Virus record (IMG/VR): IMGVR_UViG_3300025715_000024
Span: 5,456 to 69,455 of that record
Reading direction: 5' to 3' (one strand)
Source: a virus
Taxonomy: Duplodnaviria > Caudoviricetes
DNA length: 64,000 bases
Positions within the stretch are counted from its first letter, which is position 1, and every line of letters begins with the position of its first letter. Below the pieces are notes generated by a model. The model worked only from the letters and a program-made list of their open reading frames with translations, searched no databases and was not told where the DNA came from. A program made the position numbers and the translations under genes. Positions 1 to 64,000 of the stretch are shown here, in pieces.

Positions 1-2
1 TG

Positions 3-974
3 GCCGTTAAAGCCAACAAAAACCTTTTAATTTCAGGTGCTCCAGCTATCGGCAAGACGAAAATTGCCGAGCTGGTGGCCGATGAGATTTGCGCCGAACA
101 CGATGGAAGCTGGATGATTTGTCATCCGGTCACTGATGACCCAAGTGATTGGAAAGGCTTGGGTTTTCCTTCCGAAGATAGGAAGTCGGCGCATTTCCTG
201 CCTTATGGCAATCTGCTGGCCTTGATGAAGGCCGACAAGCTCCTGATTTGCATTCTGGATGACGTTGGCCAAGCATGCGATTCTGTACAGGCTGCCCTGA
301 TGCAGGTTATTGAAGAGCGGACAATAAACGGCCTGAAAATCAGCGACAACGTGCGATTCATCCTTTGCACGAACAGGAAAGGCGACAAGGCCGCGGTCAG
401 AGGCGTCATTGAACCCCTGAAATCTCGTTGTATTATCGTTGAGTTAGAAGTCAATGTTGATGATTGGTGTCAATGGGCAAACCAAAACAATATGCCGCCG
501 GAGCTTGTGGCATTCGCCAAATTACGTCCGACCTTATTGCATGACTTTAAACCGTCCACGGATATGAATAACAGCAGCTCGCCGCGCGGATTTGAAGCAA
601 TTGGCCGCATGATGATTAATGGATGCCCGAAAGATATTGAGTATGAAATTTTCAGGGGTTCGTGCGGTGACCAAGTGGCAACAGAGTTCTGCGGATTCCT
701 TAAGAATTACCGCGAGATGCCCGACCCCGAAGCCTATTTAAGGGAACCGGACAAACCACTGCCCACTGATGAATCGACGACGTATGCCTTGGCCGCAGCT
801 CTTGCGGCACGCGCTAACAAGCAGAATGTCCAGAAAATCTATGACTTAGCGATGAGGCTGGACGCTGAATTCTCAACCTTCATGATTTTTTCAATGGTTC
901 AAAGAGACAAGAAGATGGCGCAATGCGCAGGCATGGCCACGTGGTCTAAAAAATTCGCACCTTATTTAATGTAG
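3..974 (+). CDS. AAA+ ATPase (MoxR-like), 5' end outside window
   Basis: The frame is open from base 3 (AVKANKNLLISGAPAIGKT, Walker A). Walker B ILDD and NRKGDKA...PLKSR motifs follow. Sits upstream of a VWA partner gene. Confidence 0.85.
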   Translation, partial: AVKANKNLLISGAPAIGKTKIAELVADEICAEHDGSWMICHPVTDDPSDWKGLGFPSEDRKSAHFLPYGNLLALMKADKLLICILDDVGQACDSVQAALMQVIEERTINGLKISDNVRFILCTNRKGDKAAVRGVIEPLKSRCIIVELEVNVDDWCQWANQNNMPPELVAFAKLRPTLLHDFKPSTDMNNSSSPRGFEAIGRMMINGCPKDIEYEIFRGSCGDQVATEFCGFLKNYREMPDPEAYLREPDKPLPTDESTTYALAAALAARANKQNVQKIYDLAMRLDAEFSTFMIFSMVQRDKKMAQCAGMATWSKKFAPYLM

Positions 975-990
975 AAAAGGAGATAAAACA

Positions 991-2046
991 ATGACTTGCA
1001 TTCAAGACAAAGCAATGCTGGCGTCTCTGAACATTTCCCAGTGGACGGCCAGAAAAATGGACAAGGGCGCGTCACAAACGACCGCCGAAACCTATCACGC
1101 TGAAGCGTCTGAAATTTCCACTTACAAATCAACGATTCAGAAGAAACACCTTGATAAGATTCAGAAAATCGTTGGCAAGGCGCGGACAATGCATTATAAA
1201 TTTACGACGCCTTATACTTTCAGCAAGGGGCAGGCGATTTTGGCCACGGCGATGCTGCCGGATTACATGGCCGAAGGCTCTAAATTGATTAGAGAATTTG
1301 ATGCAGCCGTTTCGGACTTCATGGCCGTTTATGCCGATGTCCGCAATGAGGCCAAAGGCTCCCTTGGCGACTTATACAATGATTTTGATTATCCCAGTGA
1401 GCAGCAGCTGCGGCGCAAGTTCTCGATGTCTTATGACTTTGCACCCATCCCGAAAGGCTCACACCTGCAAATTTCTATCAGTGAGGATGAGCTGGTTGAA
1501 ATGCAAAAAGAAATTGAGGAAAAAGTGAAGGATTCCATGAGCATAGCTATGGATGAACTCTGGCAAAGAGTTTATACGGTGACGAACGCGCTAAAAGAGC
1601 GCATGACGCCACAGGCTGGGCAAGACAAAACCTTCCGCGATACATTAATCGGAAATATCGCGGAACTTGCTGATATTCTTCCCAAAATGAATATCACTGG
1701 AGACGCCCAGCTGGACGAAGTGGCCGCGGATTTGCGCCGCGACTTGGCCGGTTATGACCCTGCCGCTTTACGGATTGACAGGGGCATGCGGAAAGAGGCG
1801 GCAAAGCGCGCCGACGCTATTCTGGATAAGGTATCACACAGGGCGAAGGCTCCGGCGTCTATGGAATTGCCTGAAGCTGCACCAGTGGCCACACCGACCG
1901 CGACGCCCGAACCGAAGAAAATCGATGTGCAAGCCGCGCAGGTGAGCATTGAAGAGGTCATGGCCCCGAAGGCTCCGGCTAAGGCAGCGGAACCGGAAGA
2001 GGATGACGAAAACATTAAACGGCTGAAAGCTGCCGGTATTATTTAA
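991..2046 (+). CDS. DUF3150-like phage protein
   Basis: 351 aa, RBS AAGGAG. N-terminal LASLNISQWTARKMDK and FRDTLIGNI motif are typical of the protein found between phage AAA and VWA genes. Pro/Ala-rich tail. Confidence 0.6.
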   Translation: MTCIQDKAMLASLNISQWTARKMDKGASQTTAETYHAEASEISTYKSTIQKKHLDKIQKIVGKARTMHYKFTTPYTFSKGQAILATAMLPDYMAEGSKLIREFDAAVSDFMAVYADVRNEAKGSLGDLYNDFDYPSEQQLRRKFSMSYDFAPIPKGSHLQISISEDELVEMQKEIEEKVKDSMSIAMDELWQRVYTVTNALKERMTPQAGQDKTFRDTLIGNIAELADILPKMNITGDAQLDEVAADLRRDLAGYDPAALRIDRGMRKEAAKRADAILDKVSHRAKAPASMELPEAAPVATPTATPEPKKIDVQAAQVSIEEVMAPKAPAKAAEPEEDDENIKRLKAAGII

Positions 2047-2060
2047 GAAAGGAGCACAAA

Positions 2061-3362
2061 ATGGTATCCACACAAGGTTTGGAACGCATGAAACAAGCGC
2101 GCGCGCGGCTGGTGTTGAATCAACTGTTTTTCGGCAGCTCCAGCATGGGCTTGCGCCTTGTCGTTGACGAAAATTGCGCAACGGCTTACACCGATGGGCG
2201 AATCATAGGCTTTTCGCCTGCGTTTATTGATTCCCTTAAGGATATTGCGCACGTTGAATTTATTATATGCCATGAAACGCTACATTGTTTGATGATGCAT
2301 CCGCTCCGGTTACAGGGCAGAGACCATAAATTGGCCAACATCGCGATGGATTACGTTATTAATGGCATATGCAAACGCTCTGGGCTTTCAATGCCGGACG
2401 GTTGCCTTTATGACGATAAATTGAGCGCGGCCAATATGAGCTTTGAAATCGTTTACTCCATACTTTCCAAGGAAGAAAAAGCGAAACAGGGGCAGGGAGC
2501 TGGGCAAGGCTCCGGCAATGGCCAGAAAAATTTACCTGACGGCGCAGGCCAAGGCTCACAATCTAAGCCGGACGAAGACAGCCAAAACGGAAATGGACAG
2601 GGCACAGGCCAGCCTGACGAGAAAAACGGCCAAAACGGACAAGGCTCTGGAAAGCCGGAACCGTGGCAAATGGGCGAAGTCAGAGAGGCCAAAGGTGAAA
2701 ACGGCCACGAAATGAGCGAATCAGAGCGCACACAGCTCGAAAATGACTGGAAAATCACCGCGGCCAAAGCATTGAATCAGGCGCGCAACGCCGGAACAAT
2801 ACCGGCAGGCATGGAAAGACTCGTTAAAGACTTAACAATTAAAAAACGCGATTTAGAAGACGTGCTCCGCGACTTCATCGTACGCACGCTTGATGGTGAT
2901 TATACATGGAACCGCCCGAACAAACGCCACATAATCCGCGACATTTATTTACCATCGATTAAAGGCGAGTCAATTCCATTAATTGCAATGGTCATGGACA
3001 CCAGCGGCTCAATAGGCAGTGAGCAGATTTCTTATTTTCAGGCCAAAGTCAATTCAGTTTTGGCGGAATTTTCCACAACTGTTCACGTGATTTACTGCGA
3101 TTCGCGCGCTTATGATGGCGGAGAGTTTACAAGCAATGACCTGCCGTTAAGGCTTACACCCAAAGGCGGCGGCGGAACTAATTTTAAACCGCCTTTCCAG
3201 TTCATTGAAGAGCATGACATTGAACCCACGTGCATGATTTACTACACGGACGGCTATTGCAGCGACTTCCCGAAAGAACCTGATTACCCAGTGTTGTGGG
3301 CTATTTACGGCAATGAAAGAAGAGTTCCCTTTGGTGAGGTGGTCATGTTGACCCCTCAATAA
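2061..3362 (+). CDS. DUF2201-type metallopeptidase plus VWA domain protein
   Basis: HETLH (HExxH), G/Q/N-rich linker, MIDAS motifs MDTSGS, GGGGTNF and YTDG. Confidence 0.85.
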   Translation: MVSTQGLERMKQARARLVLNQLFFGSSSMGLRLVVDENCATAYTDGRIIGFSPAFIDSLKDIAHVEFIICHETLHCLMMHPLRLQGRDHKLANIAMDYVINGICKRSGLSMPDGCLYDDKLSAANMSFEIVYSILSKEEKAKQGQGAGQGSGNGQKNLPDGAGQGSQSKPDEDSQNGNGQGTGQPDEKNGQNGQGSGKPEPWQMGEVREAKGENGHEMSESERTQLENDWKITAAKALNQARNAGTIPAGMERLVKDLTIKKRDLEDVLRDFIVRTLDGDYTWNRPNKRHIIRDIYLPSIKGESIPLIAMVMDTSGSIGSEQISYFQAKVNSVLAEFSTTVHVIYCDSRAYDGGEFTSNDLPLRLTPKGGGGTNFKPPFQFIEEHDIEPTCMIYYTDGYCSDFPKEPDYPVLWAIYGNERRVPFGEVVMLTPQ

Positions 3363-3366
3363 GATG

Positions 3367-3647
3367 TTAGATGGATTACCAACCGTGTAACCGCATTTAG
3401 CTTGTTACGCGGATAGTCAACTAAGGGGGCAGTATGCGATTGAATATGTTTGAATTGAACTTGTGGAATGAGGGGGCATTTTGGCTAACATTGTTTGAGA
3501 TAGAATGGGCTGACCAGGATAGAAGTCTGCTTCATATTGAAAGAAACCAAGGGTGTTGGAAGTTCCAGCTTCTTTGGTTAAAAAATAAATGTTGGGTCAT
3601 CTAACAACTGCTTCAACCTGACACCTACGGTGCAGGTTAAGCAAATG
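3367..3647 (+). mobile_element. Integron-type gene cassette (single ORF plus attC)
   Basis: Starts at G|TTAGAT (3366-3372). Its exact reverse complement ATCTAAC (3599-3605) overlaps the ORF stop. Ends at G|TTAACA (3647-3653). Confidence 0.75.
3434..3604 (+). CDS. Cassette-borne 56-aa Trp-rich hypothetical protein
   Basis: Translated by hand: MRLNMFELNLWNEGAFWLTLFEIEWADQDRSLLHIERNQGCWKFQLLWLKNKCWVI. Purine-rich RBS AAGGGGG. The stop lies inside the attC inverse core. Confidence 0.6.
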   Translation: MRLNMFELNLWNEGAFWLTLFEIEWADQDRSLLHIERNQGCWKFQLLWLKNKCWVI

Positions 3648-3653
3648 TTAACA
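3599..3653 (+). other. attC-like recombination site
   Basis: ATCTAAC-aactg-CTTCAACCTG-A-CACC-tac-GGTG-CAGGTTAAG-caaat-GTTAACA. Imperfect palindrome with R and L boxes and two unpaired bases (C and A on the top strand, G and T on the bottom). Confidence 0.8.
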
Positions 3654-3723
3654 GGTGAGGCGGCATGATGGGAGATTGCCGTCTCTGGCAACCAAACTTA
3701 AAAAAAAGAAAGTGAGGCAAAAA

Positions 3724-4542
3724 ATGAGGAAACGATACGACAGAAATGGAACAATGATTGACCCGATGGCTTTACCTGAAGAAAAAACGGTTAAGGCAAT
3801 GACCAAAGGCGAAAAATGCTCGCCGGTCACTATTCATGACATTTTCGCTCATCGGACAGAGGCGCAATTAACCAGTAAAGTCATGGGCAAGGATGCAGGC
3901 TTTAAGAGCTGTTTTGACAAGCTCAAAAAGGACATAAAGATGATGAGGGAAAGCTATTACAGGGGAAAGGATATTCGGAACGGATGGGAATTAACCCTTG
4001 ATGAATTTATGGACTTAACCGCTTATTACAAGGCGTTTTTTAATGGGTGTACACGTGATTCAATGCGCCTCTTGCTTTTGCAGACTCGCCGCGACATCTG
4101 CAACATTGATACAGCTGACCCGAATCGCTATAAAAAACGCAAGTATAAAGGAACTGAGGGTGAACGGTATTCAGACGAAAAACAACCTATGTTTTTATGT
4201 GAGGCTAAAGACAGGCTGACTCCGCTTAAATCAACCCTGTATAGCAACTTTTTTGAGTATATCGCACGAAAGCGCCTTGGCGTTGTAGCGACTACAACCT
4301 ATTATTTTTATCTCAATGAAAGGCGCGCCTATGATGATAAGTTCATTGCACCTTTTATCACGGCTAAGGCCATCAAGTTCCAATATCAAAATAAGGATAT
4401 TGACTTGCATAATTGGATGAGCGTGACCAAGGAAAAGGGCAGGGAGATTAACACACCCAGTAAATTAATCGAACTGGCCGCGCAGGAAACCAACATCAAA
4501 TCCAATAAACCATTAAAGCCTTATACAAGGAGGAGGAGATAA
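3724..4542 (+). CDS. Hypothetical basic protein
   Basis: Long ORF (295 aa from 3655; start uncertain). No recognisable motif. Confidence 0.6.
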   Translation: MRKRYDRNGTMIDPMALPEEKTVKAMTKGEKCSPVTIHDIFAHRTEAQLTSKVMGKDAGFKSCFDKLKKDIKMMRESYYRGKDIRNGWELTLDEFMDLTAYYKAFFNGCTRDSMRLLLLQTRRDICNIDTADPNRYKKRKYKGTEGERYSDEKQPMFLCEAKDRLTPLKSTLYSNFFEYIARKRLGVVATTTYYFYLNERRAYDDKFIAPFITAKAIKFQYQNKDIDLHNWMSVTKEKGREINTPSKLIELAAQETNIKSNKPLKPYTRRRR

Positions 4543-4544
4543 TC

Positions 4545-4844
4545 ATGGCGCATTTTTACGCAGAGATTCAAGGAGCGCGCGGAGAGGCCACACGCTGCGG
4601 CGATAAACACAGCGGCATCAACGGCCACATAAGGGGTTGGGATATTGGCGCAAGTGTGCGGCTCCACTATGATGAAAAAACAGGTTTGGACACTTGCCGG
4701 ATATTTCTCACCAGTGGCAGTAATGGAAATCATGCAAGCGTATGCCTTGGAGAATTTACTTCTGAGGCATTTACCAAGCCGGTTGAAGTTCCACTGGTCA
4801 GACCATTGACTGTCTTGAAAAAGGCAGAGAAGGGGGTGGACTAA
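4545..4844 (+). CDS. Conserved phage hypothetical protein
   Basis: RBS AGGAGGAG. MAHFYAEIQGARGEATRCG...GWDIG resembles a common small early phage protein. Confidence 0.7.
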   Translation: MAHFYAEIQGARGEATRCGDKHSGINGHIRGWDIGASVRLHYDEKTGLDTCRIFLTSGSNGNHASVCLGEFTSEAFTKPVEVPLVRPLTVLKKAEKGVD

Positions 4845-4951
4845 TGGACTTCATAATCATTACAGCTGTTATCGCGTGGGCAATTATTAAGGCCGGTGAG
4901 CGCAAACGCCGGAAGACCGGCGGCAAGTATCGAAACAAATAAACCTTAAAA

Positions 4952-4985
4952 AAGGGGCAGGGTATCACCTTGCCCCTTTATTTTG
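4952..4985 (+). terminator. Rho-independent terminator
   Basis: AAGGGGCAGGGT-atc-ACCTTGCCCCTT followed by TATTTT, with an A-run upstream. Confidence 0.65.
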
Positions 4986-5077
4986 ATGGCCTTATAGGGC
5001 ATCCTGACGAGCCGTTTTTCCGTGAGAATGCCCTGTAAGTCTATTAAAACATTATAGAAAGAAAGGAGAACAAATCA

Positions 5078-5266
5078 GTGAGACGATTTAATTTTTACCG
5101 TGACAGGGAAAGCGAAGTGGAATGCCTTTGCGAAATGGAAGAGGCGGCCAACGGCCTTTATGTGACCTATGAAGACCACATGAAAGAGGTTGGGAAATTT
5201 CAGACCGCGATTGCATCGATGGAAAGGCGCATAAAAATCATTAAAAAAGAACTGGGGGTGATTTAA
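5078..5266 (+). CDS. Hypothetical protein
   Basis: RBS AAAGGAG, GTG start, 62 aa, coupled to the next ORF. Confidence 0.55.
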   Translation: MRRFNFYRDRESEVECLCEMEEAANGLYVTYEDHMKEVGKFQTAIASMERRIKIIKKELGVI

Positions 5267-5466
5267 TGGGAAAAGAAAACGTCATTATTTACCAACTTGT
5301 CGCATTTCAAGAGGCAAGAGAGAACCCTGATGGAACCTTTACAACGGCTGAGCTTATCGGCAACACGAACCAAGTAAAGGCCAAGAAGGTCACGATTGGT
5401 GACAAAGAATACCTCATCTTTAATGGAAAGGTCACGATTGGTGACAAAGAATACCTCACAGGTTAA
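5266..5466 (+). CDS. Hypothetical protein with duplicated KVTIGDKEYL
   Basis: 31-bp perfect direct repeat at 5386-5416 and 5428-5458. Confidence 0.5.
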   Translation: MGKENVIIYQLVAFQEARENPDGTFTTAELIGNTNQVKAKKVTIGDKEYLIFNGKVTIGDKEYLTG

Positions 5467-5584
5467 TTAATATGGAAACGAAGGGGGATTAATATGGAGA
5501 TTGTGGAAGAAGATGGTTAACCGATTCAGTTTTTGGTTGGCTAGGATTCAAGGTAGAAATTTTTCATAAAGAAGAGGAGTAAAT

Positions 5585-5917
5585 ATGAATTTAACAATTA
5601 CCCAAATAGAAGACATATGTATTTATATGAACTGGAAATTCAGCACACAAGATATGATTGTGTGGGAAATAGTGCAAGGAGTTAAAGGTGGAGCAGCAAT
5701 GTTAAGACATCCGCTCGACCTCAACGATGCCTCCCTGTGCGCGGAGAAGATGGTGGAGAATGGGGATTGGTTTGAATTTTTCAAGATGGTTGATGACTTT
5801 CTCGATATTGATTGTTGTGGTGTAACTGCGTGGCTTTTTAATAGCCAAGATTTCTTCACTGCAATGGCTAGTTGGTTAAGGGGGAAACAATACACACCGT
5901 CAATTAGAACACGATAA
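5585..5917 (+). CDS. Hypothetical protein (WLFN...AMASWLR C-terminal motif)
   Basis: RBS GAGGAG, 110 aa. Confidence 0.6.
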   Translation: MNLTITQIEDICIYMNWKFSTQDMIVWEIVQGVKGGAAMLRHPLDLNDASLCAEKMVENGDWFEFFKMVDDFLDIDCCGVTAWLFNSQDFFTAMASWLRGKQYTPSIRTR

Positions 5918-5927
5918 GGAGAAGTTT

Positions 5928-6206
5928 ATGGGAGAAATTAAAGTTGTAGGAATATTCTGTGAAAAGTGCGGGCAAGATTTTACAAAAGCTGTGGCACTTT
6001 TCGGAAAAGAAGTTATGGGTTGGCACATGGCTATCCATAAGAGAGATGAACTGGTTAAAGAAAACAGCGATTTGAAGGAACGTATTGGAGAACTTGAAGA
6101 AGAATTGGCAAACATCTTTACAGAAGGTTCTTTATTATGTCGATGGCTCTTCAACCCCGACAACTTTTTCTCTGCAATGGCTAGTTGGTTAAGGAGTAAA
6201 AAATGA
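5928..6206 (+). CDS. Hypothetical protein (CxxC, coiled coil, same WLFN...AMASWLR tail)
   Basis: RBS AAGGAG, 92 aa. Confidence 0.6.
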   Translation: MGEIKVVGIFCEKCGQDFTKAVALFGKEVMGWHMAIHKRDELVKENSDLKERIGELEEELANIFTEGSLLCRWLFNPDNFFSAMASWLRSKK

Positions 6207-6520
6207 GTGAAATAACTAAAGTCTGGTTTGAGCAAGCAAAGAAGCTTAAAGTCGACGAAGCAATCTTTGTTCGAGTTGCAGATAAGAAAGAACAAACAGC
6301 ACTAGCAAATGAGTTTGAAAAGGAGCGTGAACTTTACAGTGAACTTGATGCTATACACGCTAGTCAGATATTTATTAACAAGACTTTAAAAGATAGAAAA
6401 CAGTATGTAGTGCTGGAAAGAAAGTTCCGCACTCCATTCACAGCGTTCTTTAGAGATAGTCAAGGAAAGTTTTCTTCTATAACCATCGACCCAGAAAGAA
6501 AATGGAATCGCCACTGCTAA
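6203..6520 (+). CDS. Hypothetical protein
   Basis: RBS TAAGGAG, 4-bp ATGA overlap with the upstream gene, 105 aa. Confidence 0.6.
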   Translation: MSEITKVWFEQAKKLKVDEAIFVRVADKKEQTALANEFEKERELYSELDAIHASQIFINKTLKDRKQYVVLERKFRTPFTAFFRDSQGKFSSITIDPERKWNRHC

Positions 6521-6687
6521 ATCAATTTTAATTTGCATTCGTAAAGGACTTTATAAACCAGAAGAAGTTAATGACGCTATTAACTCTTGTATAAGGTCAC
6601 TAAACGAGCAAATGAATTACGTCATGGGAGATAATCCTGACAAAGTTTATGGGTATCCACAAACTTATAATAAAGAAGGAGGGGAAA

Positions 6688-6900
6688 ATGAAATCGATGT
6701 CAATGACGGTATTTATTAGAAATAACAGAGAAGAGATTGACAATGTCATCAATCAAGAATTGTTCCGTTATGATGGGAATGGTGGGCGTGGAACTATACC
6801 ATGTCCACCACCGAGGAGAAATGATGACGAAAGAAGAAGGTGGGTATTAAATAACGAAAGCCTGTATCTATGGGCAAGAAGTGAAGGGGTGAATGTGTGA
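6688..6900 (+). CDS. Conserved phage hypothetical protein
   Basis: RBS AAGGAGG. FIRNNREEID...NDDERRRWVLNNESLYLWARSEGV resembles a common small phage protein. Confidence 0.65.
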   Translation: MKSMSMTVFIRNNREEIDNVINQELFRYDGNGGRGTIPCPPPRRNDDERRRWVLNNESLYLWARSEGVNV

Positions 6901-6960
6901 ATACGATTATATTTGCCGTTTCTATATTGCTCATCTTTAATGGAGTGGTAAAATAAACTG

Positions 6961-7003
6961 GGCGCGCTTTCCTGGGGATGACCCAGGGGGCGCGCCTTTT
7001 TTT
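6961..7003 (+). terminator. Strong terminator between convergent early and replication units
   Basis: GGCGCGCTTTCCTGGG-gatga-CCCAGGGGGCGCGCC followed by T7. Confidence 0.75.
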
Positions 7004-7325
7004 GTTTTATGTTGTCCCCAGGGGACTAGAACCAAACACTCTCTACAACATCTTAACAGGACATTTTGTCCTTCCCACCCGTCCCGCGTTTCTTCAGGGG
7101 CACAACTCCATAACAACTTAATACACGACAAAGGCTTTAATTTTCTGGGGAGCGTCCAGCTTCATAAGTCGCAAAATTATTTCTTGTCATTAAAAAATTA
7201 ATACGCCGCCGAGAATAATTTGCGCTGGGAAATGCTGCCGACCCAAAGCCGACCGACCAAGGCGCCACCGGCGGCTCCGGCTCCGGCGGCAGCCGGTGGA
7301 TTGTCGCTAACTATGTAGTTGGGAG

Positions 7326-7838
7326 TCAACTACTTAGCTGGGAAAGGCTTTCCAGCTGGCTGGAAAGGTCTTCCTTGAGACGGAGAAGGTCATCAACTTC
7401 GGCAATGAACGGAATAAATGCAATCGAATAAAGCTCATCAAATCTTTTCAATCCAATCTTCCGAGTCAGCGCTTTGCGCACCGGCTCGACCAAACCCTGA
7501 CGATGGTTTCTAACGATATGGTCATAAAAGCACAACCAAACAAGGTTATCCGGAACCCATCTTAAACCGGAACAGGATTTTTTCCCAAAGAAATGGTGGG
7601 CGGCGGTGCCTGCCTTTCCACACACCGCACACTTGCCTTCCCAACGCAGCTTGGTTATCATCGAGCATATCGTATCAAGTTCTTTTACCAGCTTTTTTCG
7701 GGAAGGCTTCTTTGGTTTTTTGGTTTTCGGAATAGCCTTTTTCTCGGCCTTCTTTTTACCTCCAAAACTTCTGACACTTTTTGCATTTGTTCCACGACTC
7801 TTGGTCGGCTTCGGGATGGGTGCACTCATCGGTTCCAA
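7326..7838 (-). CDS. NinG/Rap-like HNH-family nuclease
   Basis: KKLVKELDTICS...CAVCG...AHHFF...DNLVWLCFYDH motif layout. Confidence 0.65.
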   Translation of the reverse strand: MEPMSAPIPKPTKSRGTNAKSVRSFGGKKKAEKKAIPKTKKPKKPSRKKLVKELDTICSMITKLRWEGKCAVCGKAGTAAHHFFGKKSCSGLRWVPDNLVWLCFYDHIVRNHRQGLVEPVRKALTRKIGLKRFDELYSIAFIPFIAEVDDLLRLKEDLSSQLESLSQLSS

Positions 7839-8256
7839 TTTCTCCCTTTAAGTTCTTAATGTTGTCCTTAAGCCCACGCGACGACTGATGGGCTGCCATA
7901 TGAAGCAAGTCTTCTTTTTCGGAAAGGGTAGTTTTATCAGTAACTAACGGAAGTAGGAGACATGCCCTTGTATAATCGATTTGAGCAAACTCCGGCCTCT
8001 CCAATAAGTCTCCCCATTTGTCGTAAACATCAATGAGTTGATATGCCAGCGACTTGCTATACCCCAACTCGTTCTCTACCCAATACACAAATGATATTGC
8101 ATGATTACCATCAGCAAGGTAGAGCCTCTTCTGTTTTATTATCATCAAGTGCTTGCCTGCCTCCAGAAATCCGCGTTTAGCTTCAGTCATGCCGGACAAG
8201 ATGCATTGCTTGTGTCGGAATAGCTCATCACCCAATAACATCTTCTCCTTAGTCAT
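7756..8256 (-). CDS. DUF3102-like helical DNA-binding protein with C-terminal CxxC
   Basis: FLEAGKHLMIIKQKRLY...FVYWVENELGYSKSLAYQLI pattern. Confidence 0.5.
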   Translation of the reverse strand: MTKEKMLLGDELFRHKQCILSGMTEAKRGFLEAGKHLMIIKQKRLYLADGNHAISFVYWVENELGYSKSLAYQLIDVYDKWGDLLERPEFAQIDYTRACLLLPLVTDKTTLSEKEDLLHMAAHQSSRGLKDNIKNLKGEIGTDECTHPEADQESWNKCKKCQKFWR

Positions 8257-8422
8257 TCTTTGCCTCCTTCACCAGTTCAGCTCTCATCCTCCGGCGGCCA
8301 GTCTTCCCCTTTTTCGGGCTAAGGTGAATATGCTTACCCTGGGTCTTCAGCTCGCCCCTCAACTCGTCCATGTACTTTTCCAAAATCCACCTGATAATCG
8401 CCATCACAATTCTCTTCTTCAT
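8249..8422 (-). CDS. Small basic hypothetical protein (57 aa)
   Basis: Translated by hand: MKKRIVMAIIRWILEKYMDELRGELK... RBS AAGGAG. Overlaps the next start. Confidence 0.5.
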   Translation of the reverse strand: MKKRIVMAIIRWILEKYMDELRGELKTQGKHIHLSPKKGKTGRRRMRAELVKEAKND

Positions 8423-8451
8423 CGAAATCTCCTTTGCTTGGTATTTTTAGA

Positions 8452-8569
8452 GTTCCTCAAACGTCCTCGAATGTTCCTCAAATTTCCTCAAATGACCTCA
8501 ACCGTCCTCTCGTTCCTCAAAGTTCCTCATGTTCCTCAAAGTTCCTCGACTTCCTCAAAGTTCCTCAAG
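8452..8569. repeat. Iteron-like tandem array, about 12 copies of GTTCCTCAAA-like units
   Basis: Intergenic 9-11 bp units directly downstream of the primase-helicase gene. Confidence 0.75.
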
Positions 8570-10295
8570 CTAGATGCCAGCCAACTCCAAATTCATGTGG
8601 TGGATTTGGGTTAAACTCGAATTTACACCCAGCAGCAAGAGTAAAATGGCAGTGGTGTCCATTAGGATTTGCGAATGGGTCAGCCCATATTTTCCCCTTT
8701 TTAATCAACAACGTACCTGGGGAGATGCTCAGGTACAACCTAGCTCGGTTCAGTGTTCCGGCGCCGCCAAAACCAAGGTCTCTGCCCTCCGGTTTTTGGA
8801 TGGCAATGATAGCAATTCCGCCTTTCAACTTGTCAGCAATCTGCCTGATTCGCATTCCCATCTTGTACGCTTCAGCATCAGAACCTTCATCTAGATAATC
8901 AATAATATTAAAACCTTCGGGGTCTATTTTGTCTGGGAAATTATCAGTCCGGAACTGGAATTTAATGCCTTCCCATGAGGACATAGGCTCGTTAAATTTA
9001 TCCAGTCTTATCCGCAATTCAGTGCCGTCATTCATCTCGCTTGATAAGTAATTAATCTTGAATTTGTCTTTGTTCATGAGCGCAGTTCTTAAGCAAAACG
9101 CGGTCTTACCAGCATTACTCTCACCGGCAATGACAACAACATTGCTGCGATGAATCTTAACTTTTTTCTCAATATACAATGGAAATGTCACATCCAAAGG
9201 CGTAATATCGGCATTTTTCCAGTCAATTAATTCCTCTTCCCTGTCTATCGTCCTAAAAACACCGGAAGTTTTGCCTTCTTTAACCAATAATCCCTCTTGA
9301 ACGAGCTTATGCAGGCAGTTGTTTACAGTCTTGCGGTCTTGTTTTGAGGACATTTGGAGAACTTTGAGGACATTTGAGGAACTTATGAGGCCATCTGAGG
9401 AACAAACGAAGTCCCGAACTTCGTCAATTACGGATTTTTCTCGGCGGAGAGAGCGCTGAAAAGCTGACTCAAAAGTTGTAACTAATTCTTTTTCATCTAC
9501 CGGCGGAACACAATTAAGTCCAATGAATTTAACTGTTTCCCAAGCCACATCTCTTGGGCTGCCGCCCTTCAGCATTGAGTGGGCTGTGTGAAAAATGTGG
9601 TCATTTCTCTGTCCTTCGGAAAAGAGAACGCTCATGCCCGGCGAGGAAATTCCTCGCTCCGTGTATATATTATTTTTATTTATATTATATATACTACTAC
9701 TACTAGAGTACGTAGTACTCTCTATGCCCCCTATCCCACCTATACCCTTCCCACCCCTATGATGCTTTAATATATTAATATAAGCATTAGGTAGTTCTAG
9801 TAATGGAATATCTTTTAATGATTTATTATTAATCCATGCATACGGGTTCCCCGTTCCATTCGCTGAAGGCGGAACCAGGATGTAGCCGCCTTCTCCCCTA
9901 AAGTCTATGCCAGGGAGTGCAGCGGTGTTTATTGTCAACCTCTCATTCATGGGATATTTATAATACAGGTGCTCGCCACCCCTGGGGGTGGTGGCTGTGG
10001 GCGTCTTATCATGCTCTGCAAAAAAATCATAAGCGATAGCTGGGTCGAAGTCCGGCTTATGCGAATCAAAATCTACAACGCAAATGCCGGATAGCTCTCC
10101 GGTGACAATAGCGATGTTATAATTTGGCTCTTCTTTAAACCATGCATTAACTTCTTCTGGAGTGGCTATGCGTTTCCTAAAAGGCTCTACTTTGAATCCT
10201 GCTGGTGGTTTCTTCTGCCCTGGGGTAATTGGTATTATCGAATAGCCATGCTCGACATACCACAATGCTGCTTCTAAAGTCTTATTTGTGCCCAT
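8565..10295 (-). CDS. Bifunctional primase/polymerase fused to a RecA/SF4-like helicase
   Basis: Prim-Pol motifs NIAIVTG...VVDFD, TPRGGEHLYY and IDFRGEGGYILVPPS. C-terminal Walker A AGESNAGKT. RBS GGGAG before ATG at 10295. Confidence 0.85.
   Translation of the reverse strand: MGTNKTLEAALWYVEHGYSIIPITPGQKKPPAGFKVEPFRKRIATPEEVNAWFKEEPNYNIAIVTGELSGICVVDFDSHKPDFDPAIAYDFFAEHDKTPTATTPRGGEHLYYKYPMNERLTINTAALPGIDFRGEGGYILVPPSANGTGNPYAWINNKSLKDIPLLELPNAYINILKHHRGGKGIGGIGGIESTTYSSSSSIYNINKNNIYTERGISSPGMSVLFSEGQRNDHIFHTAHSMLKGGSPRDVAWETVKFIGLNCVPPVDEKELVTTFESAFQRSLRREKSVIDEVRDFVCSSDGLISSSNVLKVLQMSSKQDRKTVNNCLHKLVQEGLLVKEGKTSGVFRTIDREEELIDWKNADITPLDVTFPLYIEKKVKIHRSNVVVIAGESNAGKTAFCLRTALMNKDKFKINYLSSEMNDGTELRIRLDKFNEPMSSWEGIKFQFRTDNFPDKIDPEGFNIIDYLDEGSDAEAYKMGMRIRQIADKLKGGIAIIAIQKPEGRDLGFGGAGTLNRARLYLSISPGTLLIKKGKIWADPFANPNGHHCHFTLAAGCKFEFNPNPPHEFGVGWHLA
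9343..9403. repeat. Six TTTGAGGAAC-like units at about 10-bp phase inside the primase-helicase gene
   Basis: Reverse complement of the 8452-8569 motif, with an exact match at 9373-9382. Confidence 0.65.
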
Positions 10296-10452
10296 TCCTA
10301 CTCCCGAATTCCATGCGACTGGAAAAAAAGCGAACGCAGGCATACTCCAGGGGTGAGACCGGCGCTGGGAGAATCCGCCGCCCTGAAGTAGCCGCGCTCT
10401 GTGTGTTTATTTAATGGATAATTGCATAGAAGTCTCACGTCCTATTGTCGTT

Positions 10453-10668
10453 TTATAGAATAATATCCATCCGGTATGGAATGGACGTAAGAGGCACATC
10501 TAAGAGGACAGCCAGCTTTACAGCACTTTCATGTCGGGGTATCCTCTGCCCATCAGCCCACCGGCTGACTGTGGCATCACTGTAACCCAACTCCCTCAAC
10601 TTGCTGCGATTTTCGTTGATAAGCTTCCTGAAATCTTCGTGCTTCTTGGTGTTAATTATTTCTTTCAT
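10453..10668 (-). CDS. XRE/Cro-like HTH transcriptional regulator
   Basis: LRELGYSDATVSRWADGQRIP...LAVLLDV helix-turn-helix pattern. Confidence 0.8.
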   Translation of the reverse strand: MKEIINTKKHEDFRKLINENRSKLRELGYSDATVSRWADGQRIPRHESAVKLAVLLDVPLTSIPYRMDIIL

Positions 10669-10674
10669 GGTGAT

Positions 10675-10703
10675 AATCTAACAACATGGGAACATCATGT
10701 CAA
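10675..10703 (-). promoter_or_regulatory. Sigma70-type leftward promoter
   Basis: TTGACA (10703-10698), 17 nt, TAGATT (10680-10675). The ATG starts 7 nt downstream. Confidence 0.6.
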
Positions 10704-10811
10704 GAAAAAAGAAAAATTATTTTTCATACTTTATAAGTCTTTATAATGCTTCATTGTTCTTCACTGGACATCATTTTAATAAGTTTAATAAAAATAAATT
10801 TAAAAAAAGAC

Positions 10812-10840
10812 TTGACAAGCTGGTTATCAGTTGCTATCGT
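10812..10840 (+). promoter_or_regulatory. Sigma70-type rightward promoter
   Basis: TTGACA-N17-TATCGT preceded by an AT-rich UP-like tract. Divergent from the repressor promoter. Confidence 0.65.
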
Positions 10841-10871
10841 AACCTAAAATAAAACGGAAGAGGGCAATGAA

Positions 10872-11198
10872 ATGGGAGAAGACAAGAGGTGGAGCGTTGG
10901 GACAGTAGTGCGGCTTGTAGAAATAGCCAACAAGCTTGAAGCATTAAAAGAGGAAGATGGCGTGTTGAGCATCGTTAATAAATGTGTCCATCTCAAAGCC
11001 GATACCTTCTTTAATAACTTTGGCACAGAAGGCGTCAAGAGGGAAATGAAGTCTTCTACTGACATTCGCTGTTCGGTCGTCATTGACGGAGTGGAATTTG
11101 CCGCTTGGTTTGACGTTCCCAATGGAGTGAAGGTGATTACTTCAGAGGAAGATACCGAAACTTATGTCAGGTTGTATGATGTGGACCTTAAACCGTGA
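10872..11198 (+). CDS. Hypothetical protein
   Basis: First ORF after the promoter, 108 aa. Confidence 0.6.
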   Translation: MGEDKRWSVGTVVRLVEIANKLEALKEEDGVLSIVNKCVHLKADTFFNNFGTEGVKREMKSSTDIRCSVVIDGVEFAAWFDVPNGVKVITSEEDTETYVRLYDVDLKP

Positions 11199-11277
11199 CG
11201 GTAATACCCTTTAAATCCTCTCCTGGCTCTCCAGGATGGGCCTAGAAGGAATAAATAAGAGAAAGGTATAGGAAGGT

Positions 11278-11487
11278 ATGGGTCGGCCAAAAAAGAGGGG
11301 GAAATACCCTATAATATGCAGGTGTCCATTCTGTAAAAAAGTGAGAATTGAAATGGCGGAGAGGCCATACAGCATAATTTTTCCCGAATATTGCGATGAC
11401 CACAAGCATTTAAGGTTTGTTGATGAGGTCGGGAATGCAACATCCAGAGCAAGAGACCGGCATGCAAGAGCCGAATATCATTATTAA
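11278..11487 (+). CDS. Small Zn-ribbon-like protein
   Basis: CRCPFC and YCDDH motifs, RBS AGGAAGG. Confidence 0.5.
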   Translation: MGRPKKRGKYPIICRCPFCKKVRIEMAERPYSIIFPEYCDDHKHLRFVDEVGNATSRARDRHARAEYHY

Positions 11488-11500
11488 TGGGAGGGATAAG

Positions 11501-11680
11501 ATGGAATTCAGTGAATTTGAAAGAAAGCCCGAAACAAAGTTCGTCAGTTGCAGAGACACATTAATCAGCCTCATCAAAGAGGAGCCGGTGTCTCCAGCAG
11601 GTAATGCGTTCATGATTAAGATGGCCACGGTTTGCTTTGTCTTCTTCGTACTGGCCATTATTTTTATATCGAGGTGCTGA
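11501..11680 (+). CDS. Small membrane protein
   Basis: C-terminal hydrophobic helix, RBS GGGAGG. Confidence 0.45.
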   Translation: MEFSEFERKPETKFVSCRDTLISLIKEEPVSPAGNAFMIKMATVCFVFFVLAIIFISRC

Positions 11681-11681
11681 T

Positions 11682-12119
11682 ATGAGCTTCTATAACATGG
11701 TCCACGGAGTTACCCCCGCAGCTCTTTTGATTCTCCCGATGCTTGGGAAGCACCCGGACGAGTATCCGCGGTTCAGGGATTGCTTCCTGGCTGACCAGGA
11801 GCACCCTGAATTTGATGACCACATCCACGTTTTTACGCGTGTTGGTGGTGGAAATAGGGGCTGCGGCTTTGGAGAGGAAGAGCTATATAAGCATCCGGAA
11901 TACGTCACGACCTTTGATGACTCTTTCGATAGCACATACGCCTCTTACGTATTTAAGGTTCCGGAGAAGTGGAAGGCTGATTACGATAAGATGAAAGCCG
12001 GAAAGTATCATGAGGTCTCTCAAGAGTATAAGGACGAGATATTAAGGATTTATCCGACTATGAAGGAGAAAATAGAAGGTTTTTTCAACAAGAAAAAGGA
12101 GGCAGGGGAAAATGGCTGA
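11682..12119 (+). CDS. Conserved phage hypothetical protein
   Basis: MSFYNMVHG...YPRFRDCF...IHVFTRVGGGNR...DDSFDSTYASYVF, RBS GAGG. Confidence 0.7.
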   Translation: MSFYNMVHGVTPAALLILPMLGKHPDEYPRFRDCFLADQEHPEFDDHIHVFTRVGGGNRGCGFGEEELYKHPEYVTTFDDSFDSTYASYVFKVPEKWKADYDKMKAGKYHEVSQEYKDEILRIYPTMKEKIEGFFNKKKEAGENG

Positions 12120-12333
12120 GCTTACTGACAAAGAAGTGGCGACAAGGTTTACATATCACCCGCCGAACGCATCGCAACTGCCGCGCTATCAGTTACTTCG
12201 GAGGAGTGGACTGGAGCTGGCCAGTATAATTAATCGGTTATGCCCATCATCGCGTGAGACTGCCTTGGCCTTTACGAGGTTGGAAGAGGCCATAATGTGG
12301 GCAAATGCTGCCATCGCCCGAAGGGAATCATGA
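12112..12333 (+). CDS. Acb2/Tad1-like helical hairpin protein (candidate anti-defence nucleotide sponge)
   Basis: RFTYHPP N-terminus and SRETALAFTRLEEAIMWANAAIAR C-terminus. The latter resembles the Tad1 C-terminal helix as I recall it (S-R-E-x-A-x-A-x-T-x-x-E-E-A-x-M-W). Confidence 0.55.
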   Translation: MAELTDKEVATRFTYHPPNASQLPRYQLLRRSGLELASIINRLCPSSRETALAFTRLEEAIMWANAAIARRES

Positions 12334-12653
12334 AAATAACCGCCATCACAAAATTAAAACAGGGCGACATTTACCTGGCAATGCGGGAGCTTGGATGGAG
12401 TCAGCAAGAATTGGCCGATGGCGTCCTGGAACGCCCCATCCGTGCACAAACCATGCAGGGACCCCGCGTCTCCTTAATACGTTCTGACGCGATTTTGCAG
12501 GGCAAGGAGCTGGGGTTTACACTCAACCTCATCCCCCATAAAGAACTTAACAAAGACCTTCTCAAAGAATTGTTGGAGTATGGGATGTTTAATGGCCTAG
12601 GTCAGTGGCGCAGCGGTTCCTATGGGCAATTTGAAGTTGTTTCCTTTAAATAA
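12330..12653 (+). pseudogene. Chimeric ORF: XRE-HTH N-terminus fused to the C-terminal part of a RAMP/Cas7-like protein
   Basis: About residues 1-29 read MRELGWSQQELAD (first half of an HTH). The rest reads GVLERPIRAQTMQGPRVSLIRSD...LLEYGMFNGLGQWRSGSYGQFEV, ending in a RAMP-type glycine-rich loop. Confidence 0.6.
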
Positions 12654-12657
12654 TTTT

Positions 12658-12680
12658 GGATGGGGGCGAAAGCCCCCTCC
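12658..12680 (+). other. GC-rich GAAA tetraloop hairpin at the head of the pentamer array
   Basis: GGA-T-GGGGGC-GAAA-GCCCCC-TCC, with no U-tract after it. Confidence 0.75.
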
Positions 12681-12692
12681 TACGCAAAGTTA

Positions 12693-13144
12693 TGGCGAAG
12701 CGCAGATGGGTCGTGTGGTGGTATGGCATGGCGGAGCAATGCCGCGCCTGGGCATAGTAAGTTCATGTGGAGGTAAAATTAAGTGGAGTCTGGCGCAGGC
12801 AAAGCCAAACGATGTATAGCCTAGGTTGGGCACAGAACTGTGGGGCAACACCATGTTGCGGTAGTGCGCCGTCGCGTTGCGGTATTGCGGTCCATAGAGA
12901 TGCACTGGTTTTGTTTGGTAAGGCGATGAGAAGTGACGGCATTGCATTGCAGGGCGCCGTTATGGTTTAGCTTGGTCGGGTGTGGTATGGCGCAGCGTGG
13001 GCATGGTAAAGTCTAGCCCAATAAAGGCATAGTTTAGAATTGTGTTGTGGGGGTAGGGCATAGCCAGGAAACGCGCAGCATAGGTTGAGCGCGGCACAGC
13101 ACGGTCTAGCTTCGGTGTTGTGCGGCCCAGTTGAGTGGTGGTAA
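12693..13144 (+). ncRNA. NGY-NN pentamer array (VIPR/vrRNA-like candidate guide RNA array)
   Basis: Hand parse of 12693-13138 gives 86 pentamers in 16 blocks. 74 of 86 start NGY (34 GGY, 20 AGY, 15 TGY, 5 CGY). The last two bases vary. No credible ORF. Directly follows the RAMP-like gene. Confidence 0.7.
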
Positions 13145-13320
13145 TGAACAAGGATACCTGGAACCAAACGATTAACGCAGATATGGGATGTGTATGCCGA
13201 TATGACATGCACATATTTTACAGCACGCGGCGTGGTGAAATTCCGCGCTGCATTAAATGTGGACAGAAAGAGGTGAGGTATGGAAGAGATAGCAAAAAAA
13301 ATATTCGAAAAAGCAAATGA
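13144..13320 (+). CDS. Small Zn-ribbon-like protein
   Basis: CVC and RCIKCG motifs. Confidence 0.4.
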   Translation: MNKDTWNQTINADMGCVCRYDMHIFYSTRRGEIPRCIKCGQKEVRYGRDSKKNIRKSK

Positions 13321-13612
13321 ATTGTCATCAATGATTTCTGAGGCAAAACTGAAAGATGTGCACTTTGCAATGGTTTTGCACGTCCCCAAGGAAGATGGCG
13401 ACAATGAAGAGCCAAATTGCGTTGGGGTCATGAGTGGCCGCCCCGTGGAGATAGCCAAGTTGCTTAACAGATTAATACGTGATACCGACATGGAAAAATA
13501 CTTGGCGCTAGATAAGCTGAGAGGGATGTTTAATGTGGATAGTAAGGATAGCGAAGAAGAGAATGATGGGCTTTTGGCTCCGGACGATAAAGAAGAAGCC
13601 GAGCAGGGTTAA
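13280..13612 (+). CDS. Acidic hypothetical protein
   Basis: RBS GAGGTGAGG, 110 aa. Confidence 0.6.
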   Translation: MEEIAKKIFEKANELSSMISEAKLKDVHFAMVLHVPKEDGDNEEPNCVGVMSGRPVEIAKLLNRLIRDTDMEKYLALDKLRGMFNVDSKDSEEENDGLLAPDDKEEAEQG

Positions 13613-13777
13613 TTTATAATGGATGATGTCCCTTTGTTTGATGACGACAACCTGCCTCTTTACAAAAATAAGATGACGCAGGCCGTTTTAGAAACTTTTC
13701 CCAACAGCAAAGTTGTGGAAGTGCACGATTATATTACCGGCAAACATTATAAGACCGGAATCAAAGGAGGAAGTAAA

Positions 13778-14209
13778 ATGAGTAAGATTGATGGTTTAAT
13801 GCCCAAAGAGTGGAGCGGAAAGAAGTTTGTCGAGGCGTCTATCGACGGCAAGGTTTACAGTATCTGGCAGAATTTCGATGGCCTGAAGGTTGGTGACGAA
13901 GTCACTGGCGAGTCCATTGACAAAGGCGCGGGGAAAACCCCCCAGTATAAACTGGCCAGCATTAATGGCGTCGCGGTTAAGAGCTCCGGCGGTGGTGGTG
14001 GAAACTGGAAAGGTGGCGGTGGCACGCCTCAGGAAAAAGCCAGGGCGTTTGCGACATCTTATGCTAAAGATGTTGTGGTAGCCCTGATTTCCCGCGGCGA
14101 TGGCAGCACAAGAGAGCTGTCCCTCATCAAGGAAACATTTGATTATTTCTATACCATTTTCCATGCAAAGATGGACACACCTGCGGACGAGGCCAAGAAA
14201 CAGGAATAG
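13778..14209 (+). CDS. Putative ssDNA-binding (OB-fold-like) protein
   Basis: Strong RBS AAAGGAGG before ATG 13778 (frame open from 13619). Beta-rich N-terminus, Gly-rich linker, acidic tail, next to an exonuclease. Confidence 0.4.
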   Translation: MSKIDGLMPKEWSGKKFVEASIDGKVYSIWQNFDGLKVGDEVTGESIDKGAGKTPQYKLASINGVAVKSSGGGGGNWKGGGGTPQEKARAFATSYAKDVVVALISRGDGSTRELSLIKETFDYFYTIFHAKMDTPADEAKKQE

Positions 14210-14323
14210 TTTTATTTTGCTAGGGCGCGTTTTAAGGCACTGCCAGAAGAAAGCAGGGATAAGATGCAAAAAGCTGGTTAATTGCTGGCCCCCTGCCGCG
14301 CCCGTTTTTTTGAGGGAAGAAAA

Positions 14324-15232
14324 ATGATTATCACAAACCCTAATGGATTGCCCCAGTCTATTGTTGACGCAGTAACCCCCGACCAAACCAGGGGCCTCGA
14401 CCCAAACCGGCTAAGCATTACCGACTTAATCAATCCTCCTCTCATGAGGATTCTCCGGCAGAGACATTGGCACGAAATGTCGGAGACGGTCGATAGCCGC
14501 GTGTGGCTCCTTCTTGGGATTGCTGTCCATGAGTTTCTTGACCGGCATACTCCTGGAGCCTCCGAAGTAAAGTTTGAAATACCTATTAACGGCTTTACGC
14601 TTGTTGGGGTCATCGACCTTGTCGATGGCTCAACCATCATCGACTACAAAGTAACATCGGTCTTTTCTTTTCTTCTTGGAGAAAAGATAGAATGGGAGCA
14701 GCAGCTAAATTGCTATGCCTATCTTCTCCGGAAAAAAGCAGAGCAGGATGCTGCCGATTTTACTGTTAGCGGGTTAAAGATTGTTGCCATCCTTAAAGAC
14801 CATAAGCCATCTCTTGCATTAAGAGACCATGAATATCCCCAGAGCGCATTCTACCAGAAGCATATCCGGCTATGGTCCCCAGAAGAGCAAGACCAGTTCA
14901 TTGAGGATAGGGTAGAAATCCACCGACGGGCGGCGATGGGCGTCATCGAGAAGTGCACGGATAAAGAAAAGTATCACAAAGAGGACACTTATGCCGTAAA
15001 AGTCGTTGGCCAGGTTAAGGCCAAGAGAGTTTTGAGTTCTATGGCCGAAGCCGAGCAATGGATTGCCGAGCATCAAAAAGATGCCAAGGGTAAGGTCCTC
15101 GGCCCTTATGATATTGAGGTAAGGCTAGGTGAAGATACCCGCTGCATGAAATTTTGCGCCGTGCGTAATTTCTGTGAATATAATCGATACCTGGGAATGA
15201 AAGCAGAGGATGAAGATGTCGGAGATGACTAA
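14324..15232 (+). CDS. PD-(D/E)xK (Cas4/RecB-like) exonuclease
   Basis: LGIAVHE, GVIDLVDGSTIIDYK, QQLNCY and C-terminal RCMKFCAVRNFC. Confidence 0.8.
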   Translation: MIITNPNGLPQSIVDAVTPDQTRGLDPNRLSITDLINPPLMRILRQRHWHEMSETVDSRVWLLLGIAVHEFLDRHTPGASEVKFEIPINGFTLVGVIDLVDGSTIIDYKVTSVFSFLLGEKIEWEQQLNCYAYLLRKKAEQDAADFTVSGLKIVAILKDHKPSLALRDHEYPQSAFYQKHIRLWSPEEQDQFIEDRVEIHRRAAMGVIEKCTDKEKYHKEDTYAVKVVGQVKAKRVLSSMAEAEQWIAEHQKDAKGKVLGPYDIEVRLGEDTRCMKFCAVRNFCEYNRYLGMKAEDEDVGDD

Positions 15233-15476
15233 ATGCAATTATTGCACAATGCAAATTATTTTAGCTGAAGCGAAAAGAGCTGGGGCGCGCGTCATAACGA
15301 AACATTCCAGCTTCGGCTATCATGGCTCACAAGGAACAGATGTTTTTGTTGTCCCCCACGGAGAAAAAATGGGGAAATATAAAGCCCCTTCAGCAAAGAA
15401 TCCTAACGGAGATAAAGAGTACCAAAAATACCATCGAGCATGGTTGGCCGAAATACCTTATCGGTGTGAATGCTAG
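15210..15476 (+). CDS. Hypothetical protein (terminal Cys motifs)
   Basis: 88 aa, CNYC at the N-terminus and RCEC at the C-terminus. Confidence 0.5.
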   Translation: MKMSEMTKCNYCTMQIILAEAKRAGARVITKHSSFGYHGSQGTDVFVVPHGEKMGKYKAPSAKNPNGDKEYQKYHRAWLAEIPYRCEC

Positions 15477-15485
15477 GGAGAAGCA

Positions 15486-15707
15486 ATGAATAAAAAAGAA
15501 AAACATTACTTAACAAGGCTTATTGAGAAAGTCGAAAGGGCATGTATTTGCCGGAGAACAAACCAAAGCCTTATGAGGCCTGAAGATTGGCGCGAACTAG
15601 AGGCGCTGGTATCGGAATATAAAACAACAATTTTAAAGGTGGACATAGATGAAATTAGGAGACGCGTTAGCGAAATCAAAAATAGCAATGCTAAACATGG
15701 CAGATAA
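15486..15707 (+). CDS. Hypothetical protein
   Basis: RBS GGGAG, 73 aa. Confidence 0.45.
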   Translation: MNKKEKHYLTRLIEKVERACICRRTNQSLMRPEDWRELEALVSEYKTTILKVDIDEIRRRVSEIKNSNAKHGR

Positions 15708-15844
15708 GATGGTCTTAGTGACAAACACCGCGGCTTATGAGGCGGAAGTCAACAGGGTCGCGGGTGCTTGTTTTATTAAGGACTTTAAGGTGGTTAAGAA
15801 CTTTAACAACATTCCTCTTTCGGATGAATGGAAGGCACTTGGCT

Positions 15845-16951
15845 ATGAAGGATAGAATTCTCTATACTAAACCAAATGTAGGCGAATTAGAACATCGCTG
15901 GGTCGAATCAATGCTGTGGCATGCATGGGGGACATATTCCGGTTCTTCTATTAAAGGTTTCGAGGAGCAATTCGCTAAGTATATAGGAACGCAATATGCG
16001 GTGGCCACATCCTCATGTACCGGAGCTCTTCATCTTGGGCTTGCAGCCTTGGGGATAAAAAAGGGACATGAAGTTATCCTGGCCGACACCAACTGGATTG
16101 CTACAGCAGCCCCTATTGTTTACCTAGGGGCTAAGCCGGTCTTTGTAGATATTAAAGAAGACACCTGGTGCATTAATCCAGTAGAAGTTAAAAAAGCCAT
16201 CACCAAAAAGACCAAGGCAATCATAGCCACACATCTTTATGGGAACCTTTGTTCATTGGCCAGTCTTAAGGAAATTGCCGGAGAAATCCCAATTATCGAA
16301 GATGCTGCCGAAGCTATTGGCTCAATGTACAGGGGTAAGTATGCTGGAAGTATTGGGAGATTTGGTGTCTTCTCTTTTCATGGCAGCAAAACAATAACAT
16401 CCGGCGAAGGTGGGATGTTCGTCACCAACAGCAAGGACTTAAGTGATAAGGTGCGGCAGCTCAATAACCACGGTCGTTCCGTGAATGCTAAGCAATTTTC
16501 TCCGGAGATATTGGGCTATAAGTATAAGATGACAGATATGCAGGCGGCCCTGGGTACGGCCCAGCTGCAGCGGGTTAAGGAATTGGTTCAGTCTAAACGA
16601 TTTATCTTTGAGAATTACGAGTATCTATTAAAAGACGTTCCGAATATAAAAATGAACCCAAGGCAACAGGGATGTGTTAATGGTTTTTGGATGCCGAATG
16701 TTGTCGTAAATAAAAAGCATCGTTTTAATTTGCCAGCGCGCGAGTTATTTCTCGAAGAATTTGCAAAAGACAATATCGATGCGCGAGTATTTTTTTATCC
16801 ATTAAGTAGTTTGCCTATGTTTAAGAAGGCAAACAATCCGGTGGCGTATGATATCTGCACGCGGTCGATTAACTTGCCAAGTTATTATGATATGACCTTA
16901 ATGGACCAAAGGCGCGTGGCCATTGTGATTAAAAAAGTAATGGGGAGGTGA
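15845..16951 (+). CDS. DegT/DnrJ/EryC1/StrS PLP-dependent NDP-sugar aminotransferase
   Basis: SSCTGALHL, IEDAAEA, FSFHGSKTITSGEGG (catalytic Lys) and GYKYKM. Confidence 0.9.
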   Translation: MKDRILYTKPNVGELEHRWVESMLWHAWGTYSGSSIKGFEEQFAKYIGTQYAVATSSCTGALHLGLAALGIKKGHEVILADTNWIATAAPIVYLGAKPVFVDIKEDTWCINPVEVKKAITKKTKAIIATHLYGNLCSLASLKEIAGEIPIIEDAAEAIGSMYRGKYAGSIGRFGVFSFHGSKTITSGEGGMFVTNSKDLSDKVRQLNNHGRSVNAKQFSPEILGYKYKMTDMQAALGTAQLQRVKELVQSKRFIFENYEYLLKDVPNIKMNPRQQGCVNGFWMPNVVVNKKHRFNLPARELFLEEFAKDNIDARVFFYPLSSLPMFKKANNPVAYDICTRSINLPSYYDMTLMDQRRVAIVIKKVMGR

Positions 16952-16954
16952 CTT

Positions 16955-17674
16955 ATGAGGCTTCTCTTAATGGCGCATAATGTTGTCGGGACACGGATTA
17001 CTAATTTTCTTTTAAATAATTATAAAAAAGACCTGTCTTTGGTAGTCACTACCGGAGAAAATTATATTTTTCGGGAGTGCAATAGAATGTCCGTTCCGGT
17101 CCGGACATCAACAGAAAAGTGGTATCCAATACCCCCAGTTGACCTTGGGATATTGGCCTGGTGGCCACACATAATTAAAAAAGAACTCATCGAGTTTCCG
17201 AAGCATGGGTTTATAAATACCCACCCAAGCTATCTCCCTTATAACCGCGGCAAGCATTATAATTTTTGGGCTCTCGCAGAACAAACTCCGTTCGGCGTAA
17301 CATTGCATAGGGTTGATGAGGGGATTGACACGGGCCCGATTATTGCGCAGAGAAAGATTCCATACGGATGGACCGATACTGGAGAGACTTTATATTACAA
17401 GGCCCAGGACGCAATGGTGGACCTCTTCATGGAAACATACCCGAAGTTAAGAAGGCTAAAATTTAAGGAACGTAAACAGGCGGCGGATAAAGGGAGTCTC
17501 CATAAAGCAGAAGACATTGCGTTGGCCAGCCAAATTCACCTCGATGCCACATATAAGGCGCGCGACCTCCTTAACTTGTTAAGGGCGCGGACGTTTGACC
17601 TTAAACCCAACTGCTGGTTTATGGACAAGGGCGTGGAATACGAAGTCTCAACAACAATCAGGAGGGTATCATGA
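16955..17674 (+). CDS. NDP-aminosugar N-formyltransferase
   Basis: INTHPSYLPYNRG and GVTLHRVDEGIDTGPII formyltransferase motifs. Confidence 0.85.
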   Translation: MRLLLMAHNVVGTRITNFLLNNYKKDLSLVVTTGENYIFRECNRMSVPVRTSTEKWYPIPPVDLGILAWWPHIIKKELIEFPKHGFINTHPSYLPYNRGKHYNFWALAEQTPFGVTLHRVDEGIDTGPIIAQRKIPYGWTDTGETLYYKAQDAMVDLFMETYPKLRRLKFKERKQAADKGSLHKAEDIALASQIHLDATYKARDLLNLLRARTFDLKPNCWFMDKGVEYEVSTTIRRVS

Positions 17675-18336
17675 TGGATAAGCGGGGGATGCGGTTTTAC
17701 GAAGACACATTGAAAGATAAATATTCGTATAATTTTAAATGGCTGGGTCGGCCTTATATTCAAATGCCACAGGATATGATTGCTATCCAGGAGATTATTT
17801 GGAAGGTCCGACCGGACTTTGTTATTGAGACAGGGATAGCCCACGGCGGCGGCTTGGTCTTCTGCGCCAGCATCCTGGAAGCTCTCGGGCATGGATACGT
17901 CTTTGGCATCGATGTGGATATCCGCCGGCATAACAGATATGAAATCGAGAACCACCGTATGTCGAAGCGAATCATTATGCATGAGGGCTCAAGCACGGAC
18001 ATGATGATTTATGGAGAGATTTTTCAGCGCATAGGTAAGGACAAAAAGGTTGTTGTCATCCTGGATTCCAACCATACCCATGACCACGTACTGAAAGAAC
18101 TTAATATTTATAAGGATATTGTTTCGGTGGACTCGTATCTGATTTGCCTCGACACGATTATCCAGTTCTTGCCGGACGATGCCTATCCAGACAGGGAGTG
18201 GGGAGTTGGGTCCAACCCGTGGACCGCTGTGCAAGACTTCCTATGGTACAATAAGAACTTTGTGAGTGATGAAGACATTGAGCAGCGGCTATTGATTACT
18301 TCGGCCCCAGGGGGCTGGCTGCGGAGGATATTATGA
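17671..18336 (+). CDS. CmcI/cephalosporin-hydroxylase family SAM O-methyltransferase
   Basis: QMPQDM, IETGIAHGG, GIDVD, ILDSNHTHDHV and NPWTAV. Confidence 0.85.
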   Translation: MMDKRGMRFYEDTLKDKYSYNFKWLGRPYIQMPQDMIAIQEIIWKVRPDFVIETGIAHGGGLVFCASILEALGHGYVFGIDVDIRRHNRYEIENHRMSKRIIMHEGSSTDMMIYGEIFQRIGKDKKVVVILDSNHTHDHVLKELNIYKDIVSVDSYLICLDTIIQFLPDDAYPDREWGVGSNPWTAVQDFLWYNKNFVSDEDIEQRLLITSAPGGWLRRIL

Positions 18337-18563
18337 CAACGAAATGGGAGCCGCAACAATCTGATATCGACTGGCAAAGGAATATGCTGGACATATGCAA
18401 GGATGGAGCTATATGGGGCTCCAATGCCGGCATCTATACCATCGATAAAAAACGGAAGGTCCTGGTAAGGACAATGCCGGGCAACGATGAAGGAACAAAT
18501 GAGCGAATTAAAATCGTCCTTAAAAAACTGGGATGGGAAATGGAGGACAAATGCAAGTCGTAA
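18333..18563 (+). CDS. Hypothetical protein
   Basis: 76 aa, coupled to both neighbours. Confidence 0.5.
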   Translation: MTTKWEPQQSDIDWQRNMLDICKDGAIWGSNAGIYTIDKKRKVLVRTMPGNDEGTNERIKIVLKKLGWEMEDKCKS

Positions 18564-19324
18564 TATTGTGTGGGGGGACTGGAACGCGGCTGAAGGAGCA
18601 GACTGAATTTACCCCTAAACCATTAATCCGGATAGGCGGGAGGCCAATAATTTGGCACATCATGCAGCATTATTCAAGGCATGGCTTTGATGATTTTGTT
18701 CTCGCCCTTGGGTATAAACAAGAGGCCTTTAAAGATTATTTTTGTCATTATTTTGAAAATAATTACGACATACATCTCACTGCTGGATGCCCGCAAAGGG
18801 TTATCAAGGCCGCCGATTCTACGGCTTATAATCAGTGGGAAATAACTTTATCAGATACGGGAGAAAATACACTAAAGGGCGGGCGTATTAAGCGGATTGA
18901 GAAATATATGGATGGAAATACCTTTATGTTAACTTATGGAGACGCCGTCAGTGATATCAACCTAACCGACCTCTTAAAATTTCATAATAAACATAGGAAA
19001 ATGGTGACGGTTACTGGTGTCCATCCAGAGCCACGGTTTGGGGAACTCCTGCATAAGGACGGAGCAGTAATATCTTATAGGGAGAAGCCGGACAATGAAA
19101 ACTTGGTTAACGGTGGCTTTATGGTTTGTGAGCCCGCTATTTTTAAGTACCTGGATATTGAATGTGATTTTGAGCATGGGGCCCTTGAGCAAATAGCAAG
19201 AATGGGAGAATTAATGGTTTACCCCCATGATGGATTCTGGAAGTGCATGGACACGCTTAATGATATGATTGAGTTGCAGAGGATTTGGGACTCAGGAAAG
19301 GCAAGGTGGAAAACATGGCGGTAG
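18551..19324 (+). CDS. rfbF: Glucose-1-phosphate cytidylyltransferase
   Basis: VILCGGTGTRL...PKPL, DTGENTLKGGRIKR, LTYGD and GFWKCMDT. Confidence 0.9.
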   Translation: MQVVILCGGTGTRLKEQTEFTPKPLIRIGGRPIIWHIMQHYSRHGFDDFVLALGYKQEAFKDYFCHYFENNYDIHLTAGCPQRVIKAADSTAYNQWEITLSDTGENTLKGGRIKRIEKYMDGNTFMLTYGDAVSDINLTDLLKFHNKHRKMVTVTGVHPEPRFGELLHKDGAVISYREKPDNENLVNGGFMVCEPAIFKYLDIECDFEHGALEQIARMGELMVYPHDGFWKCMDTLNDMIELQRIWDSGKARWKTWR

Positions 19325-20367
19325 TATTTAATGATATTTATAAGGGAATGAATGTGATGGTCACTGGCGCCTATGGGTTTAAGGGCACATGGCTCTCCTT
19401 TTGGCTGGAAAGACTTGGGGCAAATGTGACAAGATACGGACACGCCCCCCGGCTCATGGCCCTTAACCACCACTCATTACTGGGAGGAGCGCTGGTCCGC
19501 GGCAGTGATATGTTGGATTATGCGATGCTGGAGGACGCTATCACAACCTGCCGGCCGGAAATTATTTTTCACCTCGCGGCCAAGGCCCTGGTCATTGAGG
19601 GTTTCCAGGCGCCAGGAAAAACATTTGAGAACAACATTATGGCCGCGGTAAACCTGATGGATATCTGCAAGAAACAGCCCTTTATAAAAGGGATAGTTCT
19701 CATCACGACCGACAAAGTGTACGAGGACAAAAATTGGATATGGGGCTATCGAGAAAATGATACCCTCGGCGGAAGCGACCCGTACTCGGCTTCTAAAGTA
19801 GCGGTAGAACACGCAGCAGCATGTTATAGAAAGAACTTCTTTCCAATGATTGCCGTGGCCCGAGCCGGCAATGTTATCGGTGGCGGGGATTGGTCGGACT
19901 ATCGCCTCATACCGGATATGGTTAAGGCAGCTGCAGTTGGCCATGAAGTAGAAATTAACACCCCCAACGCAACCAGGCCGTGGCAGCACGTGCTTGAACC
20001 ATTAAGTGGTTATCTGATGTTGGGGATGAAATTGCTCGAAGGAGATGAGCAGTACGCCAGGGAGTGGAACTTCGGTCCTACCGGCGAGATGACCGTGCTA
20101 CAGGTGCTGGAGATGGCGCAGCAGTCATGGAATAAGATACAATACCGCGTTAATGAGATTGAGCGACACAAGGGCATGGTCAATTTATTAAAGATTGATT
20201 CCACCCTGGCCCATAGCGAGTTGGGGTGGCGTAACAGGTGGGACCAGAAGCTGGCCATTGAGAAAACAATCGAATGGTACCGGGACTATTACACCAAAGG
20301 CCTTGTCAATACACCTGATGACATTGACCAATATGAGTTTATGATGAAAGTGGGGTACGCGCTATGA
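19315..20367 (+). CDS. rfbG: CDP-glucose 4,6-dehydratase
   Basis: VTGAYGFKGTWL, ITTDKVY, YSASK, RAGNVIGGGDW and RPWQHVLEPL. Confidence 0.9.
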   Translation: MAVVFNDIYKGMNVMVTGAYGFKGTWLSFWLERLGANVTRYGHAPRLMALNHHSLLGGALVRGSDMLDYAMLEDAITTCRPEIIFHLAAKALVIEGFQAPGKTFENNIMAAVNLMDICKKQPFIKGIVLITTDKVYEDKNWIWGYRENDTLGGSDPYSASKVAVEHAAACYRKNFFPMIAVARAGNVIGGGDWSDYRLIPDMVKAAAVGHEVEINTPNATRPWQHVLEPLSGYLMLGMKLLEGDEQYAREWNFGPTGEMTVLQVLEMAQQSWNKIQYRVNEIERHKGMVNLLKIDSTLAHSELGWRNRWDQKLAIEKTIEWYRDYYTKGLVNTPDDIDQYEFMMKVGYAL

Positions 20368-21569
20368 TGTCCTGTAGATTCTGCAATAATAAAGGGATGC
20401 ACGAAATTCTCGACCTGGGGCATCAGCCTCCATCCAACTCATTTCTAACAAAAGAGCAGCTCCGGGAGCCAGAGGTCCACTACCCCCTTAAGTTGTTTGT
20501 GTGTGATAAGTGCTGGCTTGTCCAGATACCTGAAACGAAAAAGGCACAAGAAATATTCACAGAAGACTATGCTTATTACAGCTCAGAGTCGCCGGCAAAC
20601 GTCAGCCACGCCAAAGACTATTGCGAAATGATGTTAAAAAGATTTCCAAAAATTACAACAGTTATGGAGATAGGCAGTAACGACGGGTACATGCTCCAGT
20701 GGTTTAAGAAGGCTGGCTGCGAGGTATTTGGTATTGACCCGGCAGAGGGGCCGGCAGAAATTGCCCACAGCAAAGGCATTGATGTGGAATGCTCTTTCTT
20801 TACGGAGAGGCTTGCCAGTTTCTTTGATGAAAGATTTGACCTTATTTGCGGGATTAACGTTCTCAACCATCAGCCTGACATTAACGACTTTGTCAGCGGT
20901 TTAAACATTGCCCTTGCCCCAGGAGGGTATATCACATTTGAGTTCCCACACCTGATGCACATGGTAGAGAAGCGCCAGTTTGACACAATCTATCACGAGC
21001 ATCTTAATTATTATTCCCTTTATACCCTAGACTCAATATTCATTCGCCACGGTCTCTATATATTTGATGTTGATGAACTCCCAAAGCACGGAGGAAGCCT
21101 CAGAATATATGCGACAAAAGAGAAGCGCGCCCCGTCGAATAAAGCCAAAGAAATAATAGGATGGGAAATTGATTATGGAATAGCCACCCTCGATTACTAT
21201 AAAAGTTTTGGGAGAGATGTCGCCATAACCAAAAACAATATTCAAAGGTCTATTTATTCTATTTGTGGAGCCGGTAAATCGGTTATTGCCTATGGAGCAG
21301 CGGCAAAATGCAGCGTGCTTATGAATTGTTGCGGTTTCGACAAGCAAAACATCTCATATGTTGCAGATAAATCTCCGCATAAAATCGGGAAGTATCTTCC
21401 TGGGTCGCACATCCCGGTAAAGGACCCAGAAACAATAAGAATAACCAAGCCCGATTATGTTCTCATCACGGCTTGGAACTTACAGGAAGAAATTATGGAG
21501 CAGCTGGCCTATATTAAATCATGGGGCGGGAAATTCATAATACCGCTTCCTGACTTCAAAATTATATAA
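20364..21569 (+). CDS. NDP-hexose C-methyltransferase (class I SAM, Zn-binding N-terminus)
   Basis: CRFC...LDLGHQP, EIGSNDG, FDTIYHEH, HGGSLR, YGAAAK and AWNL. Confidence 0.85.
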   Translation: MMSCRFCNNKGMHEILDLGHQPPSNSFLTKEQLREPEVHYPLKLFVCDKCWLVQIPETKKAQEIFTEDYAYYSSESPANVSHAKDYCEMMLKRFPKITTVMEIGSNDGYMLQWFKKAGCEVFGIDPAEGPAEIAHSKGIDVECSFFTERLASFFDERFDLICGINVLNHQPDINDFVSGLNIALAPGGYITFEFPHLMHMVEKRQFDTIYHEHLNYYSLYTLDSIFIRHGLYIFDVDELPKHGGSLRIYATKEKRAPSNKAKEIIGWEIDYGIATLDYYKSFGRDVAITKNNIQRSIYSICGAGKSVIAYGAAAKCSVLMNCCGFDKQNISYVADKSPHKIGKYLPGSHIPVKDPETIRITKPDYVLITAWNLQEEIMEQLAYIKSWGGKFIIPLPDFKII

Positions 21570-21578
21570 GGAGAAATC

Positions 21579-22007
21579 ATGGTTGAAGATAAAGTAAAGC
21601 AAACTCGATTTGATATCAGCGCAGATGAATTAAACCACCGCATGGAGCTCAAGAAGAAGTTAAAGGATGACCCAGCTCACCGTGCAGTAGAGATACTGGA
21701 AGCTGCCGTGGATACAGTTCTCACAAAGCTTGGCGTGAACATCGAACTGGGAGACATCCCCGCCCAAATGGATGCCTTGGGGATTGTCATGACGGAGCAT
21801 ACTGATGAGAGGGCTCCGCAGCTCAATGGGTTCTTTATCTATGTTATCAGAAAAAGTTATGCGTTAAGGAACCCGGAGCCAGACCTAATCCCCTATGCAT
21901 GGGTCGGGTCAGCCAGACTTAACAGCAATGGCGAGTGCTTCTGCGACATTCACTGGTTTCAGGAAAATAAATTGAGCGAAACAGGGGGCATCAAACTTGT
22001 GGGGTAG
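21579..22007 (+). CDS. Hypothetical protein
   Basis: RBS AAGGAG, 142 aa. Confidence 0.6.
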   Translation: MVEDKVKQTRFDISADELNHRMELKKKLKDDPAHRAVEILEAAVDTVLTKLGVNIELGDIPAQMDALGIVMTEHTDERAPQLNGFFIYVIRKSYALRNPEPDLIPYAWVGSARLNSNGECFCDIHWFQENKLSETGGIKLVG

Positions 22008-22272
22008 AGTGATGAGAAACAAAATAATCAATACGCCGCGGGGAAGGATGACGAAACTACAATTCATCATCCTCCAGGCGTTAAAAGAATATCCGAATGA
22101 AAGCTATACCGATATTGCCGATGGGCTGGGCACGTCACGAATGCATGTTTGGCGCGCTAAGACTCGTTTTCTGGGTAAAAGAAAGCGGAGAGGACGGCGC
22201 GCTGCCGGTCGTTCATCTTCTTCTCCAGGAAATCATCAGGAGAAAGGTACTTGTGAGCGACCAACTTCCTAA
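21997..22272 (+). CDS. Putative HTH protein
   Basis: IILQALKEYPNESYTDIADGLGTSRMHVWR pattern. Start uncertain. Confidence 0.5.
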   Translation: MWGRVMRNKIINTPRGRMTKLQFIILQALKEYPNESYTDIADGLGTSRMHVWRAKTRFLGKRKRRGRRAAGRSSSSPGNHQEKGTCERPTS

Positions 22273-22471
22273 CAAGTTCCTCATTGAGATATCTCCGATG
22301 GTACGCCTCGGAAATACGGGTCTTCGGCACGCCGATATTAAGCGCCAGCTGGGAGTGCTTGATGCCGCCATGTCGTTGCTCACGCAGAAATTTAGAAACG
22401 ACATAACCCATGCGCCGCATGAGGTCCCGACGTTCTCTGTGATAGAGATTGAAAGTGATTTTTTTAACCAT
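22157..22471 (-). CDS. Putative XRE-like HTH protein, convergent and overlapping
   Basis: IKHSQLALNIGVPKTRISE motif, RBS AAGGAG. Confidence 0.5.
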   Translation of the reverse strand: MVKKITFNLYHRERRDLMRRMGYVVSKFLREQRHGGIKHSQLALNIGVPKTRISEAYHRRYLNEELVRKLVAHKYLSPDDFLEKKMNDRQRAVLSAFFYPENES

Positions 22472-22538
22472 AAACGCTCCTTTTTAGTAATTGATTGAAT
22501 ATAATTTCTTGTAACTTTTATTGCAAGGGGGAAAATTA

Positions 22539-24611
22539 ATGAAAGTCTTACTTGTGTGCAAGTCCAAAGTTATGGAAAATTTGGGTGTCATGCATCTAAG
22601 CTCTGTGATTAAGAAGGCTGGCCATGAGTGCAAGATTGTAACGCTGGAAGAAGCTATGCATTCAGCAATTCAATGGTCTCCTGATATAGTCGGGGGCTCA
22701 ATTATGACAGGTGACAGTGAGAAATTCAAGGCACTTCGGGATAAATTAAGCAGCAAGATAAAATTTATAGTGGGAGGCCCGGACCCAACATTCTTCCCAG
22801 AAGGATATAAATGGGCCGATGAAATTGCGAAAGGCGACGCCGAAGGATGGATGCTGCAATACCTGTCCAAGGATAAAATCTTTTACAATGATTTCTTCCA
22901 TCTTGATTTTATCCCCTGGCCCGACCGAACAGATTTCCCAGGCATGAAGATAAGAGACTTCATTACCAGTCGGGGGTGCCCCTATAGCTGCTTAACAGGA
23001 GATGCAGTAATTAATACTCCCGATGGCGATTTTTTTATTAAAGACCTTGTCGGGAAAAATATAAAAGTTCTTACAAGAAACCCAGTAACCGAAGAACCAA
23101 TATATGCAGATGCTATTAATATAAGATTGGTTGAGAAGAACGCAAAATTAGTAAGAGTATTTTTTGATGATGGCTCTCATATTGATTGTACTCCTGACCA
23201 TAAATTTAAGGTATTTAAAGCAAAAAATCAATATATCGATGAGGAAGAATGGGACGTTGAAGCAAAGGACTTAAAACCGAAGCAAAGCGTGAGGGCTGTT
23301 TCGTCTTATTATGATGGGCATGGCAGGTTAATTGTTACCACAAAGAGACGAGTGAGACGCAATCATTCAGTTTTAATTATGGAATCGTTATTAGGGAGAA
23401 GGTTATTAAAGGGGGAAGTTGTCCACCATAAAGATAAGAATCCATCAAATGATGCGCCAGAGAATTTGATATTAACTACCTCAAAGAGACATTTACTTGA
23501 TTACCATCCAGAAGTATCTGAACGAATGAAAGAAAATAATCCAGTAAGGTTAATGCCCAAAGAGGCCCTTTCTCAAAGGGCGATAAAGTATTTCAGGGGA
23601 AGAAAACAAGGATTAGAGGAAAGAAAAAAGAGAAGTATAATTCAGCGCGGTGAAAATAATTCTAATTGGAGGGGAGGATTTGCGGCAAAAAAACAAAATA
23701 AGCCAAGCAGAATTATAAATCACAAAGTAATAGGAGTTAGACATCTCGATTATACAGAGGATGTTTATTGTATGGAAGTCCCATCGGTGGGATGGTTTTA
23801 TGCTAATAAGGTTTTGGTAAAAAATTGCTCATACTGCTACAATGACCGATGGAATAAGATGTTCCCGGACGCCCCCAAGGTTAGGACCCGCTCTGTAAAA
23901 GATGTTATAGCAGAGATTAATTCTGTGGACCCTGAGTTTGTTTACTTTCAGGATTCATGCTTCGCAGTGAACATGAACTGGATGCGACATTTTGCTGAAT
24001 CATATCGCAAGCAAATTAACATTCCTTACCATTGTCATCTGAGGCCCAACCAAGTTGATGATGAGCGCGCCTGGCTTCTACATGACTCCGGCTGCATCAG
24101 CACAAGGATAGCCCTGGAGACGGCCAGCCCGCGCCTGAGAAAGCTAATCAATCGGGAGCAGACCACTAATATAGAAACTTATGAGGCGGCCAAGCATCTT
24201 AAGAAGTATAAAATAAAATTGATGATACAAAATATCCTATGTCTTCCTACAGCGACCATAGAAGATGACCTGAATACCCTGGATGTGAATATCAAGGCGG
24301 CCCCATCCTACGCCTGGAGCTCTATATTTATGCCTTACCCAGGGACAGTGCTCGGAGATATGTGCGTAGAAAAGGGCTGGTATAAAGGAGATTATGCAGA
24401 CATCACGGATTCATTTTTCGACCATTCGGTATTGGATATTTCTGAGGAATATAGGGAACAGAGCTACTATCTACAAAAATGCTTCGCCCTGTGCGTCAAA
24501 GTCAAGGAGATACCTAAGCCGGAGGAGCTTACCGCGGAGAGATTCCCGGCGCTAATCCACCGCCTCATGCGGAAGGACGGTGACAAAAAACTATATGGAG
24601 GGATTTTATGA
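22539..24611 (+). CDS. Cobalamin-dependent radical SAM enzyme interrupted by an intein
   Basis: B12-binding N-terminus (NLGVMHLSS, VGGPDPT). RGCPYS/CSYC cluster motif is split by the intein. FQDSCF and ALET downstream. Confidence 0.85.
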   Translation: MKVLLVCKSKVMENLGVMHLSSVIKKAGHECKIVTLEEAMHSAIQWSPDIVGGSIMTGDSEKFKALRDKLSSKIKFIVGGPDPTFFPEGYKWADEIAKGDAEGWMLQYLSKDKIFYNDFFHLDFIPWPDRTDFPGMKIRDFITSRGCPYSCLTGDAVINTPDGDFFIKDLVGKNIKVLTRNPVTEEPIYADAINIRLVEKNAKLVRVFFDDGSHIDCTPDHKFKVFKAKNQYIDEEEWDVEAKDLKPKQSVRAVSSYYDGHGRLIVTTKRRVRRNHSVLIMESLLGRRLLKGEVVHHKDKNPSNDAPENLILTTSKRHLLDYHPEVSERMKENNPVRLMPKEALSQRAIKYFRGRKQGLEERKKRSIIQRGENNSNWRGGFAAKKQNKPSRIINHKVIGVRHLDYTEDVYCMEVPSVGWFYANKVLVKNCSYCYNDRWNKMFPDAPKVRTRSVKDVIAEINSVDPEFVYFQDSCFAVNMNWMRHFAESYRKQINIPYHCHLRPNQVDDERAWLLHDSGCISTRIALETASPRLRKLINREQTTNIETYEAAKHLKKYKIKLMIQNILCLPTATIEDDLNTLDVNIKAAPSYAWSSIFMPYPGTVLGDMCVEKGWYKGDYADITDSFFDHSVLDISEEYREQSYYLQKCFALCVKVKEIPKPEELTAERFPALIHRLMRKDGDKKLYGGIL
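22989..23825 (+). mobile_element. Intein (279 aa) with HNH homing endonuclease
   Basis: Starts CLTGDAVINT, block B CTPDHKF, HNH VVHHKDKNPSND..NL, block F VYCMEVP, ends VLVKN followed by Cys+1. Confidence 0.9.
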
Positions 24612-24877
24612 TGGCAATGCACACTGTAAAGGTACCGCAATATTTAAGCAACAAACAATTACTTGGGGTTTTTGAAGACCGAATGGTGGATGGGCTCAAT
24701 TTAATCTTATGTACTTATGTTTTAAAAAGGACTGGGAAACTCGAATTTCCCAAAGGGGTTGTTATCGACAAGCAAGAAGCCATTAAAAAATATGGCCTGG
24801 TAAAGATACAAAAAAATAGCCGGAGATTGGGGATATTTCTTTCAATGAGCTTATTCAGGCAAGCCAATGAAATATAA
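24608..24877 (+). CDS. Hypothetical protein
   Basis: 89 aa, coupled to the upstream stop. Confidence 0.5.
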   Translation: MMAMHTVKVPQYLSNKQLLGVFEDRMVDGLNLILCTYVLKRTGKLEFPKGVVIDKQEAIKKYGLVKIQKNSRRLGIFLSMSLFRQANEI

Positions 24878-25091
24878 AAAAACCTGGGTGCATACCTTCG
24901 ACTTTGATAATATTTATTACGCATGTCCTTATTGCAAGAGCCGCCAGACCACGCCGCTTAGCCGTGGGCAGAGGGACATTAACTGCCCCTCTTGCTCTAA
25001 GCCGGTAAGGCTTCAGGCTACTCCCGCGCTTCTTCGACAGCTTTATTCAAACGAATCATGTGGGAATAAATCATCGCGTCAATTGCTTTAA
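24867..25091 (+). CDS. Zn-ribbon protein
   Basis: CPYC and CPSC motifs. Confidence 0.45.
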   Translation: MKYKKTWVHTFDFDNIYYACPYCKSRQTTPLSRGQRDINCPSCSKPVRLQATPALLRQLYSNESCGNKSSRQLL

Positions 25092-28000
25092 TGGAAGCGG
25101 GGCTTGCACCACGGGCCTGCATTTCCCGCTTCCGTTGGTTTAACTTGCTAATAGATGATTCCGACCTATTAGCCACCCTCCAGAGCTTAGCCTCCGGATT
25201 GTCGGCATAATACTCCGCCGTGGACTCCCGATGCTCACGTAAATCTTTTATCTCATCCTCATGTTTGTTCATGAGTTTAAGGTTCTCGTAATATTTTGTT
25301 CCCTCATAAGACTTCCCGACAGTTGACCCGAAGAACCGGCTGGCCAATGGAATCTTATAGGAAGGTATCTCTTCCCCGGCAGATATGGCCGATATGCCCT
25401 GCTGTATCTTCGCTGCTTCCCTTCCAACACCTCCGGTAGCCTGCCCAACCAGGTAATCAATTTGGTCGGGGGTAGGGCTGAAGAACCCAGGTGTGGCCCG
25501 CGTGCCTCCTGTTAACATGTTAAGGCCCCATGAGAGAGCTTTACCTCCCCAGGTCGCAGTATCTTTCGTGCGGGTAAACCCTGGAGTCGGGTGCAGAGAA
25601 CTGAAGTCCTCCCGATAAATCGGCTTTCCGGTCCAGTCTTTATTCTCGGCCAGCGCCACCAACGGGTCAATAGGTGTTGGAGATATCGTCTGCAACAGTG
25701 TTTTGGATGCGCCAAGAGGATTGAATCCATCGAGAATAACCCCAAACAGATTGGACATCTTTTTAAAGGGCTGTTTGAAGCCGCCCATTGCAAACTGTGC
25801 AGTCATACGGCCAATGTTGGGGAGGACGTTAAAACCAAGAGGCATAGGAATTGTGATATATTTGCCGCCGCTAATGGGGATAATGATATTCTTTTCCTGA
25901 ACAAATTCCGGAGGCTCATCTTCATCCATACCCGCGGCTGCCAGGATTGCCGCCTGCATTACGCCAAACAAAAGGCCTCCGGCAATGATTCGCTTTCCGG
26001 TAGGACCTGTTAATGTCTCATAGACTTTCGCAGCTCCTTGGGCGGAAGCGTTAAAGAAGGCGTAGAGTGCTCCAGCCTGAGTTGCGATTTGACCTTTCCG
26101 GTTAAAGTTAACGGTTAAGCCCTTGGCCATTGCCGCGGCCTGGTCTTTAGTCATGCCACGGTCGATGCCCACCTTATAAGCGGATAAGCGAATAGAGTTT
26201 TCCATTGCAGTATTATAATCCGACAGCCAGTTAAACATACCCATGCCGAGCTTAATAGCCTTGCCGCTCTGCATCATGCGGATTTCTCTTTCCAGCCGCC
26301 TGGAACGCTCATCTGTGGTTCTAAACAAATCACGATAACCAGTCTGCCCACCATGCTCTTGGAACTCGTTAAAGAGCCTGGCCCATTCACCGGTCGCCGG
26401 CCTTCCTGCGCGCCCAGAACGAACAACCGAATAAATCCCCATAAGGGCCGGGATAGCATGACTCATAACTTCTTTTTGATGGCCGGCAATGGGTGTTGTG
26501 GTCAGGTTGAACATAGCCGTTCCCACGTCGCGGACGAAGTTTGTAACACCGAATATCGGGTTATACTGCGTGTTCATCGAAGCGATAAAGCGAGTAACCT
26601 TGGCAGAAGTGCTTAATACAAGACCCAGCGTATCCATATCTATGTTGCGTATAGAATCTGCCATTCTGCGCGCACGGTCATTTTCAAGGCTGAACTCCAC
26701 ACCGCGTTCGACTATCTTTCCGTCATCATCCAATTGGCGGGACATGACGACATTATTCTTCTTTTTATAATCATCGTCAGGAGTCCAAACCATTTCTCCT
26801 GTCGCGACATTAAGACGCTTCCTTACTCCAGGTTTTACTATGGACCAGAACTCAGGATTGGGATGGGCCTTAGCCAAGCCATACAGGGCAGTGGCAATGA
26901 TGTTCTTTTCCCCACTGGAGATGACGCGCTCGCGTTGGTTGGCAATATTGGCCAGGACATTAACAACTGGCTTGGGAGAACCCTTCCTCTTGCGGGTGAT
27001 GGACCCTGTCACCGTAAGACCGGAGCCAGTCCCAATGCGCGCTTCAGCAACATGCTGACGGAACAACGGTACGTAATGCTGGTACGTCCCAAACCACTTG
27101 TCAATTGTATCTTGTGACTCAAGGCTATATTCGACCATAAGGCGGGCATTCTCCCGCGTCATAGCATCGACTTTTTCGGCAATCGGCTCCATTTTATTTT
27201 TAAGGGCCGGGTCCAGAGCAGCATTATAATTTTTTATCTGTTCGTAAGTCTTCCCGGAACCACCATCCTGCATGCCGATAACTTCACCCTTATCGTTCGT
27301 TAACGTCTTAACGTAGTCATTTGCCTCTTTAGCATGGCGGTAATGCAGGTATTCCTCGAAGTCAGACAGGTCAATGTTTGCCGCCGCCAAGTCCTTAAGG
27401 ACAGGTTTGAGCTCTCCGTCTAAGAAGTTCTCGACGCGCTTAGCCACGCGCCCAGAGAATAAGGTCTCTTTAAGGCTGGCGTTAACCGTATCGCTTATCG
27501 CCCCGGCAAACTTTTCAATGGAAGTAGTGACATCACGCAGGTCCACGTGCTTATCAACCATAGTGTACCAGAATTTATTCATTAACGACTTAACGGGGGC
27601 ATTCCAAGTGGCTCCGTTGCCAGGAGGGATAGCCGCCCCGGCTGCGCGGTCGAATTTGGGCGCTTCCTTCACCGGCTGAACCGGGACGGTGCGCTTTCCA
27701 AGGAGGACAGCAATGCCATAGTTGGGGTTGGAGAACCCATCAAACCCAGCCTTGAGGATGGCCATCTCCAATGTGTTGGCCACATTTTCGCCCATGACAG
27801 GGGTGATTTTAATGACATTGGAAGTGAGGTCGTAAATGTTATACTGGGACAGGTCAACGTCATGTTTAAACGCACCGACCCCGCGCTCGGGGTTGGGCAT
27901 CCCGTTGCCGGTATTATAGTAGAAATATATGCGATGTCTTAATGGAGACTTGGGGTCCATCGGAAGACGCAAGCTGGTCGCATCAGATAGACCCGTACCA

Positions 28001-31000
28001 TAGAACTTGCTGTCTAAACTGGTTCTTTCTTGCTTGCTGTAGTGGGTTCCTGCGTCAATCCGCGCTCTTCCAGAAACTCGGTCAAACCCTTTTCGAACAG
28101 GTTGCTGGCCTGCAGGTCGAGTTCGTCCGGCTGCTCTGGAGAAGCTTGGCTCTCCTCGTTCTCCGGGGATAGCAATCCCGCTTTCTCGAATTGCTCTATG
28201 CAGGCTTTCTTGAATTGCTCTAAGCTCATCCCTGGCGCTCTGCGAATAAAGACCGGCTTCTTTGAGTTTGTTGATTCCATCTTGCCTCCCTATTTCCTCG
28301 AAATTATCGAGGTGAAAAATTGCGTCCTGCTGCCCTATGTCTCCAATATATAGAGCGTCTGACAGCTTGTCAAGAACAAACGACACATCCAATACAAATT
28401 GATTTGTTTTCCCATCGAACCATCCACCAAGAAATGCCCGGTCATCAGATTCAAATACCTTGCCGAACCGGTCTATAAAGGCCGTCAGATTTTCTCTTGT
28501 TAACGTATTAACACGAGTCTCTGTGAATTTAGAAGGAGCAACGGCATATCCAGTCTTTTGAGATGTTCCATCAGATACATTAATAGTAAACCCATCAGGG
28601 CTATTTAAGGCAATATCCTTTATTTTTTCGATGATACTGCTGTTTGGGGCTCGGCTGAAGAGGGGAACAGTTTGTGATGCGCTTGCCCCACTTCGTCCCA
28701 CCACGCGTCCTGCAATTCCTGCAACCCGTCCAGATGGTCCTCTGCGTAATTTGACATGTAATGCTTCTGCTCCGGTTGAGTAGTAGTCTCCTCGCTTTCC
28801 TTTGACTCCGAAGAGTTTATAAAGTTCTTTTTCTCCAATCCAGATTGCTGCCTGGATGTCGGCGTTTTCATAATTCACTCCCTCCTTTTCAAGGTCTTCA
28901 CGGGCCTCATTTACCCTGTCCCGGAACCACTGACGATGTGCGCCGCTGCTTGGTGAGTCTATGGGCAAGGCGCCATTAATAAATTTCTTTCGATTATTTG
29001 CCGCAATTCTCAGGGCCTCGCCGCCAGGAACGCTATTCAGTTCATCCCTGAAGTCTTCCTTGCCGCACAATTTTGCTATTTTCTTTGCGACTTCATCAAC
29101 GTTTTTCGGCCCAGGGAATAAGTCACCCTGTATTTGGCATAGACGCAGGCCCTCAGGAGAATTGCCCATCGCCTCTACCAAGTTTGCTCGTTGTGTCTCT
29201 ACTTCCTGGCGGCTTCCACCCTCCACAAGATGTCCCATTAATCTGCCCATGGTCCGCGTGAACCACCGGTCCATAGTTATTTGCGAGAAGTCACCACTTA
29301 AGTTTGTGAAAAATGCGCCGACTTTCGGGCCAAAGACAATAGCCCGTGGCAGCATGGTATCGACGTTTTCACTTCCGCCAATAAGCTTCTTTGCCGCGTC
29401 ATGGCTCACACCAAGTCTTTCAGCAACATCATTGTATAAGTCGCCAACGTATGATTTACCGAGCAGCCATTTCTCAAAAGCAGCATCGGATTTAAACGAC
29501 GCACTGAGTCTGTCGGCAAGCATTAAGGATTTTAGTATTGCCGCGCCCCTCTCGGCCTTAACCTCGGACGCCATTGTCTTCGTCGATTTAAAAGACTCAT
29601 ATATCTTGCGGGCTACCTCAATATTCGTGGTCGTGTCATTGCCATTAGAAGAAAGGGCGATAGCCAATTTCATCCGGAACTTATTGGATTGATTCTTTAA
29701 TTCAGGATAGATATCCTGGAGAATAGACATCGTTGTCTCAAGGTCTTTTCTGTACCACCCCAAGGATTCAGGGTACCGCTTAATCGATGCTCGCAGCATC
29801 TCTTTAATAGCGGTAACGATATGTTCTTTCTGCATCTTCGTGGCGCTTCTGTGGTCAATGCGCCCATCTTTCCTGCTGACAGTTTCAAGATGGGTCGCTA
29901 CATCAGATAATAGCGGCGCTACATTTGATGGGGTACGCTCTTCCCCAGCCAGTATTTTGGCTCCATAATTTCTGTTTTCATAACCGGCCGACCTGGCGAA
30001 TAGTGGACTATCGACCTTGTCGCTGAATTCCCTGAATGCATTCTGGAGGACGATACGAACTTCAGCATCGGACAACTTTGTATCAATACCTATCTTTCGC
30101 ATTGCCTCATGGAAAATGGCAATCAATTTATCATACCACTTAGGCTGAGTTTCATAGGCCTGGTCGCACAACCATTCCTCGGCAGCCTTCCGCCGGCCCT
30201 CTGTCGTTTCCACATTAAGATGCTGGTGAGTTGTCTTCGCTATCAGATTTACCTGTTCTGAGTGCGCAGCGTACACCTTATCCATGAGGATATCGTATTT
30301 AATCTTGGTGGAGCCTATACCGGGCACCCCTTTTTGGTTTGATAGGAAGGTCCCCAGTCCCAGGTGGGTAAGTTCGTGGGTTAATGTATTAACGACTTGC
30401 TGGGGTGATTTGTTATTTGACGCAATAATATAGGTCTGGCCCTCCCAGGTGAAGCCGAGGGTCCGGTTATCCTCTCCGTTCTCATCCAGCATATCGTGCT
30501 CTACCATGTAGGCTTTGAGTTGCTTACCCATGGGGTCTTCGCTGTTGATAAAACTGTTGATGCTTTCAAGTACCTGAACCTTTGGAGGATTCTTCAGGTA
30601 GCTCAACACTTTATCCACAACAGCTTGGGCACGGGCAACAGCAACTCCGCCTTCGGCAGTTTCAGCCCTGGTAAAACTTGGCTTAGAGGTAATTTTTTTT
30701 AACTCACGATTAACTTCATCCAGTTCCTTCTTTATATCATCCCTGGTCTGGGCCAATAACTTTTGCTGACGCTCCGGCCTTTCCAGGCGCACGGACTCAT
30801 CATAAGCCCGAACAGCATCCTTTAACTGCTTATTGAGCAGCTTAATGCTATCTTGGAGCTCATCAACCTCTTCCTGGTTGGACAGAGGCTCAACTTCTTT
30901 AGCAACCTTGGCTTTAATCTCAGCCCTCTTAGCCGCCTCTTCTTCTTTCCTTAATTTGTTAAGGAGGCCTTGCTGAACGGACTGAGCTTTTTGTATGGCT

Positions 31001-33510
31001 ACAGTTGATTTCCCCTGTTTTTCCATAGCCTGGATAGTGCGGGCGCGCTCTCCAACAGACTTCTCTAACTGGATGATTTGGTTCTGACGTGCGCTAATAA
31101 CAGGAGCCGCCTCTTTCTTTGCGGCTATAACTTCTTTAAGGGCAGTCGCGCCTTTTCCTTTGGTCGTTGTGGGACCTGCAGCAGGTATGGCTGCAGCTGG
31201 CACAGAAGGCGCGGCTGCTTTAGGTGTCGCTATCTTTGTAGCTTTCTTTACGGCTATTAAGGCCTTACCGTCGGTAGCGGTTTTAACCTTTGCTGGCGCC
31301 GGGCCAACCAATTTTGTTAATTCTGGGGTCTCCGTAAGAAACGCTTTATGAATTTGCTTTGTCGCCGCAACAGTAGAACCCTTCTTTGTGTTCCGAGGGA
31401 TTTGCCCAGTGGTTTCCCAGGTGGCCGTAATCTTTCCATTCTTATTCCGCTCAAGCAAGGCAACAGAATCCCCAATTTTAACAACCCCATTCTCATTAAT
31501 AAAAAGGCTTATGGGGCGCTCATTGGAAACCACATTGGTTTTCTGGTTTACCACGTTTCCTTTTGTTTTGATAAGAGCCGGTCCCGGAGCAGTCGGCGCA
31601 GCAACGGGCGTGGCCTCCGGAGTAGAGGCCGGAGTCACAGCCGGTGCCGAAGGTACACCGGCTGCAACCGGGGCGGCTACTGCCGCAGGCACCGCTGGCG
31701 CAGCAGCGGCTATTTTCTCTTTAACGACCTTCTTTGCTTTGGGGATAGGGGCTTCAGCAGGCTTTGCCGGAGGAGTTTCGGCAGGGGCGGCAGCGAGAGT
31801 CCCCTCAGCCTGCCTCAGCTCAAATTCTTTCTTTGCCCAGGTATTTGTAGGATTATTATTTAAAAATTCCAATAAATTAGCATTACTCATTCCCGTAAAT
31901 ACAGCAGGGATTCCAGCATGGGGTGGGGCAGCTTCAATTGCAGGAGCCATTACATTTTCTGTGACATTTTCCTTGACAATATTTGCGACATTTTCTGGAG
32001 CAATAGCATTATCTGTAGCAATAACGGATGCTTCTGGAGCAACATTATTGACAGAAGGCGTGACATTTTCTATTGCATTTTCCGCTGCAACAACTTTAGG
32101 AGCAACAGCTGGGATGACGGTCCCTGGCGCCTCCTCAACTTTCTCATTAACAACTTCAGGGGTGATGGCAGCATCGCCGCGGATAGCCGCCAATAGTTTT
32201 TCAGTGGCAGAGGCATCGGCGGCCGCCAGGCCTTCCTCAATTTCACCTTCGTCGATTATCTGTTTTTCTCCCGGGATGGAAACACGTTCCGCTCCGGCTC
32301 CGGTAATTGCAGCGGGGATGTTAACACTTTCGATAGCCGCCCTCTCTTCCGGCATGGTATCCATCAGCATATCTGTCTGCATGGCGAGGGAATCCATCGG
32401 GGAGGTAATGTCTATCTCTAGGTTTTTATCAATTTTGGATTGCGCATAAGCCAGCCATTGTTGACGCAAGGCCTCATTTTCTTTCGGTATGACCTCGGAA
32501 ACGTTCTTCGCATATGCTAGGCGCAGCTTATATCTGGCCTCAGCTTCTGGTGTTAAGTTGTTAGGGTCATATCCGTCCACAGGGGTGGCAAGGGTGTCTG
32601 CTGCCTTAGCTGCCGCATACCGATGCAACATCTGGCCTCCGCCGCCCACAAGCGCAGTCATGATTGCAGTAGGACCTATTGCAGAAACAGCTTCGTTCCA
32701 GGGATTTGCTTCAGGGCGAATGCCGGCATGTTTTTCTACCAGGGCCTCTCCGTAGTTCTGCCCCATTTCTGTAAGGATTTCAGTAGGCGCAGTAACAAGC
32801 GCGAATTGCTTTAGGAATCCAAGGACCGTTCCTTTTAATGCCTGCTTGGCCCCGGTTTGACCAATAATAGATTTGGCAATTCCCCCAAGCGGACCAAACG
32901 CTTTTAAAAGTGCATAGTTGCCTACTGTCTCCCCAAGCCATTCAATGGTACCAGTTTTTAATGGGGCACTGCCAGGGTCAACTCCACGCTTAATCGCCTC
33001 GCTCCTTGTTTGCTCTGCCTGCGATAATCCGAAGACTGCCGGGGTAACAAGCCCAGCCACCTTCCCAGCCCCCATTAAAATAGGAGAAGCTATTTGCGTT
33101 GGCACGGTGGGGATAGCCCTTGCAATTAAACCAGCGCCATACAAAGCCGCAGGGATACCGATAGATGAAGGAATCATCTCGCCAGCCTGCTCAAACATAC
33201 CAGGGGCTCCGGCTTCCTCTTCAGCCTTATTGCCTCTTTCAACTAATTCTTGCGCAAAGTCCCCGGGCTCCCTTCCGCCAATCCCAAGCTGTTGAGATGC
33301 TTGGGCGAGCTGCTTCGGAAGGCCATGGGTTACGCCACGGACTAATCCCTTTCCAAGGTTTGTTACAGGATTGCTACCGATTCCAAGTCCGCCGCTGGAA
33401 GGTGTTTCGTCCGGGTAATATTTATCGAAGCGATTTTGTCTGGCAGAGTTACCTGATGCAGGCGCAGCGTCATCATTGAAATACGCATCAAAACGATTAG
33501 CCATCTTCAA
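25018..33510 (-). CDS. Giant polyvalent virion/ejection protein (2830 aa) with LPD38-like C-terminus
   Basis: Pro/Ala-rich linker, coiled coil, zincin THELTH, a helical nuclease/glycosylase-like module (GPKVGAF...TMDRW...QAAIW), an ART-like module (THYS...YGTG...RIYFY), and a C-terminal TVNFNRKG...YAFFNAS...NKDWTGKPI region. Confidence 0.75.
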   Translation of the reverse strand: MKMANRFDAYFNDDAAPASGNSARQNRFDKYYPDETPSSGGLGIGSNPVTNLGKGLVRGVTHGLPKQLAQASQQLGIGGREPGDFAQELVERGNKAEEEAGAPGMFEQAGEMIPSSIGIPAALYGAGLIARAIPTVPTQIASPILMGAGKVAGLVTPAVFGLSQAEQTRSEAIKRGVDPGSAPLKTGTIEWLGETVGNYALLKAFGPLGGIAKSIIGQTGAKQALKGTVLGFLKQFALVTAPTEILTEMGQNYGEALVEKHAGIRPEANPWNEAVSAIGPTAIMTALVGGGGQMLHRYAAAKAADTLATPVDGYDPNNLTPEAEARYKLRLAYAKNVSEVIPKENEALRQQWLAYAQSKIDKNLEIDITSPMDSLAMQTDMLMDTMPEERAAIESVNIPAAITGAGAERVSIPGEKQIIDEGEIEEGLAAADASATEKLLAAIRGDAAITPEVVNEKVEEAPGTVIPAVAPKVVAAENAIENVTPSVNNVAPEASVIATDNAIAPENVANIVKENVTENVMAPAIEAAPPHAGIPAVFTGMSNANLLEFLNNNPTNTWAKKEFELRQAEGTLAAAPAETPPAKPAEAPIPKAKKVVKEKIAAAAPAVPAAVAAPVAAGVPSAPAVTPASTPEATPVAAPTAPGPALIKTKGNVVNQKTNVVSNERPISLFINENGVVKIGDSVALLERNKNGKITATWETTGQIPRNTKKGSTVAATKQIHKAFLTETPELTKLVGPAPAKVKTATDGKALIAVKKATKIATPKAAAPSVPAAAIPAAGPTTTKGKGATALKEVIAAKKEAAPVISARQNQIIQLEKSVGERARTIQAMEKQGKSTVAIQKAQSVQQGLLNKLRKEEEAAKRAEIKAKVAKEVEPLSNQEEVDELQDSIKLLNKQLKDAVRAYDESVRLERPERQQKLLAQTRDDIKKELDEVNRELKKITSKPSFTRAETAEGGVAVARAQAVVDKVLSYLKNPPKVQVLESINSFINSEDPMGKQLKAYMVEHDMLDENGEDNRTLGFTWEGQTYIIASNNKSPQQVVNTLTHELTHLGLGTFLSNQKGVPGIGSTKIKYDILMDKVYAAHSEQVNLIAKTTHQHLNVETTEGRRKAAEEWLCDQAYETQPKWYDKLIAIFHEAMRKIGIDTKLSDAEVRIVLQNAFREFSDKVDSPLFARSAGYENRNYGAKILAGEERTPSNVAPLLSDVATHLETVSRKDGRIDHRSATKMQKEHIVTAIKEMLRASIKRYPESLGWYRKDLETTMSILQDIYPELKNQSNKFRMKLAIALSSNGNDTTTNIEVARKIYESFKSTKTMASEVKAERGAAILKSLMLADRLSASFKSDAAFEKWLLGKSYVGDLYNDVAERLGVSHDAAKKLIGGSENVDTMLPRAIVFGPKVGAFFTNLSGDFSQITMDRWFTRTMGRLMGHLVEGGSRQEVETQRANLVEAMGNSPEGLRLCQIQGDLFPGPKNVDEVAKKIAKLCGKEDFRDELNSVPGGEALRIAANNRKKFINGALPIDSPSSGAHRQWFRDRVNEAREDLEKEGVNYENADIQAAIWIGEKELYKLFGVKGKRGDYYSTGAEALHVKLRRGPSGRVAGIAGRVVGRSGASASQTVPLFSRAPNSSIIEKIKDIALNSPDGFTINVSDGTSQKTGYAVAPSKFTETRVNTLTRENLTAFIDRFGKVFESDDRAFLGGWFDGKTNQFVLDVSFVLDKLSDALYIGDIGQQDAIFHLDNFEEIGRQDGINKLKEAGLYSQSARDELRAIQESLHRAIRESGIAIPGERGEPSFSRAAGRTRPAGQQPVRKGFDRVSGRARIDAGTHYSKQERTSLDSKFYGTGLSDATSLRLPMDPKSPLRHRIYFYYNTGNGMPNPERGVGAFKHDVDLSQYNIYDLTSNVIKITPVMGENVANTLEMAILKAGFDGFSNPNYGIAVLLGKRTVPVQPVKEAPKFDRAAGAAIPPGNGATWNAPVKSLMNKFWYTMVDKHVDLRDVTTSIEKFAGAISDTVNASLKETLFSGRVAKRVENFLDGELKPVLKDLAAANIDLSDFEEYLHYRHAKEANDYVKTLTNDKGEVIGMQDGGSGKTYEQIKNYNAALDPALKNKMEPIAEKVDAMTRENARLMVEYSLESQDTIDKWFGTYQHYVPLFRQHVAEARIGTGSGLTVTGSITRKRKGSPKPVVNVLANIANQRERVISSGEKNIIATALYGLAKAHPNPEFWSIVKPGVRKRLNVATGEMVWTPDDDYKKKNNVVMSRQLDDDGKIVERGVEFSLENDRARRMADSIRNIDMDTLGLVLSTSAKVTRFIASMNTQYNPIFGVTNFVRDVGTAMFNLTTTPIAGHQKEVMSHAIPALMGIYSVVRSGRAGRPATGEWARLFNEFQEHGGQTGYRDLFRTTDERSRRLEREIRMMQSGKAIKLGMGMFNWLSDYNTAMENSIRLSAYKVGIDRGMTKDQAAAMAKGLTVNFNRKGQIATQAGALYAFFNASAQGAAKVYETLTGPTGKRIIAGGLLFGVMQAAILAAAGMDEDEPPEFVQEKNIIIPISGGKYITIPMPLGFNVLPNIGRMTAQFAMGGFKQPFKKMSNLFGVILDGFNPLGASKTLLQTISPTPIDPLVALAENKDWTGKPIYREDFSSLHPTPGFTRTKDTATWGGKALSWGLNMLTGGTRATPGFFSPTPDQIDYLVGQATGGVGREAAKIQQGISAISAGEEIPSYKIPLASRFFGSTVGKSYEGTKYYENLKLMNKHEDEIKDLREHRESTAEYYADNPEAKLWRVANRSESSISKLNQRKREMQARGASPASIKAIDAMIYSHMIRLNKAVEEARE
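28014..28280 (-). CDS. Nested out-of-frame acidic protein inside the giant gene
   Basis: RBS GGGAGG 4 nt before ATG. Protein-like composition (SLEQFKKACIEQFEKAGLL). Confidence 0.5.
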   Translation of the reverse strand: MESTNSKKPVFIRRAPGMSLEQFKKACIEQFEKAGLLSPENEESQASPEQPDELDLQASNLFEKGLTEFLEERGLTQEPTTASKKEPV

Positions 33511-33513
33511 CTC

Positions 33514-34680
33514 CTAATATGTTTGAACCTTCGACTTAAGGGACTGCAGCTTTCTAGCCTCCCATTCCTTTATAAGGCTCCAGCGCTTTTTAGCAAAAGC
33601 AGATTTAAGATTATCCTTTTGGCTAATATCATACTGAGGCTCTTTGCCTTTGCTCGTAACATAATCCTTATCCATCTCCGCCTTAATATGCCCCTCGCGC
33701 TCCCGCAAAAGAGACGCCGCCTGGTCAGCATATTCCGGATGGACCTTCTTTCCATCGTCCATCATTTTTAATAAACCCAATTCGGTAGCGTGGATAGGCT
33801 TGTTGTCAGGACCATATGCAAGTATGGGAGAGTTGGCCGGCAATTTATTATTTTGGAAATCGAGTAATAACTTCTCGTCATTCATACGGGCCTTTTCCAT
33901 GTCGGCAACACGACCGACCTGCGCCGCGTGTTCCCTGGAACCTATCCCGGCCTGTAAATGCCCCATTCCGGCCAAGGTCTTACCAACACCCTCCATCTCA
34001 ATAGGGCTCATTGGCTCTCGTTTCTTCCTGTCTGGGTTCTCAGCAAACCGCACCATCCTCCCATCGTTGCCTTTTACATATCCAACACCAGGGATAGTCG
34101 GATTATCTTTCATAAATTGGACAAACCTTTTATCGTCCAAAGCATTTATCGCAGCATATAATTCATCATTGCGGTTCTTTGGGCCTCCGTTTGCCGGAGC
34201 GCCTACGCTTGCCCTAAGCGTAGCTTCATCGGTAAGTTCCATAGTTGGCTTTGCCGGGGGCTGAACGACCGAGGCTGGAGGAGTGGTCACAGCAGCTGGG
34301 GTAGCTGCTTGTGCAGAGGGAACACCGATGCCATATCTCTTTGCCCGCTCTTCCAGATTTCTACCAGCGGCATCGACGATATCGTTTGCCGCACCGCCTG
34401 ATAAGTAGTTAAGGGCAGCAGCTGCCGCAAACTGTGGCACAGAAGCAATATCCTTTTCTATGTTTCGAGATGCATCCCAGGCACGCCTGGGAATATTGCT
34501 TGCCGCCCTTAATACTTTACCCACGTCAGAGGCAGCGCTAATCCCCCATGCCGGGGCTGGCTGAGTTACTTGATTTTTTAAATTTATCTGGTTGGCTAAC
34601 TCCAGTAAATTTGTGTCCGTCTGCTTGGCGCTTTCCGGAATTATGTGGTTCGGGTCCGCATCAAATTTCTGTGCCATCAC
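33514..34680 (-). CDS. Putative internal virion/ejection protein
   Basis: 388 aa, Ala/Gln-rich, directly upstream of the giant protein. Confidence 0.55.
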   Translation of the reverse strand: MMAQKFDADPNHIIPESAKQTDTNLLELANQINLKNQVTQPAPAWGISAASDVGKVLRAASNIPRRAWDASRNIEKDIASVPQFAAAAALNYLSGGAANDIVDAAGRNLEERAKRYGIGVPSAQAATPAAVTTPPASVVQPPAKPTMELTDEATLRASVGAPANGGPKNRNDELYAAINALDDKRFVQFMKDNPTIPGVGYVKGNDGRMVRFAENPDRKKREPMSPIEMEGVGKTLAGMGHLQAGIGSREHAAQVGRVADMEKARMNDEKLLLDFQNNKLPANSPILAYGPDNKPIHATELGLLKMMDDGKKVHPEYADQAASLLREREGHIKAEMDKDYVTSKGKEPQYDISQKDNLKSAFAKKRWSLIKEWEARKLQSLKSKVQTY

Positions 34681-34688
34681 TTATCCTC

Positions 34689-35066
34689 CTATTTGAATAA
34701 AAGCTCTTTTCCTGGAAGGCTCCACCTCTTAGTCAATAAAGAGGTATAATCAATCGGGGTTTGGCCAATCCCAGCTTGATTCTGGGCTTGGTCAACAACA
34801 GCCTGGCCGGTTGGGCTGGGAGTAACCTCTTTCGTAGCCTTTAACAAATCAGGTGCTTTGTCGATTGTCTTTTCCATAATGCCTGCCGCATTCTTGCCTG
34901 CTTGCATTCCTGGCAACAATGTCGTCTGTAGAACATCAGCCAAAACCTTCGCCTTCCCCATGTCATTGCGGTCTAGCGCGCTCGATAAATCACTCCGAAT
35001 CCAGTGCTCGGGGCTATTCCAATCATTAATCTCTTTAGGTAATGCCGGGTCTATTCCGTATGCCAT
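34689..35066 (-). CDS. Hypothetical virion protein
   Basis: RBS AGGAGG, 125 aa. Confidence 0.55.
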   Translation of the reverse strand: MAYGIDPALPKEINDWNSPEHWIRSDLSSALDRNDMGKAKVLADVLQTTLLPGMQAGKNAAGIMEKTIDKAPDLLKATKEVTPSPTGQAVVDQAQNQAGIGQTPIDYTSLLTKRWSLPGKELLFK

Positions 35067-35078
35067 GGTTTATTCCTC

Positions 35079-36557
35079 CTATAGTTTTTCGTATTGTAAT
35101 GATGTCTGCCCAGAAATAGAGGCATTTACTCCACCATGCAATGCAGACAACGCTCCCGAAGCAAGGTTGGATGAAACCTGAGCCATCGTCTTTAAGGCCT
35201 CCATCTTTATTTGTAAATTCTTTTGAGTAATGCCGTCTTCTATTTCCCATTGTTTAATAGTTGCCTCAGCTTGGGCAATCTGAGCCCGTCCTTGCAGGTC
35301 GAGCAACTTTGTTTGAGCGTCAGTGGAAGCAGCATACCCAGAGATGAAGGCCTTAAATCCATCCACCTCTACTGCGTACTTCTTGGTAATGCCCTCAATC
35401 TGGGCAACATAAGCCTCAACCTGTGTCTTAAATCTTTCGACTTTTATCTTTTCGGCCTCGTATTGTGTAGCGACTGCCTGCACCTGGTTCTTATAAATAT
35501 CAACCATGGTGTTTATCCCCTGGAGTTGACCCATATATATCTTGACCTTGGTCTCATCAATTTGATTGACAAGAGCGAGTCCTTCTATTTGCGTTTTATA
35601 GACATTAGCGCGGGAAACCTCGGCATCAATCCTACCTTTAAAAGCCTCAACATCAGTCTTATACGCGCCCAATAACGCATTAAACTTATTGATGCGTTCC
35701 TTAAAGATAGAAATGGTAATGTCAGCCGTTGACTTAGAGGCATCCAGGGCCCTTTTGGCATATTCGTTATAGGAATCCATAATGATTTTTTCTAGGCTAA
35801 TTCCCATTTCCAGAGACTTGAACATCCCCTGGTGCTCTAGGTCCGCCTGCTTAACAGCGATTTCTCTGGACCTGTCCAAATCCTTATTCATATACTCGTT
35901 ACTGATTGCCAATATTTGCCCAGCCAATAACCCATCAGGAAGGCCCCAGTTCAACTTGGCCCATTGTGTGGTAATTTTGTCCATGGCATCACGTAGGGCC
36001 TGTTCATTACGCTCTTTGTCCCTGTCCCAGATATCATCTTCAACGGTGGGGTCCAGCATCGTTCCGCCGTTTTGGATATTGCTTAGTAATTTATCGCGCA
36101 CAGCTTGAAGCAATGTATCGTGCGGCGCATTCCCTCCATTGTCGAGGCTACTTATCGCTCCAAGCTCATCCGTAAAGGTCGGTAGTTCCGCTGATATGCC
36201 AGCTATTTCATTGGAGACAAAACTTGGGATGGTTATTTCATTGACCACCGGAGGTGTTGGTAAGGTAAATACCGGCTCCCCGGGGAATGAATGGTCTTCG
36301 ACAGATGGAGCATCGCCAGGGGATGTTGGAAATTCACTATCCGCCGGAGATACTGGGATTAATGGCGAAATTACAGGGTCGAGTTCAATACTTCCGGGAG
36401 GAGGAATGTCAATCGTCGGAGGAACCATTATCAATTCCTTCACTACAATGGCATTTAAATCGTCCAAATAATCATTTGCCGTATTAAAGGTGGTCCTTGC
36501 ATACGACTCCATAGAATCTATCACGCCTTGCACGTAATCGGAAAACCATGTGGCCAT
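35079..36557 (-). CDS. Putative ejection protein (long coiled coil)
   Basis: Pro-rich N-terminus, heptad-rich centre, RBS AGGAGG. Confidence 0.6.
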   Translation of the reverse strand: MATWFSDYVQGVIDSMESYARTTFNTANDYLDDLNAIVVKELIMVPPTIDIPPPGSIELDPVISPLIPVSPADSEFPTSPGDAPSVEDHSFPGEPVFTLPTPPVVNEITIPSFVSNEIAGISAELPTFTDELGAISSLDNGGNAPHDTLLQAVRDKLLSNIQNGGTMLDPTVEDDIWDRDKERNEQALRDAMDKITTQWAKLNWGLPDGLLAGQILAISNEYMNKDLDRSREIAVKQADLEHQGMFKSLEMGISLEKIIMDSYNEYAKRALDASKSTADITISIFKERINKFNALLGAYKTDVEAFKGRIDAEVSRANVYKTQIEGLALVNQIDETKVKIYMGQLQGINTMVDIYKNQVQAVATQYEAEKIKVERFKTQVEAYVAQIEGITKKYAVEVDGFKAFISGYAASTDAQTKLLDLQGRAQIAQAEATIKQWEIEDGITQKNLQIKMEALKTMAQVSSNLASGALSALHGGVNASISGQTSLQYEKL

Positions 36558-36567
36558 AATACTCCTC

Positions 36568-36870
36568 CTATTTTCTGCTTAAAACCTGGTCCAGCTTAAC
36601 ATTAAATACAATCCGGAAGACATCGTGCAAGACGTTGCTCATCCTGTGTATAACTAACATAATGGCGAATAAATATACACTTTCCCAAGCTAAATAAATT
36701 ACAGTGGTAAATGCCGCCACCCAGACCGAGACACAGTATGGACAACTTAATAGGTCATTTGTAAACTGACTTAACGACTTAACCCACTCTCGCGGCCGAT
36801 TAAATACCTCAGCCTTGCACGCCAGCTGGGTCAGCGCTTCCGCCGCTATGATGCACAGGAGCAGTTTCAT
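36568..36870 (-). CDS. DUF1360-like membrane protein with CPYC
   Basis: Hydrophobic helices and LSCPYCVSVW. Confidence 0.55.
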   Translation of the reverse strand: MKLLLCIIAAEALTQLACKAEVFNRPREWVKSLSQFTNDLLSCPYCVSVWVAAFTTVIYLAWESVYLFAIMLVIHRMSNVLHDVFRIVFNVKLDQVLSRK

Positions 36871-37021
36871 TTTTCTTCTCCAAAACTTTTTTAAACCCGC
36901 AGGGGCAAACTAAATAAGAGTTTTTATCACTGCAACACGGAGCTTTGTACCGCAGATTTTTGCCGCATATAGGGCATTGCTCTTCCACCAAATTACTATT
37001 TTTCAGGTAATCTTTTAACAT
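36809..37021 (-). CDS. Small Cys-rich Zn-ribbon protein
   Basis: CPIC, PCC and CPCG. Confidence 0.45.
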   Translation of the reverse strand: MLKDYLKNSNLVEEQCPICGKNLRYKAPCCSDKNSYLVCPCGFKKVLEKKNETAPVHHSGGSADPAGVQG

Positions 37022-37385
37022 CTATCAACTTTTTCCTCCACGTTTCCACAGAATCTTCAGAATATATTTCTATCATACATGGTTTACACGCCCAAGCCGT
37101 TGCCCACTGCTTCCCATTCATGTCAACGGCACCAATCTTAAGCACCATATCCTCTCCGCATTCCGGGCACTTAGGGCGCTGCAAATCTTTTAATGGGTTT
37201 TGTTTTAAGTGCTCAACCTGAGCATTGGTTATAAAAATGCTCATTTCCTCCTCGGCCACTATTTTTTGATAAAGCTCCCAAGCCGTCGTAACATTATTTG
37301 TAATATGTGGCATAAACATTTGCCTAGCCTTCAACATCTCGGTCAATCTGTTTTGAAACTGCTCCTGACTAAGTTTTTTTAGCAT
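36996..37385 (-). CDS. Zn-ribbon protein
   Basis: CPEC and CKPC. Confidence 0.55.
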   Translation of the reverse strand: MLKKLSQEQFQNRLTEMLKARQMFMPHITNNVTTAWELYQKIVAEEEMSIFITNAQVEHLKQNPLKDLQRPKCPECGEDMVLKIGAVDMNGKQWATAWACKPCMIEIYSEDSVETWRKKLIDVKRLPEK

Positions 37386-37403
37386 AGCATCCTTTCTTAT
37401 GAG

Positions 37404-38801
37404 TTACATTTCTGGCGGGCAGCAGGCAGCGTCCATCATATAAGACTGCCTTATGTCATGGTTGCCCTCTCCAAAGATATCACAGTTAGTTGCTTGTGTT
37501 AACCAAGCACATGTTACTGACAATGGAACCCAATCCCATTCAAATGCGCCCATGCCACGGGAATACATACGTCCGGCGCAGTCATAATATGTTTGGCAAC
37601 ATCCGGTATTGCAATAACCGGGGTACGTACAAACTAAGTCTGTTGCAACATAATTATTTACATATGGGCAACTTGGGGACAAAGATTCATTATGATATAT
37701 ATCCAGGTCACAAACTAGCTGATAATTAACATATGCTACCCAGGTATAAATAAAGACAGTAACCCCCAGCTTAAGACTATCAACAAGTACGCCGTTGCAA
37801 TAGAGTTTAATATACCCACTTTCTTCACAATTCCAATTAGATGGCGGAGAACTATAAACGACATTCACCCCACTACCGGACAGGCTACCGCCTCCAACGC
37901 TTTCCCATCTTATATCCATATCTGAGGTCGCGCCCACAGCAACTAGCCCTTGATATTCGCTAACGCCCATTGTGTTGGATGCATAGCCTATATGAACATT
38001 TGCGCAATCGCCTTCATTGCAGTCATCAGCCACTGTTGTTATGGTCGCTGTATCGTCGCACACATTTTCCGGACCAAATAAATCATATAGCTCGTCGCCT
38101 GGCCCCATCCCATATCCAGACCATCCGGCGGTACCAACAGCGGCAGCAACCTGCTTTTTTCCATCGGCTGTTAACACTGCTACCTTAATCTTAGTATCAA
38201 CAGTCCTACCGCAATTAATAGTTTTAGCATCCGGAATGGTTGGAGCAATAAAGACCATGCCAAGGCTTGTTTGGTGGAGCCCCGCCCCGCTCCCACCTGT
38301 TCCTGCGGCAGCAAGAGAACCACATCCCCAATAACTTGGATTGCATCCCTCTATAGACCAATAATAAACACACCCTCTTTTTGCTCCGGCGCTAATACCA
38401 GATGTTGACCCACTCTTTACAGAGCTGGGGGCCTTTATTCGTAGCCATGCGCAACATTCATAATCCGAAATTGGAGGGACGGAAGTGCTTGCCGTGCCTG
38501 CTGTTGAATGATATTTCTCCCAAGCAGCAGCGTCAACATCATCAGACCCTGGAAGAACTTTAACAGCCTGCTCAAATTGTTGTTCGCCCGGGGCTCCCCA
38601 CCGCCGAATAACGACCCCTTGTCGTGAATTATACATCTGGTCGTCATATTGAGCATTAAGTTCTTTACGGTTGGCGATAGCCAGGGAGTAAGGCTCTATC
38701 TCCCCAAACTTATCAAACTCGGAGACAACACTGGTAGCGCTGGTCCCCATAGCCCCAGCAAGCTGGTTCTCTCTTCTCGGTACCCCAGTTCGGAAAGCCA
38801 T
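37404..38801 (-). CDS. Cys-rich putative tail or virion protein
   Basis: 465 aa with 22 Cys by hand count, located in the tail module. Confidence 0.55.
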   Translation of the reverse strand: MAFRTGVPRRENQLAGAMGTSATSVVSEFDKFGEIEPYSLAIANRKELNAQYDDQMYNSRQGVVIRRWGAPGEQQFEQAVKVLPGSDDVDAAAWEKYHSTAGTASTSVPPISDYECCAWLRIKAPSSVKSGSTSGISAGAKRGCVYYWSIEGCNPSYWGCGSLAAAGTGGSGAGLHQTSLGMVFIAPTIPDAKTINCGRTVDTKIKVAVLTADGKKQVAAAVGTAGWSGYGMGPGDELYDLFGPENVCDDTATITTVADDCNEGDCANVHIGYASNTMGVSEYQGLVAVGATSDMDIRWESVGGGSLSGSGVNVVYSSPPSNWNCEESGYIKLYCNGVLVDSLKLGVTVFIYTWVAYVNYQLVCDLDIYHNESLSPSCPYVNNYVATDLVCTYPGYCNTGCCQTYYDCAGRMYSRGMGAFEWDWVPLSVTCAWLTQATNCDIFGEGNHDIRQSYMMDAACCPPEM

Positions 38802-39715
38802 TACCTCTTCATGCCTCCGCGCACACCAAACATTCTTACCTTATCAATAGTAACGGCAGCATCGCCGCTAAGCTCAAGGATGGCATATCTGGACCTGATG
38901 CCTTTTCCAATCTTGACCCTTACTTCATTTGGGTCATCGCTCCATGGATGAGCTTCATATTCGTAACGGTTCCCCTCGATATCCTCTATAACAACCTTGA
39001 AGACAGCGTCGAATTTACCTGTTATCCAAACTTGCCTTAAGTGGTTATGGGCAATATCAAGTTGCCCTGTGCGCAGCTTCCATTCAATTGCCGTCCCATT
39101 ATCCACGTCATCAGAAATCTCATACAATCCAGTCCTGGTAACAGCAACTGTCTTCCCATTGAAATAGGCAATGCTGTTATAATCGAACGCTGAGTAATTA
39201 GAAAACGCCATACTCCTCGGGTTAAAAGAAAGTCCGACCTTAACCGTCCTGGCATAAGCTTCCAATGTCCAAGGTGGAAGCTCGATTGATATAGTACCAG
39301 GAGCTAGCCAGGATGCTGAAGCGCTCAGCCTTAAAGAGGGGTAAGGTCTTTCGAGCGACGCGACATATCCCACAGTCCCCGTTGCCGAAAGCAATAACAT
39401 GGGGAGATTTTTACTTAAAGAAGCTATTGGGCTTTGAGATGCGGTCGCAGAAATTGTCAATGCCGGAAGTGATACAGAAGCGATTCCCGAACCGGTAGTA
39501 AGGGCCGTGGCCTCCAATGTCCATCGCGGCAAGGTAATGCCGATACTGGCTATAGGGTCAACGTGCGCCTCTATAACGGCCGTAAAAATAGGGACATTTA
39601 ATTTAAGCTCTCCACCGCCCTCAAAGGCAAGTGTTAGCATGGGGAGCGTTAAATCAAATTCCGCCGCGGGGTTTTTAACAATATTACCCGAAATGGTTAA
39701 TAACGGAAATTGCAT
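38801..39715 (-). CDS. Putative tail protein
   Basis: Repeated (I/L)xLP beta-rich units, C-terminal beta sandwich ending VKIGKGIRSRY. Confidence 0.55.
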   Translation of the reverse strand: MQFPLLTISGNIVKNPAAEFDLTLPMLTLAFEGGGELKLNVPIFTAVIEAHVDPIASIGITLPRWTLEATALTTGSGIASVSLPALTISATASQSPIASLSKNLPMLLLSATGTVGYVASLERPYPSLRLSASASWLAPGTISIELPPWTLEAYARTVKVGLSFNPRSMAFSNYSAFDYNSIAYFNGKTVAVTRTGLYEISDDVDNGTAIEWKLRTGQLDIAHNHLRQVWITGKFDAVFKVVIEDIEGNRYEYEAHPWSDDPNEVRVKIGKGIRSRYAILELSGDAAVTIDKVRMFGVRGGMKR

Positions 39716-39727
39716 AAAGCTCTCCTT

Positions 39728-40132
39728 TTAAGAGGCGGGCATGACTATATCCGCATTTGTCAGGGTATAAACCTCGCCTCCGACAATGACTTCGTCATCC
39801 ATAACAAATTCACTAAGCGATGAAGTGCCACATGCTCCGTCTATGACAAACGCTGAAGCCGCGGCGTCTGACAGCCTAGCCCAAACCGCGGTACCCAATG
39901 TCCCGCTTGAGCCAGCCGTTCCTGGATATGTTGCACCCAATCCTACCGTCCCCGTAGTGGCCGCAGTGCCCCAAATAATCCCAGAGATAGAAACAAGCAC
40001 GGCATTGGTACTAGCCCCTCCACCAGAAGATGGCTGCGTACCGCCATAAACATCTAATACGCACGTCCCCATTGTCCCTGTCAGCATATTCACCAACTGA
40101 GAACGGAGGCCGGCATTAATTCTTAAGGCCAT
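39728..40132 (-). CDS. Virion structural protein, paralogue of 40143-40577
   Basis: Shares MAL(R/K)...(L)R...(I/V)YxGxQP...A.WxR...(I/L)DG layout. Confidence 0.6.
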   Translation of the reverse strand: MALRINAGLRSQLVNMLTGTMGTCVLDVYGGTQPSSGGGASTNAVLVSISGIIWGTAATTGTVGLGATYPGTAGSSGTLGTAVWARLSDAAASAFVIDGACGTSSLSEFVMDDEVIVGGEVYTLTNADIVMPAS

Positions 40133-40142
40133 AACGACCTCC

Positions 40143-40577
40143 TTATGATGCTGGCTGCGTTAAGTTAAATGTATCAATGGTCAAAGTTGCGCCAACAACC
40201 AGCGATGTATTTGCCAGAACCAGGTCGCTGCCGCTGACGCCAACATTTCCATCAAGGCGCACTTCGGTGGCGCTGGTACCGGTAGTTCCACCTGTGCCAT
40301 GAAATCGAAACCACCCCGCAACACCGGCCGCGGCAATCAGACCAGACCAAACGCTCGCCGCCTTGGGGATAACCCCCGTTCCTTGCGTACCAAGAACAAC
40401 CCCATCCGTTCCGGAAGACGAGGTAATTGTCACGAGAAGAGTCCCCGTTTCCGCATAGTCCGGACTTGTTGGCTGACTCCCCGTGTAAATTTTGATATGC
40501 CCGCCATTGAGCATATCTTTAACTCCGAGAGAGCCGCATAATCCATTTCTCATACCAGTAGAAAGTTTTAAAGCCAT
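40143..40577 (-). CDS. Virion structural protein
   Basis: MALKLSTGMRN...IKIYTGSQPTSPD...AGWFRF...RLDGNVG. Confidence 0.65.
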   Translation of the reverse strand: MALKLSTGMRNGLCGSLGVKDMLNGGHIKIYTGSQPTSPDYAETGTLLVTITSSSGTDGVVLGTQGTGVIPKAASVWSGLIAAAGVAGWFRFHGTGGTTGTSATEVRLDGNVGVSGSDLVLANTSLVVGATLTIDTFNLTQPAS

Positions 40578-40589
40578 GATAACCTCCTG

Positions 40590-41519
40590 TTAACCTAAAG
40601 TTGCTATATAGTGATTTACTCCGCTCGCCTTGCGAAGGCACGCGCTCCCGACAGCATAATCCGGCAAATGATATTTGGTAATTGTTGCCTGGAATACTTT
40701 TCCATCGCCACTGCCCAGGCACACACCTTCTTGGGACATCCAAATTAAATAATCCTCCGCTTCCCCATCCTTGACATCTGACCCAGAAATCTCAACATCT
40801 GTATAGGGAATTGCGCCCACAGAAAGCACTTCTTCCCTGCGAAATTCATCAGGCTCATCAGTCCTCAACGCAGGCGAGCGAGTCATAAACCACGTCTTCC
40901 CATCGCTGGCATAGATACCCTTGCCGACTGCATGAAGCATCGTTATATTATTTAAGAATTGCCGGTATCCATACCGCACATCGAAATGGTCGCTAAGAGC
41001 ATCAGCAATGTATAAGACGTTATTGGATGCTATATATAGCTGGCCCTGATAAAAGGTCATGTGCTGGCCGGCAGGAAGAACGGCCTTATAGGTCATGGTC
41101 GGGATGGTTAAATCGTAAATAGTCCCTTCTTTATAATACCCAATCCACGTCCCATTCGTCATATAAATACGGTCATTAACTTCTTGATAGGTCATCCTTG
41201 CATTTGGCGTAAGACCCGTCTTTAAGGCCGTTCCGGCATATAGGGCAGACATAGAATAAAGCGTTGTTTCATCAACGTAGAAACATACGCTCCCATTGGA
41301 CCAAAGACTATGGATATCCGTTCCTGTTATTTTCTCAACGGAACCGAGCCGCGTCTTCAACGAGTTGACATTGTCGATATCAAGATTGTCTATCGTCCCC
41401 ATATCCGCAACAACGCCGATATGCGGCTTATCCACCTGCGCCACCGGCATGCGCCAATCCGGGTCAATGTTATTGACACCGGAAAATCCCTTTATCTCAA
41501 ACAATAAGGCGTTATCCAT
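40590..41519 (-). CDS. Tail tubular/stabilisation-like beta-propeller protein
   Basis: FSGVNNI N-terminus, repeated beta blades, position after the adaptor and tail genes. Confidence 0.55.
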   Translation of the reverse strand: MDNALLFEIKGFSGVNNIDPDWRMPVAQVDKPHIGVVADMGTIDNLDIDNVNSLKTRLGSVEKITGTDIHSLWSNGSVCFYVDETTLYSMSALYAGTALKTGLTPNARMTYQEVNDRIYMTNGTWIGYYKEGTIYDLTIPTMTYKAVLPAGQHMTFYQGQLYIASNNVLYIADALSDHFDVRYGYRQFLNNITMLHAVGKGIYASDGKTWFMTRSPALRTDEPDEFRREEVLSVGAIPYTDVEISGSDVKDGEAEDYLIWMSQEGVCLGSGDGKVFQATITKYHLPDYAVGSACLRKASGVNHYIATLG

Positions 41520-41748
41520 TGGAAGCCCCTTTGTTATTTTATGCTGTTCAGAGCAGCATTTCTTTTCTTAATCGCATCTATCGTTGTCATGGGGGCGCCA
41601 GCGTTTCCAGGCGACTGGACAGGCGCAGGCGTTGGAGCGGTCTTCGCTTTCGGGGTAAGAAAATCCCCAAGTTTATCAATGATATTTTTCGGCTTTCCAT
41701 CATACCTTAAATCAGAATTGCCTATTCCTAATTGTGGCTTTCCTGCCA

Positions 41749-42213
41749 TTACTCAATTCCTCCCTTAAAATACCCCATAACCTTGGGGACGTATTGTTGT
41801 GTTTCTTTCGGAAGGCGATTGATGTTCCCTCCGCTTCTCGCAAAAGTTGTGGGCCCAGCATTATAAGCAGCAAGAGCCGACTTATAATCACCGCCATAGC
41901 GGTTGATAAGCTGTGCTAAATACTGGACACCACCATGAATATTCTGGTTAACATCATAAGGGTTGATATTCATTCCCTTGGCTGTCCTGGGCATCAACTG
42001 CATCATTCCAATGGCCCCAGCAGGAGAAATTTTATTTTGATTGAAATTACTTTCAGTCTTAATAACTCCCCTCACAAGGTTAGGGTCAACATTGTGCTTG
42101 GCTGCTGCCGCATCAATAATCCCCGCATAACGCTCTTCGGGGCGCAACGGCACAACGGCAGCCTCGACCGTTGGCGTCCCTAAAGTGCTTAATATGCGTT
42201 TTATAACATCCAT
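41749..42213 (-). CDS. Lytic transglycosylase (SLT)
   Basis: IKTESNF, AIGMMQLMP and ALAAYNAG. Confidence 0.9.
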   Translation of the reverse strand: MDVIKRILSTLGTPTVEAAVVPLRPEERYAGIIDAAAAKHNVDPNLVRGVIKTESNFNQNKISPAGAIGMMQLMPRTAKGMNINPYDVNQNIHGGVQYLAQLINRYGGDYKSALAAYNAGPTTFARSGGNINRLPKETQQYVPKVMGYFKGGIE

Positions 42214-42362
42214 TATTTCTTGCCTATGCCATACCCCTTCTTTTTCTTACCGGCATTATTCAGCGCCGCAGCCACAGCCTGCTTCTGCGGATGGCCTGCT
42301 TTGACCATCTCCCTTATGTTTTCGCTTATTACCTTCTCGCTTGTTCCCTTTTTTAATGGCAT
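42213..42362 (-). CDS. Small basic conserved phage protein (49 aa)
   Basis: Translated by hand: [49 protein letters not shown]. Overlaps the glycosyltransferase 3' end. Confidence 0.6.
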
Positions 42363-45303
42363 GGTTCAAATCCTCCAAAAGGCCTCTATCTTCCAATAGC
42401 TTTTCGACTGTGGACATCACCATCTCCGGGGTTATGTTCTTCGTGCAGACATAATCCTTGTTGCGAGGGCACCATTCCCAGCCGCGGTCTATCTTATGCG
42501 TCGGGTCATTAAAGCATCCAATACCGCATACTTCGTTATTGATAGCAATCCGGTATGGATTGGGAAAATCATTCCAGACTTCTGATACGCCGGTAATCAT
42601 AACAACTGGTATGCCCAGGGCATATGCTATCCAGGAAGGACCGGCATTTAACCCGACATAAAATTCAGCGCTGGCAATATCGGCTATGCTATTCTGGATG
42701 GATTGATTATTGTGCTTTATCACACTGGCCAGCTGCGACTCTTCATTGCTGATTGATACGCATTTATAGCCTTTATCCGTTAAGGAGTTAATGAGCTCTT
42801 GCCATGCTCCGGGACGATTCCATAATTTGTTTCTCATCGTAGAGAATTCAGAGAAGCATACATACGGGCCGGGGATAGAGCCATTGCCCGCCTTATGTGG
42901 AGTAAACTTTAACTTGGCCCTTATCGGCTGATAATCCAGACCCAGGATATCGGCGGCGACCTTCTGCAAAGGAGTGAGCCTCCAATCTTGGACGTTAAGA
43001 TGCAACTGCTCGTCGAAACATCCCACCTGATAAGTCGCATAAACATCGGGGACCTGGTCGCCCGGTTTTACATATTCCAGTTCGGGGTAATCAAATATCT
43101 CCTGCCACCAGCCAGAAGTAATGACATGGCAGTTATGTTTTTTACGAAACTCTTCGATATAGGGCATCCAGGCGATAGTATCGCCAAGAGCCTTAGACCC
43201 CAGAGAAATAAGAACTCTTTTCCCCGTAAGGTCCATATGATGCTGGAATTTTAATTCTCCATTGAGATAGGCAGAGATAGTCCAGTCTTTATGGTATTTA
43301 ATAGCCGCACGGCTAACCATACCAGGTTTCTGCATGGTTTTAAACATGGCCGACCCATCCGGAGTGGTATATCTGACATCGTATTCTCGGTTGGATATTC
43401 CGCTTATGGTAAGGTTCGGGCCATCAATGAAATTGCAGAGGAAAACCTCGTCCGGCCATACACCGCGGTCCACTTGGTCAAATCGATTGCCAATCGGGCC
43501 AACATCAACAAAGTCTATATTATCAAGGCCAATGAGTTTTTCCGCTCGCTTATAATAACCTCTCTCGCAGCAGAATCTCCATTCGGCAAACATTTCCTTA
43601 AACTCTTCCCATGTCTCCAAACGGGGGTATAGCTTATCAAACATCTCGACCTTGCCGGCAATGAGTTGCCCATTAAAGGTCTCATCAGCGCCCTCCCACT
43701 TGGTCGCTATTAAGTCCTTATCAGAGGCCAGAACTTTATCGACCCATTCCTGAAGGTCACATTCAGCATCGGAAGACATGTTATAAATCCAGTCATATTT
43801 ACCAATGCAGAAATCGATGGCATTACGGATATTATGGAGCCAGGCCAAGGCATGGCATTGAACGCTCGCCTGTTTTCGCTCAAGCTTACCCTCTCCAACC
43901 ACACGAGAATAAACCGGCAAATCGTCGCCGGAAAGGATATCTCTCTTATCATAAATGTAAAAATCAGCTTCTTCGATAGCCGGCTGTGGAAGCGGAAGGT
44001 GAGATGTGACCAAGACTGGGTATCCAAGCCTTTTTACCTGCCGCACCGACTCAACCAAAGTCTCAACCCGTTCCATAGAAGAGGGGTGGCAGTCAATAGT
44101 GAAGATGACTTTTCTTTTGCGAAGAGACTCTATTTCATACCCCAACTTCTTAGCGTAAGAAATAATCTTCTTCTCCGGACTATCTTCGATGGTGGCAGTA
44201 GGAGTTGGAGGCCCGTGATGGGTTATTTTCACGGCGGGCAAACTGGAAGATTCTATCTTTTCGGATAACTCCTCAAGATGTTTATAGGCCTTTTCGGCCG
44301 CGGCCTTCCATGAAAATTTTTCCCGGATAAAATCAGAAGTCTGCAGCGCCCGCGCCTTATGCTTCTCATAGCGGCTATAAACATCCCTCATCTGTTTTAC
44401 GAGATGTTCAAAGTCCGGTTCACACCATTGGCCAGGAACTTCCCAATTGCCATATATTCCAAAAGGCTTTATTAATTTAGCCACCCGGACCTTAACAGCA
44501 TCCATGGCATACTCGGTTGAGCCGCCAAAATCGCATGCGATGGACACAACGCCACATGCCATTGCTTCGATAAGCGGGAGGTTCCATCCCTCTGAACGCG
44601 CACAGGTAACAAAACATTGGGCCTGTTGTAGCCTCCGGATATAATCCTCTCGCTCTTCAAAATGTACAACGATGATTCGTGGGTCTTCGATGCCATAAGC
44701 CGCCAACCTCTCTTCTGTAGTTTTATATTGGTCCGATGGGAACAATGTATCCACTGATAAATAAAGGCGGAAATTACTGTTATCATAACCAACAGCATCC
44801 AAAGGGAAAGCCTCTTGGAAGGCCTTAATAACTTCAAGGGTTGATTTGCGCGGCTGCCATTGCCCAACGTGAAGAAAGTTAAAGGGCATGGGGGCTTTTC
44901 TCGGAAGCCTGGATGGGACTAAGTCTTCCTCTAGCGGCTTATAAATATTTGGGTCCACTCCCTCCGGGACAACCTTGACGAATTCCTCCGGGACGCCCTG
45001 GGCAATAGAACATGCCCTTTGCCATTCACTGGCCACCCATAACTGGTCATAATTGCGCAGGTTATTCATAAACTCCTGGGGCTGCTCTGTTGACTCCCAA
45101 ACATTATAAAGGATTGATGGAGCCGCCGGGAAATCGGTCCTCTGCGACGCGGTTACGGTATCATCTAAAGTTATAGTAACGGCACCTTTGCCATTCTTCA
45201 CATTACGCATTAAAGCATCCAGCTCGGGGAAGAACCGCGAAGCATGAATGCCATACCCAGTTCGCTCGTTAAAAATTGCTTTTACCCTTAATTCGCCAAA
45301 CAT
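42256..45303 (-). CDS. Multidomain glycosyltransferase: GT4 plus central domain plus Aah/TibC-like protein O-glycosyltransferase
   Basis: GT4 motifs VGQWQPRK and [15 protein letters not shown]-terminal [29 protein letters not shown] and Cys cluster CGIGCFND...CP...CT. RBS AGGAGG at 45303. Confidence 0.8.
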
Positions 45304-45458
45304 GAATCCTCCTTTTATCCCTCTCTCAAGGTTCCCTCTGTTTATAAATGGCCCGGGGCGCGATGGGAGGGATTCCATCTTCGGTAATGAGCCTAGCCCC
45401 GGACACGCCTATTAAATATTTAATAGCAAGTTATTCTCTTTACATCAAGAAAACGAAG

Positions 45459-46004
45459 CTATTTATTGCACACAGTTACCTTCGACTCCTTAAGGGTTTG
45501 GTAAGAGTGGTCCAGTTTATATTTATCTTCCACCATCATGTTATGGTATGCTCCCCATCCACCTACCCGAACACCAGCCCACACCGGATAAGATACCCAA
45601 AATGGCTCGCCTTTATGGCATGGGCTCTCGCTTCTAATTGCCTCAAACAATAGGTCATCAGCCTCACTGCGAGATATTTGTTTATCTACCTTAATCCACA
45701 CCCCAGATGCATTCCGGACAAAATAATATGAATCTTTCCGATACGCGAAATCATGGAGAACGCCTTCCCTGTGGACCCTGTCTCCCCATAAAAACCACAC
45801 AACGGGGATTCGCGGTATTGATGCAAGGTCTGTTTCAAACCCAATGGGGATGAACCAAAGTCGTCCCTGTTCATCAATGTAGTAAAGAGGCTCATGCACC
45901 TTATGGATGGTCGTACTCCCAGCCATGCCAATCTCCATAGAAACCAAAGTGTTTTGGAATCCATATATTAATCCGCTGGCGCTTACTGTTGCAGAAGAAT
46001 CCAT
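45459..46004 (-). CDS. DUF1353 family protein
   Basis: IPIGFETDLASIP, GVLHDFAY, EADDLL and VRVGGW. Confidence 0.75.
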   Translation of the reverse strand: MDSSATVSASGLIYGFQNTLVSMEIGMAGSTTIHKVHEPLYYIDEQGRLWFIPIGFETDLASIPRIPVVWFLWGDRVHREGVLHDFAYRKDSYYFVRNASGVWIKVDKQISRSEADDLLFEAIRSESPCHKGEPFWVSYPVWAGVRVGGWGAYHNMMVEDKYKLDHSYQTLKESKVTVCNK

Positions 46005-46013
46005 GCTGCCTCC

Positions 46014-46349
46014 TTAGATATCACAACGTATAAGGTCTTTCGGCGTGAACCCAGTGAAATCCAAAAGACGTAAATTTTGTGGAAAGGGAATCGGCTCAAA
46101 CACAGCAGATGTCTGCTTATCACCGTCCATCTTAACCTTGCATATTGCTCCCTGCCCAGCACACGCGCCATCCCATCGAACAAAATACGAACCCGGGCAT
46201 GGAGTAGCAGTTAATATGACTTCCGTGCCGGTGTTATACTTGGCCGTACATTCAGCGGCAAAAACTATCCCGCCGACAAATATGACAAAATAAATAAAAA
46301 GAACTGCGCTTATTACCATTATCAATAATCCCAACGCTCTTCCATTCAT
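46014..46349 (-). CDS. Signal-anchored protein with a divergent InlB B-repeat
   Basis: N-terminal TM helix, GTEVILTATP..GSYFVRWDGAC. Confidence 0.55.
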   Translation of the reverse strand: MNGRALGLLIMVISAVLFIYFVIFVGGIVFAAECTAKYNTGTEVILTATPCPGSYFVRWDGACAGQGAICKVKMDGDKQTSAVFEPIPFPQNLRLLDFTGFTPKDLIRCDI

Positions 46350-46780
46350 TGCAAAATTACCTCACCTTCCCTCACCGTCCACTGTTCTTTTATGGTGAAT
46401 GTTTTCTGGTCTTGCGTGAACCCCTCTCCATGTGTCCGGTAAAGGATAAACGCCCTCGGGTCAGAGCAACCGTCTTTGGTAGAGCATGAAGAAATGGTCA
46501 TATTATTCACCCCGATAGGCGCAGGCCCCATGTCAAAATGGCATGAACCATCAGCAGCCGAAGGGACCGCTATCGTGCCTGTCGGACTCACCCACGTACC
46601 CGTCACGGTATGGAACTCCACCGGAGGGTCAGTGACCAACGGAGGGTCACAGCCCAAGTATGGCTCGGCCTGTGTCGCAAACGCGAACAGCATACCTATT
46701 ACCAGCCCCAGTATCGCCCATCCCATATATTCAAATGTTTTCTTCATCTCCCCTCCTGTGGAAGTGGGGCATAGCCCCAC
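46346..46780 (-). CDS. Exported or membrane protein in the lysis region
   Basis: Signal-peptide-like segment ending ATQA, followed by a beta-rich domain. Confidence 0.45.
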   Translation of the reverse strand: MGLCPTSTGGEMKKTFEYMGWAILGLVIGMLFAFATQAEPYLGCDPPLVTDPPVEFHTVTGTWVSPTGTIAVPSAADGSCHFDMGPAPIGVNNMTISSCSTKDGCSDPRAFILYRTHGEGFTQDQKTFTIKEQWTVREGEVILQ

Positions 46781-46795
46781 ATTCCGTCAGTCCTT

Positions 46796-47113
46796 TTACG
46801 GCGTTCCCGCGGGCGTGTTGGCCGCTACTGCCGCCGTGATATTTGCCGTTGCCGTTGCAACTTCCTGTTCCAATGCAGCCACTTTTGCGGGGTCAACACC
46901 TGCCGCTTCCAGCCGTGCCGGGAATCCCTGAATCAGCAAAACCGCCGCCGATACAGCCGTAATCAATTCATGAACCTTTGTTTCCAAACCTGTAATTTCT
47001 GCCATGAGCGCATCCTCCTTTCCTCGGGCCTCTTCAAGAAGGCCGATAATAATGTCCAACTTCTTATCAGTCAAAACCTTTGACATCGCTGTTACTATCC
47101 AACTAAACGCCAT
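46796..47113 (-). CDS. Coiled-coil protein (possible spanin-like or lysis accessory)
   Basis: Ala-rich heptads next to the endolysin. Confidence 0.4.
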   Translation of the reverse strand: MAFSWIVTAMSKVLTDKKLDIIIGLLEEARGKEDALMAEITGLETKVHELITAVSAAVLLIQGFPARLEAAGVDPAKVAALEQEVATATANITAAVAANTPAGTP

Positions 47114-47318
47114 TTAACCACCTCTGTTCCTTCGCATAAAGCAGCATCGCGTTTACCGTTGTCGTAAGCATCTTTGGGGCATCACAAGCATACGGCGCCT
47201 GAACAATCTCCATGACATCTATTGCTTCCTCGGCAAACTTCAAACGGCGCCGGAGCTCCTGCTTATATCTTTCTTCGCCCGCCATCATGCTCATCAATTC
47301 TGTATTTGACATTTTCAT
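47103..47318 (-). CDS. Hypothetical protein
   Basis: 71 aa, coupled to neighbours. Confidence 0.45.
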   Translation of the reverse strand: MKMSNTELMSMMAGEERYKQELRRRLKFAEEAIDVMEIVQAPYACDAPKMLTTTVNAMLLYAKEQRWLNGV

Positions 47319-47731
47319 GCTGCCACCTGTAAATGCGCGTATTCTTTAACCTTCCCATTTTTACCAATAACCTGGGTTAAGCCAAGGCTCTTTCCAAACT
47401 CGATTGCCTTATCCCATAAGTCCTTATGGGACATTTTCCAGTCGGGCTTGCCATCAACCATAATAACAAAATCAAAAGCATCTCCGTTGATATGCTTGCT
47501 CTTTAGAGTCCATGTTACCTTTTTGCCCGGCTTAGTGCGTCCTTGGGCATATAAACTCTTTTGCTCCTCTATCGTCCTACGGGTACAGGTAATCAGATAA
47601 CCAATGCCGGCCTGGAGCATTTTTATCTCCCACTCGGCTGCCCTGTCCCGCATCTCCGAAGACAAATCTTTTATGTCGCGGCTGCTCATATTGAACTCCT
47701 TATAAAAAGTGACGGGCGCTCGGAACGACAA
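47315..47731 (-). CDS. Endolysin, M15-family peptidase
   Basis: RTIEEQKSLYAQGRT, SKHINGDAFD and EYAHLQ. Probable start at 47692 (RBS AAGGAG). Confidence 0.85.
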   Translation of the reverse strand: MSFRAPVTFYKEFNMSSRDIKDLSSEMRDRAAEWEIKMLQAGIGYLITCTRRTIEEQKSLYAQGRTKPGKKVTWTLKSKHINGDAFDFVIMVDGKPDWKMSHKDLWDKAIEFGKSLGLTQVIGKNGKVKEYAHLQVAA

Positions 47732-47856
47732 AGGCTCCTATCATACTACTACGCTTGAAAAGGCAAACTAAATAAGGGTACGCAAAGTCAGCGGTGACCA
47801 TTGATGCGATTAACCTGGCTACATTTCTGGTTCTATGTTTTTCCAAGTTTAAACCC

Positions 47857-47876
47857 TATTCAGTTTTCAAAGAACA
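47857..47876 (-). promoter_or_regulatory. BoxA-like antitermination element
   Basis: TGTTCTTTGAAAACTGAATA on the minus strand, intergenic. Resembles rrn boxA variants. Confidence 0.45.
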
Positions 47877-47886
47877 CCGCCCGCCA

Positions 47887-48375
47887 CTAATCATCTCCAA
47901 TTCTGCGATGTAGATTCTCAGCAATATCCACCACTGATATCATCAGCTTCTTGCCCTTGCGGGAATAGACCTTGGAAGATAGGTAACATTCCCGGATACG
48001 TCCATCCTTCATCCGAAAATTAATAGGAACCTGTTTAATATATCCAGCATCCAATATCTTCGAAACAACCATGCTTCTCTGCTCCGGGTCTTCATACAGG
48101 GATAATTCATAAATAGACTTCCCCACGGCCTCTTCCTCTGTATAGCCGGTCAGTTCCACGAATGACGTATTAACCTGTTTTATAATGGCATCGTCCACTC
48201 CAACAACCAGCATCGGGGTTGGGGATACACAGAATATGGCCCGGAACATTTCCGCATCTTCAGCGAGAAGACTCTGTTGGCCCTCTATCCTGACGATTAA
48301 TTCTTGTATCCGTTCCCAGTTTTCTCTCTTACGCTTCACCGACGGGATAAATCCCATTAAAGAATAAATGTTCAT
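47887..48375 (-). CDS. Stand-alone PAS domain protein
   Basis: FRAIF..SPTPMLV...VNTSFVELTGYTEEEAVGK and FRMKDG. Confidence 0.85.
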   Translation of the reverse strand: MNIYSLMGFIPSVKRKRENWERIQELIVRIEGQQSLLAEDAEMFRAIFCVSPTPMLVVGVDDAIIKQVNTSFVELTGYTEEEAVGKSIYELSLYEDPEQRSMVVSKILDAGYIKQVPINFRMKDGRIRECYLSSKVYSRKGKKLMISVVDIAENLHRRIGDD

Positions 48376-48662
48376 TGCCCTTTAGCCTCTCTTCTTTTTT
48401 GGTCCCATCTTATCTCCGCCAACAATTCCAATGCCGCCTTCTGGTCACTCTTTAAGGTAGCCACAGTTTCGATAGTGTACTTAAAGTCAGATTCCAGTTT
48501 CGTAATACGAGTCGCATTGGTAAAATATCCGGTGAATAATCCGGTAAACAGAAGGACGAGAATTGTGACAACCGCCGCCCAGGTCAGTGTCAATTTACTT
48601 TCGCTTTGCTGGTTTTCTCTTATTGTATTTTTTAACTCTTCCAATAATTTATTTTCGTCCAT
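48372..48662 (-). CDS. Holin-like membrane protein
   Basis: One TM helix plus coiled coil, upstream of the PAS and endolysin genes. Confidence 0.5.
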   Translation of the reverse strand: MDENKLLEELKNTIRENQQSESKLTLTWAAVVTILVLLFTGLFTGYFTNATRITKLESDFKYTIETVATLKSDQKAALELLAEIRWDQKRREAKGQ

Positions 48663-48903
48663 TTTTTATCCTATCCACGTGTAATTTCCCGCTGCAATAA
48701 TTGTCGTTCCGCCAGTGCCGGAAGTGCCTGCTGCGGTGCTATAATTTCCCATATTCATCCAATTAACATCACAGAATATTTTATGTTTTTTTGCAGAGGC
48801 CGCCACAGGCTCCCTTTGAGCTAGGACACACCCTAGCGATGTACCAAATACTCCAGATTTTATACTGTCATAATGAAAGCAAGAAAAGGCCATTTTGTCT
48901 TCC

Positions 48904-50142
48904 TTATGCCGGAACGCTTGTTTGCGTTATTTTTATGTAACTTGCTAATGAAAAAAGCCCTGCATGGCCCCTATAAACAACATCTACTATTTTAAATTCC
49001 GTTCCACCAGAAGGGTAATATGTTGACGGCCAATTACTATCTACCGTCAGCGTATCTGACGTATTTGAAGATATTTTTTTTACGAGACCAATTCCGGGCC
49101 CATTTGTAAGGCAACAAAACTTTCCGGCATGGGCGTTTACAGCCCATGACCGCGTTGAATCACTTATCGTATTAGCAGTGAGCCCGGTTATTAAATTTAC
49201 CTCTGGGAATGAACCATCGTTATTAAGTATCATCATATCCATCGCTGCAGGGGTAATTCCACATAAGAAATTATTGCCAAGGCTTCCCATTATATGCCCT
49301 GGTATAGTTGCCAGTATATTAACTATATAAATCGGGGTGAGATAATACTTGCCTTCATTATAAAACGAAAGACTTCCCAGCGCCGGGCTTGAGATATTTT
49401 GTGCATATAGATAAGTGGTCCCAACTGTTGTTCCTGCATCTCCCCACATAGAAACAGGGAACCACCAGTTGCTCGTTACGTATCCACAGCCAAAAGTCGT
49501 AGCAGGGGAGCCAATGACAGCACCGGTCCCATAGTTTCTTGGCAAGGCTATTAATTTTCTTGTTGTTGCGTCAGGGGAGGCTGTAATTATTAAACTGTCG
49601 CAACCCTCATCTCCAACAATTTGGATTCTCTTGCCGACTCCCTGTCCAGCAGACGAAGCGATTGTTATAGTCCCTGCCGTTCCTGCAGTACCCTGCGCAT
49701 TTGTTATATTATTATCAAACCGGACAGGGAGGTGTCCGAATATAATGCCATATTGAGCAGTGTTGACAATGCCTATGTTAGGTGTTATAAAAACGAGATT
49801 CTTATCACCAACAATCATCCCGGGGCTTAGCGCCTGGAAACTTGCCGCACCAAGCTGGCTCCATGTTGAACTTCCCCCCGCTAATTTTTGCCTTACACCA
49901 GTGTGCGATGCGCTATTCCAATATTGATAGAAAGCAAACGCTATAATGGCGCCGGTACCAGCATCAATCCAAACATAGCCATAATGCTCATTCCCAGACT
50001 CACCATTGGATTTATAAACCTTAACGGTTGCACTGATATTATCGTGGAGCTCCCAGCCCATATTAATCATGGCAGTCTGTATATATCCCCAAAAAGCAGC
50101 CCGGGTTCCGTCATACATGAATTCATAACCAATATAACTCAT
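48904..50142 (-). CDS. Tail or receptor-binding protein, paralogue B
   Basis: Near-identical N-terminal 64 aa to 50153-51400. Confidence 0.6.
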   Translation of the reverse strand: MSYIGYEFMYDGTRAAFWGYIQTAMINMGWELHDNISATVKVYKSNGESGNEHYGYVWIDAGTGAIIAFAFYQYWNSASHTGVRQKLAGGSSTWSQLGAASFQALSPGMIVGDKNLVFITPNIGIVNTAQYGIIFGHLPVRFDNNITNAQGTAGTAGTITIASSAGQGVGKRIQIVGDEGCDSLIITASPDATTRKLIALPRNYGTGAVIGSPATTFGCGYVTSNWWFPVSMWGDAGTTVGTTYLYAQNISSPALGSLSFYNEGKYYLTPIYIVNILATIPGHIMGSLGNNFLCGITPAAMDMMILNNDGSFPEVNLITGLTANTISDSTRSWAVNAHAGKFCCLTNGPGIGLVKKISSNTSDTLTVDSNWPSTYYPSGGTEFKIVDVVYRGHAGLFSLASYIKITQTSVPA

Positions 50143-50152
50143 TACCGCCCCC

Positions 50153-51400
50153 TTATTCTGGCACTTTAGTATCTGTTATTAGGTACATAGAGTATGAACC
50201 AATAACATTCTGCATCTGTCTCCGCGCAAAATCAGACAACATATAAACGGAGCCGCTAACTGGTTGAATTTTCCAATTACTATCAGCAGTAAATGACGTA
50301 GCGTCATTTCCTGTTATTTTTTTTACTCCACCAGCTGCCGTTCCAGACCCACCAGTGATAACACAAAACTTTCCAACTAATTCATCTGCTCCCCACGCCT
50401 TAGAAGAATCAATAAGCGAGGCAGTCCCAGCGCTTGATGCTGTGCCAAATGAACCTGTCCCTGCAGTGGAAATAGAGCCATCATTATTTGCAATGGCCAC
50501 ATCTAATTGGGTTGGCATATACCCATATAAGAAATGCTTAGTGCAACCAATCAGGGAACCAGGAACTGCTGACGATACATTGCTTATAATATAAGGGGAC
50601 AGTATATACTTATTTTCACTAAATAAAATCGAGTTAAATTGGGGAGTTGCTACAATTAAAGTATAGCTTAATGTCGAAGTTCCAGCCGTTCCAGAATCTC
50701 CCCATACGCTCACTGGATACCAATAGCCATAATAAGAGGGTCCATTTGTTATGCCAAAAGTTGATGCCGGTGTGCCTATTTTTGAGCCAGTTCCATAATC
50801 GACGGCTAATTTATTAACAATAATCGTAGAGCTGTTGGGAGAGCTTATAACAAATGCCCTATCACAATATCCATTTGTTCCAACAATCTGTATGTTTACT
50901 CCCTTACCAAGCCCAGAGGTTGAAGCGACTGTAAGGGTCCCTGCCGTTCCTGCTGTTCCGTGGGCGTTTACAACAAATCCTTGTCTGGTCGGTATATGGC
51001 CAAAACAACAGCCCGTAACATTTCCGGTATAATATTGAGAGGCTACCATCACAACCATATCCTTGTCTCCGCCAAGGAAAGCAGGATATGTTGAAGAAAA
51101 AACTGATACTCGCGAATGTGTGCTTGGCGAATCGGCTGTGTATCGCGGTCGTATCCCAACGTGCGACACAGCATCCCAATGTTGATAGGCACAAAATTGG
51201 ACATATGTACCGGTACCGGCATCTATCCAGATGTACCCGTAAGGCTCGTTACCTGATTCGCCGTTTGATTTATACACTTTCACTGTCGCACTTATATCAT
51301 CATGGAGCTCCCAGCCCATATTAACAAGGGCTACCTGAAGATACCCCCACCAAGTCGCCCTGGTTCCGTCATAATAAAATTCATATCCTAGATAAGCCAT
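50153..51400 (-). CDS. Tail or receptor-binding protein, paralogue A
   Basis: MAYLGYEF...GWELHD.ISATVKVYKSNGESGNE. Contains GTAGTAGT. Confidence 0.6.
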   Translation of the reverse strand: MAYLGYEFYYDGTRATWWGYLQVALVNMGWELHDDISATVKVYKSNGESGNEPYGYIWIDAGTGTYVQFCAYQHWDAVSHVGIRPRYTADSPSTHSRVSVFSSTYPAFLGGDKDMVVMVASQYYTGNVTGCCFGHIPTRQGFVVNAHGTAGTAGTLTVASTSGLGKGVNIQIVGTNGYCDRAFVISSPNSSTIIVNKLAVDYGTGSKIGTPASTFGITNGPSYYGYWYPVSVWGDSGTAGTSTLSYTLIVATPQFNSILFSENKYILSPYIISNVSSAVPGSLIGCTKHFLYGYMPTQLDVAIANNDGSISTAGTGSFGTASSAGTASLIDSSKAWGADELVGKFCVITGGSGTAAGGVKKITGNDATSFTADSNWKIQPVSGSVYMLSDFARRQMQNVIGSYSMYLITDTKVPE

Positions 51401-51407
51401 TGCACAC

Positions 51408-53894
51408 CTACTGCGTAAATCTTATTGATAAAGTTGCCTTCTGCACGGTCCCGGCAGAATCAACATTGAAAGCAATCACATCTCCTGCCGCTATCCCCAA
51501 TGTGCCCCATGTTGTAAGATTGCTGTCCAGGGCATATGCCGTCCCCGACAATGTGGGCTTCTCTGTTCCGGCAATTGTATCGGCAACTGTCGGCAAAGCT
51601 CCCGCCTTCTTCCAAACATCGATAACCAAATCTCCTGCCGTGTCTCCCACCAAGTACCAGGCCTGAACAGTGCATGAGAAAGGAATGGTAATATATCCCT
51701 TAACTCCCGTGGAAATAGTCGTTCCGGCGCCATCCATAGTTAAGCCAAACGCCGAAACCAAAGCAGTGGCCGAGGTCCCAGATGTCCCAGAAGATGTTGC
51801 CCCTCCAGCTCCGCTGGACTCGGCATACAAGGCCGTTCCGGCATAAGCGGCTGATGCCGCATAATATGAAGTCCCAGCGTTGGCTGCTGTTGTAGCCGAG
51901 CCTGCTGAGCCGGCATTACCGGCAGATGTTGCCAGGTCAGCCTTTGCTGCGGTGCCAGCCGACAAAGAATAAGCAGCTGTGCCTCCGGTTGCCAGCCCTC
52001 CACCATTACCGGCTGAAGCAGCGTAAGCAGCCGTACCGGCTGATATGGCATAATCTGCTGTGCCCCCAGTCGATAAGCCGCCTCCCCCTCCGCTACCAGC
52101 GTTACCACATGATTCCGCGTAATAAGCCGTGCCTGCGTAGGCAGCGCTGCCGGCTACGGCAGCTGACGTCGCCTTATAAGATGTTCCTGCATTCCCGGCG
52201 CTGGTGGCGAAATCAGAGGTCCCTGCTGCCGTGGAGAACGATGCCGTACCTGATAGCTGAGACCTGAAGGCAGTACCAGAGCGCCCTGAAGAATCCGCAT
52301 AAGCTACGTTGGCCGCCGAAGCAGCATAGCCTGCCGTTCCAGCGTTAGCTGCTGAAGTGGCCTTCTGCGAAGTTCCGGCATAAGGAGCGGTGCCGGCTAT
52401 ATTGGCCGTTGTTGCAAAAGACGCCGTACCAGAATATGGGGCTGTTCCGGCTATAGCTGCGGTGGTAGCGTATGACGCTGAGCCCGAATTGGCGGCTGAT
52501 GTCGCTTTGTAAGCAGTTCCGGAATAGGGGGCCGAGCCGGATATCGCTGCCGTAGTGGCATATGATGCTGACCCAGCGTTGGCAGCAGAAGTGGCTTTGT
52601 ATGTCGTCCCGGAATTGCCGGCGCTGGTGGCAAAGGAAGCAGTCCCGGCCCCGGCGGCTGACGTCGCCTTATAAGATGTCCCTGCGTAATCTGACGATGC
52701 TGCCTTACCGGCAGAATCGGCCCTACCTGCCGTCCCAGCAGATATAGCTTTTGAAGCAGTCCCTGAAGTAGTAGCATATCCGATTGTCCCAAAGGTGGCT
52801 CCGGTACCATGCCATTGTCCAAGGTCGTCGAAATAAGCGAGTTCGGTATTTGCATAATTGCGGAAAGAAACCCTGGTGGTTCCATCGGTTGCCCCGCCCA
52901 TACGGAGGATAATGTTTTCTGCCCTGGCCGCGTTTACCCAAACGGGATTCTCAAAGGGGATAACCAGTAATGTGTCTAATCCGGCTGATTCAAGAACATA
53001 GGCGGCCTTTACAGACCGTCCAGACGTTGGCCTGGTCTGTGAATATTTACCGCCAGTTGTAAGAAATAAAAGAGTACCAGCAGCCCATACACCGCCATCG
53101 GCATTTACATATCCAGTAGCTGACGTATCGACTTCATCCAGCTCCCCGGCGCGGCGGATAAACCCAAATGCGTTAAGAGCCAAGTCTTGAGACGCCAGCC
53201 CAGCTATCCGGCATTTTGTAGCATCTGTATTGTCGGCCAACTTAACAACTGGATTGTTCCCAGTTGCTGAATAAATATAGACAGCTTGACCCTTTTTTAT
53301 GGCCTCACCGGCCTTAACATAAAAACCAAGACGCCTTGCGCCCCAGGCAGTTCCTGCCTCGCCAGCTGATGCAGCTTTATAAGCCGTTCCAGCTTGGCCG
53401 GCTGATTGAGCGTAATAAGTTGTCCCAGCATAACCTGCCGAAGTTGCCTTGGAAGAGGTCCCTGAATAGGGTGAAGTTCCAGCAATGGAAGAAGTTGTTG
53501 CAAAAGACGAGGTGCCCGCATTGGCCGCCGTGGTAGCGAATGTCGCTGTTCCAGATATCCCAGCGGATGGAGCGCTTATCGCGTAATAAGCTGTCCCTGC
53601 ATAGGCGGCGGTAGTGGCTGAGCCTGCACTTCCGGCATTCCCGGCGGATGTTGCATAATCTGTATTGCCTGAAGTTCCGGAGGACCCGGATGTGCCACTG
53701 GAGCCGGCCACCCCCTCAATAAGCTCAATGGTGATATCCTCACCGGATTCAATGGTGGCCTCGATGTAACTCGTACCCGCAAAAGACACCTCAACACTGG
53801 CAGTCCCATCGACGGACACGGCTATTGCCGGGCCGGTTACGATAGTGGCATTAATGTCTTGACCGGATTCTAGGGTTACATCGATATCGCTCAC
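51408..53894 (-). CDS. Tail fibre-like protein with Ala/Gly/Ser/Thr hexapeptide repeats
   Basis: Two long (Y/F/K)A(T/A)SAG(N/T)AG(T/S)A repeat tracts flanking a globular domain. C-terminal FGLTMDG..GVKG domain. Confidence 0.7.
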   Translation of the reverse strand: MSDIDVTLESGQDINATIVTGPAIAVSVDGTASVEVSFAGTSYIEATIESGEDITIELIEGVAGSSGTSGSSGTSGNTDYATSAGNAGSAGSATTAAYAGTAYYAISAPSAGISGTATFATTAANAGTSSFATTSSIAGTSPYSGTSSKATSAGYAGTTYYAQSAGQAGTAYKAASAGEAGTAWGARRLGFYVKAGEAIKKGQAVYIYSATGNNPVVKLADNTDATKCRIAGLASQDLALNAFGFIRRAGELDEVDTSATGYVNADGGVWAAGTLLFLTTGGKYSQTRPTSGRSVKAAYVLESAGLDTLLVIPFENPVWVNAARAENIILRMGGATDGTTRVSFRNYANTELAYFDDLGQWHGTGATFGTIGYATTSGTASKAISAGTAGRADSAGKAASSDYAGTSYKATSAAGAGTASFATSAGNSGTTYKATSAANAGSASYATTAAISGSAPYSGTAYKATSAANSGSASYATTAAIAGTAPYSGTASFATTANIAGTAPYAGTSQKATSAANAGTAGYAASAANVAYADSSGRSGTAFRSQLSGTASFSTAAGTSDFATSAGNAGTSYKATSAAVAGSAAYAGTAYYAESCGNAGSGGGGGLSTGGTADYAISAGTAAYAASAGNGGGLATGGTAAYSLSAGTAAKADLATSAGNAGSAGSATTAANAGTSYYAASAAYAGTALYAESSGAGGATSSGTSGTSATALVSAFGLTMDGAGTTISTGVKGYITIPFSCTVQAWYLVGDTAGDLVIDVWKKAGALPTVADTIAGTEKPTLSGTAYALDSNLTTWGTLGIAAGDVIAFNVDSAGTVQKATLSIRFTQ

Positions 53895-54268
53895 GCCGCC
53901 GTCCCTGCCGTCCCTGGTGTACGGGTAACGTCATACTCCAGGTTATATTTGCCACGCATGACGGTATAGTGTTTACTGTCCGCAGTAGTAACCGCGATAT
54001 CAAAGTCATATTCGCCCGGCTCAACATTAACCGTATCAGAAGGCAAAAGGGTTATTTCGGCAACTCCTGTGGTGCCAGAAGTTGTATCAGAAAAAGTAGT
54101 TACGGTCTTAGAAACAACTGCCTCCGAATCTGGAAGGGACGCATTTTGTTTAAGGGTCATTTTTACAACCCAGTTCTTAATATTATAAACGGCCCCAGAA
54201 GAATTCTTAAAGGTCAGTGTGTATGTTTTTGTATCTCCCCTTATGGAGGATAACTGTCGAAGAGCCAT
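53891..54268 (-). CDS. BppU-like fibre-attachment domain protein
   Basis: IRGDTKTYTLTF...ITLLPSDT...GEYDFDI pattern. Confidence 0.55.
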   Translation of the reverse strand: MALRQLSSIRGDTKTYTLTFKNSSGAVYNIKNWVVKMTLKQNASLPDSEAVVSKTVTTFSDTTSGTTGVAEITLLPSDTVNVEPGEYDFDIAVTTADSKHYTVMRGKYNLEYDVTRTPGTAGTAA

Positions 54269-54279
54269 CGTATCCCCCT

Positions 54280-54678
54280 TTACTGGACAATTAATTCAGC
54301 CGATAACTTTGACTGTGCGCCCGCAGTTCCCGCCCCAGACTGCTGTGCCACAAATTTAATAAACGGGGTTAATATCGGATTGAATTCCGCATAGGTGCGG
54401 CCGCCGGTGCCATAGGTTCCGATGGTAGAGGCTGTGGCCGCCGTGCCGCTAGGTGATATAAATTCTCCATCTAAAGACACCCCGACTTTATAAATAAGAG
54501 ATGTCGTCCCGCCAGTTGTGGATGTTCCGCCAACCACCGATGTGGCAATGGCAAATTTCCCGCGCTGGGCAACATACCTTAAGTCGATAGCACGTGATGT
54601 GGCTGAATCGCCCGCAGAGAGAGGGGCGTTGGTGAATAATGGATGGACGGAGACCGGAGTAAATCCTCGTTCGGCCAT
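54280..54678 (-). CDS. Virion structural protein
   Basis: RBS AAGGAGG, G/T-rich loops. Confidence 0.55.
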   Translation of the reverse strand: MAERGFTPVSVHPLFTNAPLSAGDSATSRAIDLRYVAQRGKFAIATSVVGGTSTTGGTTSLIYKVGVSLDGEFISPSGTAATASTIGTYGTGGRTYAEFNPILTPFIKFVAQQSGAGTAGAQSKLSAELIVQ

Positions 54679-54770
54679 GGTAATACCTCCTTAACTTACT
54701 TACATACTTACATGAGAGGTAACACCGGAGGGCCGGAAGCCCCCCGGTACTGTATTAAGTTGTTATAGTG

Positions 54771-54956
54771 TTAGCCTCCTGCCGTTCCGCAGGTGCCCCA
54801 TGAATCTGTGGTCAGACCATAGGCAAAAAACAACTGCTTCGTATCGGTCCGAACAAAAATATCACCAACCTTTGAGGGGCAGATGTTTAATGTGTTCGGG
54901 TTGTCACTCCCGGAAAAAATATGGGGAGACTCCTTGCTTGCATTTTTTATTGCCAT
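54771..54956 (-). CDS. Small virion protein
   Basis: RBS GGAGG. PSKVGDIFVRTDT..FFAYG. Confidence 0.55.
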   Translation of the reverse strand: MAIKNASKESPHIFSGSDNPNTLNICPSKVGDIFVRTDTKQLFFAYGLTTDSWGTCGTAGG

Positions 54957-54982
54957 TTTACTTCCTCCTTTAGAGGGTTAAA

Positions 54983-55744
54983 TTATCTTCCAAATTCCCG
55001 CGGGCGCATACGCTGCTTCTGAGAAATAACCTTCCTCGTCTTCTGAATATACGCGTCCGGGAGAGAACCGAACTTCGCCGTGAAGGCATCTTCATAATAC
55101 TTGGCCAGGTTCGGGTTTAACGTTTCACTGTCCGGCTTGAGATAAGCCAGGTGAGCAGCCCAATCACAAAGGTCAACATGGTATTGCTCATCAATTTCCG
55201 GAGATGTTGAAAGAGTAAATGGCCATAGCGGTATGCGGGAAATAACCAATCGCGCTATGTCAGAAACAGAAGGAGCCTTAACAAAGGTTAAGGTGTTATT
55301 GGGCTCGTTCATAAAGAAAGTCGGGTAGCCGCTGCTTCCGGCGGTCCCGACTGTTCCGTTGGTCCCAAACCACCCGACCGCCAAATCATCCAGCTCCGCA
55401 TAGGTCACTGGACCGGTCAAGGGGTATTCCATGGATGCCAGCTGGCACCGCTTAATCTGCAATATCTTAGGGGAGAGATTGTAGGTCGCCTGGTCCGCAA
55501 CTATCGGGACCCAGCAAAGGGACCGAATCCCATTTGTTCCGGCTGTCCCATTCGTGCTCGCCGTGGCCGCTGTTCCTAAATCATTCTGCGTCGTCGCGTC
55601 AATAATTAAATGAGCGCGGCGGCAGGCCTGGACCTCAGCATAGTTCAACATACGAAGCAGTTCCGTATCCGACCATAACTGAGGGGCATAAATATCGTCC
55701 AGGATGCTTTCCCTAAGATGGGCAACAAGCTCTTTGCCGTTCAT
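54983..55744 (-). CDS. Head-tail adaptor-like protein
   Basis: LR..ILDD...LWSDTELLRMLNYA, PEIDEQYH.DL.DWA and YYEDAF. Confidence 0.65.
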   Translation of the reverse strand: MNGKELVAHLRESILDDIYAPQLWSDTELLRMLNYAEVQACRRAHLIIDATTQNDLGTAATASTNGTAGTNGIRSLCWVPIVADQATYNLSPKILQIKRCQLASMEYPLTGPVTYAELDDLAVGWFGTNGTVGTAGSSGYPTFFMNEPNNTLTFVKAPSVSDIARLVISRIPLWPFTLSTSPEIDEQYHVDLCDWAAHLAYLKPDSETLNPNLAKYYEDAFTAKFGSLPDAYIQKTRKVISQKQRMRPREFGR

Positions 55745-56122
55745 TTACAGCTCCTTTGCCTCGGGACGAGCAGTATTAACTACGGCGTTCGGGGGCGGGG
55801 CTTCTACCTTTTCCTCGATATTGACCCCCTCTTTCACCAGGGTATAGTTGATTCGCTTAACATCCTTGGTGTATTCCTTGCCGTTTTCGTCATGCTTGGT
55901 TACGCGGGTAATCCTCGTATCCAGCATCAGGCGCACAGGCCGCGGAATGTCTATGGCGACCCCGGGCTTGCACAGAAATGGATATCCATTAAGAGAAATG
56001 AATAACCCTTCCTTCGGAATATCCTCCGCTTCGTGAATAATAATCCGGTCTCTTATCTGGCCCGCAGGACCATGAAAGAAGTTCTCCGGATGCTTCTGCT
56101 CTTCCGTCTTTACTCTTGGCAT
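55745..56122 (-). CDS. Conserved head-region protein
   Basis: FISLNGY...PGVAIDIP pattern downstream of the capsid genes. Confidence 0.55.
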   Translation of the reverse strand: MPRVKTEEQKHPENFFHGPAGQIRDRIIIHEAEDIPKEGLFISLNGYPFLCKPGVAIDIPRPVRLMLDTRITRVTKHDENGKEYTKDVKRINYTLVKEGVNIEEKVEAPPPNAVVNTARPEAKEL

Positions 56123-56152
56123 AACTTTTCCCTCCAGGTTTAATTAATGAAA

Positions 56153-56172
56153 GTGGGGCCAGAAAGCCCCAC
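56153..56172 (-). terminator. Hairpin or terminator after the putative decoration gene
   Basis: GTGGGGC-tttctg-GCCCCAC followed by TTTC on the minus strand. Confidence 0.45.
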
Positions 56173-56185
56173 CTATAAAAGACTA

Positions 56186-56788
56186 CTACGCGTCGAACGG
56201 CATACCCCACAGGTTGGTGTAGGTCGCAGTTCCTGCAGTGCCGCCGGTTCCAATAACATAACCAAGGCCTGCTGCAGCGGTGCATGCGCCGTCTGTCAGA
56301 ACCAGAACGGTTGCGGCGGGGGCGCTCAGGGTTACATAACCCAGCGGGCAGGCTCCATCCGGAAGGTCGGGGAGTTTGCAGGCTGCGGCTGCGAGAGTCG
56401 CGCTTGCATAATCACCCTTATCCACGATATTGCCGGGGCCGATAACCGTGCTCGAAGTTCCATCTTTACTGCAGATGAGGAACTTGGTCACTTTGTTCGT
56501 GCCCAGGGTGCCCTGTTTCGGGAAGTAACGGTTATCGCATGCCGCCACAGCCGTGAGAACACCGTTCGTGATAATGCTGACAGCATTCGTATTTTTAAAT
56601 CCGCAGGTCGTGCCGAGGGCTAAGGTCGGGGAGACCAAAGGCCCCTGGGTACCATTGGTACCACCGATGACTCTATTCGCGATGCCCTGAAGGGCTCGAC
56701 GCATAGCCTCCACGGGGAAAGCATCGTTAACGTCGTATTTGCTCGCGTTTACCTTTTCGCTTGCTTCATCAAATTTCTTATAAGCCAT
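56186..56788 (-). CDS. Putative head decoration protein
   Basis: RBS AAGGAGG, directly downstream of the MCP and HNH genes, beta-rich. Confidence 0.55.
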   Translation of the reverse strand: MAYKKFDEASEKVNASKYDVNDAFPVEAMRRALQGIANRVIGGTNGTQGPLVSPTLALGTTCGFKNTNAVSIITNGVLTAVAACDNRYFPKQGTLGTNKVTKFLICSKDGTSSTVIGPGNIVDKGDYASATLAAAACKLPDLPDGACPLGYVTLSAPAATVLVLTDGACTAAAGLGYVIGTGGTAGTATYTNLWGMPFDA

Positions 56789-56906
56789 TGTTGTTTCCTC
56801 CTTAAGGAAAATGGGTTGCGTTGTCCCAGACTAATGAGGTCAGATGGCGCGCCCGGCTGGGATGAGCGGGGCGCTTGTATATTCTCTCGGACCAACTCTA
56901 TCCGGA

Positions 56907-57386
56907 TTAATCGGTGCAGCATGCCTCAACAATTTTATGGCAGCGGTTGCAAAGAGTAATTAAGTTGTCCTCCTCGTTCGAGCCACCAAAAAACCTTTTT
57001 ACTTTGTGATGGACATGTAATGGCTTATCCATCGCGTAACATCTCTGGCATGTGTACCCGTCGCGATTTAAGATTAATGCCCTTAACTTTCTCCAAAATG
57101 TACGGTTGTAAAAATGCTTATCCAGCGGAACGGAATATGATGCAGCCCTGTCCTTGCATTCGTAAGAACAGAACTTTCTCCGGTCATCATGGCATTGGAA
57201 GATTTTAAAAGTCTTTCCACATTGGGGACAGACTCTTTTCAATTTAGCCATCTTCCTCTTGTCATTCCGATGGACATCGGCACATTCCGTTGAGCAATAA
57301 TTGGCCGTTAAGATACGCGAAGGAGAAACTCTGAACTCCTTTCCGCATTCCTTACATTCTAAAATTGCTCCCCTGAACTTCGCCAT
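56907..57386 (-). CDS. Free-standing HNH homing endonuclease
   Basis: Repeated CxxC zinc modules, RDGYTCQRC...LHVHH...NLITLCNRCH. Confidence 0.85.
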   Translation of the reverse strand: MAKFRGAILECKECGKEFRVSPSRILTANYCSTECADVHRNDKRKMAKLKRVCPQCGKTFKIFQCHDDRRKFCSYECKDRAASYSVPLDKHFYNRTFWRKLRALILNRDGYTCQRCYAMDKPLHVHHKVKRFFGGSNEEDNLITLCNRCHKIVEACCTD

Positions 57387-57419
57387 TTCTACTTACCTAC
57401 ACAGTTAAGGGCAAAAAAC

Positions 57420-58409
57420 TTAATCAGTACAACATGCTTCGAGTACAGCCATCCATGCGTCATTCAGGATAACGGTCGTCTGCATCGTCTTCCAGCTCAC
57501 GGAACCTCTCTGGCCCAACGGGTCGGACTTCGAAGGAGTGGGGTTGATGACGATGGGGGTGATGGCGTATTTGCCTTTGAGGGCAATCATGCCATAGGCG
57601 TCTTTGCCGAAATACATAATGGGATAAACGTCGCACTGGGCACCGGACGTGGTCAAAAGACCAGTCGTGGTCCCGGAGCCGGAATCCTCATAGGGGGTGA
57701 AAATGGTGGATTTGATGTAACGGACATCTTCACATGCACCAATTTCGGTCTCCCATGCGGCCACTTTCCCATAATCTGCAACGGAAGTGAAGCCGGTAAG
57801 GGCACGGATATCCGAGGTCATATCAACATGGGTCACGCCGACATAGGCCGGGAGGATGGACTCGGTGTTGAACGACGGGGTGGACTTTACAATGGAAGTC
57901 ACATGCTGGGCTTCCTGGCGTTCCAGGGCGCGGACAATCTTGCGCTGGTCGGCACGAATGGGGACGGTAGCCACGGCGGCGCGGTTAGCGGCATCGTTGG
58001 CATAGAAAACATTGGTGCACGCCTTTAAGACGTTATAGCGCAATGTTTCAACCGTCTTCGCGGCCTGTTCGCCACTTACCGCGATGGCTTCCTGAAGAAC
58101 CGGGTCTTCGTGGGTGTCCTGGATGACATCCGTGATTTCCACCAATCCGCCATACTGATACAGAGTGGCGGTGATGTCCGTCGCGGTCATCTTATCGGAC
58201 GCCGGAGTGACGCCTTCGGTCAGGGCCGTTGTGCGGAGACCCAGGGAATTATAACGCCGGAACTTCATGGACTGGGTCTTGTTGCCCGGCATTGACTTTG
58301 CCTGGCCGAATTTTTCCAGGCAGAGATAGGGCATTGCCCGTTTCAAAAGTTCTACTGCCGCATAGGCTGCGGTACGAGGGGTAATATCCCCATAAACTGT
58401 CATTGCCAT
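57420..58409 (-). CDS. Major capsid protein (N4-gp56 family)
   Basis: YGDITPRTA, KFRRY, LTEGVTP, EIGACEDVRYI and SDPLGQRGSVSWK. Confidence 0.9.
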   Translation of the reverse strand: MAMTVYGDITPRTAAYAAVELLKRAMPYLCLEKFGQAKSMPGNKTQSMKFRRYNSLGLRTTALTEGVTPASDKMTATDITATLYQYGGLVEITDVIQDTHEDPVLQEAIAVSGEQAAKTVETLRYNVLKACTNVFYANDAANRAAVATVPIRADQRKIVRALERQEAQHVTSIVKSTPSFNTESILPAYVGVTHVDMTSDIRALTGFTSVADYGKVAAWETEIGACEDVRYIKSTIFTPYEDSGSGTTTGLLTTSGAQCDVYPIMYFGKDAYGMIALKGKYAITPIVINPTPSKSDPLGQRGSVSWKTMQTTVILNDAWMAVLEACCTD

Positions 58410-58420
58410 TTTACTTCCTC

Positions 58421-59425
58421 CTATTTATTAAGAGCTTCCTCAAAGGCTCCTTCAAAATCGCTGGCAACAACCGTGGCTGGGTTGACTGAGCCGCGACGCC
58501 CGGTAACGGACTGCATAGCTTGTCTTTTCGCTTCACGCTTGGATTGCAAATCAACGACCTGAGAGTTTGCTGAGGATTGTGATTGCTCGATATTGTTCTC
58601 TTTCTTGAAGTCAGATATCAAGTCAGCCACTTCCTGCGCCTCACCGGCCTGGTACACATCGAGCATACCTTTTCGTAAATACCCGGGTTTGGATTCTATC
58701 CATTTCAGGATGGACCCATCATCACGGTATTTCTCATAATCCGGATGGGCACCGGCAATTGTGCCGAAGTGCTGCTCTTTTAACTGAGCTTCCCTCTCGT
58801 CTGCGACCTTGGTGAAGAGTTCCTGGGCGGGGGTAAGCTTGGAAAGAATCTCATCCTGGAACTGCTTGAGACGATTCTCAAAAGCTTCCATTGCTTTGTC
58901 TCTTTTTAGGCCTTCCATCTTGGAGACTATGTCAAAATCTCTTTCATATTCATCCAGCTCTTCCTTCTGCTCAGGAGTAAGAGAATCGCGGAATGATTCA
59001 TAGAGTGACTTCCCCGATGGTTTTGCTTTCGCCGCCAACTCCTCTTGTGTAGGGGTCGCAGGCACCTTTGTTGCTGCTTCCAACTTGGCCACCAGGTCAG
59101 CCTTTTCGGCTTCCCAGCTTTCTTTATCGTGTTTATGAACACCCACTAAACTCTTATAGCGCTGCTCATATTTCTCTTCCTCTAGCCGCTGAGCTTCTGC
59201 TGCAGCTTCGGCATCGGATTGAGCATTATTTCCAGCCGCAGGCTGGGCATCGCCAGCTGTGGAGGCTTCTGCATCAGAGGCGGCTTGAGCAGACTGACCC
59301 GCCGCCTCCTCTCCTGCCGCAGGCGCAGCTCCACCCTCTGCCGCATCGAACGCATCATTGAATACCTGGTCTCCGACTTCTTGATTTTCCAATGTTCCCT
59401 CGGCATTGGTGTCTTCTTTCGACAT
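58421..59425 (-). CDS. Capsid scaffolding-like protein
   Basis: Acidic, Ala-rich coiled coil directly upstream of the MCP, ending DFEGAFEEA. RBS AAGGAGAGG. Confidence 0.7.
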   Translation of the reverse strand: MSKEDTNAEGTLENQEVGDQVFNDAFDAAEGGAAPAAGEEAAGQSAQAASDAEASTAGDAQPAAGNNAQSDAEAAAEAQRLEEEKYEQRYKSLVGVHKHDKESWEAEKADLVAKLEAATKVPATPTQEELAAKAKPSGKSLYESFRDSLTPEQKEELDEYERDFDIVSKMEGLKRDKAMEAFENRLKQFQDEILSKLTPAQELFTKVADEREAQLKEQHFGTIAGAHPDYEKYRDDGSILKWIESKPGYLRKGMLDVYQAGEAQEVADLISDFKKENNIEQSQSSANSQVVDLQSKREAKRQAMQSVTGRRGSVNPATVVASDFEGAFEEALNK

Positions 59426-59444
59426 TTTCCCTCTCCTTTCGGTT

Positions 59445-59484
59445 AAAATAAAAAAGCCCACCAGGATTTCTCCATGGTGGGCCT
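59445..59484 (-). terminator. Rho-independent terminator just upstream of the scaffold gene
   Basis: GCCCACCA-tggagaaatcc-TGGTGGGC followed by TTTTTTATTTT on the minus strand. Confidence 0.65.
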
Positions 59485-59516
59485 TTGGTCTCGCGTGTTA
59501 ATTGAGCTTTAAGCCG

Positions 59517-59657
59517 TTATATCTGTAATACTTTTAACAACTTCCTTTTTAAAGCCTCAATAGATTTGAGTATTTCAACAACCTCATCTTTCCTGATGGC
59601 AACCCAAATTTGCTCGATTTCTTTCTTTTTGTTTGGGTCCTGCTTTACTTCACTCAT
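59517..59657 (-). CDS. 46-aa helical protein (moron-like)
   Basis: Translated by hand: MSEVKQDPNKKKEIEQIWVAIRKDEVVEILKSIEALKRKLLKVLQI. TTGACA at 59700-59695 upstream. Confidence 0.45.
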   Translation of the reverse strand: MSEVKQDPNKKKEIEQIWVAIRKDEVVEILKSIEALKRKLLKVLQI

Positions 59658-59716
59658 TTCTCGTATTACCTTATTAACACGTGATTTTCTAATTTGTCAA
59701 ACATTTCAAGCTAATT

Positions 59717-59977
59717 TTATTGCTGCGTAGGATAATCTCTTTCCAGGAGGCTTTTAATCCGCAGCAGTATATCAATCCTGCCCTGGTTTCTAATAACGGC
59801 GTTGGGCTCTGCCGTGTCATTTTCAATCCGGCAATCATTAAGCAAAATATCAAACAATTTCACTATGATTCCACCAGCATCCTGATGTTTTAGCGCCCTA
59901 AAATCCGCTATTGCCGCCGCCGCTACTGGATGGATGGGCCTGATAGCAGGTCCTCCTCCACTATTCCCCATTGCCAT
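59717..59977 (-). CDS. Conserved small protein downstream of the portal
   Basis: CRIENDTA...IRNQGRI motif, RBS GAGGAGG. Confidence 0.6.
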   Translation of the reverse strand: MAMGNSGGGPAIRPIHPVAAAAIADFRALKHQDAGGIIVKLFDILLNDCRIENDTAEPNAVIRNQGRIDILLRIKSLLERDYPTQQ

Positions 59978-59989
59978 AATCCCTCCTCG

Positions 59990-62293
59990 TTATTTTTCTG
60001 ACTTTTCCTTTTTAATTCCAGCTTTCGGCTTATTTGCCGCAGCCTTTTTAGCCTGGGCAGCCGCTTTACTGGCCTCCGCCTTTATCTTCATATCATGTTC
60101 CGCTTTTTGTTTCTTAATTCCAAGCTCCTGGGCCGCCGCAGACGCATCAGAGGCGATTTTCAGCGCATGCTCGTCCTCTTTATGGACCATTTCTTGTTGG
60201 TGGGCCTCATCTTCACGCCTCATTTGAGCCGCCTTGGACATTCTCTCGGTCGTGGCCAGAGCAACCTGCTCATCCTGGAGCCTCGGGTCCACCTGCTCCT
60301 GTTGTTCCGGCGGAGCCTGGGCCTTAACATTGGCTTCGACGTTCTTTTCCTTGGCCTTGGTGAGCTGGGCCATGGTCTGGGACTTCTTGTAGCCGATTTC
60401 AGCCTTCTGCATCTCGATGGCGAGCTGCATCTGGATGGAATTCTGCTCTTCTTCGCGGATTTTAGCCGCTTCTTCTTCAGTGCGCAGCTTAATGTTGATG
60501 TCATGGGCCTTAAATTTGTCAATAAGGAACTCCCGGCGCGGGATATAGACCCAATCCTCGGGGGTGAGTGTCGTCGATAGCTGATTCAGAGCCTGCATGC
60601 GGATTTCTTTCATCACCAGGGACGAAACGCCGCGCGCTTTACAGCGGAAATCCCCCTTAATATCTTTACGGGGGTTAAATTCCATGTTCCAGGCGTACAA
60701 ATCCGCTATAATTTTCTCGGTAAACGCGTCGAAATTCTTCACAACATCTTTAATGGAGATGGTAATCGTGGCCATACGGCTGGAGGTGGCCTGAGCCGTC
60801 TCATTACTGACGTTTTGAGCCATCATCCACGTGGGAAGCGTCGTCTCCTCATCACCAAACTGCTTAAAAGCCTCGACAATGCTCAATAATTCAGGGATAT
60901 GAGAATTGAATTCTACCGACCGGAGCGCAGGATACTGGGCGTCGATACCCTTTCCTTCCCGGAACCACATCTTCCGAGCGTAAACGGAGTTGTAATCTGT
61001 ATCCGGAGTGAGGAGGGAGATATTTGCCTCAACCTGGGGGCCCGCAACACACGCCCCGTTGTCCAATACCATTCGAGCAGCCGCGGCAATAGCGATTTGC
61101 GAATGGCGCATAATTCTTGCGAGACCTTCTCCAAAGATACTTGTTTCATCTTTCTCATAATAGAACACCTTATACTGTCCCAAAGCCCCCTCGTACAACA
61201 CGGCTTTGATTGGAACATTCCCCAGGAGCCATACATTAGCTGCGTATTCCAGGGTTACGTCAGGAACATCTAATCCACAAGCCTCCAGGTCACGTCCGTC
61301 CACATATCCCCAATATTCGAGAACCTGATACTTATTGCCGAACTGCCGGTTGGTTGACCGGTAATCTTCGCTGACAACAGTTCCAGAGGAGGTCATCGTT
61401 TTCGTGTTGGTCCCGGAGCCCGCTTCTACCTCAATCGTCTGTAAATCAACTTCCCAATTTTTGGCAGTGTAATCTCCATTAGGATGGTCCTTCATATATT
61501 GAGCAATCAAGTCGCCGTAGAAGTCGCCCCGCTTAACCAGTTGCCGCAGGTCGTGCTTGGTCATGACATGGCGCTCGAAAGAACCTTCAATCTTGTCCAC
61601 ATCCGTGGTACTCATATCCGGATACCAGTCCCAGATGCGGGTAAACTCAAAGAAAGGAATATCTTCCTTAGTTTGGTTTTCCATGTACTCTCCACCAGGA
61701 AGACGCTGCCAGCTTCTCTTTACCCTGGGATTCAGCATAATCCCTTTCATAATGCCGGTGCCATAGATAAGGCCAGAGCGAAGGACTTTCTTAACCTCTT
61801 CAGAGTAATCCATCTCGACAAACTGGTCATCCATAACGTTGGACATTTTCTCGCAGGCATCGACGGCATATTTCTTAATACCCATCCTAACATCGTCTTC
61901 TGACGGAGGGACCATCTGCCCGGTCTGCGGGTCCTGCTGCAATAAAGACATGACAATCTCCGCGACAATCTCCGCGTCAACCGTCGGGTCAGGAGAAGGG
62001 TCAATCTCCCAGTTCTTATCTGTCTCTGGGAAGAGCATTTCGTGCAGGCGCGAAAGAACAATGTTCACCTTCGCGCGAGTAAGCTTCGGATATACCCTTG
62101 AATTCCCCGGCTCAATCTGTACGGTTGGGTCATAAAGTCCCTTATACTGCCTGAGAGACTCCAGCCATTCCAGTTCTTTTACTCGACGATGGGCCTCGTT
62201 TGTAGAAAACTGGCCCTTGAGCCGGTATCCGAAACTGGCCATTACATCGTCATTACGCCTCGTTGGGTCGAATGCTGTCGCGATAGCGTCCAT
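59990..62293 (-). CDS. Portal protein
   Basis: 767 aa between TerL and scaffold. WLESLRQYKG, YPKLTRAK, SIFGEGLARIMRHSQ and a coiled-coil C-terminal barrel. Confidence 0.85.
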   Translation of the reverse strand: MDAIATAFDPTRRNDDVMASFGYRLKGQFSTNEAHRRVKELEWLESLRQYKGLYDPTVQIEPGNSRVYPKLTRAKVNIVLSRLHEMLFPETDKNWEIDPSPDPTVDAEIVAEIVMSLLQQDPQTGQMVPPSEDDVRMGIKKYAVDACEKMSNVMDDQFVEMDYSEEVKKVLRSGLIYGTGIMKGIMLNPRVKRSWQRLPGGEYMENQTKEDIPFFEFTRIWDWYPDMSTTDVDKIEGSFERHVMTKHDLRQLVKRGDFYGDLIAQYMKDHPNGDYTAKNWEVDLQTIEVEAGSGTNTKTMTSSGTVVSEDYRSTNRQFGNKYQVLEYWGYVDGRDLEACGLDVPDVTLEYAANVWLLGNVPIKAVLYEGALGQYKVFYYEKDETSIFGEGLARIMRHSQIAIAAAARMVLDNGACVAGPQVEANISLLTPDTDYNSVYARKMWFREGKGIDAQYPALRSVEFNSHIPELLSIVEAFKQFGDEETTLPTWMMAQNVSNETAQATSSRMATITISIKDVVKNFDAFTEKIIADLYAWNMEFNPRKDIKGDFRCKARGVSSLVMKEIRMQALNQLSTTLTPEDWVYIPRREFLIDKFKAHDINIKLRTEEEAAKIREEEQNSIQMQLAIEMQKAEIGYKKSQTMAQLTKAKEKNVEANVKAQAPPEQQEQVDPRLQDEQVALATTERMSKAAQMRREDEAHQQEMVHKEDEHALKIASDASAAAQELGIKKQKAEHDMKIKAEASKAAAQAKKAAANKPKAGIKKEKSEK

Positions 62294-62558
62294 TTGTCAT
62301 CACTCCTATGTTGCTCTCTATTTCCCTCATGATATATCGCCCTCTCCCGAGATTACGCATGACGACGTAATCTTTCCCATTGTGGTTCATGTCTATAATA
62401 TTGCTCTTTGTATCGTCTATCTTAACCTTAACCCGACCCCTGCCCATCTGCTCAAGACGAACCACATTAATCTTGATTCTTTCTTTTTTCCCGGCGCCTG
62501 GAAAATTTTCCTCTGGGCTCGGCCCATCTCCTGATTTAACCATTTTAATACCCCGCAA
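62253..62558 (-). CDS. Hypothetical protein
   Basis: 101 aa between TerL and portal. Confidence 0.5.
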   Translation of the reverse strand: MRGIKMVKSGDGPSPEENFPGAGKKERIKINVVRLEQMGRGRVKVKIDDTKSNIIDMNHNGKDYVVMRNLGRGRYIMREIESNIGVMTNGRYRDSIRPNEA

Positions 62559-63987
62559 TCCTATCTGCGACCCTCGGTATCTGCCGCCGCTTTAGCTGGC
62601 CCTGCAAAGCCTTCCAGCGTTTGTTATGCTCCTCCTTGTCCTGGATATAAAGACAAAGCATCTGCAACGAATCCGAAATGTGCGAGGCGAAATTCTTCAC
62701 CGGCATCGGCTTGTAATCTTCCCCGAGACTCTTCGGCTCCCTCTCGTAGTGGTATGCTCCATTAAGTGCTTTACGTAAGAAATGACAATTTGGGGACAAG
62801 ACGAACCCTGGCTCCCCGGCGTACATCTTATTCAAGAAAGCTTCCACCGCACCGATGCGCGGCATAATGGCGTTAGTGGGGGCGGGGACTATGTCCGACA
62901 AGCCGATTTCCCGCGATTGCAGGACTTCGAAACATGTGGATTCGTCTGTGGGCATACGGGAGGTCCCTGACGGGTCCCCGAACCCCATAACGCTCATACC
63001 GAAATACTTCCGGCGAAGCAGCGGTAATAATTGATTTTCGCAGAATTGGCGTAGCCCCATTCCGTCGGATACAAGTTCATCGAGAATTCGTAACTGCCCA
63101 AAAGGTGATATCTGGCCTATGGAGCATGCCGGTTGCAAGCCGAAGTCGAATCCGATTATTACATCCAGCCCTTTTTGGGGCTCAAGTACGTTCGGGGCCA
63201 CATGGACGTTATCCACAAATGACGCGAATACAGGCTTACCGGAGACGAGGTATCCATACTGTCCGTCGATGTAGATGCGTTTATACATCTCATCTTTCCC
63301 CTTGGCCAGATTGGTATAGTAACCCTTTGGTAGGTGTTTGGTGTTTTCTGCATGAGTTGATAACCCGCTCGGCTGCTTAAAAATTCTCCAGTTATCCGGA
63401 CGAACAACCTCAAACATCTTATAGAGGTAAGAGTCCTCATCCGGTGGGTTGGTATCCATGATGATGCCGAACCAGCTTGGCCCGCCGTCCCTCTTCGATG
63501 GGTATCGGCCGATTCGGGCATCCATGGCTTCAATAATCGTTTTCGGAATCTCCCTTACTTCATTAAACCACGCGCCAGTGACCTCCAGGGACAGCAGGTT
63601 GGACACCTGGTCTGGCCTATCAAGTGCTCGGAAAAGTATCTCAATATGCACCCCGGGAAACTTTGTGATAATATACATGTGGTCGGTGACTCGATATTCA
63701 CCAAAAATCTTAGGTGGAAACCAATCATGGAAGGTACGTATCGTAGTGTCTTTGAGTTGCCCATAGCTATTCCTCACCACCGCCCACCGGCTGCGGCGTA
63801 TCCCATCAGGCCCCGGCGCCTGAGCATGCGCGCGCCTTACAATCTCCATAACACAGGCGCTCGACTTCCCGCTCCCGAACGGACCCATGGCGCACCGGAC
63901 GCGCAAATCGCATAAAGTAAACTTCTTCAGCGTCGGCACATCCGAGTAATCATAAAGAACCTGAAATGGTTTTGTCGCAGTCGCCAT
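62545..63987 (-). CDS. terL: Terminase large subunit
   Basis: Walker A GPFGSGKS, Walker B AWFNEVRE, MDTNPPD, nuclease GFDFG and GDPSG, and SHISDSLQ. Confidence 0.92.
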   Translation of the reverse strand: MATATKPFQVLYDYSDVPTLKKFTLCDLRVRCAMGPFGSGKSSACVMEIVRRAHAQAPGPDGIRRSRWAVVRNSYGQLKDTTIRTFHDWFPPKIFGEYRVTDHMYIITKFPGVHIEILFRALDRPDQVSNLLSLEVTGAWFNEVREIPKTIIEAMDARIGRYPSKRDGGPSWFGIIMDTNPPDEDSYLYKMFEVVRPDNWRIFKQPSGLSTHAENTKHLPKGYYTNLAKGKDEMYKRIYIDGQYGYLVSGKPVFASFVDNVHVAPNVLEPQKGLDVIIGFDFGLQPACSIGQISPFGQLRILDELVSDGMGLRQFCENQLLPLLRRKYFGMSVMGFGDPSGTSRMPTDESTCFEVLQSREIGLSDIVPAPTNAIMPRIGAVEAFLNKMYAGEPGFVLSPNCHFLRKALNGAYHYEREPKSLGEDYKPMPVKNFASHISDSLQMLCLYIQDKEEHNKRWKALQGQLKRRQIPRVADRIAGY

Positions 63988-64000
63988 TAAACAATCGTCC

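Follow-up and report, generated by a model that had tools for sequence, protein, structure and literature searches.

A probable recombination scar joins the start of a regulator gene to the end of a vipr-family gene in a wastewater phage that keeps a vrRNA-like array

VIPR systems combine a phage-borne minimal RAMP protein (Vipr), an accessory gene (vap) and vrRNAs (10.64898/2026.04.26.720920, 10.64898/2026.04.26.720927), the last being GGY/NN pentamers or repeats of a related consensus (e.g., YNNNG) that lie in the intergenic DNA flanking vipr (2026 VIPR preprints). Vipr is the RNA-guided silencing protein of such a system and works as an RNP with vrRNA, with silencing of DNA targets following a 1-nt-skip rule. 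Residues H17 (strand beta-1), K33 (helical bundle) and E71/M72 (helix-1) of SUSP1 Vipr make contacts to G1, the target backbone and Y3, and residues R138 (thumb) and D177/W178/R179 (G-loop) make contacts to G1, G2 and Y3 (10.64898/2026.04.26.720927). Loss of the protein gene has been described as well: a vipr-vap1 deletion has left 346 VIPR-null phages of Enterobacteriaceae with 1-2 solo vrRNAs, for which targets in rival VIPR loci, satellites or phages are predicted, and in SUSP1-like phages these solo vrRNAs are kept and used after vipr is gone (10.64898/2026.10.15.759431). Here we describe another vipr-null phage, from a different Vipr clade and a different habitat. The stretch of DNA analysed (64,000 nt, the window) corresponds to bases 5456-69455 in a virus record that is 69,455 bp long and bounded by direct terminal repeats (DTR), and the features that concern us are as follows:

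12112-12333, plus strand: gene for an Acb2/Tad1 hairpin-domain protein of 73 aa (Pfam PF24729, E 1e-19; phrog_1454)
12330-12653, plus strand: chimeric ORF of 107 codons, made of an HTH start and a vipr 3' part (ORF call, relatives)
12330-12404, plus strand: codons 1-25, which come from a regulator gene of the P0005 type, with HTH_3 and Sigma70_r4 (56/75 nt against L011)
12405-12416, plus strand: crossover interval, codons 26-29, QELA CAAGAATTGGCC, encoded in both parent gene types (8/12 nt against each relative)
12417-12653, plus strand: codons 30-107, encoding the last 78 residues of a Vipr RAMP (against P0156/L033, 90% identical in aa and 84% in nt)
12662-12677, plus strand: GC hairpin with a GAAA loop, GGGGGCGAAAGCCCCC, then a leader to 12693, CCTACGCAAAG (conserved in L033)
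12694-13138, plus strand: vrRNA-like array, 14 blocks of 4-7 xGYNN pentamers (lag-5 z 8.6, block parse)

A first-pass annotation of this DNA, made from the sequence by itself, had described a plus-strand ORF at 12330-12653 that switches from an HTH start to a RAMP/Cas7-like protein at about position 12417. We found the 107-codon ORF as described, and its switch could be placed more closely: 12417 is the first unambiguous vipr base, and the crossover itself lies within 12405-12416. The ATG of the ORF overlaps the TGA of the upstream 73-codon Acb2/Tad1-like gene (ATGA). A database search with the chimera returned two sorts of partial relatives, proteins of the P0005 type and proteins of 155-190 aa. 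P0005 (185 residues, HTH_3 + Sigma70_r4) matches chimera residues 1-29 only, which have 79% identity to its start in the protein search (tblastn E 7.8e-11; own-genome search E 3.7e-10). The 155-190 aa relatives align to the chimera from DGVLERP through to the C-terminal end, and a search among longer proteins identified the intact P0156 (192 aa), residues 111-192 of which correspond to chimera residues 26-107 with 90% identity (E 9e-53); residues 110-121 of P0156 read GQELADGVLERP.

At the DNA level the change of parentage is sharp. Codons 1-25 match the P0005 gene (L011) at 56 of 75 nt and the P0156 gene (L033) at 22 of 75, the four QELA codons match either one at 8 of 12 nt, and past the junction L011 matches at 7 of 33 nt (after codon 29) and L033 at 84% of positions (between 12417 and the stop codon). 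Identity to L011 therefore drops from 75% in codons 1-25 to 21% beyond the junction, and identity to L033 before the junction is 29%. Base composition has no break at this point. The junction peptides are SQHELAR in P0005 and GQELADG in P0156, and the microhomology-driven joint that had been proposed is supported in that QELA is encoded by both parent types. Comparison with both sets of relatives confirmed the ORF at 12330-12653 as a chimera of a regulator start (29 codons) and a vipr end (78 codons).

The family of the C-terminal parent is a very large one. Searches with the full-length relative P0002 gave 1,656 cluster representatives (clusters at 50% identity, Vipr-like family) at E-values up to 0.001, with a typical length of ~200 aa. 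An AlphaFold (AF2) model of P0002 built from a 66-sequence alignment (pLDDT 92) is a single-RRM RAMP, and in Foldseek searches it matched type VII Cas7, Csm3, Cmr and Cas7-11 modules (E 3e-7 to 1e-4), the top matches being to type VII Cas7 and Csm3 (E ~3e-7 to 1e-5, TM ~0.55). Searching the PDB with the family profile (hmmsearch) found type VII Cas7 (E 0.001), the G-loops of Csm4 and the chain named 'SUSP1 Vipr protein' (E 0.066). The family profile A2 aligned end to end with the SUSP1 vipr product (hhalign E 1.5e-5, probability 79%, 169 columns), with the SUSP1 G-loop GVGDWRPRFGRF placed opposite the family's GLGQWRNGGYGRF, and the same loop is present in the window ORF as GLGQWR..G.YG.F. As the family has a RAMP fold and aligns over its full length with SUSP1 Vipr, Vipr is a more exact name for it than Cas7. 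The RAMP part of the first identification holds, and by these profile and model comparisons the C-terminal parent family is a distant clade of Vipr.

Among CRISPR effectors, Cas7 and Csm3 are the best structural matches of the full-length family, and type VII Cas7 and Csm4 can be aligned with it at the G-loop motif. However, sequence identity to these proteins is 12-16%, the family has a single minimal RRM, and guide handling would be by pentamers as against the 6-nt periodicity of Cas7/Csm3. The surroundings also differ from those of a CRISPR effector, as repeat finders located no CRISPR-type repeats in the window, no cas families were among the Pfam matches of the genes surrounding the ORF, and no CRISPR array or Rfam family was found in 12654-13279. 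With neither CRISPR repeats nor cas neighbors, we rejected membership of the CRISPR-Cas Cas7 proteins. Neither CRISPR array nor cas genes accompany the described VIPR systems, and further points in common with those systems are a parent family of ~190-aa single-RRM RAMPs with a thumb and a W-R pair in the G-loop, carriage by phages, and non-coding period-5 G-pyrimidine repeats with variable dinucleotides alongside. The locus departs from them in that the protein consists of the last 78 residues only, the repeats of this clade are xGYNN (the first G being degenerate) instead of strict GGYNN, the array is continuous, in 1-nt-offset blocks and without a pseudoknot tail of the SUSP1 type, and a conserved vap gene beside vipr was not seen in the loci examined.

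What remains of the Vipr domain is close to half of it. The first-pass reading of the RAMP as truncated holds, as only positions ~88-194 of the 196 in the family profile are present in the chimera, and the part in the window corresponds to residues 110-187 of the P0002 model. Mapping onto that model (alignment A4) indicates that the thumb (a long beta-hairpin), one strand, helix alpha-2, the G-loop GLGQWRSGSYGQF and the last strand are kept and that strand beta-1, the helical bundle, the second hairpin and helix-1 are absent; a complete Vipr needs strand beta-1, the bundle and helix-1 for its contacts with RNA and DNA. In the hhalign alignment the counterparts of SUSP1 R138 and D177-R179 fall in the retained half and those of H17, K33 and E71/M72 in the missing half. 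The regulator part is more fragmentary still: of the HTH_3 domain, which in P0005 runs from residue 15 to 61, it has only helix 1 and the beginning of helix 2, and no Pfam family matched the chimera at E-values up to 10. The chimera thus resembles XRE-family regulators with HTH_3 and sigma-70 region 4 in its first 25-29 residues and its start codon context, but it has neither the recognition helix nor the sigma-r4 domain, and we rejected its assignment to the HTH_3/XRE regulators because it holds no complete domain, with 29 residues in common with P0005 and no Pfam match. A model of the chimera itself (pLDDT 67, pTM 0.46, residues 1-20 below 50) forms only the hairpin and one helix pair, with no RRM. 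Judged from the alignments and this model, the predicted product cannot act as a Vipr or as an HTH regulator, and is a fragment of a Vipr and not a Vipr. Two apparent natural ORFs of the C-terminal Vipr part, P0004 and P0149, were discarded as artefacts of N-filled scaffold gaps. 'C-terminal Vipr' proteins of 67 and 100 aa in public sets (L068, L069) are N-gap artefacts within full-length genes.

Downstream of the ORF lies a gene-free stretch of 626 nt in which G-pyrimidine (GY) dinucleotides on the plus strand are spaced with a period of 5. Measured against dinucleotide-preserving shuffles, the GY autocorrelation has z values of 8.6, 4.8 and 3.8 at lags 5, 10 and 15, respectively. For the tracts downstream of intact relatives z is 9.5-11, and for the SUSP1 positive control it is 9.1; there is no signal in coding controls, and gene interiors range from about -2 to +1. 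We scored ~40 loci that have an intact relative and sufficient flanking DNA: in at least 34 of them z exceeds 4 in the 400 nt downstream of the gene, and in a few the period-5 signal is on the upstream side instead. Phase-sensitive Fourier power failed on these tracts because of the 1-nt offsets between blocks, where autocorrelation worked. The strict YNNGG unit gave one 4-unit run only. Preceding the array, the hairpin and leader (12662-12693) are 85% identical to positions 784-812 of L033; the hairpin at 12662-12677 has no T-run and was not called as an intrinsic terminator, and the two elements may serve the array in processing or as a 5' handle.

The array itself occupies 445 nt. Every block opens with GGY, and most neighboring blocks are 1 extra base apart, a few being separated by longer non-repeat stretches. 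The same block architecture is present in L033 (813-1100) and L008 (954-1231), with blocks of 4-8 pentamers across the three arrays and a super-period of ~21-41 nt. The first VIPR preprint mentions 'staggered arrays' (10.64898/2026.04.26.720920), and our 1-nt-offset blocks may be what that term describes. Compared with L033, the window array has 47% identity overall, the G position being 85% conserved and the other positions 30-48%, a pattern as would be expected for variable guides on a fixed scaffold. Unit conformity is ~0.89, which is that of L033, where vipr is intact. An exact 15-mer, GGCGATGAGAAGTGA, occurs within these hypervariable arrays once in the window (12922-12936) and twice in L033 (at 998 and 1055, 57 nt apart), and may be a conserved vrRNA boundary or handle.

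The first-pass annotation had suggested looking for an intact copy elsewhere in the genome, and there is none in the 69,455-bp record: P0002, P0005 and the family profile each match only the chimeric ORF. Direct terminal repeats usually mean a complete genome. The CheckV completeness estimate for this DTR record is 63%, which leaves some room for a second vipr outside it, and on these searches the phage is vipr-null within the 69,455-bp record (CheckV 63%). One run holds a contig of 78 kb as against the 69,455-bp record. As in the VIPR-null phages with solo vrRNAs, a functional vipr would have been lost by deletion with vrRNA-type repeats kept at the old locus. In the SUSP1-family phages, however, both vipr and vap1 are gone completely (~1.1-1.4 kb) and 1-2 solo vrRNAs remain, whereas here the deletion is partial, an in-frame expressed chimera is left, and the tract is 445 nt long (14 blocks). 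The Vipr clade, the host and the habitat (wastewater, activated sludge, anaerobic digester) are different as well.

Among JGI and Logan assemblies, which cover many samples, at least 21 contigs encode the exact 107-aa chimera. Six copies that we fetched, compared over as much as 4 kb, have 99.9-100% identity to the window; the source runs are from anaerobic digester, activated sludge and wastewater and date from 2016-2025. An abrupt change of parentage is what an assembly chimera would also produce, and misassembly had been raised at the outset, but nothing further speaks for it. The identical junction recurs in the JGI and Logan assemblies of many samples, and position 12417 is spanned by single contigs (41 kb, 6.7 kb, 1.9 kb and 1.7 kb) that come from four different studies, one run each, two of these runs being metatranscriptome libraries. 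In these contigs the junction is free of variant letters, joints and loose ends. This excludes misassembly to the point where we consider its chance negligible. A genuine evolved fusion, a RAMP with an HTH head acquired for DNA binding, would fit the open frame and the intact start signals. Against this, neither domain is complete (29 residues of an HTH_3 that spans 15-61 in P0005, with no Pfam HTH match), an N-terminal HTH is present in none of the recovered Vipr relatives, and the fusion is seen in one near-clonal phage only and not in diverged relatives; conservation of the same fusion in relatives, which the first-pass annotation had named as the sign of a real fusion protein, was thus not seen, and we hold this origin to be extremely improbable. 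We conclude that the ORF is very probably a recombination scar. In the event that we propose, illegitimate recombination would have fused an XRE-type HTH/sigma-r4 regulator gene, at codon 26-29, to vipr, at codon 111-114. This would have been either an internal deletion (~0.8 kb or more) or a joint between two phage genomes, the crossover falling inside the 12-nt QELA-coding stretch common to both genes and the reading frame being kept thereby. Since the QELA peptide at the crossover is shared and in frame, a fusion in frame follows without invoking selection. The scar has left the phage vipr-null, with the hairpin, leader and array staying in place and the ORF still coupled to the early operon.

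Scans of viral contigs with the 145-aa, 196-aa and Prim-Pol neighbors and P0005 as queries found no undeleted ancestor or syntenic relative, and a metagenome scan with P0156 gave relatives of at most 63% identity in other gene contexts. As that ancestor was not found, the size of the loss, the content in between and any DNA-level microhomology of the actual parent genes are all inferred. L033 is a contig of just 1.1 kb, and its upstream ORF is unrelated to P0005. Positions 1-23 of this Logan contig are Illumina adapter (the reverse complement of AGATCGGAAGAGC...), so the first part of that upstream 'ORF' is artefactual. In ~45 loci examined, no P0005-like gene lies beside an intact vipr, and the idea of the P0005-like gene as a conserved VIPR accessory (vap) was rejected since no homolog is near any intact vipr examined; L017 alone has an HTH_3 gene upstream of vipr, and it is unrelated to P0005. 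Because no P0005-like gene accompanies intact vipr elsewhere, the HTH gene was probably a mere upstream neighbor in this lineage and not a VIPR accessory. One further contig, from SRR35946892, carries the same 107-aa chimera, but the downstream genes are of 108, 101, 54 and 91 aa, in place of those of 110 and 196 aa, which suggests a second, mosaic strain background with the same scar.

Turning to what the locus may still do, we lean toward the explanation in which the ORF is such a scar, the phage is vipr-null and the array still acts as solo vrRNAs. Solo vrRNAs from the array may be loaded onto Vipr provided by a relative, either co-infecting or resident, and by analogy with the SUSP1-like phages we give such in-trans use of the orphan array slightly less than an even chance. 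The same scar might instead have left the whole locus inert, the deletion being recent and both the chimeric ORF and the array being relics that have not yet decayed. The copies of 2016-2025, at 99.9-100% identity over 4 kb, speak for a lineage that is young or clonal, and they are too alike for selection on the array or the ORF to be read from them. Codon differences from P0156 (23 synonymous : 8 non-synonymous) reflect past constraint with a loss that is not datable, and fit a fragment that was under selection until recently. No targets of the guide blocks in the phage's own genome (skips 0-3) rose above the permuted-guide null, the blocks carrying 8-14 informative bases and being too short for significant target calls, and contigs from RNA libraries are thin over the array, which is a weak hint in the same direction; they leave 12926-13141 uncovered, a gap from which we conclude nothing. 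An array as regular as that of the nearest locus with an intact vipr (L033) and the precedent of solo vrRNAs kept and used after vipr loss (10.64898/2026.10.15.759431) argue against an inert locus, and we regard it as unlikely. A dominant-negative role of the expressed fragment is possible, in which it would bind GGY repeats, or cap or poison the Vipr filaments of rivals, as an anti-VIPR factor, perhaps with the array. R138 and W178/R179, through which SUSP1 Vipr touches repeat bases G2 and Y3, have counterparts in the fragment, and its ORF is translationally coupled to an Acb2/Tad1-like anti-defence gene, is present on contigs from RNA libraries and has accumulated no stop codon or frameshift. 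But half of the RRM sheet and helix-1 are gone, the AF2 model (pLDDT 67) consists of a hairpin and one helix pair only, the in-frame state follows from the shared QELA codons with selection not needed, and we found no other natural C-terminal-only Vipr ORF, the two candidates examined being scaffolds with N runs. We therefore find a functional anti-VIPR fragment very unlikely, and give the same slender chance to the proposal that the 107-aa remnant and the 445-nt orphan array together form a hijack-and-jam module against rival phages, outside the phages of Enterobacteriaceae. Most likely the chimeric gene itself is an ordinary scar.

The VIPR remnant adjoins a gene (12112-12333) that likely encodes an anti-CBASS/anti-Thoeris sponge. 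Other neighbors are a Cro/CI-like HTH gene on the opposite strand, a Prim-Pol gene, a PD-(D/E)XK exonuclease gene and a sugar-modification cluster. Just after the Prim-Pol gene there are tandem 10-nt AGTTCCTCAA-type repeats, with inverse copies inside Prim-Pol (window 8451-8568 and 9343-9403); these look like iterons and may mark a replication origin.

The locus provides a clean natural loss of vipr outside the SUSP1 family, with a breakpoint that is resolved to 12 nt, and it repeats, in a distant Vipr clade and a different habitat, what was described in the SUSP1-like phages: the protein is lost and the guide tract is kept. GY lag-5 autocorrelation offers a simple signature that flags arrays beside most members of the very large Vipr-like family. 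The thumb-plus-G-loop fragment is ready-made for testing as a filament poison, and, with the phage present in wastewater-type samples from 2016 to 2025, its long orphan array can be tested for use in trans.

Follow-up and report, generated by a model that had tools for sequence, protein, structure and literature searches.

A staggered VIPR guide-RNA array with an extra G at every block border, carried behind a truncated vipr gene in a phage genome

The window analysed here is a stretch of 64,000 nucleotides from a Caudoviricetes record (IMGVR_UViG_3300025715_000024, positions 5,456 to 69,455), and it contains a VIPR guide-RNA (vrRNA) array of the staggered layout. The five-base units of this array are grouped into blocks, and at each block border the phase of the units shifts forward by one base through an extra G. 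This G is probably the point at which one Vipr filament stops and another begins; the evidence presented below and the literature favour the reading of the borders as borders between individual guides. The array is as follows:

12684..13144, + strand: tail-less staggered VIPR vrRNA array with 17 blocks of 4-7 units, a 2-unit lead-in and an extra G opening each block.

VIPR is built on a lone Cas7-like protein, Vipr, which is phage-borne and polymerises on vrRNAs of GGY/NN repeats with one protomer per five-base unit (bioRxiv 10.64898/2026.04.26.720920; 10.64898/2026.04.26.720927; 10.64898/2026.10.15.759431). Silencing by the Vipr filament is directed at DNA that fits the NN pairs and skips one base in each unit (2026 VIPR preprints). 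The structure of the type II filament revealed that two adjacent protomers hold one GGY and that the pyrimidine pocket sterically excludes purines, and the DNA-bound filament has five subunits, roughly 25 RNA nt, per turn (bioRxiv 10.64898/2026.04.26.720927). The alternative repeats NNNGG, YNNNG and NNNNG are mentioned in the accessible part of one of these preprints, and "staggered arrays", in which vrRNAs with YNNNG repeats overlap by 1 nt, are described there in the main text and in the legend of fig. S18 (bioRxiv 10.64898/2026.04.26.720920). The same part of the preprint states sRNA-seq confirmation for the ribozyme-interspersed and single-vrRNA layouts and makes no such statement for the staggered one (bioRxiv 10.64898/2026.04.26.720920). 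The staggered layout is thus already named in the VIPR literature, and the window provides a further example of it. As judged from its sequence, the array is tail-less, successive blocks are offset by one nucleotide and the end of one block is the start of the next.

On the plus strand, positions 12684-13144 consist of 88 units of the form N-G-Y-N-N, 76 of which have a perfect GY. The array was parsed by dynamic programming that chained GY anchors and penalised four- and six-base steps equally, which removes the freedom of parsing by hand. The GY-anchored parse gave 71 five-base steps, 16 six-base steps and no four-base step from 12684 to 13135, and a 17th slip at 13139/13140, the last of the array, marks its closing end. 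The parser itself has no bias towards +1, since both signs of slip were recovered equally from synthetic arrays with equal +1 and -1 slips (1620 six-base and 1577 four-base steps). An earlier reading of the stretch, made from the letters alone and hereafter called the sequence-only reading, had claimed that the phase shifts by +1 and never by -1, and this was borne out (17 against 0 slips; sign test, p = 1.5e-5). The borders it listed and its block sizes (5,6,4,5,5,7,4,5,6,5,7,5,5,6,6,5 units) were the same in the independent parse. Its starting point, 12693, lies within the real array but is preceded by two further units (12684-12693), so that the true start is 12684. In the parse of the sequence-only reading, G occupied position 2 in 81/87 units and C/T occupied position 3 in 81/87, and the other positions were variable. 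The self-identity of the array peaked at lags 5 and 10, then at 16, 21, 26 and 31, and then at 47, 52 and 57; this series implies that the pentamer phase drifts by +1 about every 26 nt.

The unit after each slip was GGY at all 17 block starts, as had been claimed, against 18 of the 70 remaining units (Fisher p = 9e-9). A recount of GGY over the whole array gave 35/87, where 34/86 had been given. The slips themselves were correctly located by the sequence-only reading, but the base that it marked as the extra one turned out to be unbiased (A5 C4 G3 T4 over 16 block ends, tallied by eye). The invariant letter of each slip lies one position downstream and is the G immediately 5' of GY. These border Gs are found at 12694, 12720, 12751, 12772, 12798, 12824, 12860, 12881 and 12907 in the first half of the array and at 12938, 12964, 13000, 13026, 13052, 13083, 13114 and 13140 in the second. 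Because a G is invariant at the slip, the slip is best written as NGYNN -> NGGYNN. The border G occupies the slot where the old phase expects a scaffold G.

The array was not seen by Tandem Repeats Finder, an Rfam search that included the CRISPR repeat families matched no family in it, and a promoter scan found no sigma-70-like promoter in front of it. The stability of its RNA fold was not clearly above that of shuffled sequences (z = -1.9). A protein-coding reading of the array was rejected on account of the period of 5 and of short frames that overlap on both strands with no long ORF.

The identity of the array follows from its neighbourhood and its relatives. The features directly upstream are the following:

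12112..12333, + strand: Acb2/Tad1-hairpin-domain protein, 73 aa (PF24729, E 1e-19; phrog_1454).
12330..12653, + strand: chimeric ORF, 107 aa; residues 1-29 are an HTH/sigma-like start and residues 30-107 are C-terminal Vipr.
12658..12680, + strand: GC-rich hairpin with a GGGGGC-GAAA-GCCCCC core, lying in the gap from the ORF stop to the start of the array.

The last 78 residues of the chimeric ORF match the C-terminus of a group of 155-187-aa proteins; residues 30-107 represent the C-terminal thumb and the glycine loop (GLGQWRSGSYGQF) of a 187-aa Vipr. The equivalents of residues ~110-187 survive in this remnant, and the RAMP fold has lost its N-terminal half. Over its first 29 residues, the ORF shares 79% identity with the N-terminus of P0005, an HTH/sigma-like protein of 185 aa. 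The 187-aa homologues carry the motifs ERPLRAMTxQGPRV and GLGQ[FW]RxGxYGRF, with which the C-terminus of the remnant ORF aligns, and an alignment showed the thumb and glycine-loop motifs to be kept in 12 homologues. One full-length relative (P0002, 187 aa) is 59% identical to the remnant in the window. Its structural model (pLDDT 87) had its best Foldseek matches among Cas7, Csm3, Cmr4 and type VII Cas7 chains, with E down to 7e-6 and probability 1.0. According to this model, the Vipr relatives of the window are Cas7-like RAMP proteins with a predicted RRM core, thumb and glycine-rich loop. The clade counts at least 455 homologues in metagenome contigs, and in 75/78 related loci vipr is directly followed, on its own strand, by a GY-pentamer array. 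It is the RAMP fold of the relative, the family motifs and the downstream same-strand arrays that identify the array in the window as VIPR. A sequence search of the PDB returned no Vipr, and a nucleotide search of isolated phages gave no match. A TRAP-like or other array of RNA-binding sites was considered and dropped, given the RAMP partner and the published vrRNAs.

The grammar of the array is shared by the clade. Among 78 arrays located beside full-length Vipr homologues, 5061 five-base, 1045 six-base, 61 four-base, 13 three-base and 16 seven-base steps were counted. The base before GY was a G at 947/1045 six-base steps (91%), compared with 27% at five-base steps. The sequence-only reading had named indels of both signs without enrichment of GGY in homologous arrays as evidence that would speak against it; what the homologues displayed was one-sided slips with a G there too. 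Blocks in the clade had a mode of 5 units, and 823/1057 had 4-7 units; a further 143/1057 (13.5%) had 1-3 units. The border could be summarised by the consensus GY-a-a-n-G-GY-A. The first variable base past the border was an A in 66% of cases, against 37% within blocks, and the corresponding value in the window was 65%. The unit preceding a border had a perfect GY in 99-100% of cases.

Substitution rates were computed over six orthologous pairs of arrays. The scaffold G had changed in 0.3% and the border G in 1.4% (1/70) of the positions compared. The Y had changed in 9.7%, nearly always by a C/T transition, and the variable positions in 5.1, 6.7 and 8.2%. Judged by these rates, the border G is under purifying selection as strong as that on the scaffold G.

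The reading that we prefer may be depicted as follows. Each five-base unit would be bound by one Vipr protomer, which would sequester the G-Y (GGY in type II) and present the variable bases to DNA. The border G, standing in scaffold phase, would satisfy the last protomer of the upstream filament. The next base in phase would then be a G where a Y is required, and the filament would be unable to continue in phase. The same G would serve as the first G of the complete GGY(A) unit with which the following guide begins, in a phase shifted by +1, and this shared border G would be the published "1-nt overlap". The array would thereby give rise to 17 short guides, each 4-7 units long, with limits set by phase where type II vrRNAs have a 3' pseudoknot tail; the scheme would also include processing at the borders and silencing of matching DNA. 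This model accounts both for the one-sidedness of the slips and for the identity of the extra base as G.

The sequence-only reading had offered three explanations of the borders: processing sites, marks of filament register or kinks, and boundaries of separately acquired guides. The idea of guide borders has gained from the selection on the border G, from the extended consensus and from the literature, and the idea of separate acquisition has fared badly, as duplications cross the borders. Its concern that a trinucleotide spacer might lead a simple decoder to miss the true targets was partly apt: in this clade the scaffold is GY in most units, and GGY is regular only at block starts. Some points stand against the preferred model. 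Guides of 4-7 units would hold only 8-14 informative bases under the NN rule, far less than type II guides with their 9-16 units. The 13.5% of blocks with 1-3 units in the relatives are too short for guiding. Finally, the phage's own vipr is truncated, and the searches for natural targets turned up nothing convincing for any block of the array.

The truncation bears directly on whether the array functions in this phage. Protein and profile searches found no intact or second vipr in the 69.5-kb genome, which has direct terminal repeats. The HTH-vipr fusion locus was identical in five other contigs from different samples and is therefore not an assembly artefact; the six copies were identical apart from one SNP outside the array, and the sequence was present in wastewater and activated-sludge runs. 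As no fewer than five further contigs of other samples carry the fusion unchanged, a single deletion is fixed in this phage lineage. The array begins 31 nt past the stop of the remnant ORF. The hairpin that lies between them has no T-run downstream and was not called by a terminator scan, and it could be a putative processing or stability element. At the other end of the array, a small ORF (13135-13320, with its ATG at 13145) would encode a zinc-ribbon-like CxC...CxxC pattern and overlaps the start of the next gene. The RNA data consisted of three metatranscriptome runs and one probable DNA run, in the form of assembled contigs, which give neither ends nor levels; those from RNA extend over the upstream genes and over 12595-12900 and leave 12910-13125 uncovered, and nothing is concluded from this coverage.

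The stop of the upstream Acb2/Tad1-domain gene overlaps the start of the chimeric ORF, and the two are translationally coupled. We take the Acb2/Tad1-hairpin domain to be that of a sponge family for CBASS/Thoeris signals, and this neighbour places the array in an island of anti-defence or competition genes.

With Vipr truncated, the guides of this phage would act only with Vipr supplied in trans from another element, or else the array is a recent relic. It is conceivable, though we hold it for the less probable case, that the array is a non-functional relic, orphaned by the deletion that truncated vipr, with a punctuation inherited from a working ancestor. This would fit what is left of Vipr (78 C-terminal residues, joined in frame to 29 HTH residues), the absence of a second vipr from a genome with direct terminal repeats, and the fact that targets were not found. 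The array is, however, no more decayed than those beside an intact vipr, with 86% perfect GY, 17/17 border Gs and the same A bias. Phages that lack vipr, keep solo vrRNAs and use the Vipr of a rival are moreover documented in type II (bioRxiv 10.64898/2026.10.15.759431), and contigs from RNA libraries bridge the end of the ORF and the first 200 nt of the array, a weak hint of use. The six copies examined, being all identical, give no measure of decay. Since the array is no more degenerate than those beside intact vipr genes, it may have lost its partner gene not long ago, or it may be retained so as to exploit the Vipr of a rival, as in the type II 'VIPR-null' phages.

Searches for targets of the guides, within and across blocks, had been proposed by the sequence-only reading, and they yielded no convincing target for those of the window. 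The genome of the phage itself and 12 related loci were scanned block by block and with a sliding window of 10 units, allowing for 0-3 additional bases at borders; the scores stayed at chance level with the exception of one self-match. In this match, array units 40-55 (12892-12974, blocks 8-11) paired with window positions 4512-4559 at 26/32 bases, collinearly across three borders. Its score was 17.5, compared with a maximum of 17.0 in 200 shuffles of unit order and with 10-14 for other arrays. The site comprises the ribosome-binding site and start of an ORF (4545-4844), the ATG of which is mismatched, and the match was absent from two homologous loci of that gene. Exact-pattern scans of a viral collection with blocks 9+10, blocks 10+11, block 11 and the 10-13-unit blocks of relatives gave 0 matches in five scans and a single match in one, and exact patterns that cross borders had no match in that collection. 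Guide blocks did not match the vipr genes of relatives either.

Two candidate matches to phage hallmark genes were obtained. One lies on a viral contig (L105:4926-4954), in the motif ..WHEDDLAGRILAKEKDW.. of a terminase large-subunit gene, where 20/20 paired bases agree with a 10-unit block from a relative (L035). The other belongs to the window:

12964..12999, + strand: block 11, extra G plus 7 clean GY units, of which 20 contiguous variable bases match a capsid gene exactly.

The gene encodes an HK97-type major capsid protein and the match covers the motif ..FIAGDGSG.., ..AAFIAGDGSGKPKG.. in a Rickettsiales MAG (L107:3925-3944). The contiguous scan with block 11 gave 2 matches in total, one of them in an unrelated gene, where about 1 was expected by chance; the chance expectation for the terminase match was about 0.1-0.6, and the numbers of matches are thus at chance level. 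In both candidates the paired bases fall on codon positions 2-3, compared with 1-2 in type II. Adjacent blocks did not match the DNA that flanks the two sites, and the remaining blocks of the window did not match the same capsid gene. The sole unusual feature is the placement in conserved motifs of hallmark genes, and the capsid motif of block 11 is offered as a candidate target class and as a lead only. Stop-codon statistics over 962 blocks gave z = -6.8 (register N4N5N1) when all columns were shuffled, and z = -1.5 (N4N5N1) and z = -3.5 (N1N4N5) when N1 alone was shuffled; the result depends on the null and is confounded by a general TpA depletion, so that no conclusion on the code is drawn from it. 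A joint reading of these observations would be that phase-delimited guides of 4-7 units are aimed at the best-conserved hallmark-gene motifs of rivals (capsid and terminase), that codon positions 2-3 would face the variable pair and position 1 the third variable base, in a register that differs from type II and might read whole codons, and that a phage without Vipr keeps the array to use or misdirect the Vipr of co-infecting relatives. We regard this combination as speculative and rather doubtful.

The self-match across borders would also fit one continuous Vipr filament that would run over several or all blocks; the extra G would then form a bulge roughly once in each helical turn, as a mark of register or kink, and the target would be read across the borders. 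The most frequent block length, 5 units or about 26 nt, would agree with the five subunits and ~25 nt per turn of the DNA-bound type II filament. Blocks of 1-3 units, which exist and are retained in duplicated segments, and the low information content of single blocks would also be easier to understand. We nevertheless consider a continuous filament unlikely. Block size is not fixed and ranges from 4 to 8, and 12-protomer filaments of type II work without such compensation. A mere bulge would need neither a specific G nor a biased first variable base after it. Exact patterns across borders had no match in the viral collection, the self-match is mismatched at the ATG and missing from the gene's homologues, and in the two candidate target matches the adjacent blocks do not fit the adjacent DNA.

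The gain and loss of whole blocks among related phages had been suggested as a further check. None was seen across the six identical copies of the phage locus, and indels of 26-nt blocks were found between clade orthologues. L009:2194-2245 and L010:4694-4714 differ by exactly one 26-nt block indel, located between block starts that share GGTATTG, and the orthologous arrays of L068 and L072 display a 26-nt indel too. The remaining indel lengths recovered from the orthologue alignments were mostly 1 or 0 modulo 5, which means that the grammar of the arrays is kept. The divergence between L009 and L010 was concentrated in single blocks. Duplications within arrays, 26-114 nt long, cross borders and neither begin nor end at them; in L059, L057, L069, L066 and L101 the internal border Gs, and even one-unit blocks, are preserved in both copies of the duplication. 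Unrelated arrays had no block in common. As the duplications cross borders, the arrays appear to grow by slippage and duplication and not by the stepwise acquisition of guides, and blocks seem to be gained and lost through slippage between similar block starts.

These observations leave little room for the view that the borders are junctions from a stepwise acquisition of separate guides, in the manner of CRISPR spacers, which we regard as very improbable. The 26-nt whole-block indels between orthologous arrays and the confinement of most L009/L010 divergence to single blocks would agree with it. The L009/L010 indel, however, lies between starts that share GGTATTG, as expected from slippage, the duplications of 26-114 nt start inside blocks and cross the borders, and no block is shared by unrelated arrays. 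An integrase-like or Cas1-like partner is neither known nor seen; to our knowledge, no acquisition genes exist for VIPR. A signal at the level of DNA, in which a motif recurring at intervals of 5.2 bp (one half of a 10.4-bp helical turn) would phase a DNA-binding protein or curvature, is hardly credible and was dropped given the RAMP partner and the published vrRNAs: its mean period of 5.2 nt equals half the B-DNA repeat, but the motif is strand-specific, lies always on the vipr strand just 3' of the gene for an RNA-binding RAMP and is irregularly spaced in blocks of 4-8 units that do not follow the helix, and the type II RNAs of the family have been demonstrated to be transcribed and protein-bound.

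Compared with known systems, the array is closest to the VIPR staggered arrays, with which it shares a lone Cas7-like Vipr clade, tail-less five-base units, a one-base offset and a shared border nucleotide, as well as a G-Y that alone is fixed in most units (bioRxiv 10.64898/2026.04.26.720920). The accessible part of that preprint treats the layout in a figure legend without counts, consensus or RNA data, and the window differs in that its vipr is truncated (bioRxiv 10.64898/2026.04.26.720920). Type II VIPR, represented by Escherichia phage SUSP1 and a Pseudomonas fulva prophage, has in common with the clade of the window the pentamer code, one protomer per unit, the Cas7-like fold and carriage by phages (bioRxiv 10.64898/2026.04.26.720920; 10.64898/2026.04.26.720927). 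Type II vrRNAs, however, are separate transcripts of ~100 nt with 9-16 perfect GGYNN units, a 3' pseudoknot tail and no phase slips, whereas the array of the window leaves the first G free in every unit that does not open a block, is divided into blocks of 4-7 units and lacks a tail. The glycine loop G-Q-[F/W]-R of the window's family would correspond by motif order, in a comparison made by reading, to D177-W178-R179 of SUSP1, where D177 contacts the first G. The Class 1 CRISPR crRNA on its Cas7 backbone resembles VIPR in the RAMP backbone, in a thumb that breaks the pairing periodically and in a guide array beside the gene. The window differs from it in the lack of CRISPR-type repeats and spacers and of Cas6 or Cas1, in a period of 5 instead of 6, and in guides separated by a single base, where those of CRISPR are separated by a repeat.

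The VIPR-null phages resemble the window in that guides are kept after vipr was lost via a single deletion, and use of a rival's Vipr has been proposed for them ('guns for hire'; bioRxiv 10.64898/2026.10.15.759431). In those phages 1-2 tailed vrRNAs of type II remain and both vipr and vap1 are gone completely, whereas in the window an in-frame HTH-Vipr remnant is followed by a staggered array of 17 blocks.

VIPR, a system for the RNA-guided recognition of DNA, has been described only recently, and a division of its tail-less arrays into guides is proposed here from the grammar of the letters. Relative to the literature, the border consensus GY-aa-n-G-GY-A, the distribution of block sizes, the conservation of the border G and the orphaned staggered array are new. 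The invariant extra G, the border consensus, the blocks of 4-7 units and the selection on the border G together provide a precise and testable rule for calling guides in this clade, and any prediction of targets has to begin with such calls. A puzzle also emerges from the counts, as each guide would carry very little information. Finally, the window adds a staggered-array case of a phage that has kept its guides after loss of the protein, and this bears on the 'guns for hire' form of competition between phages.
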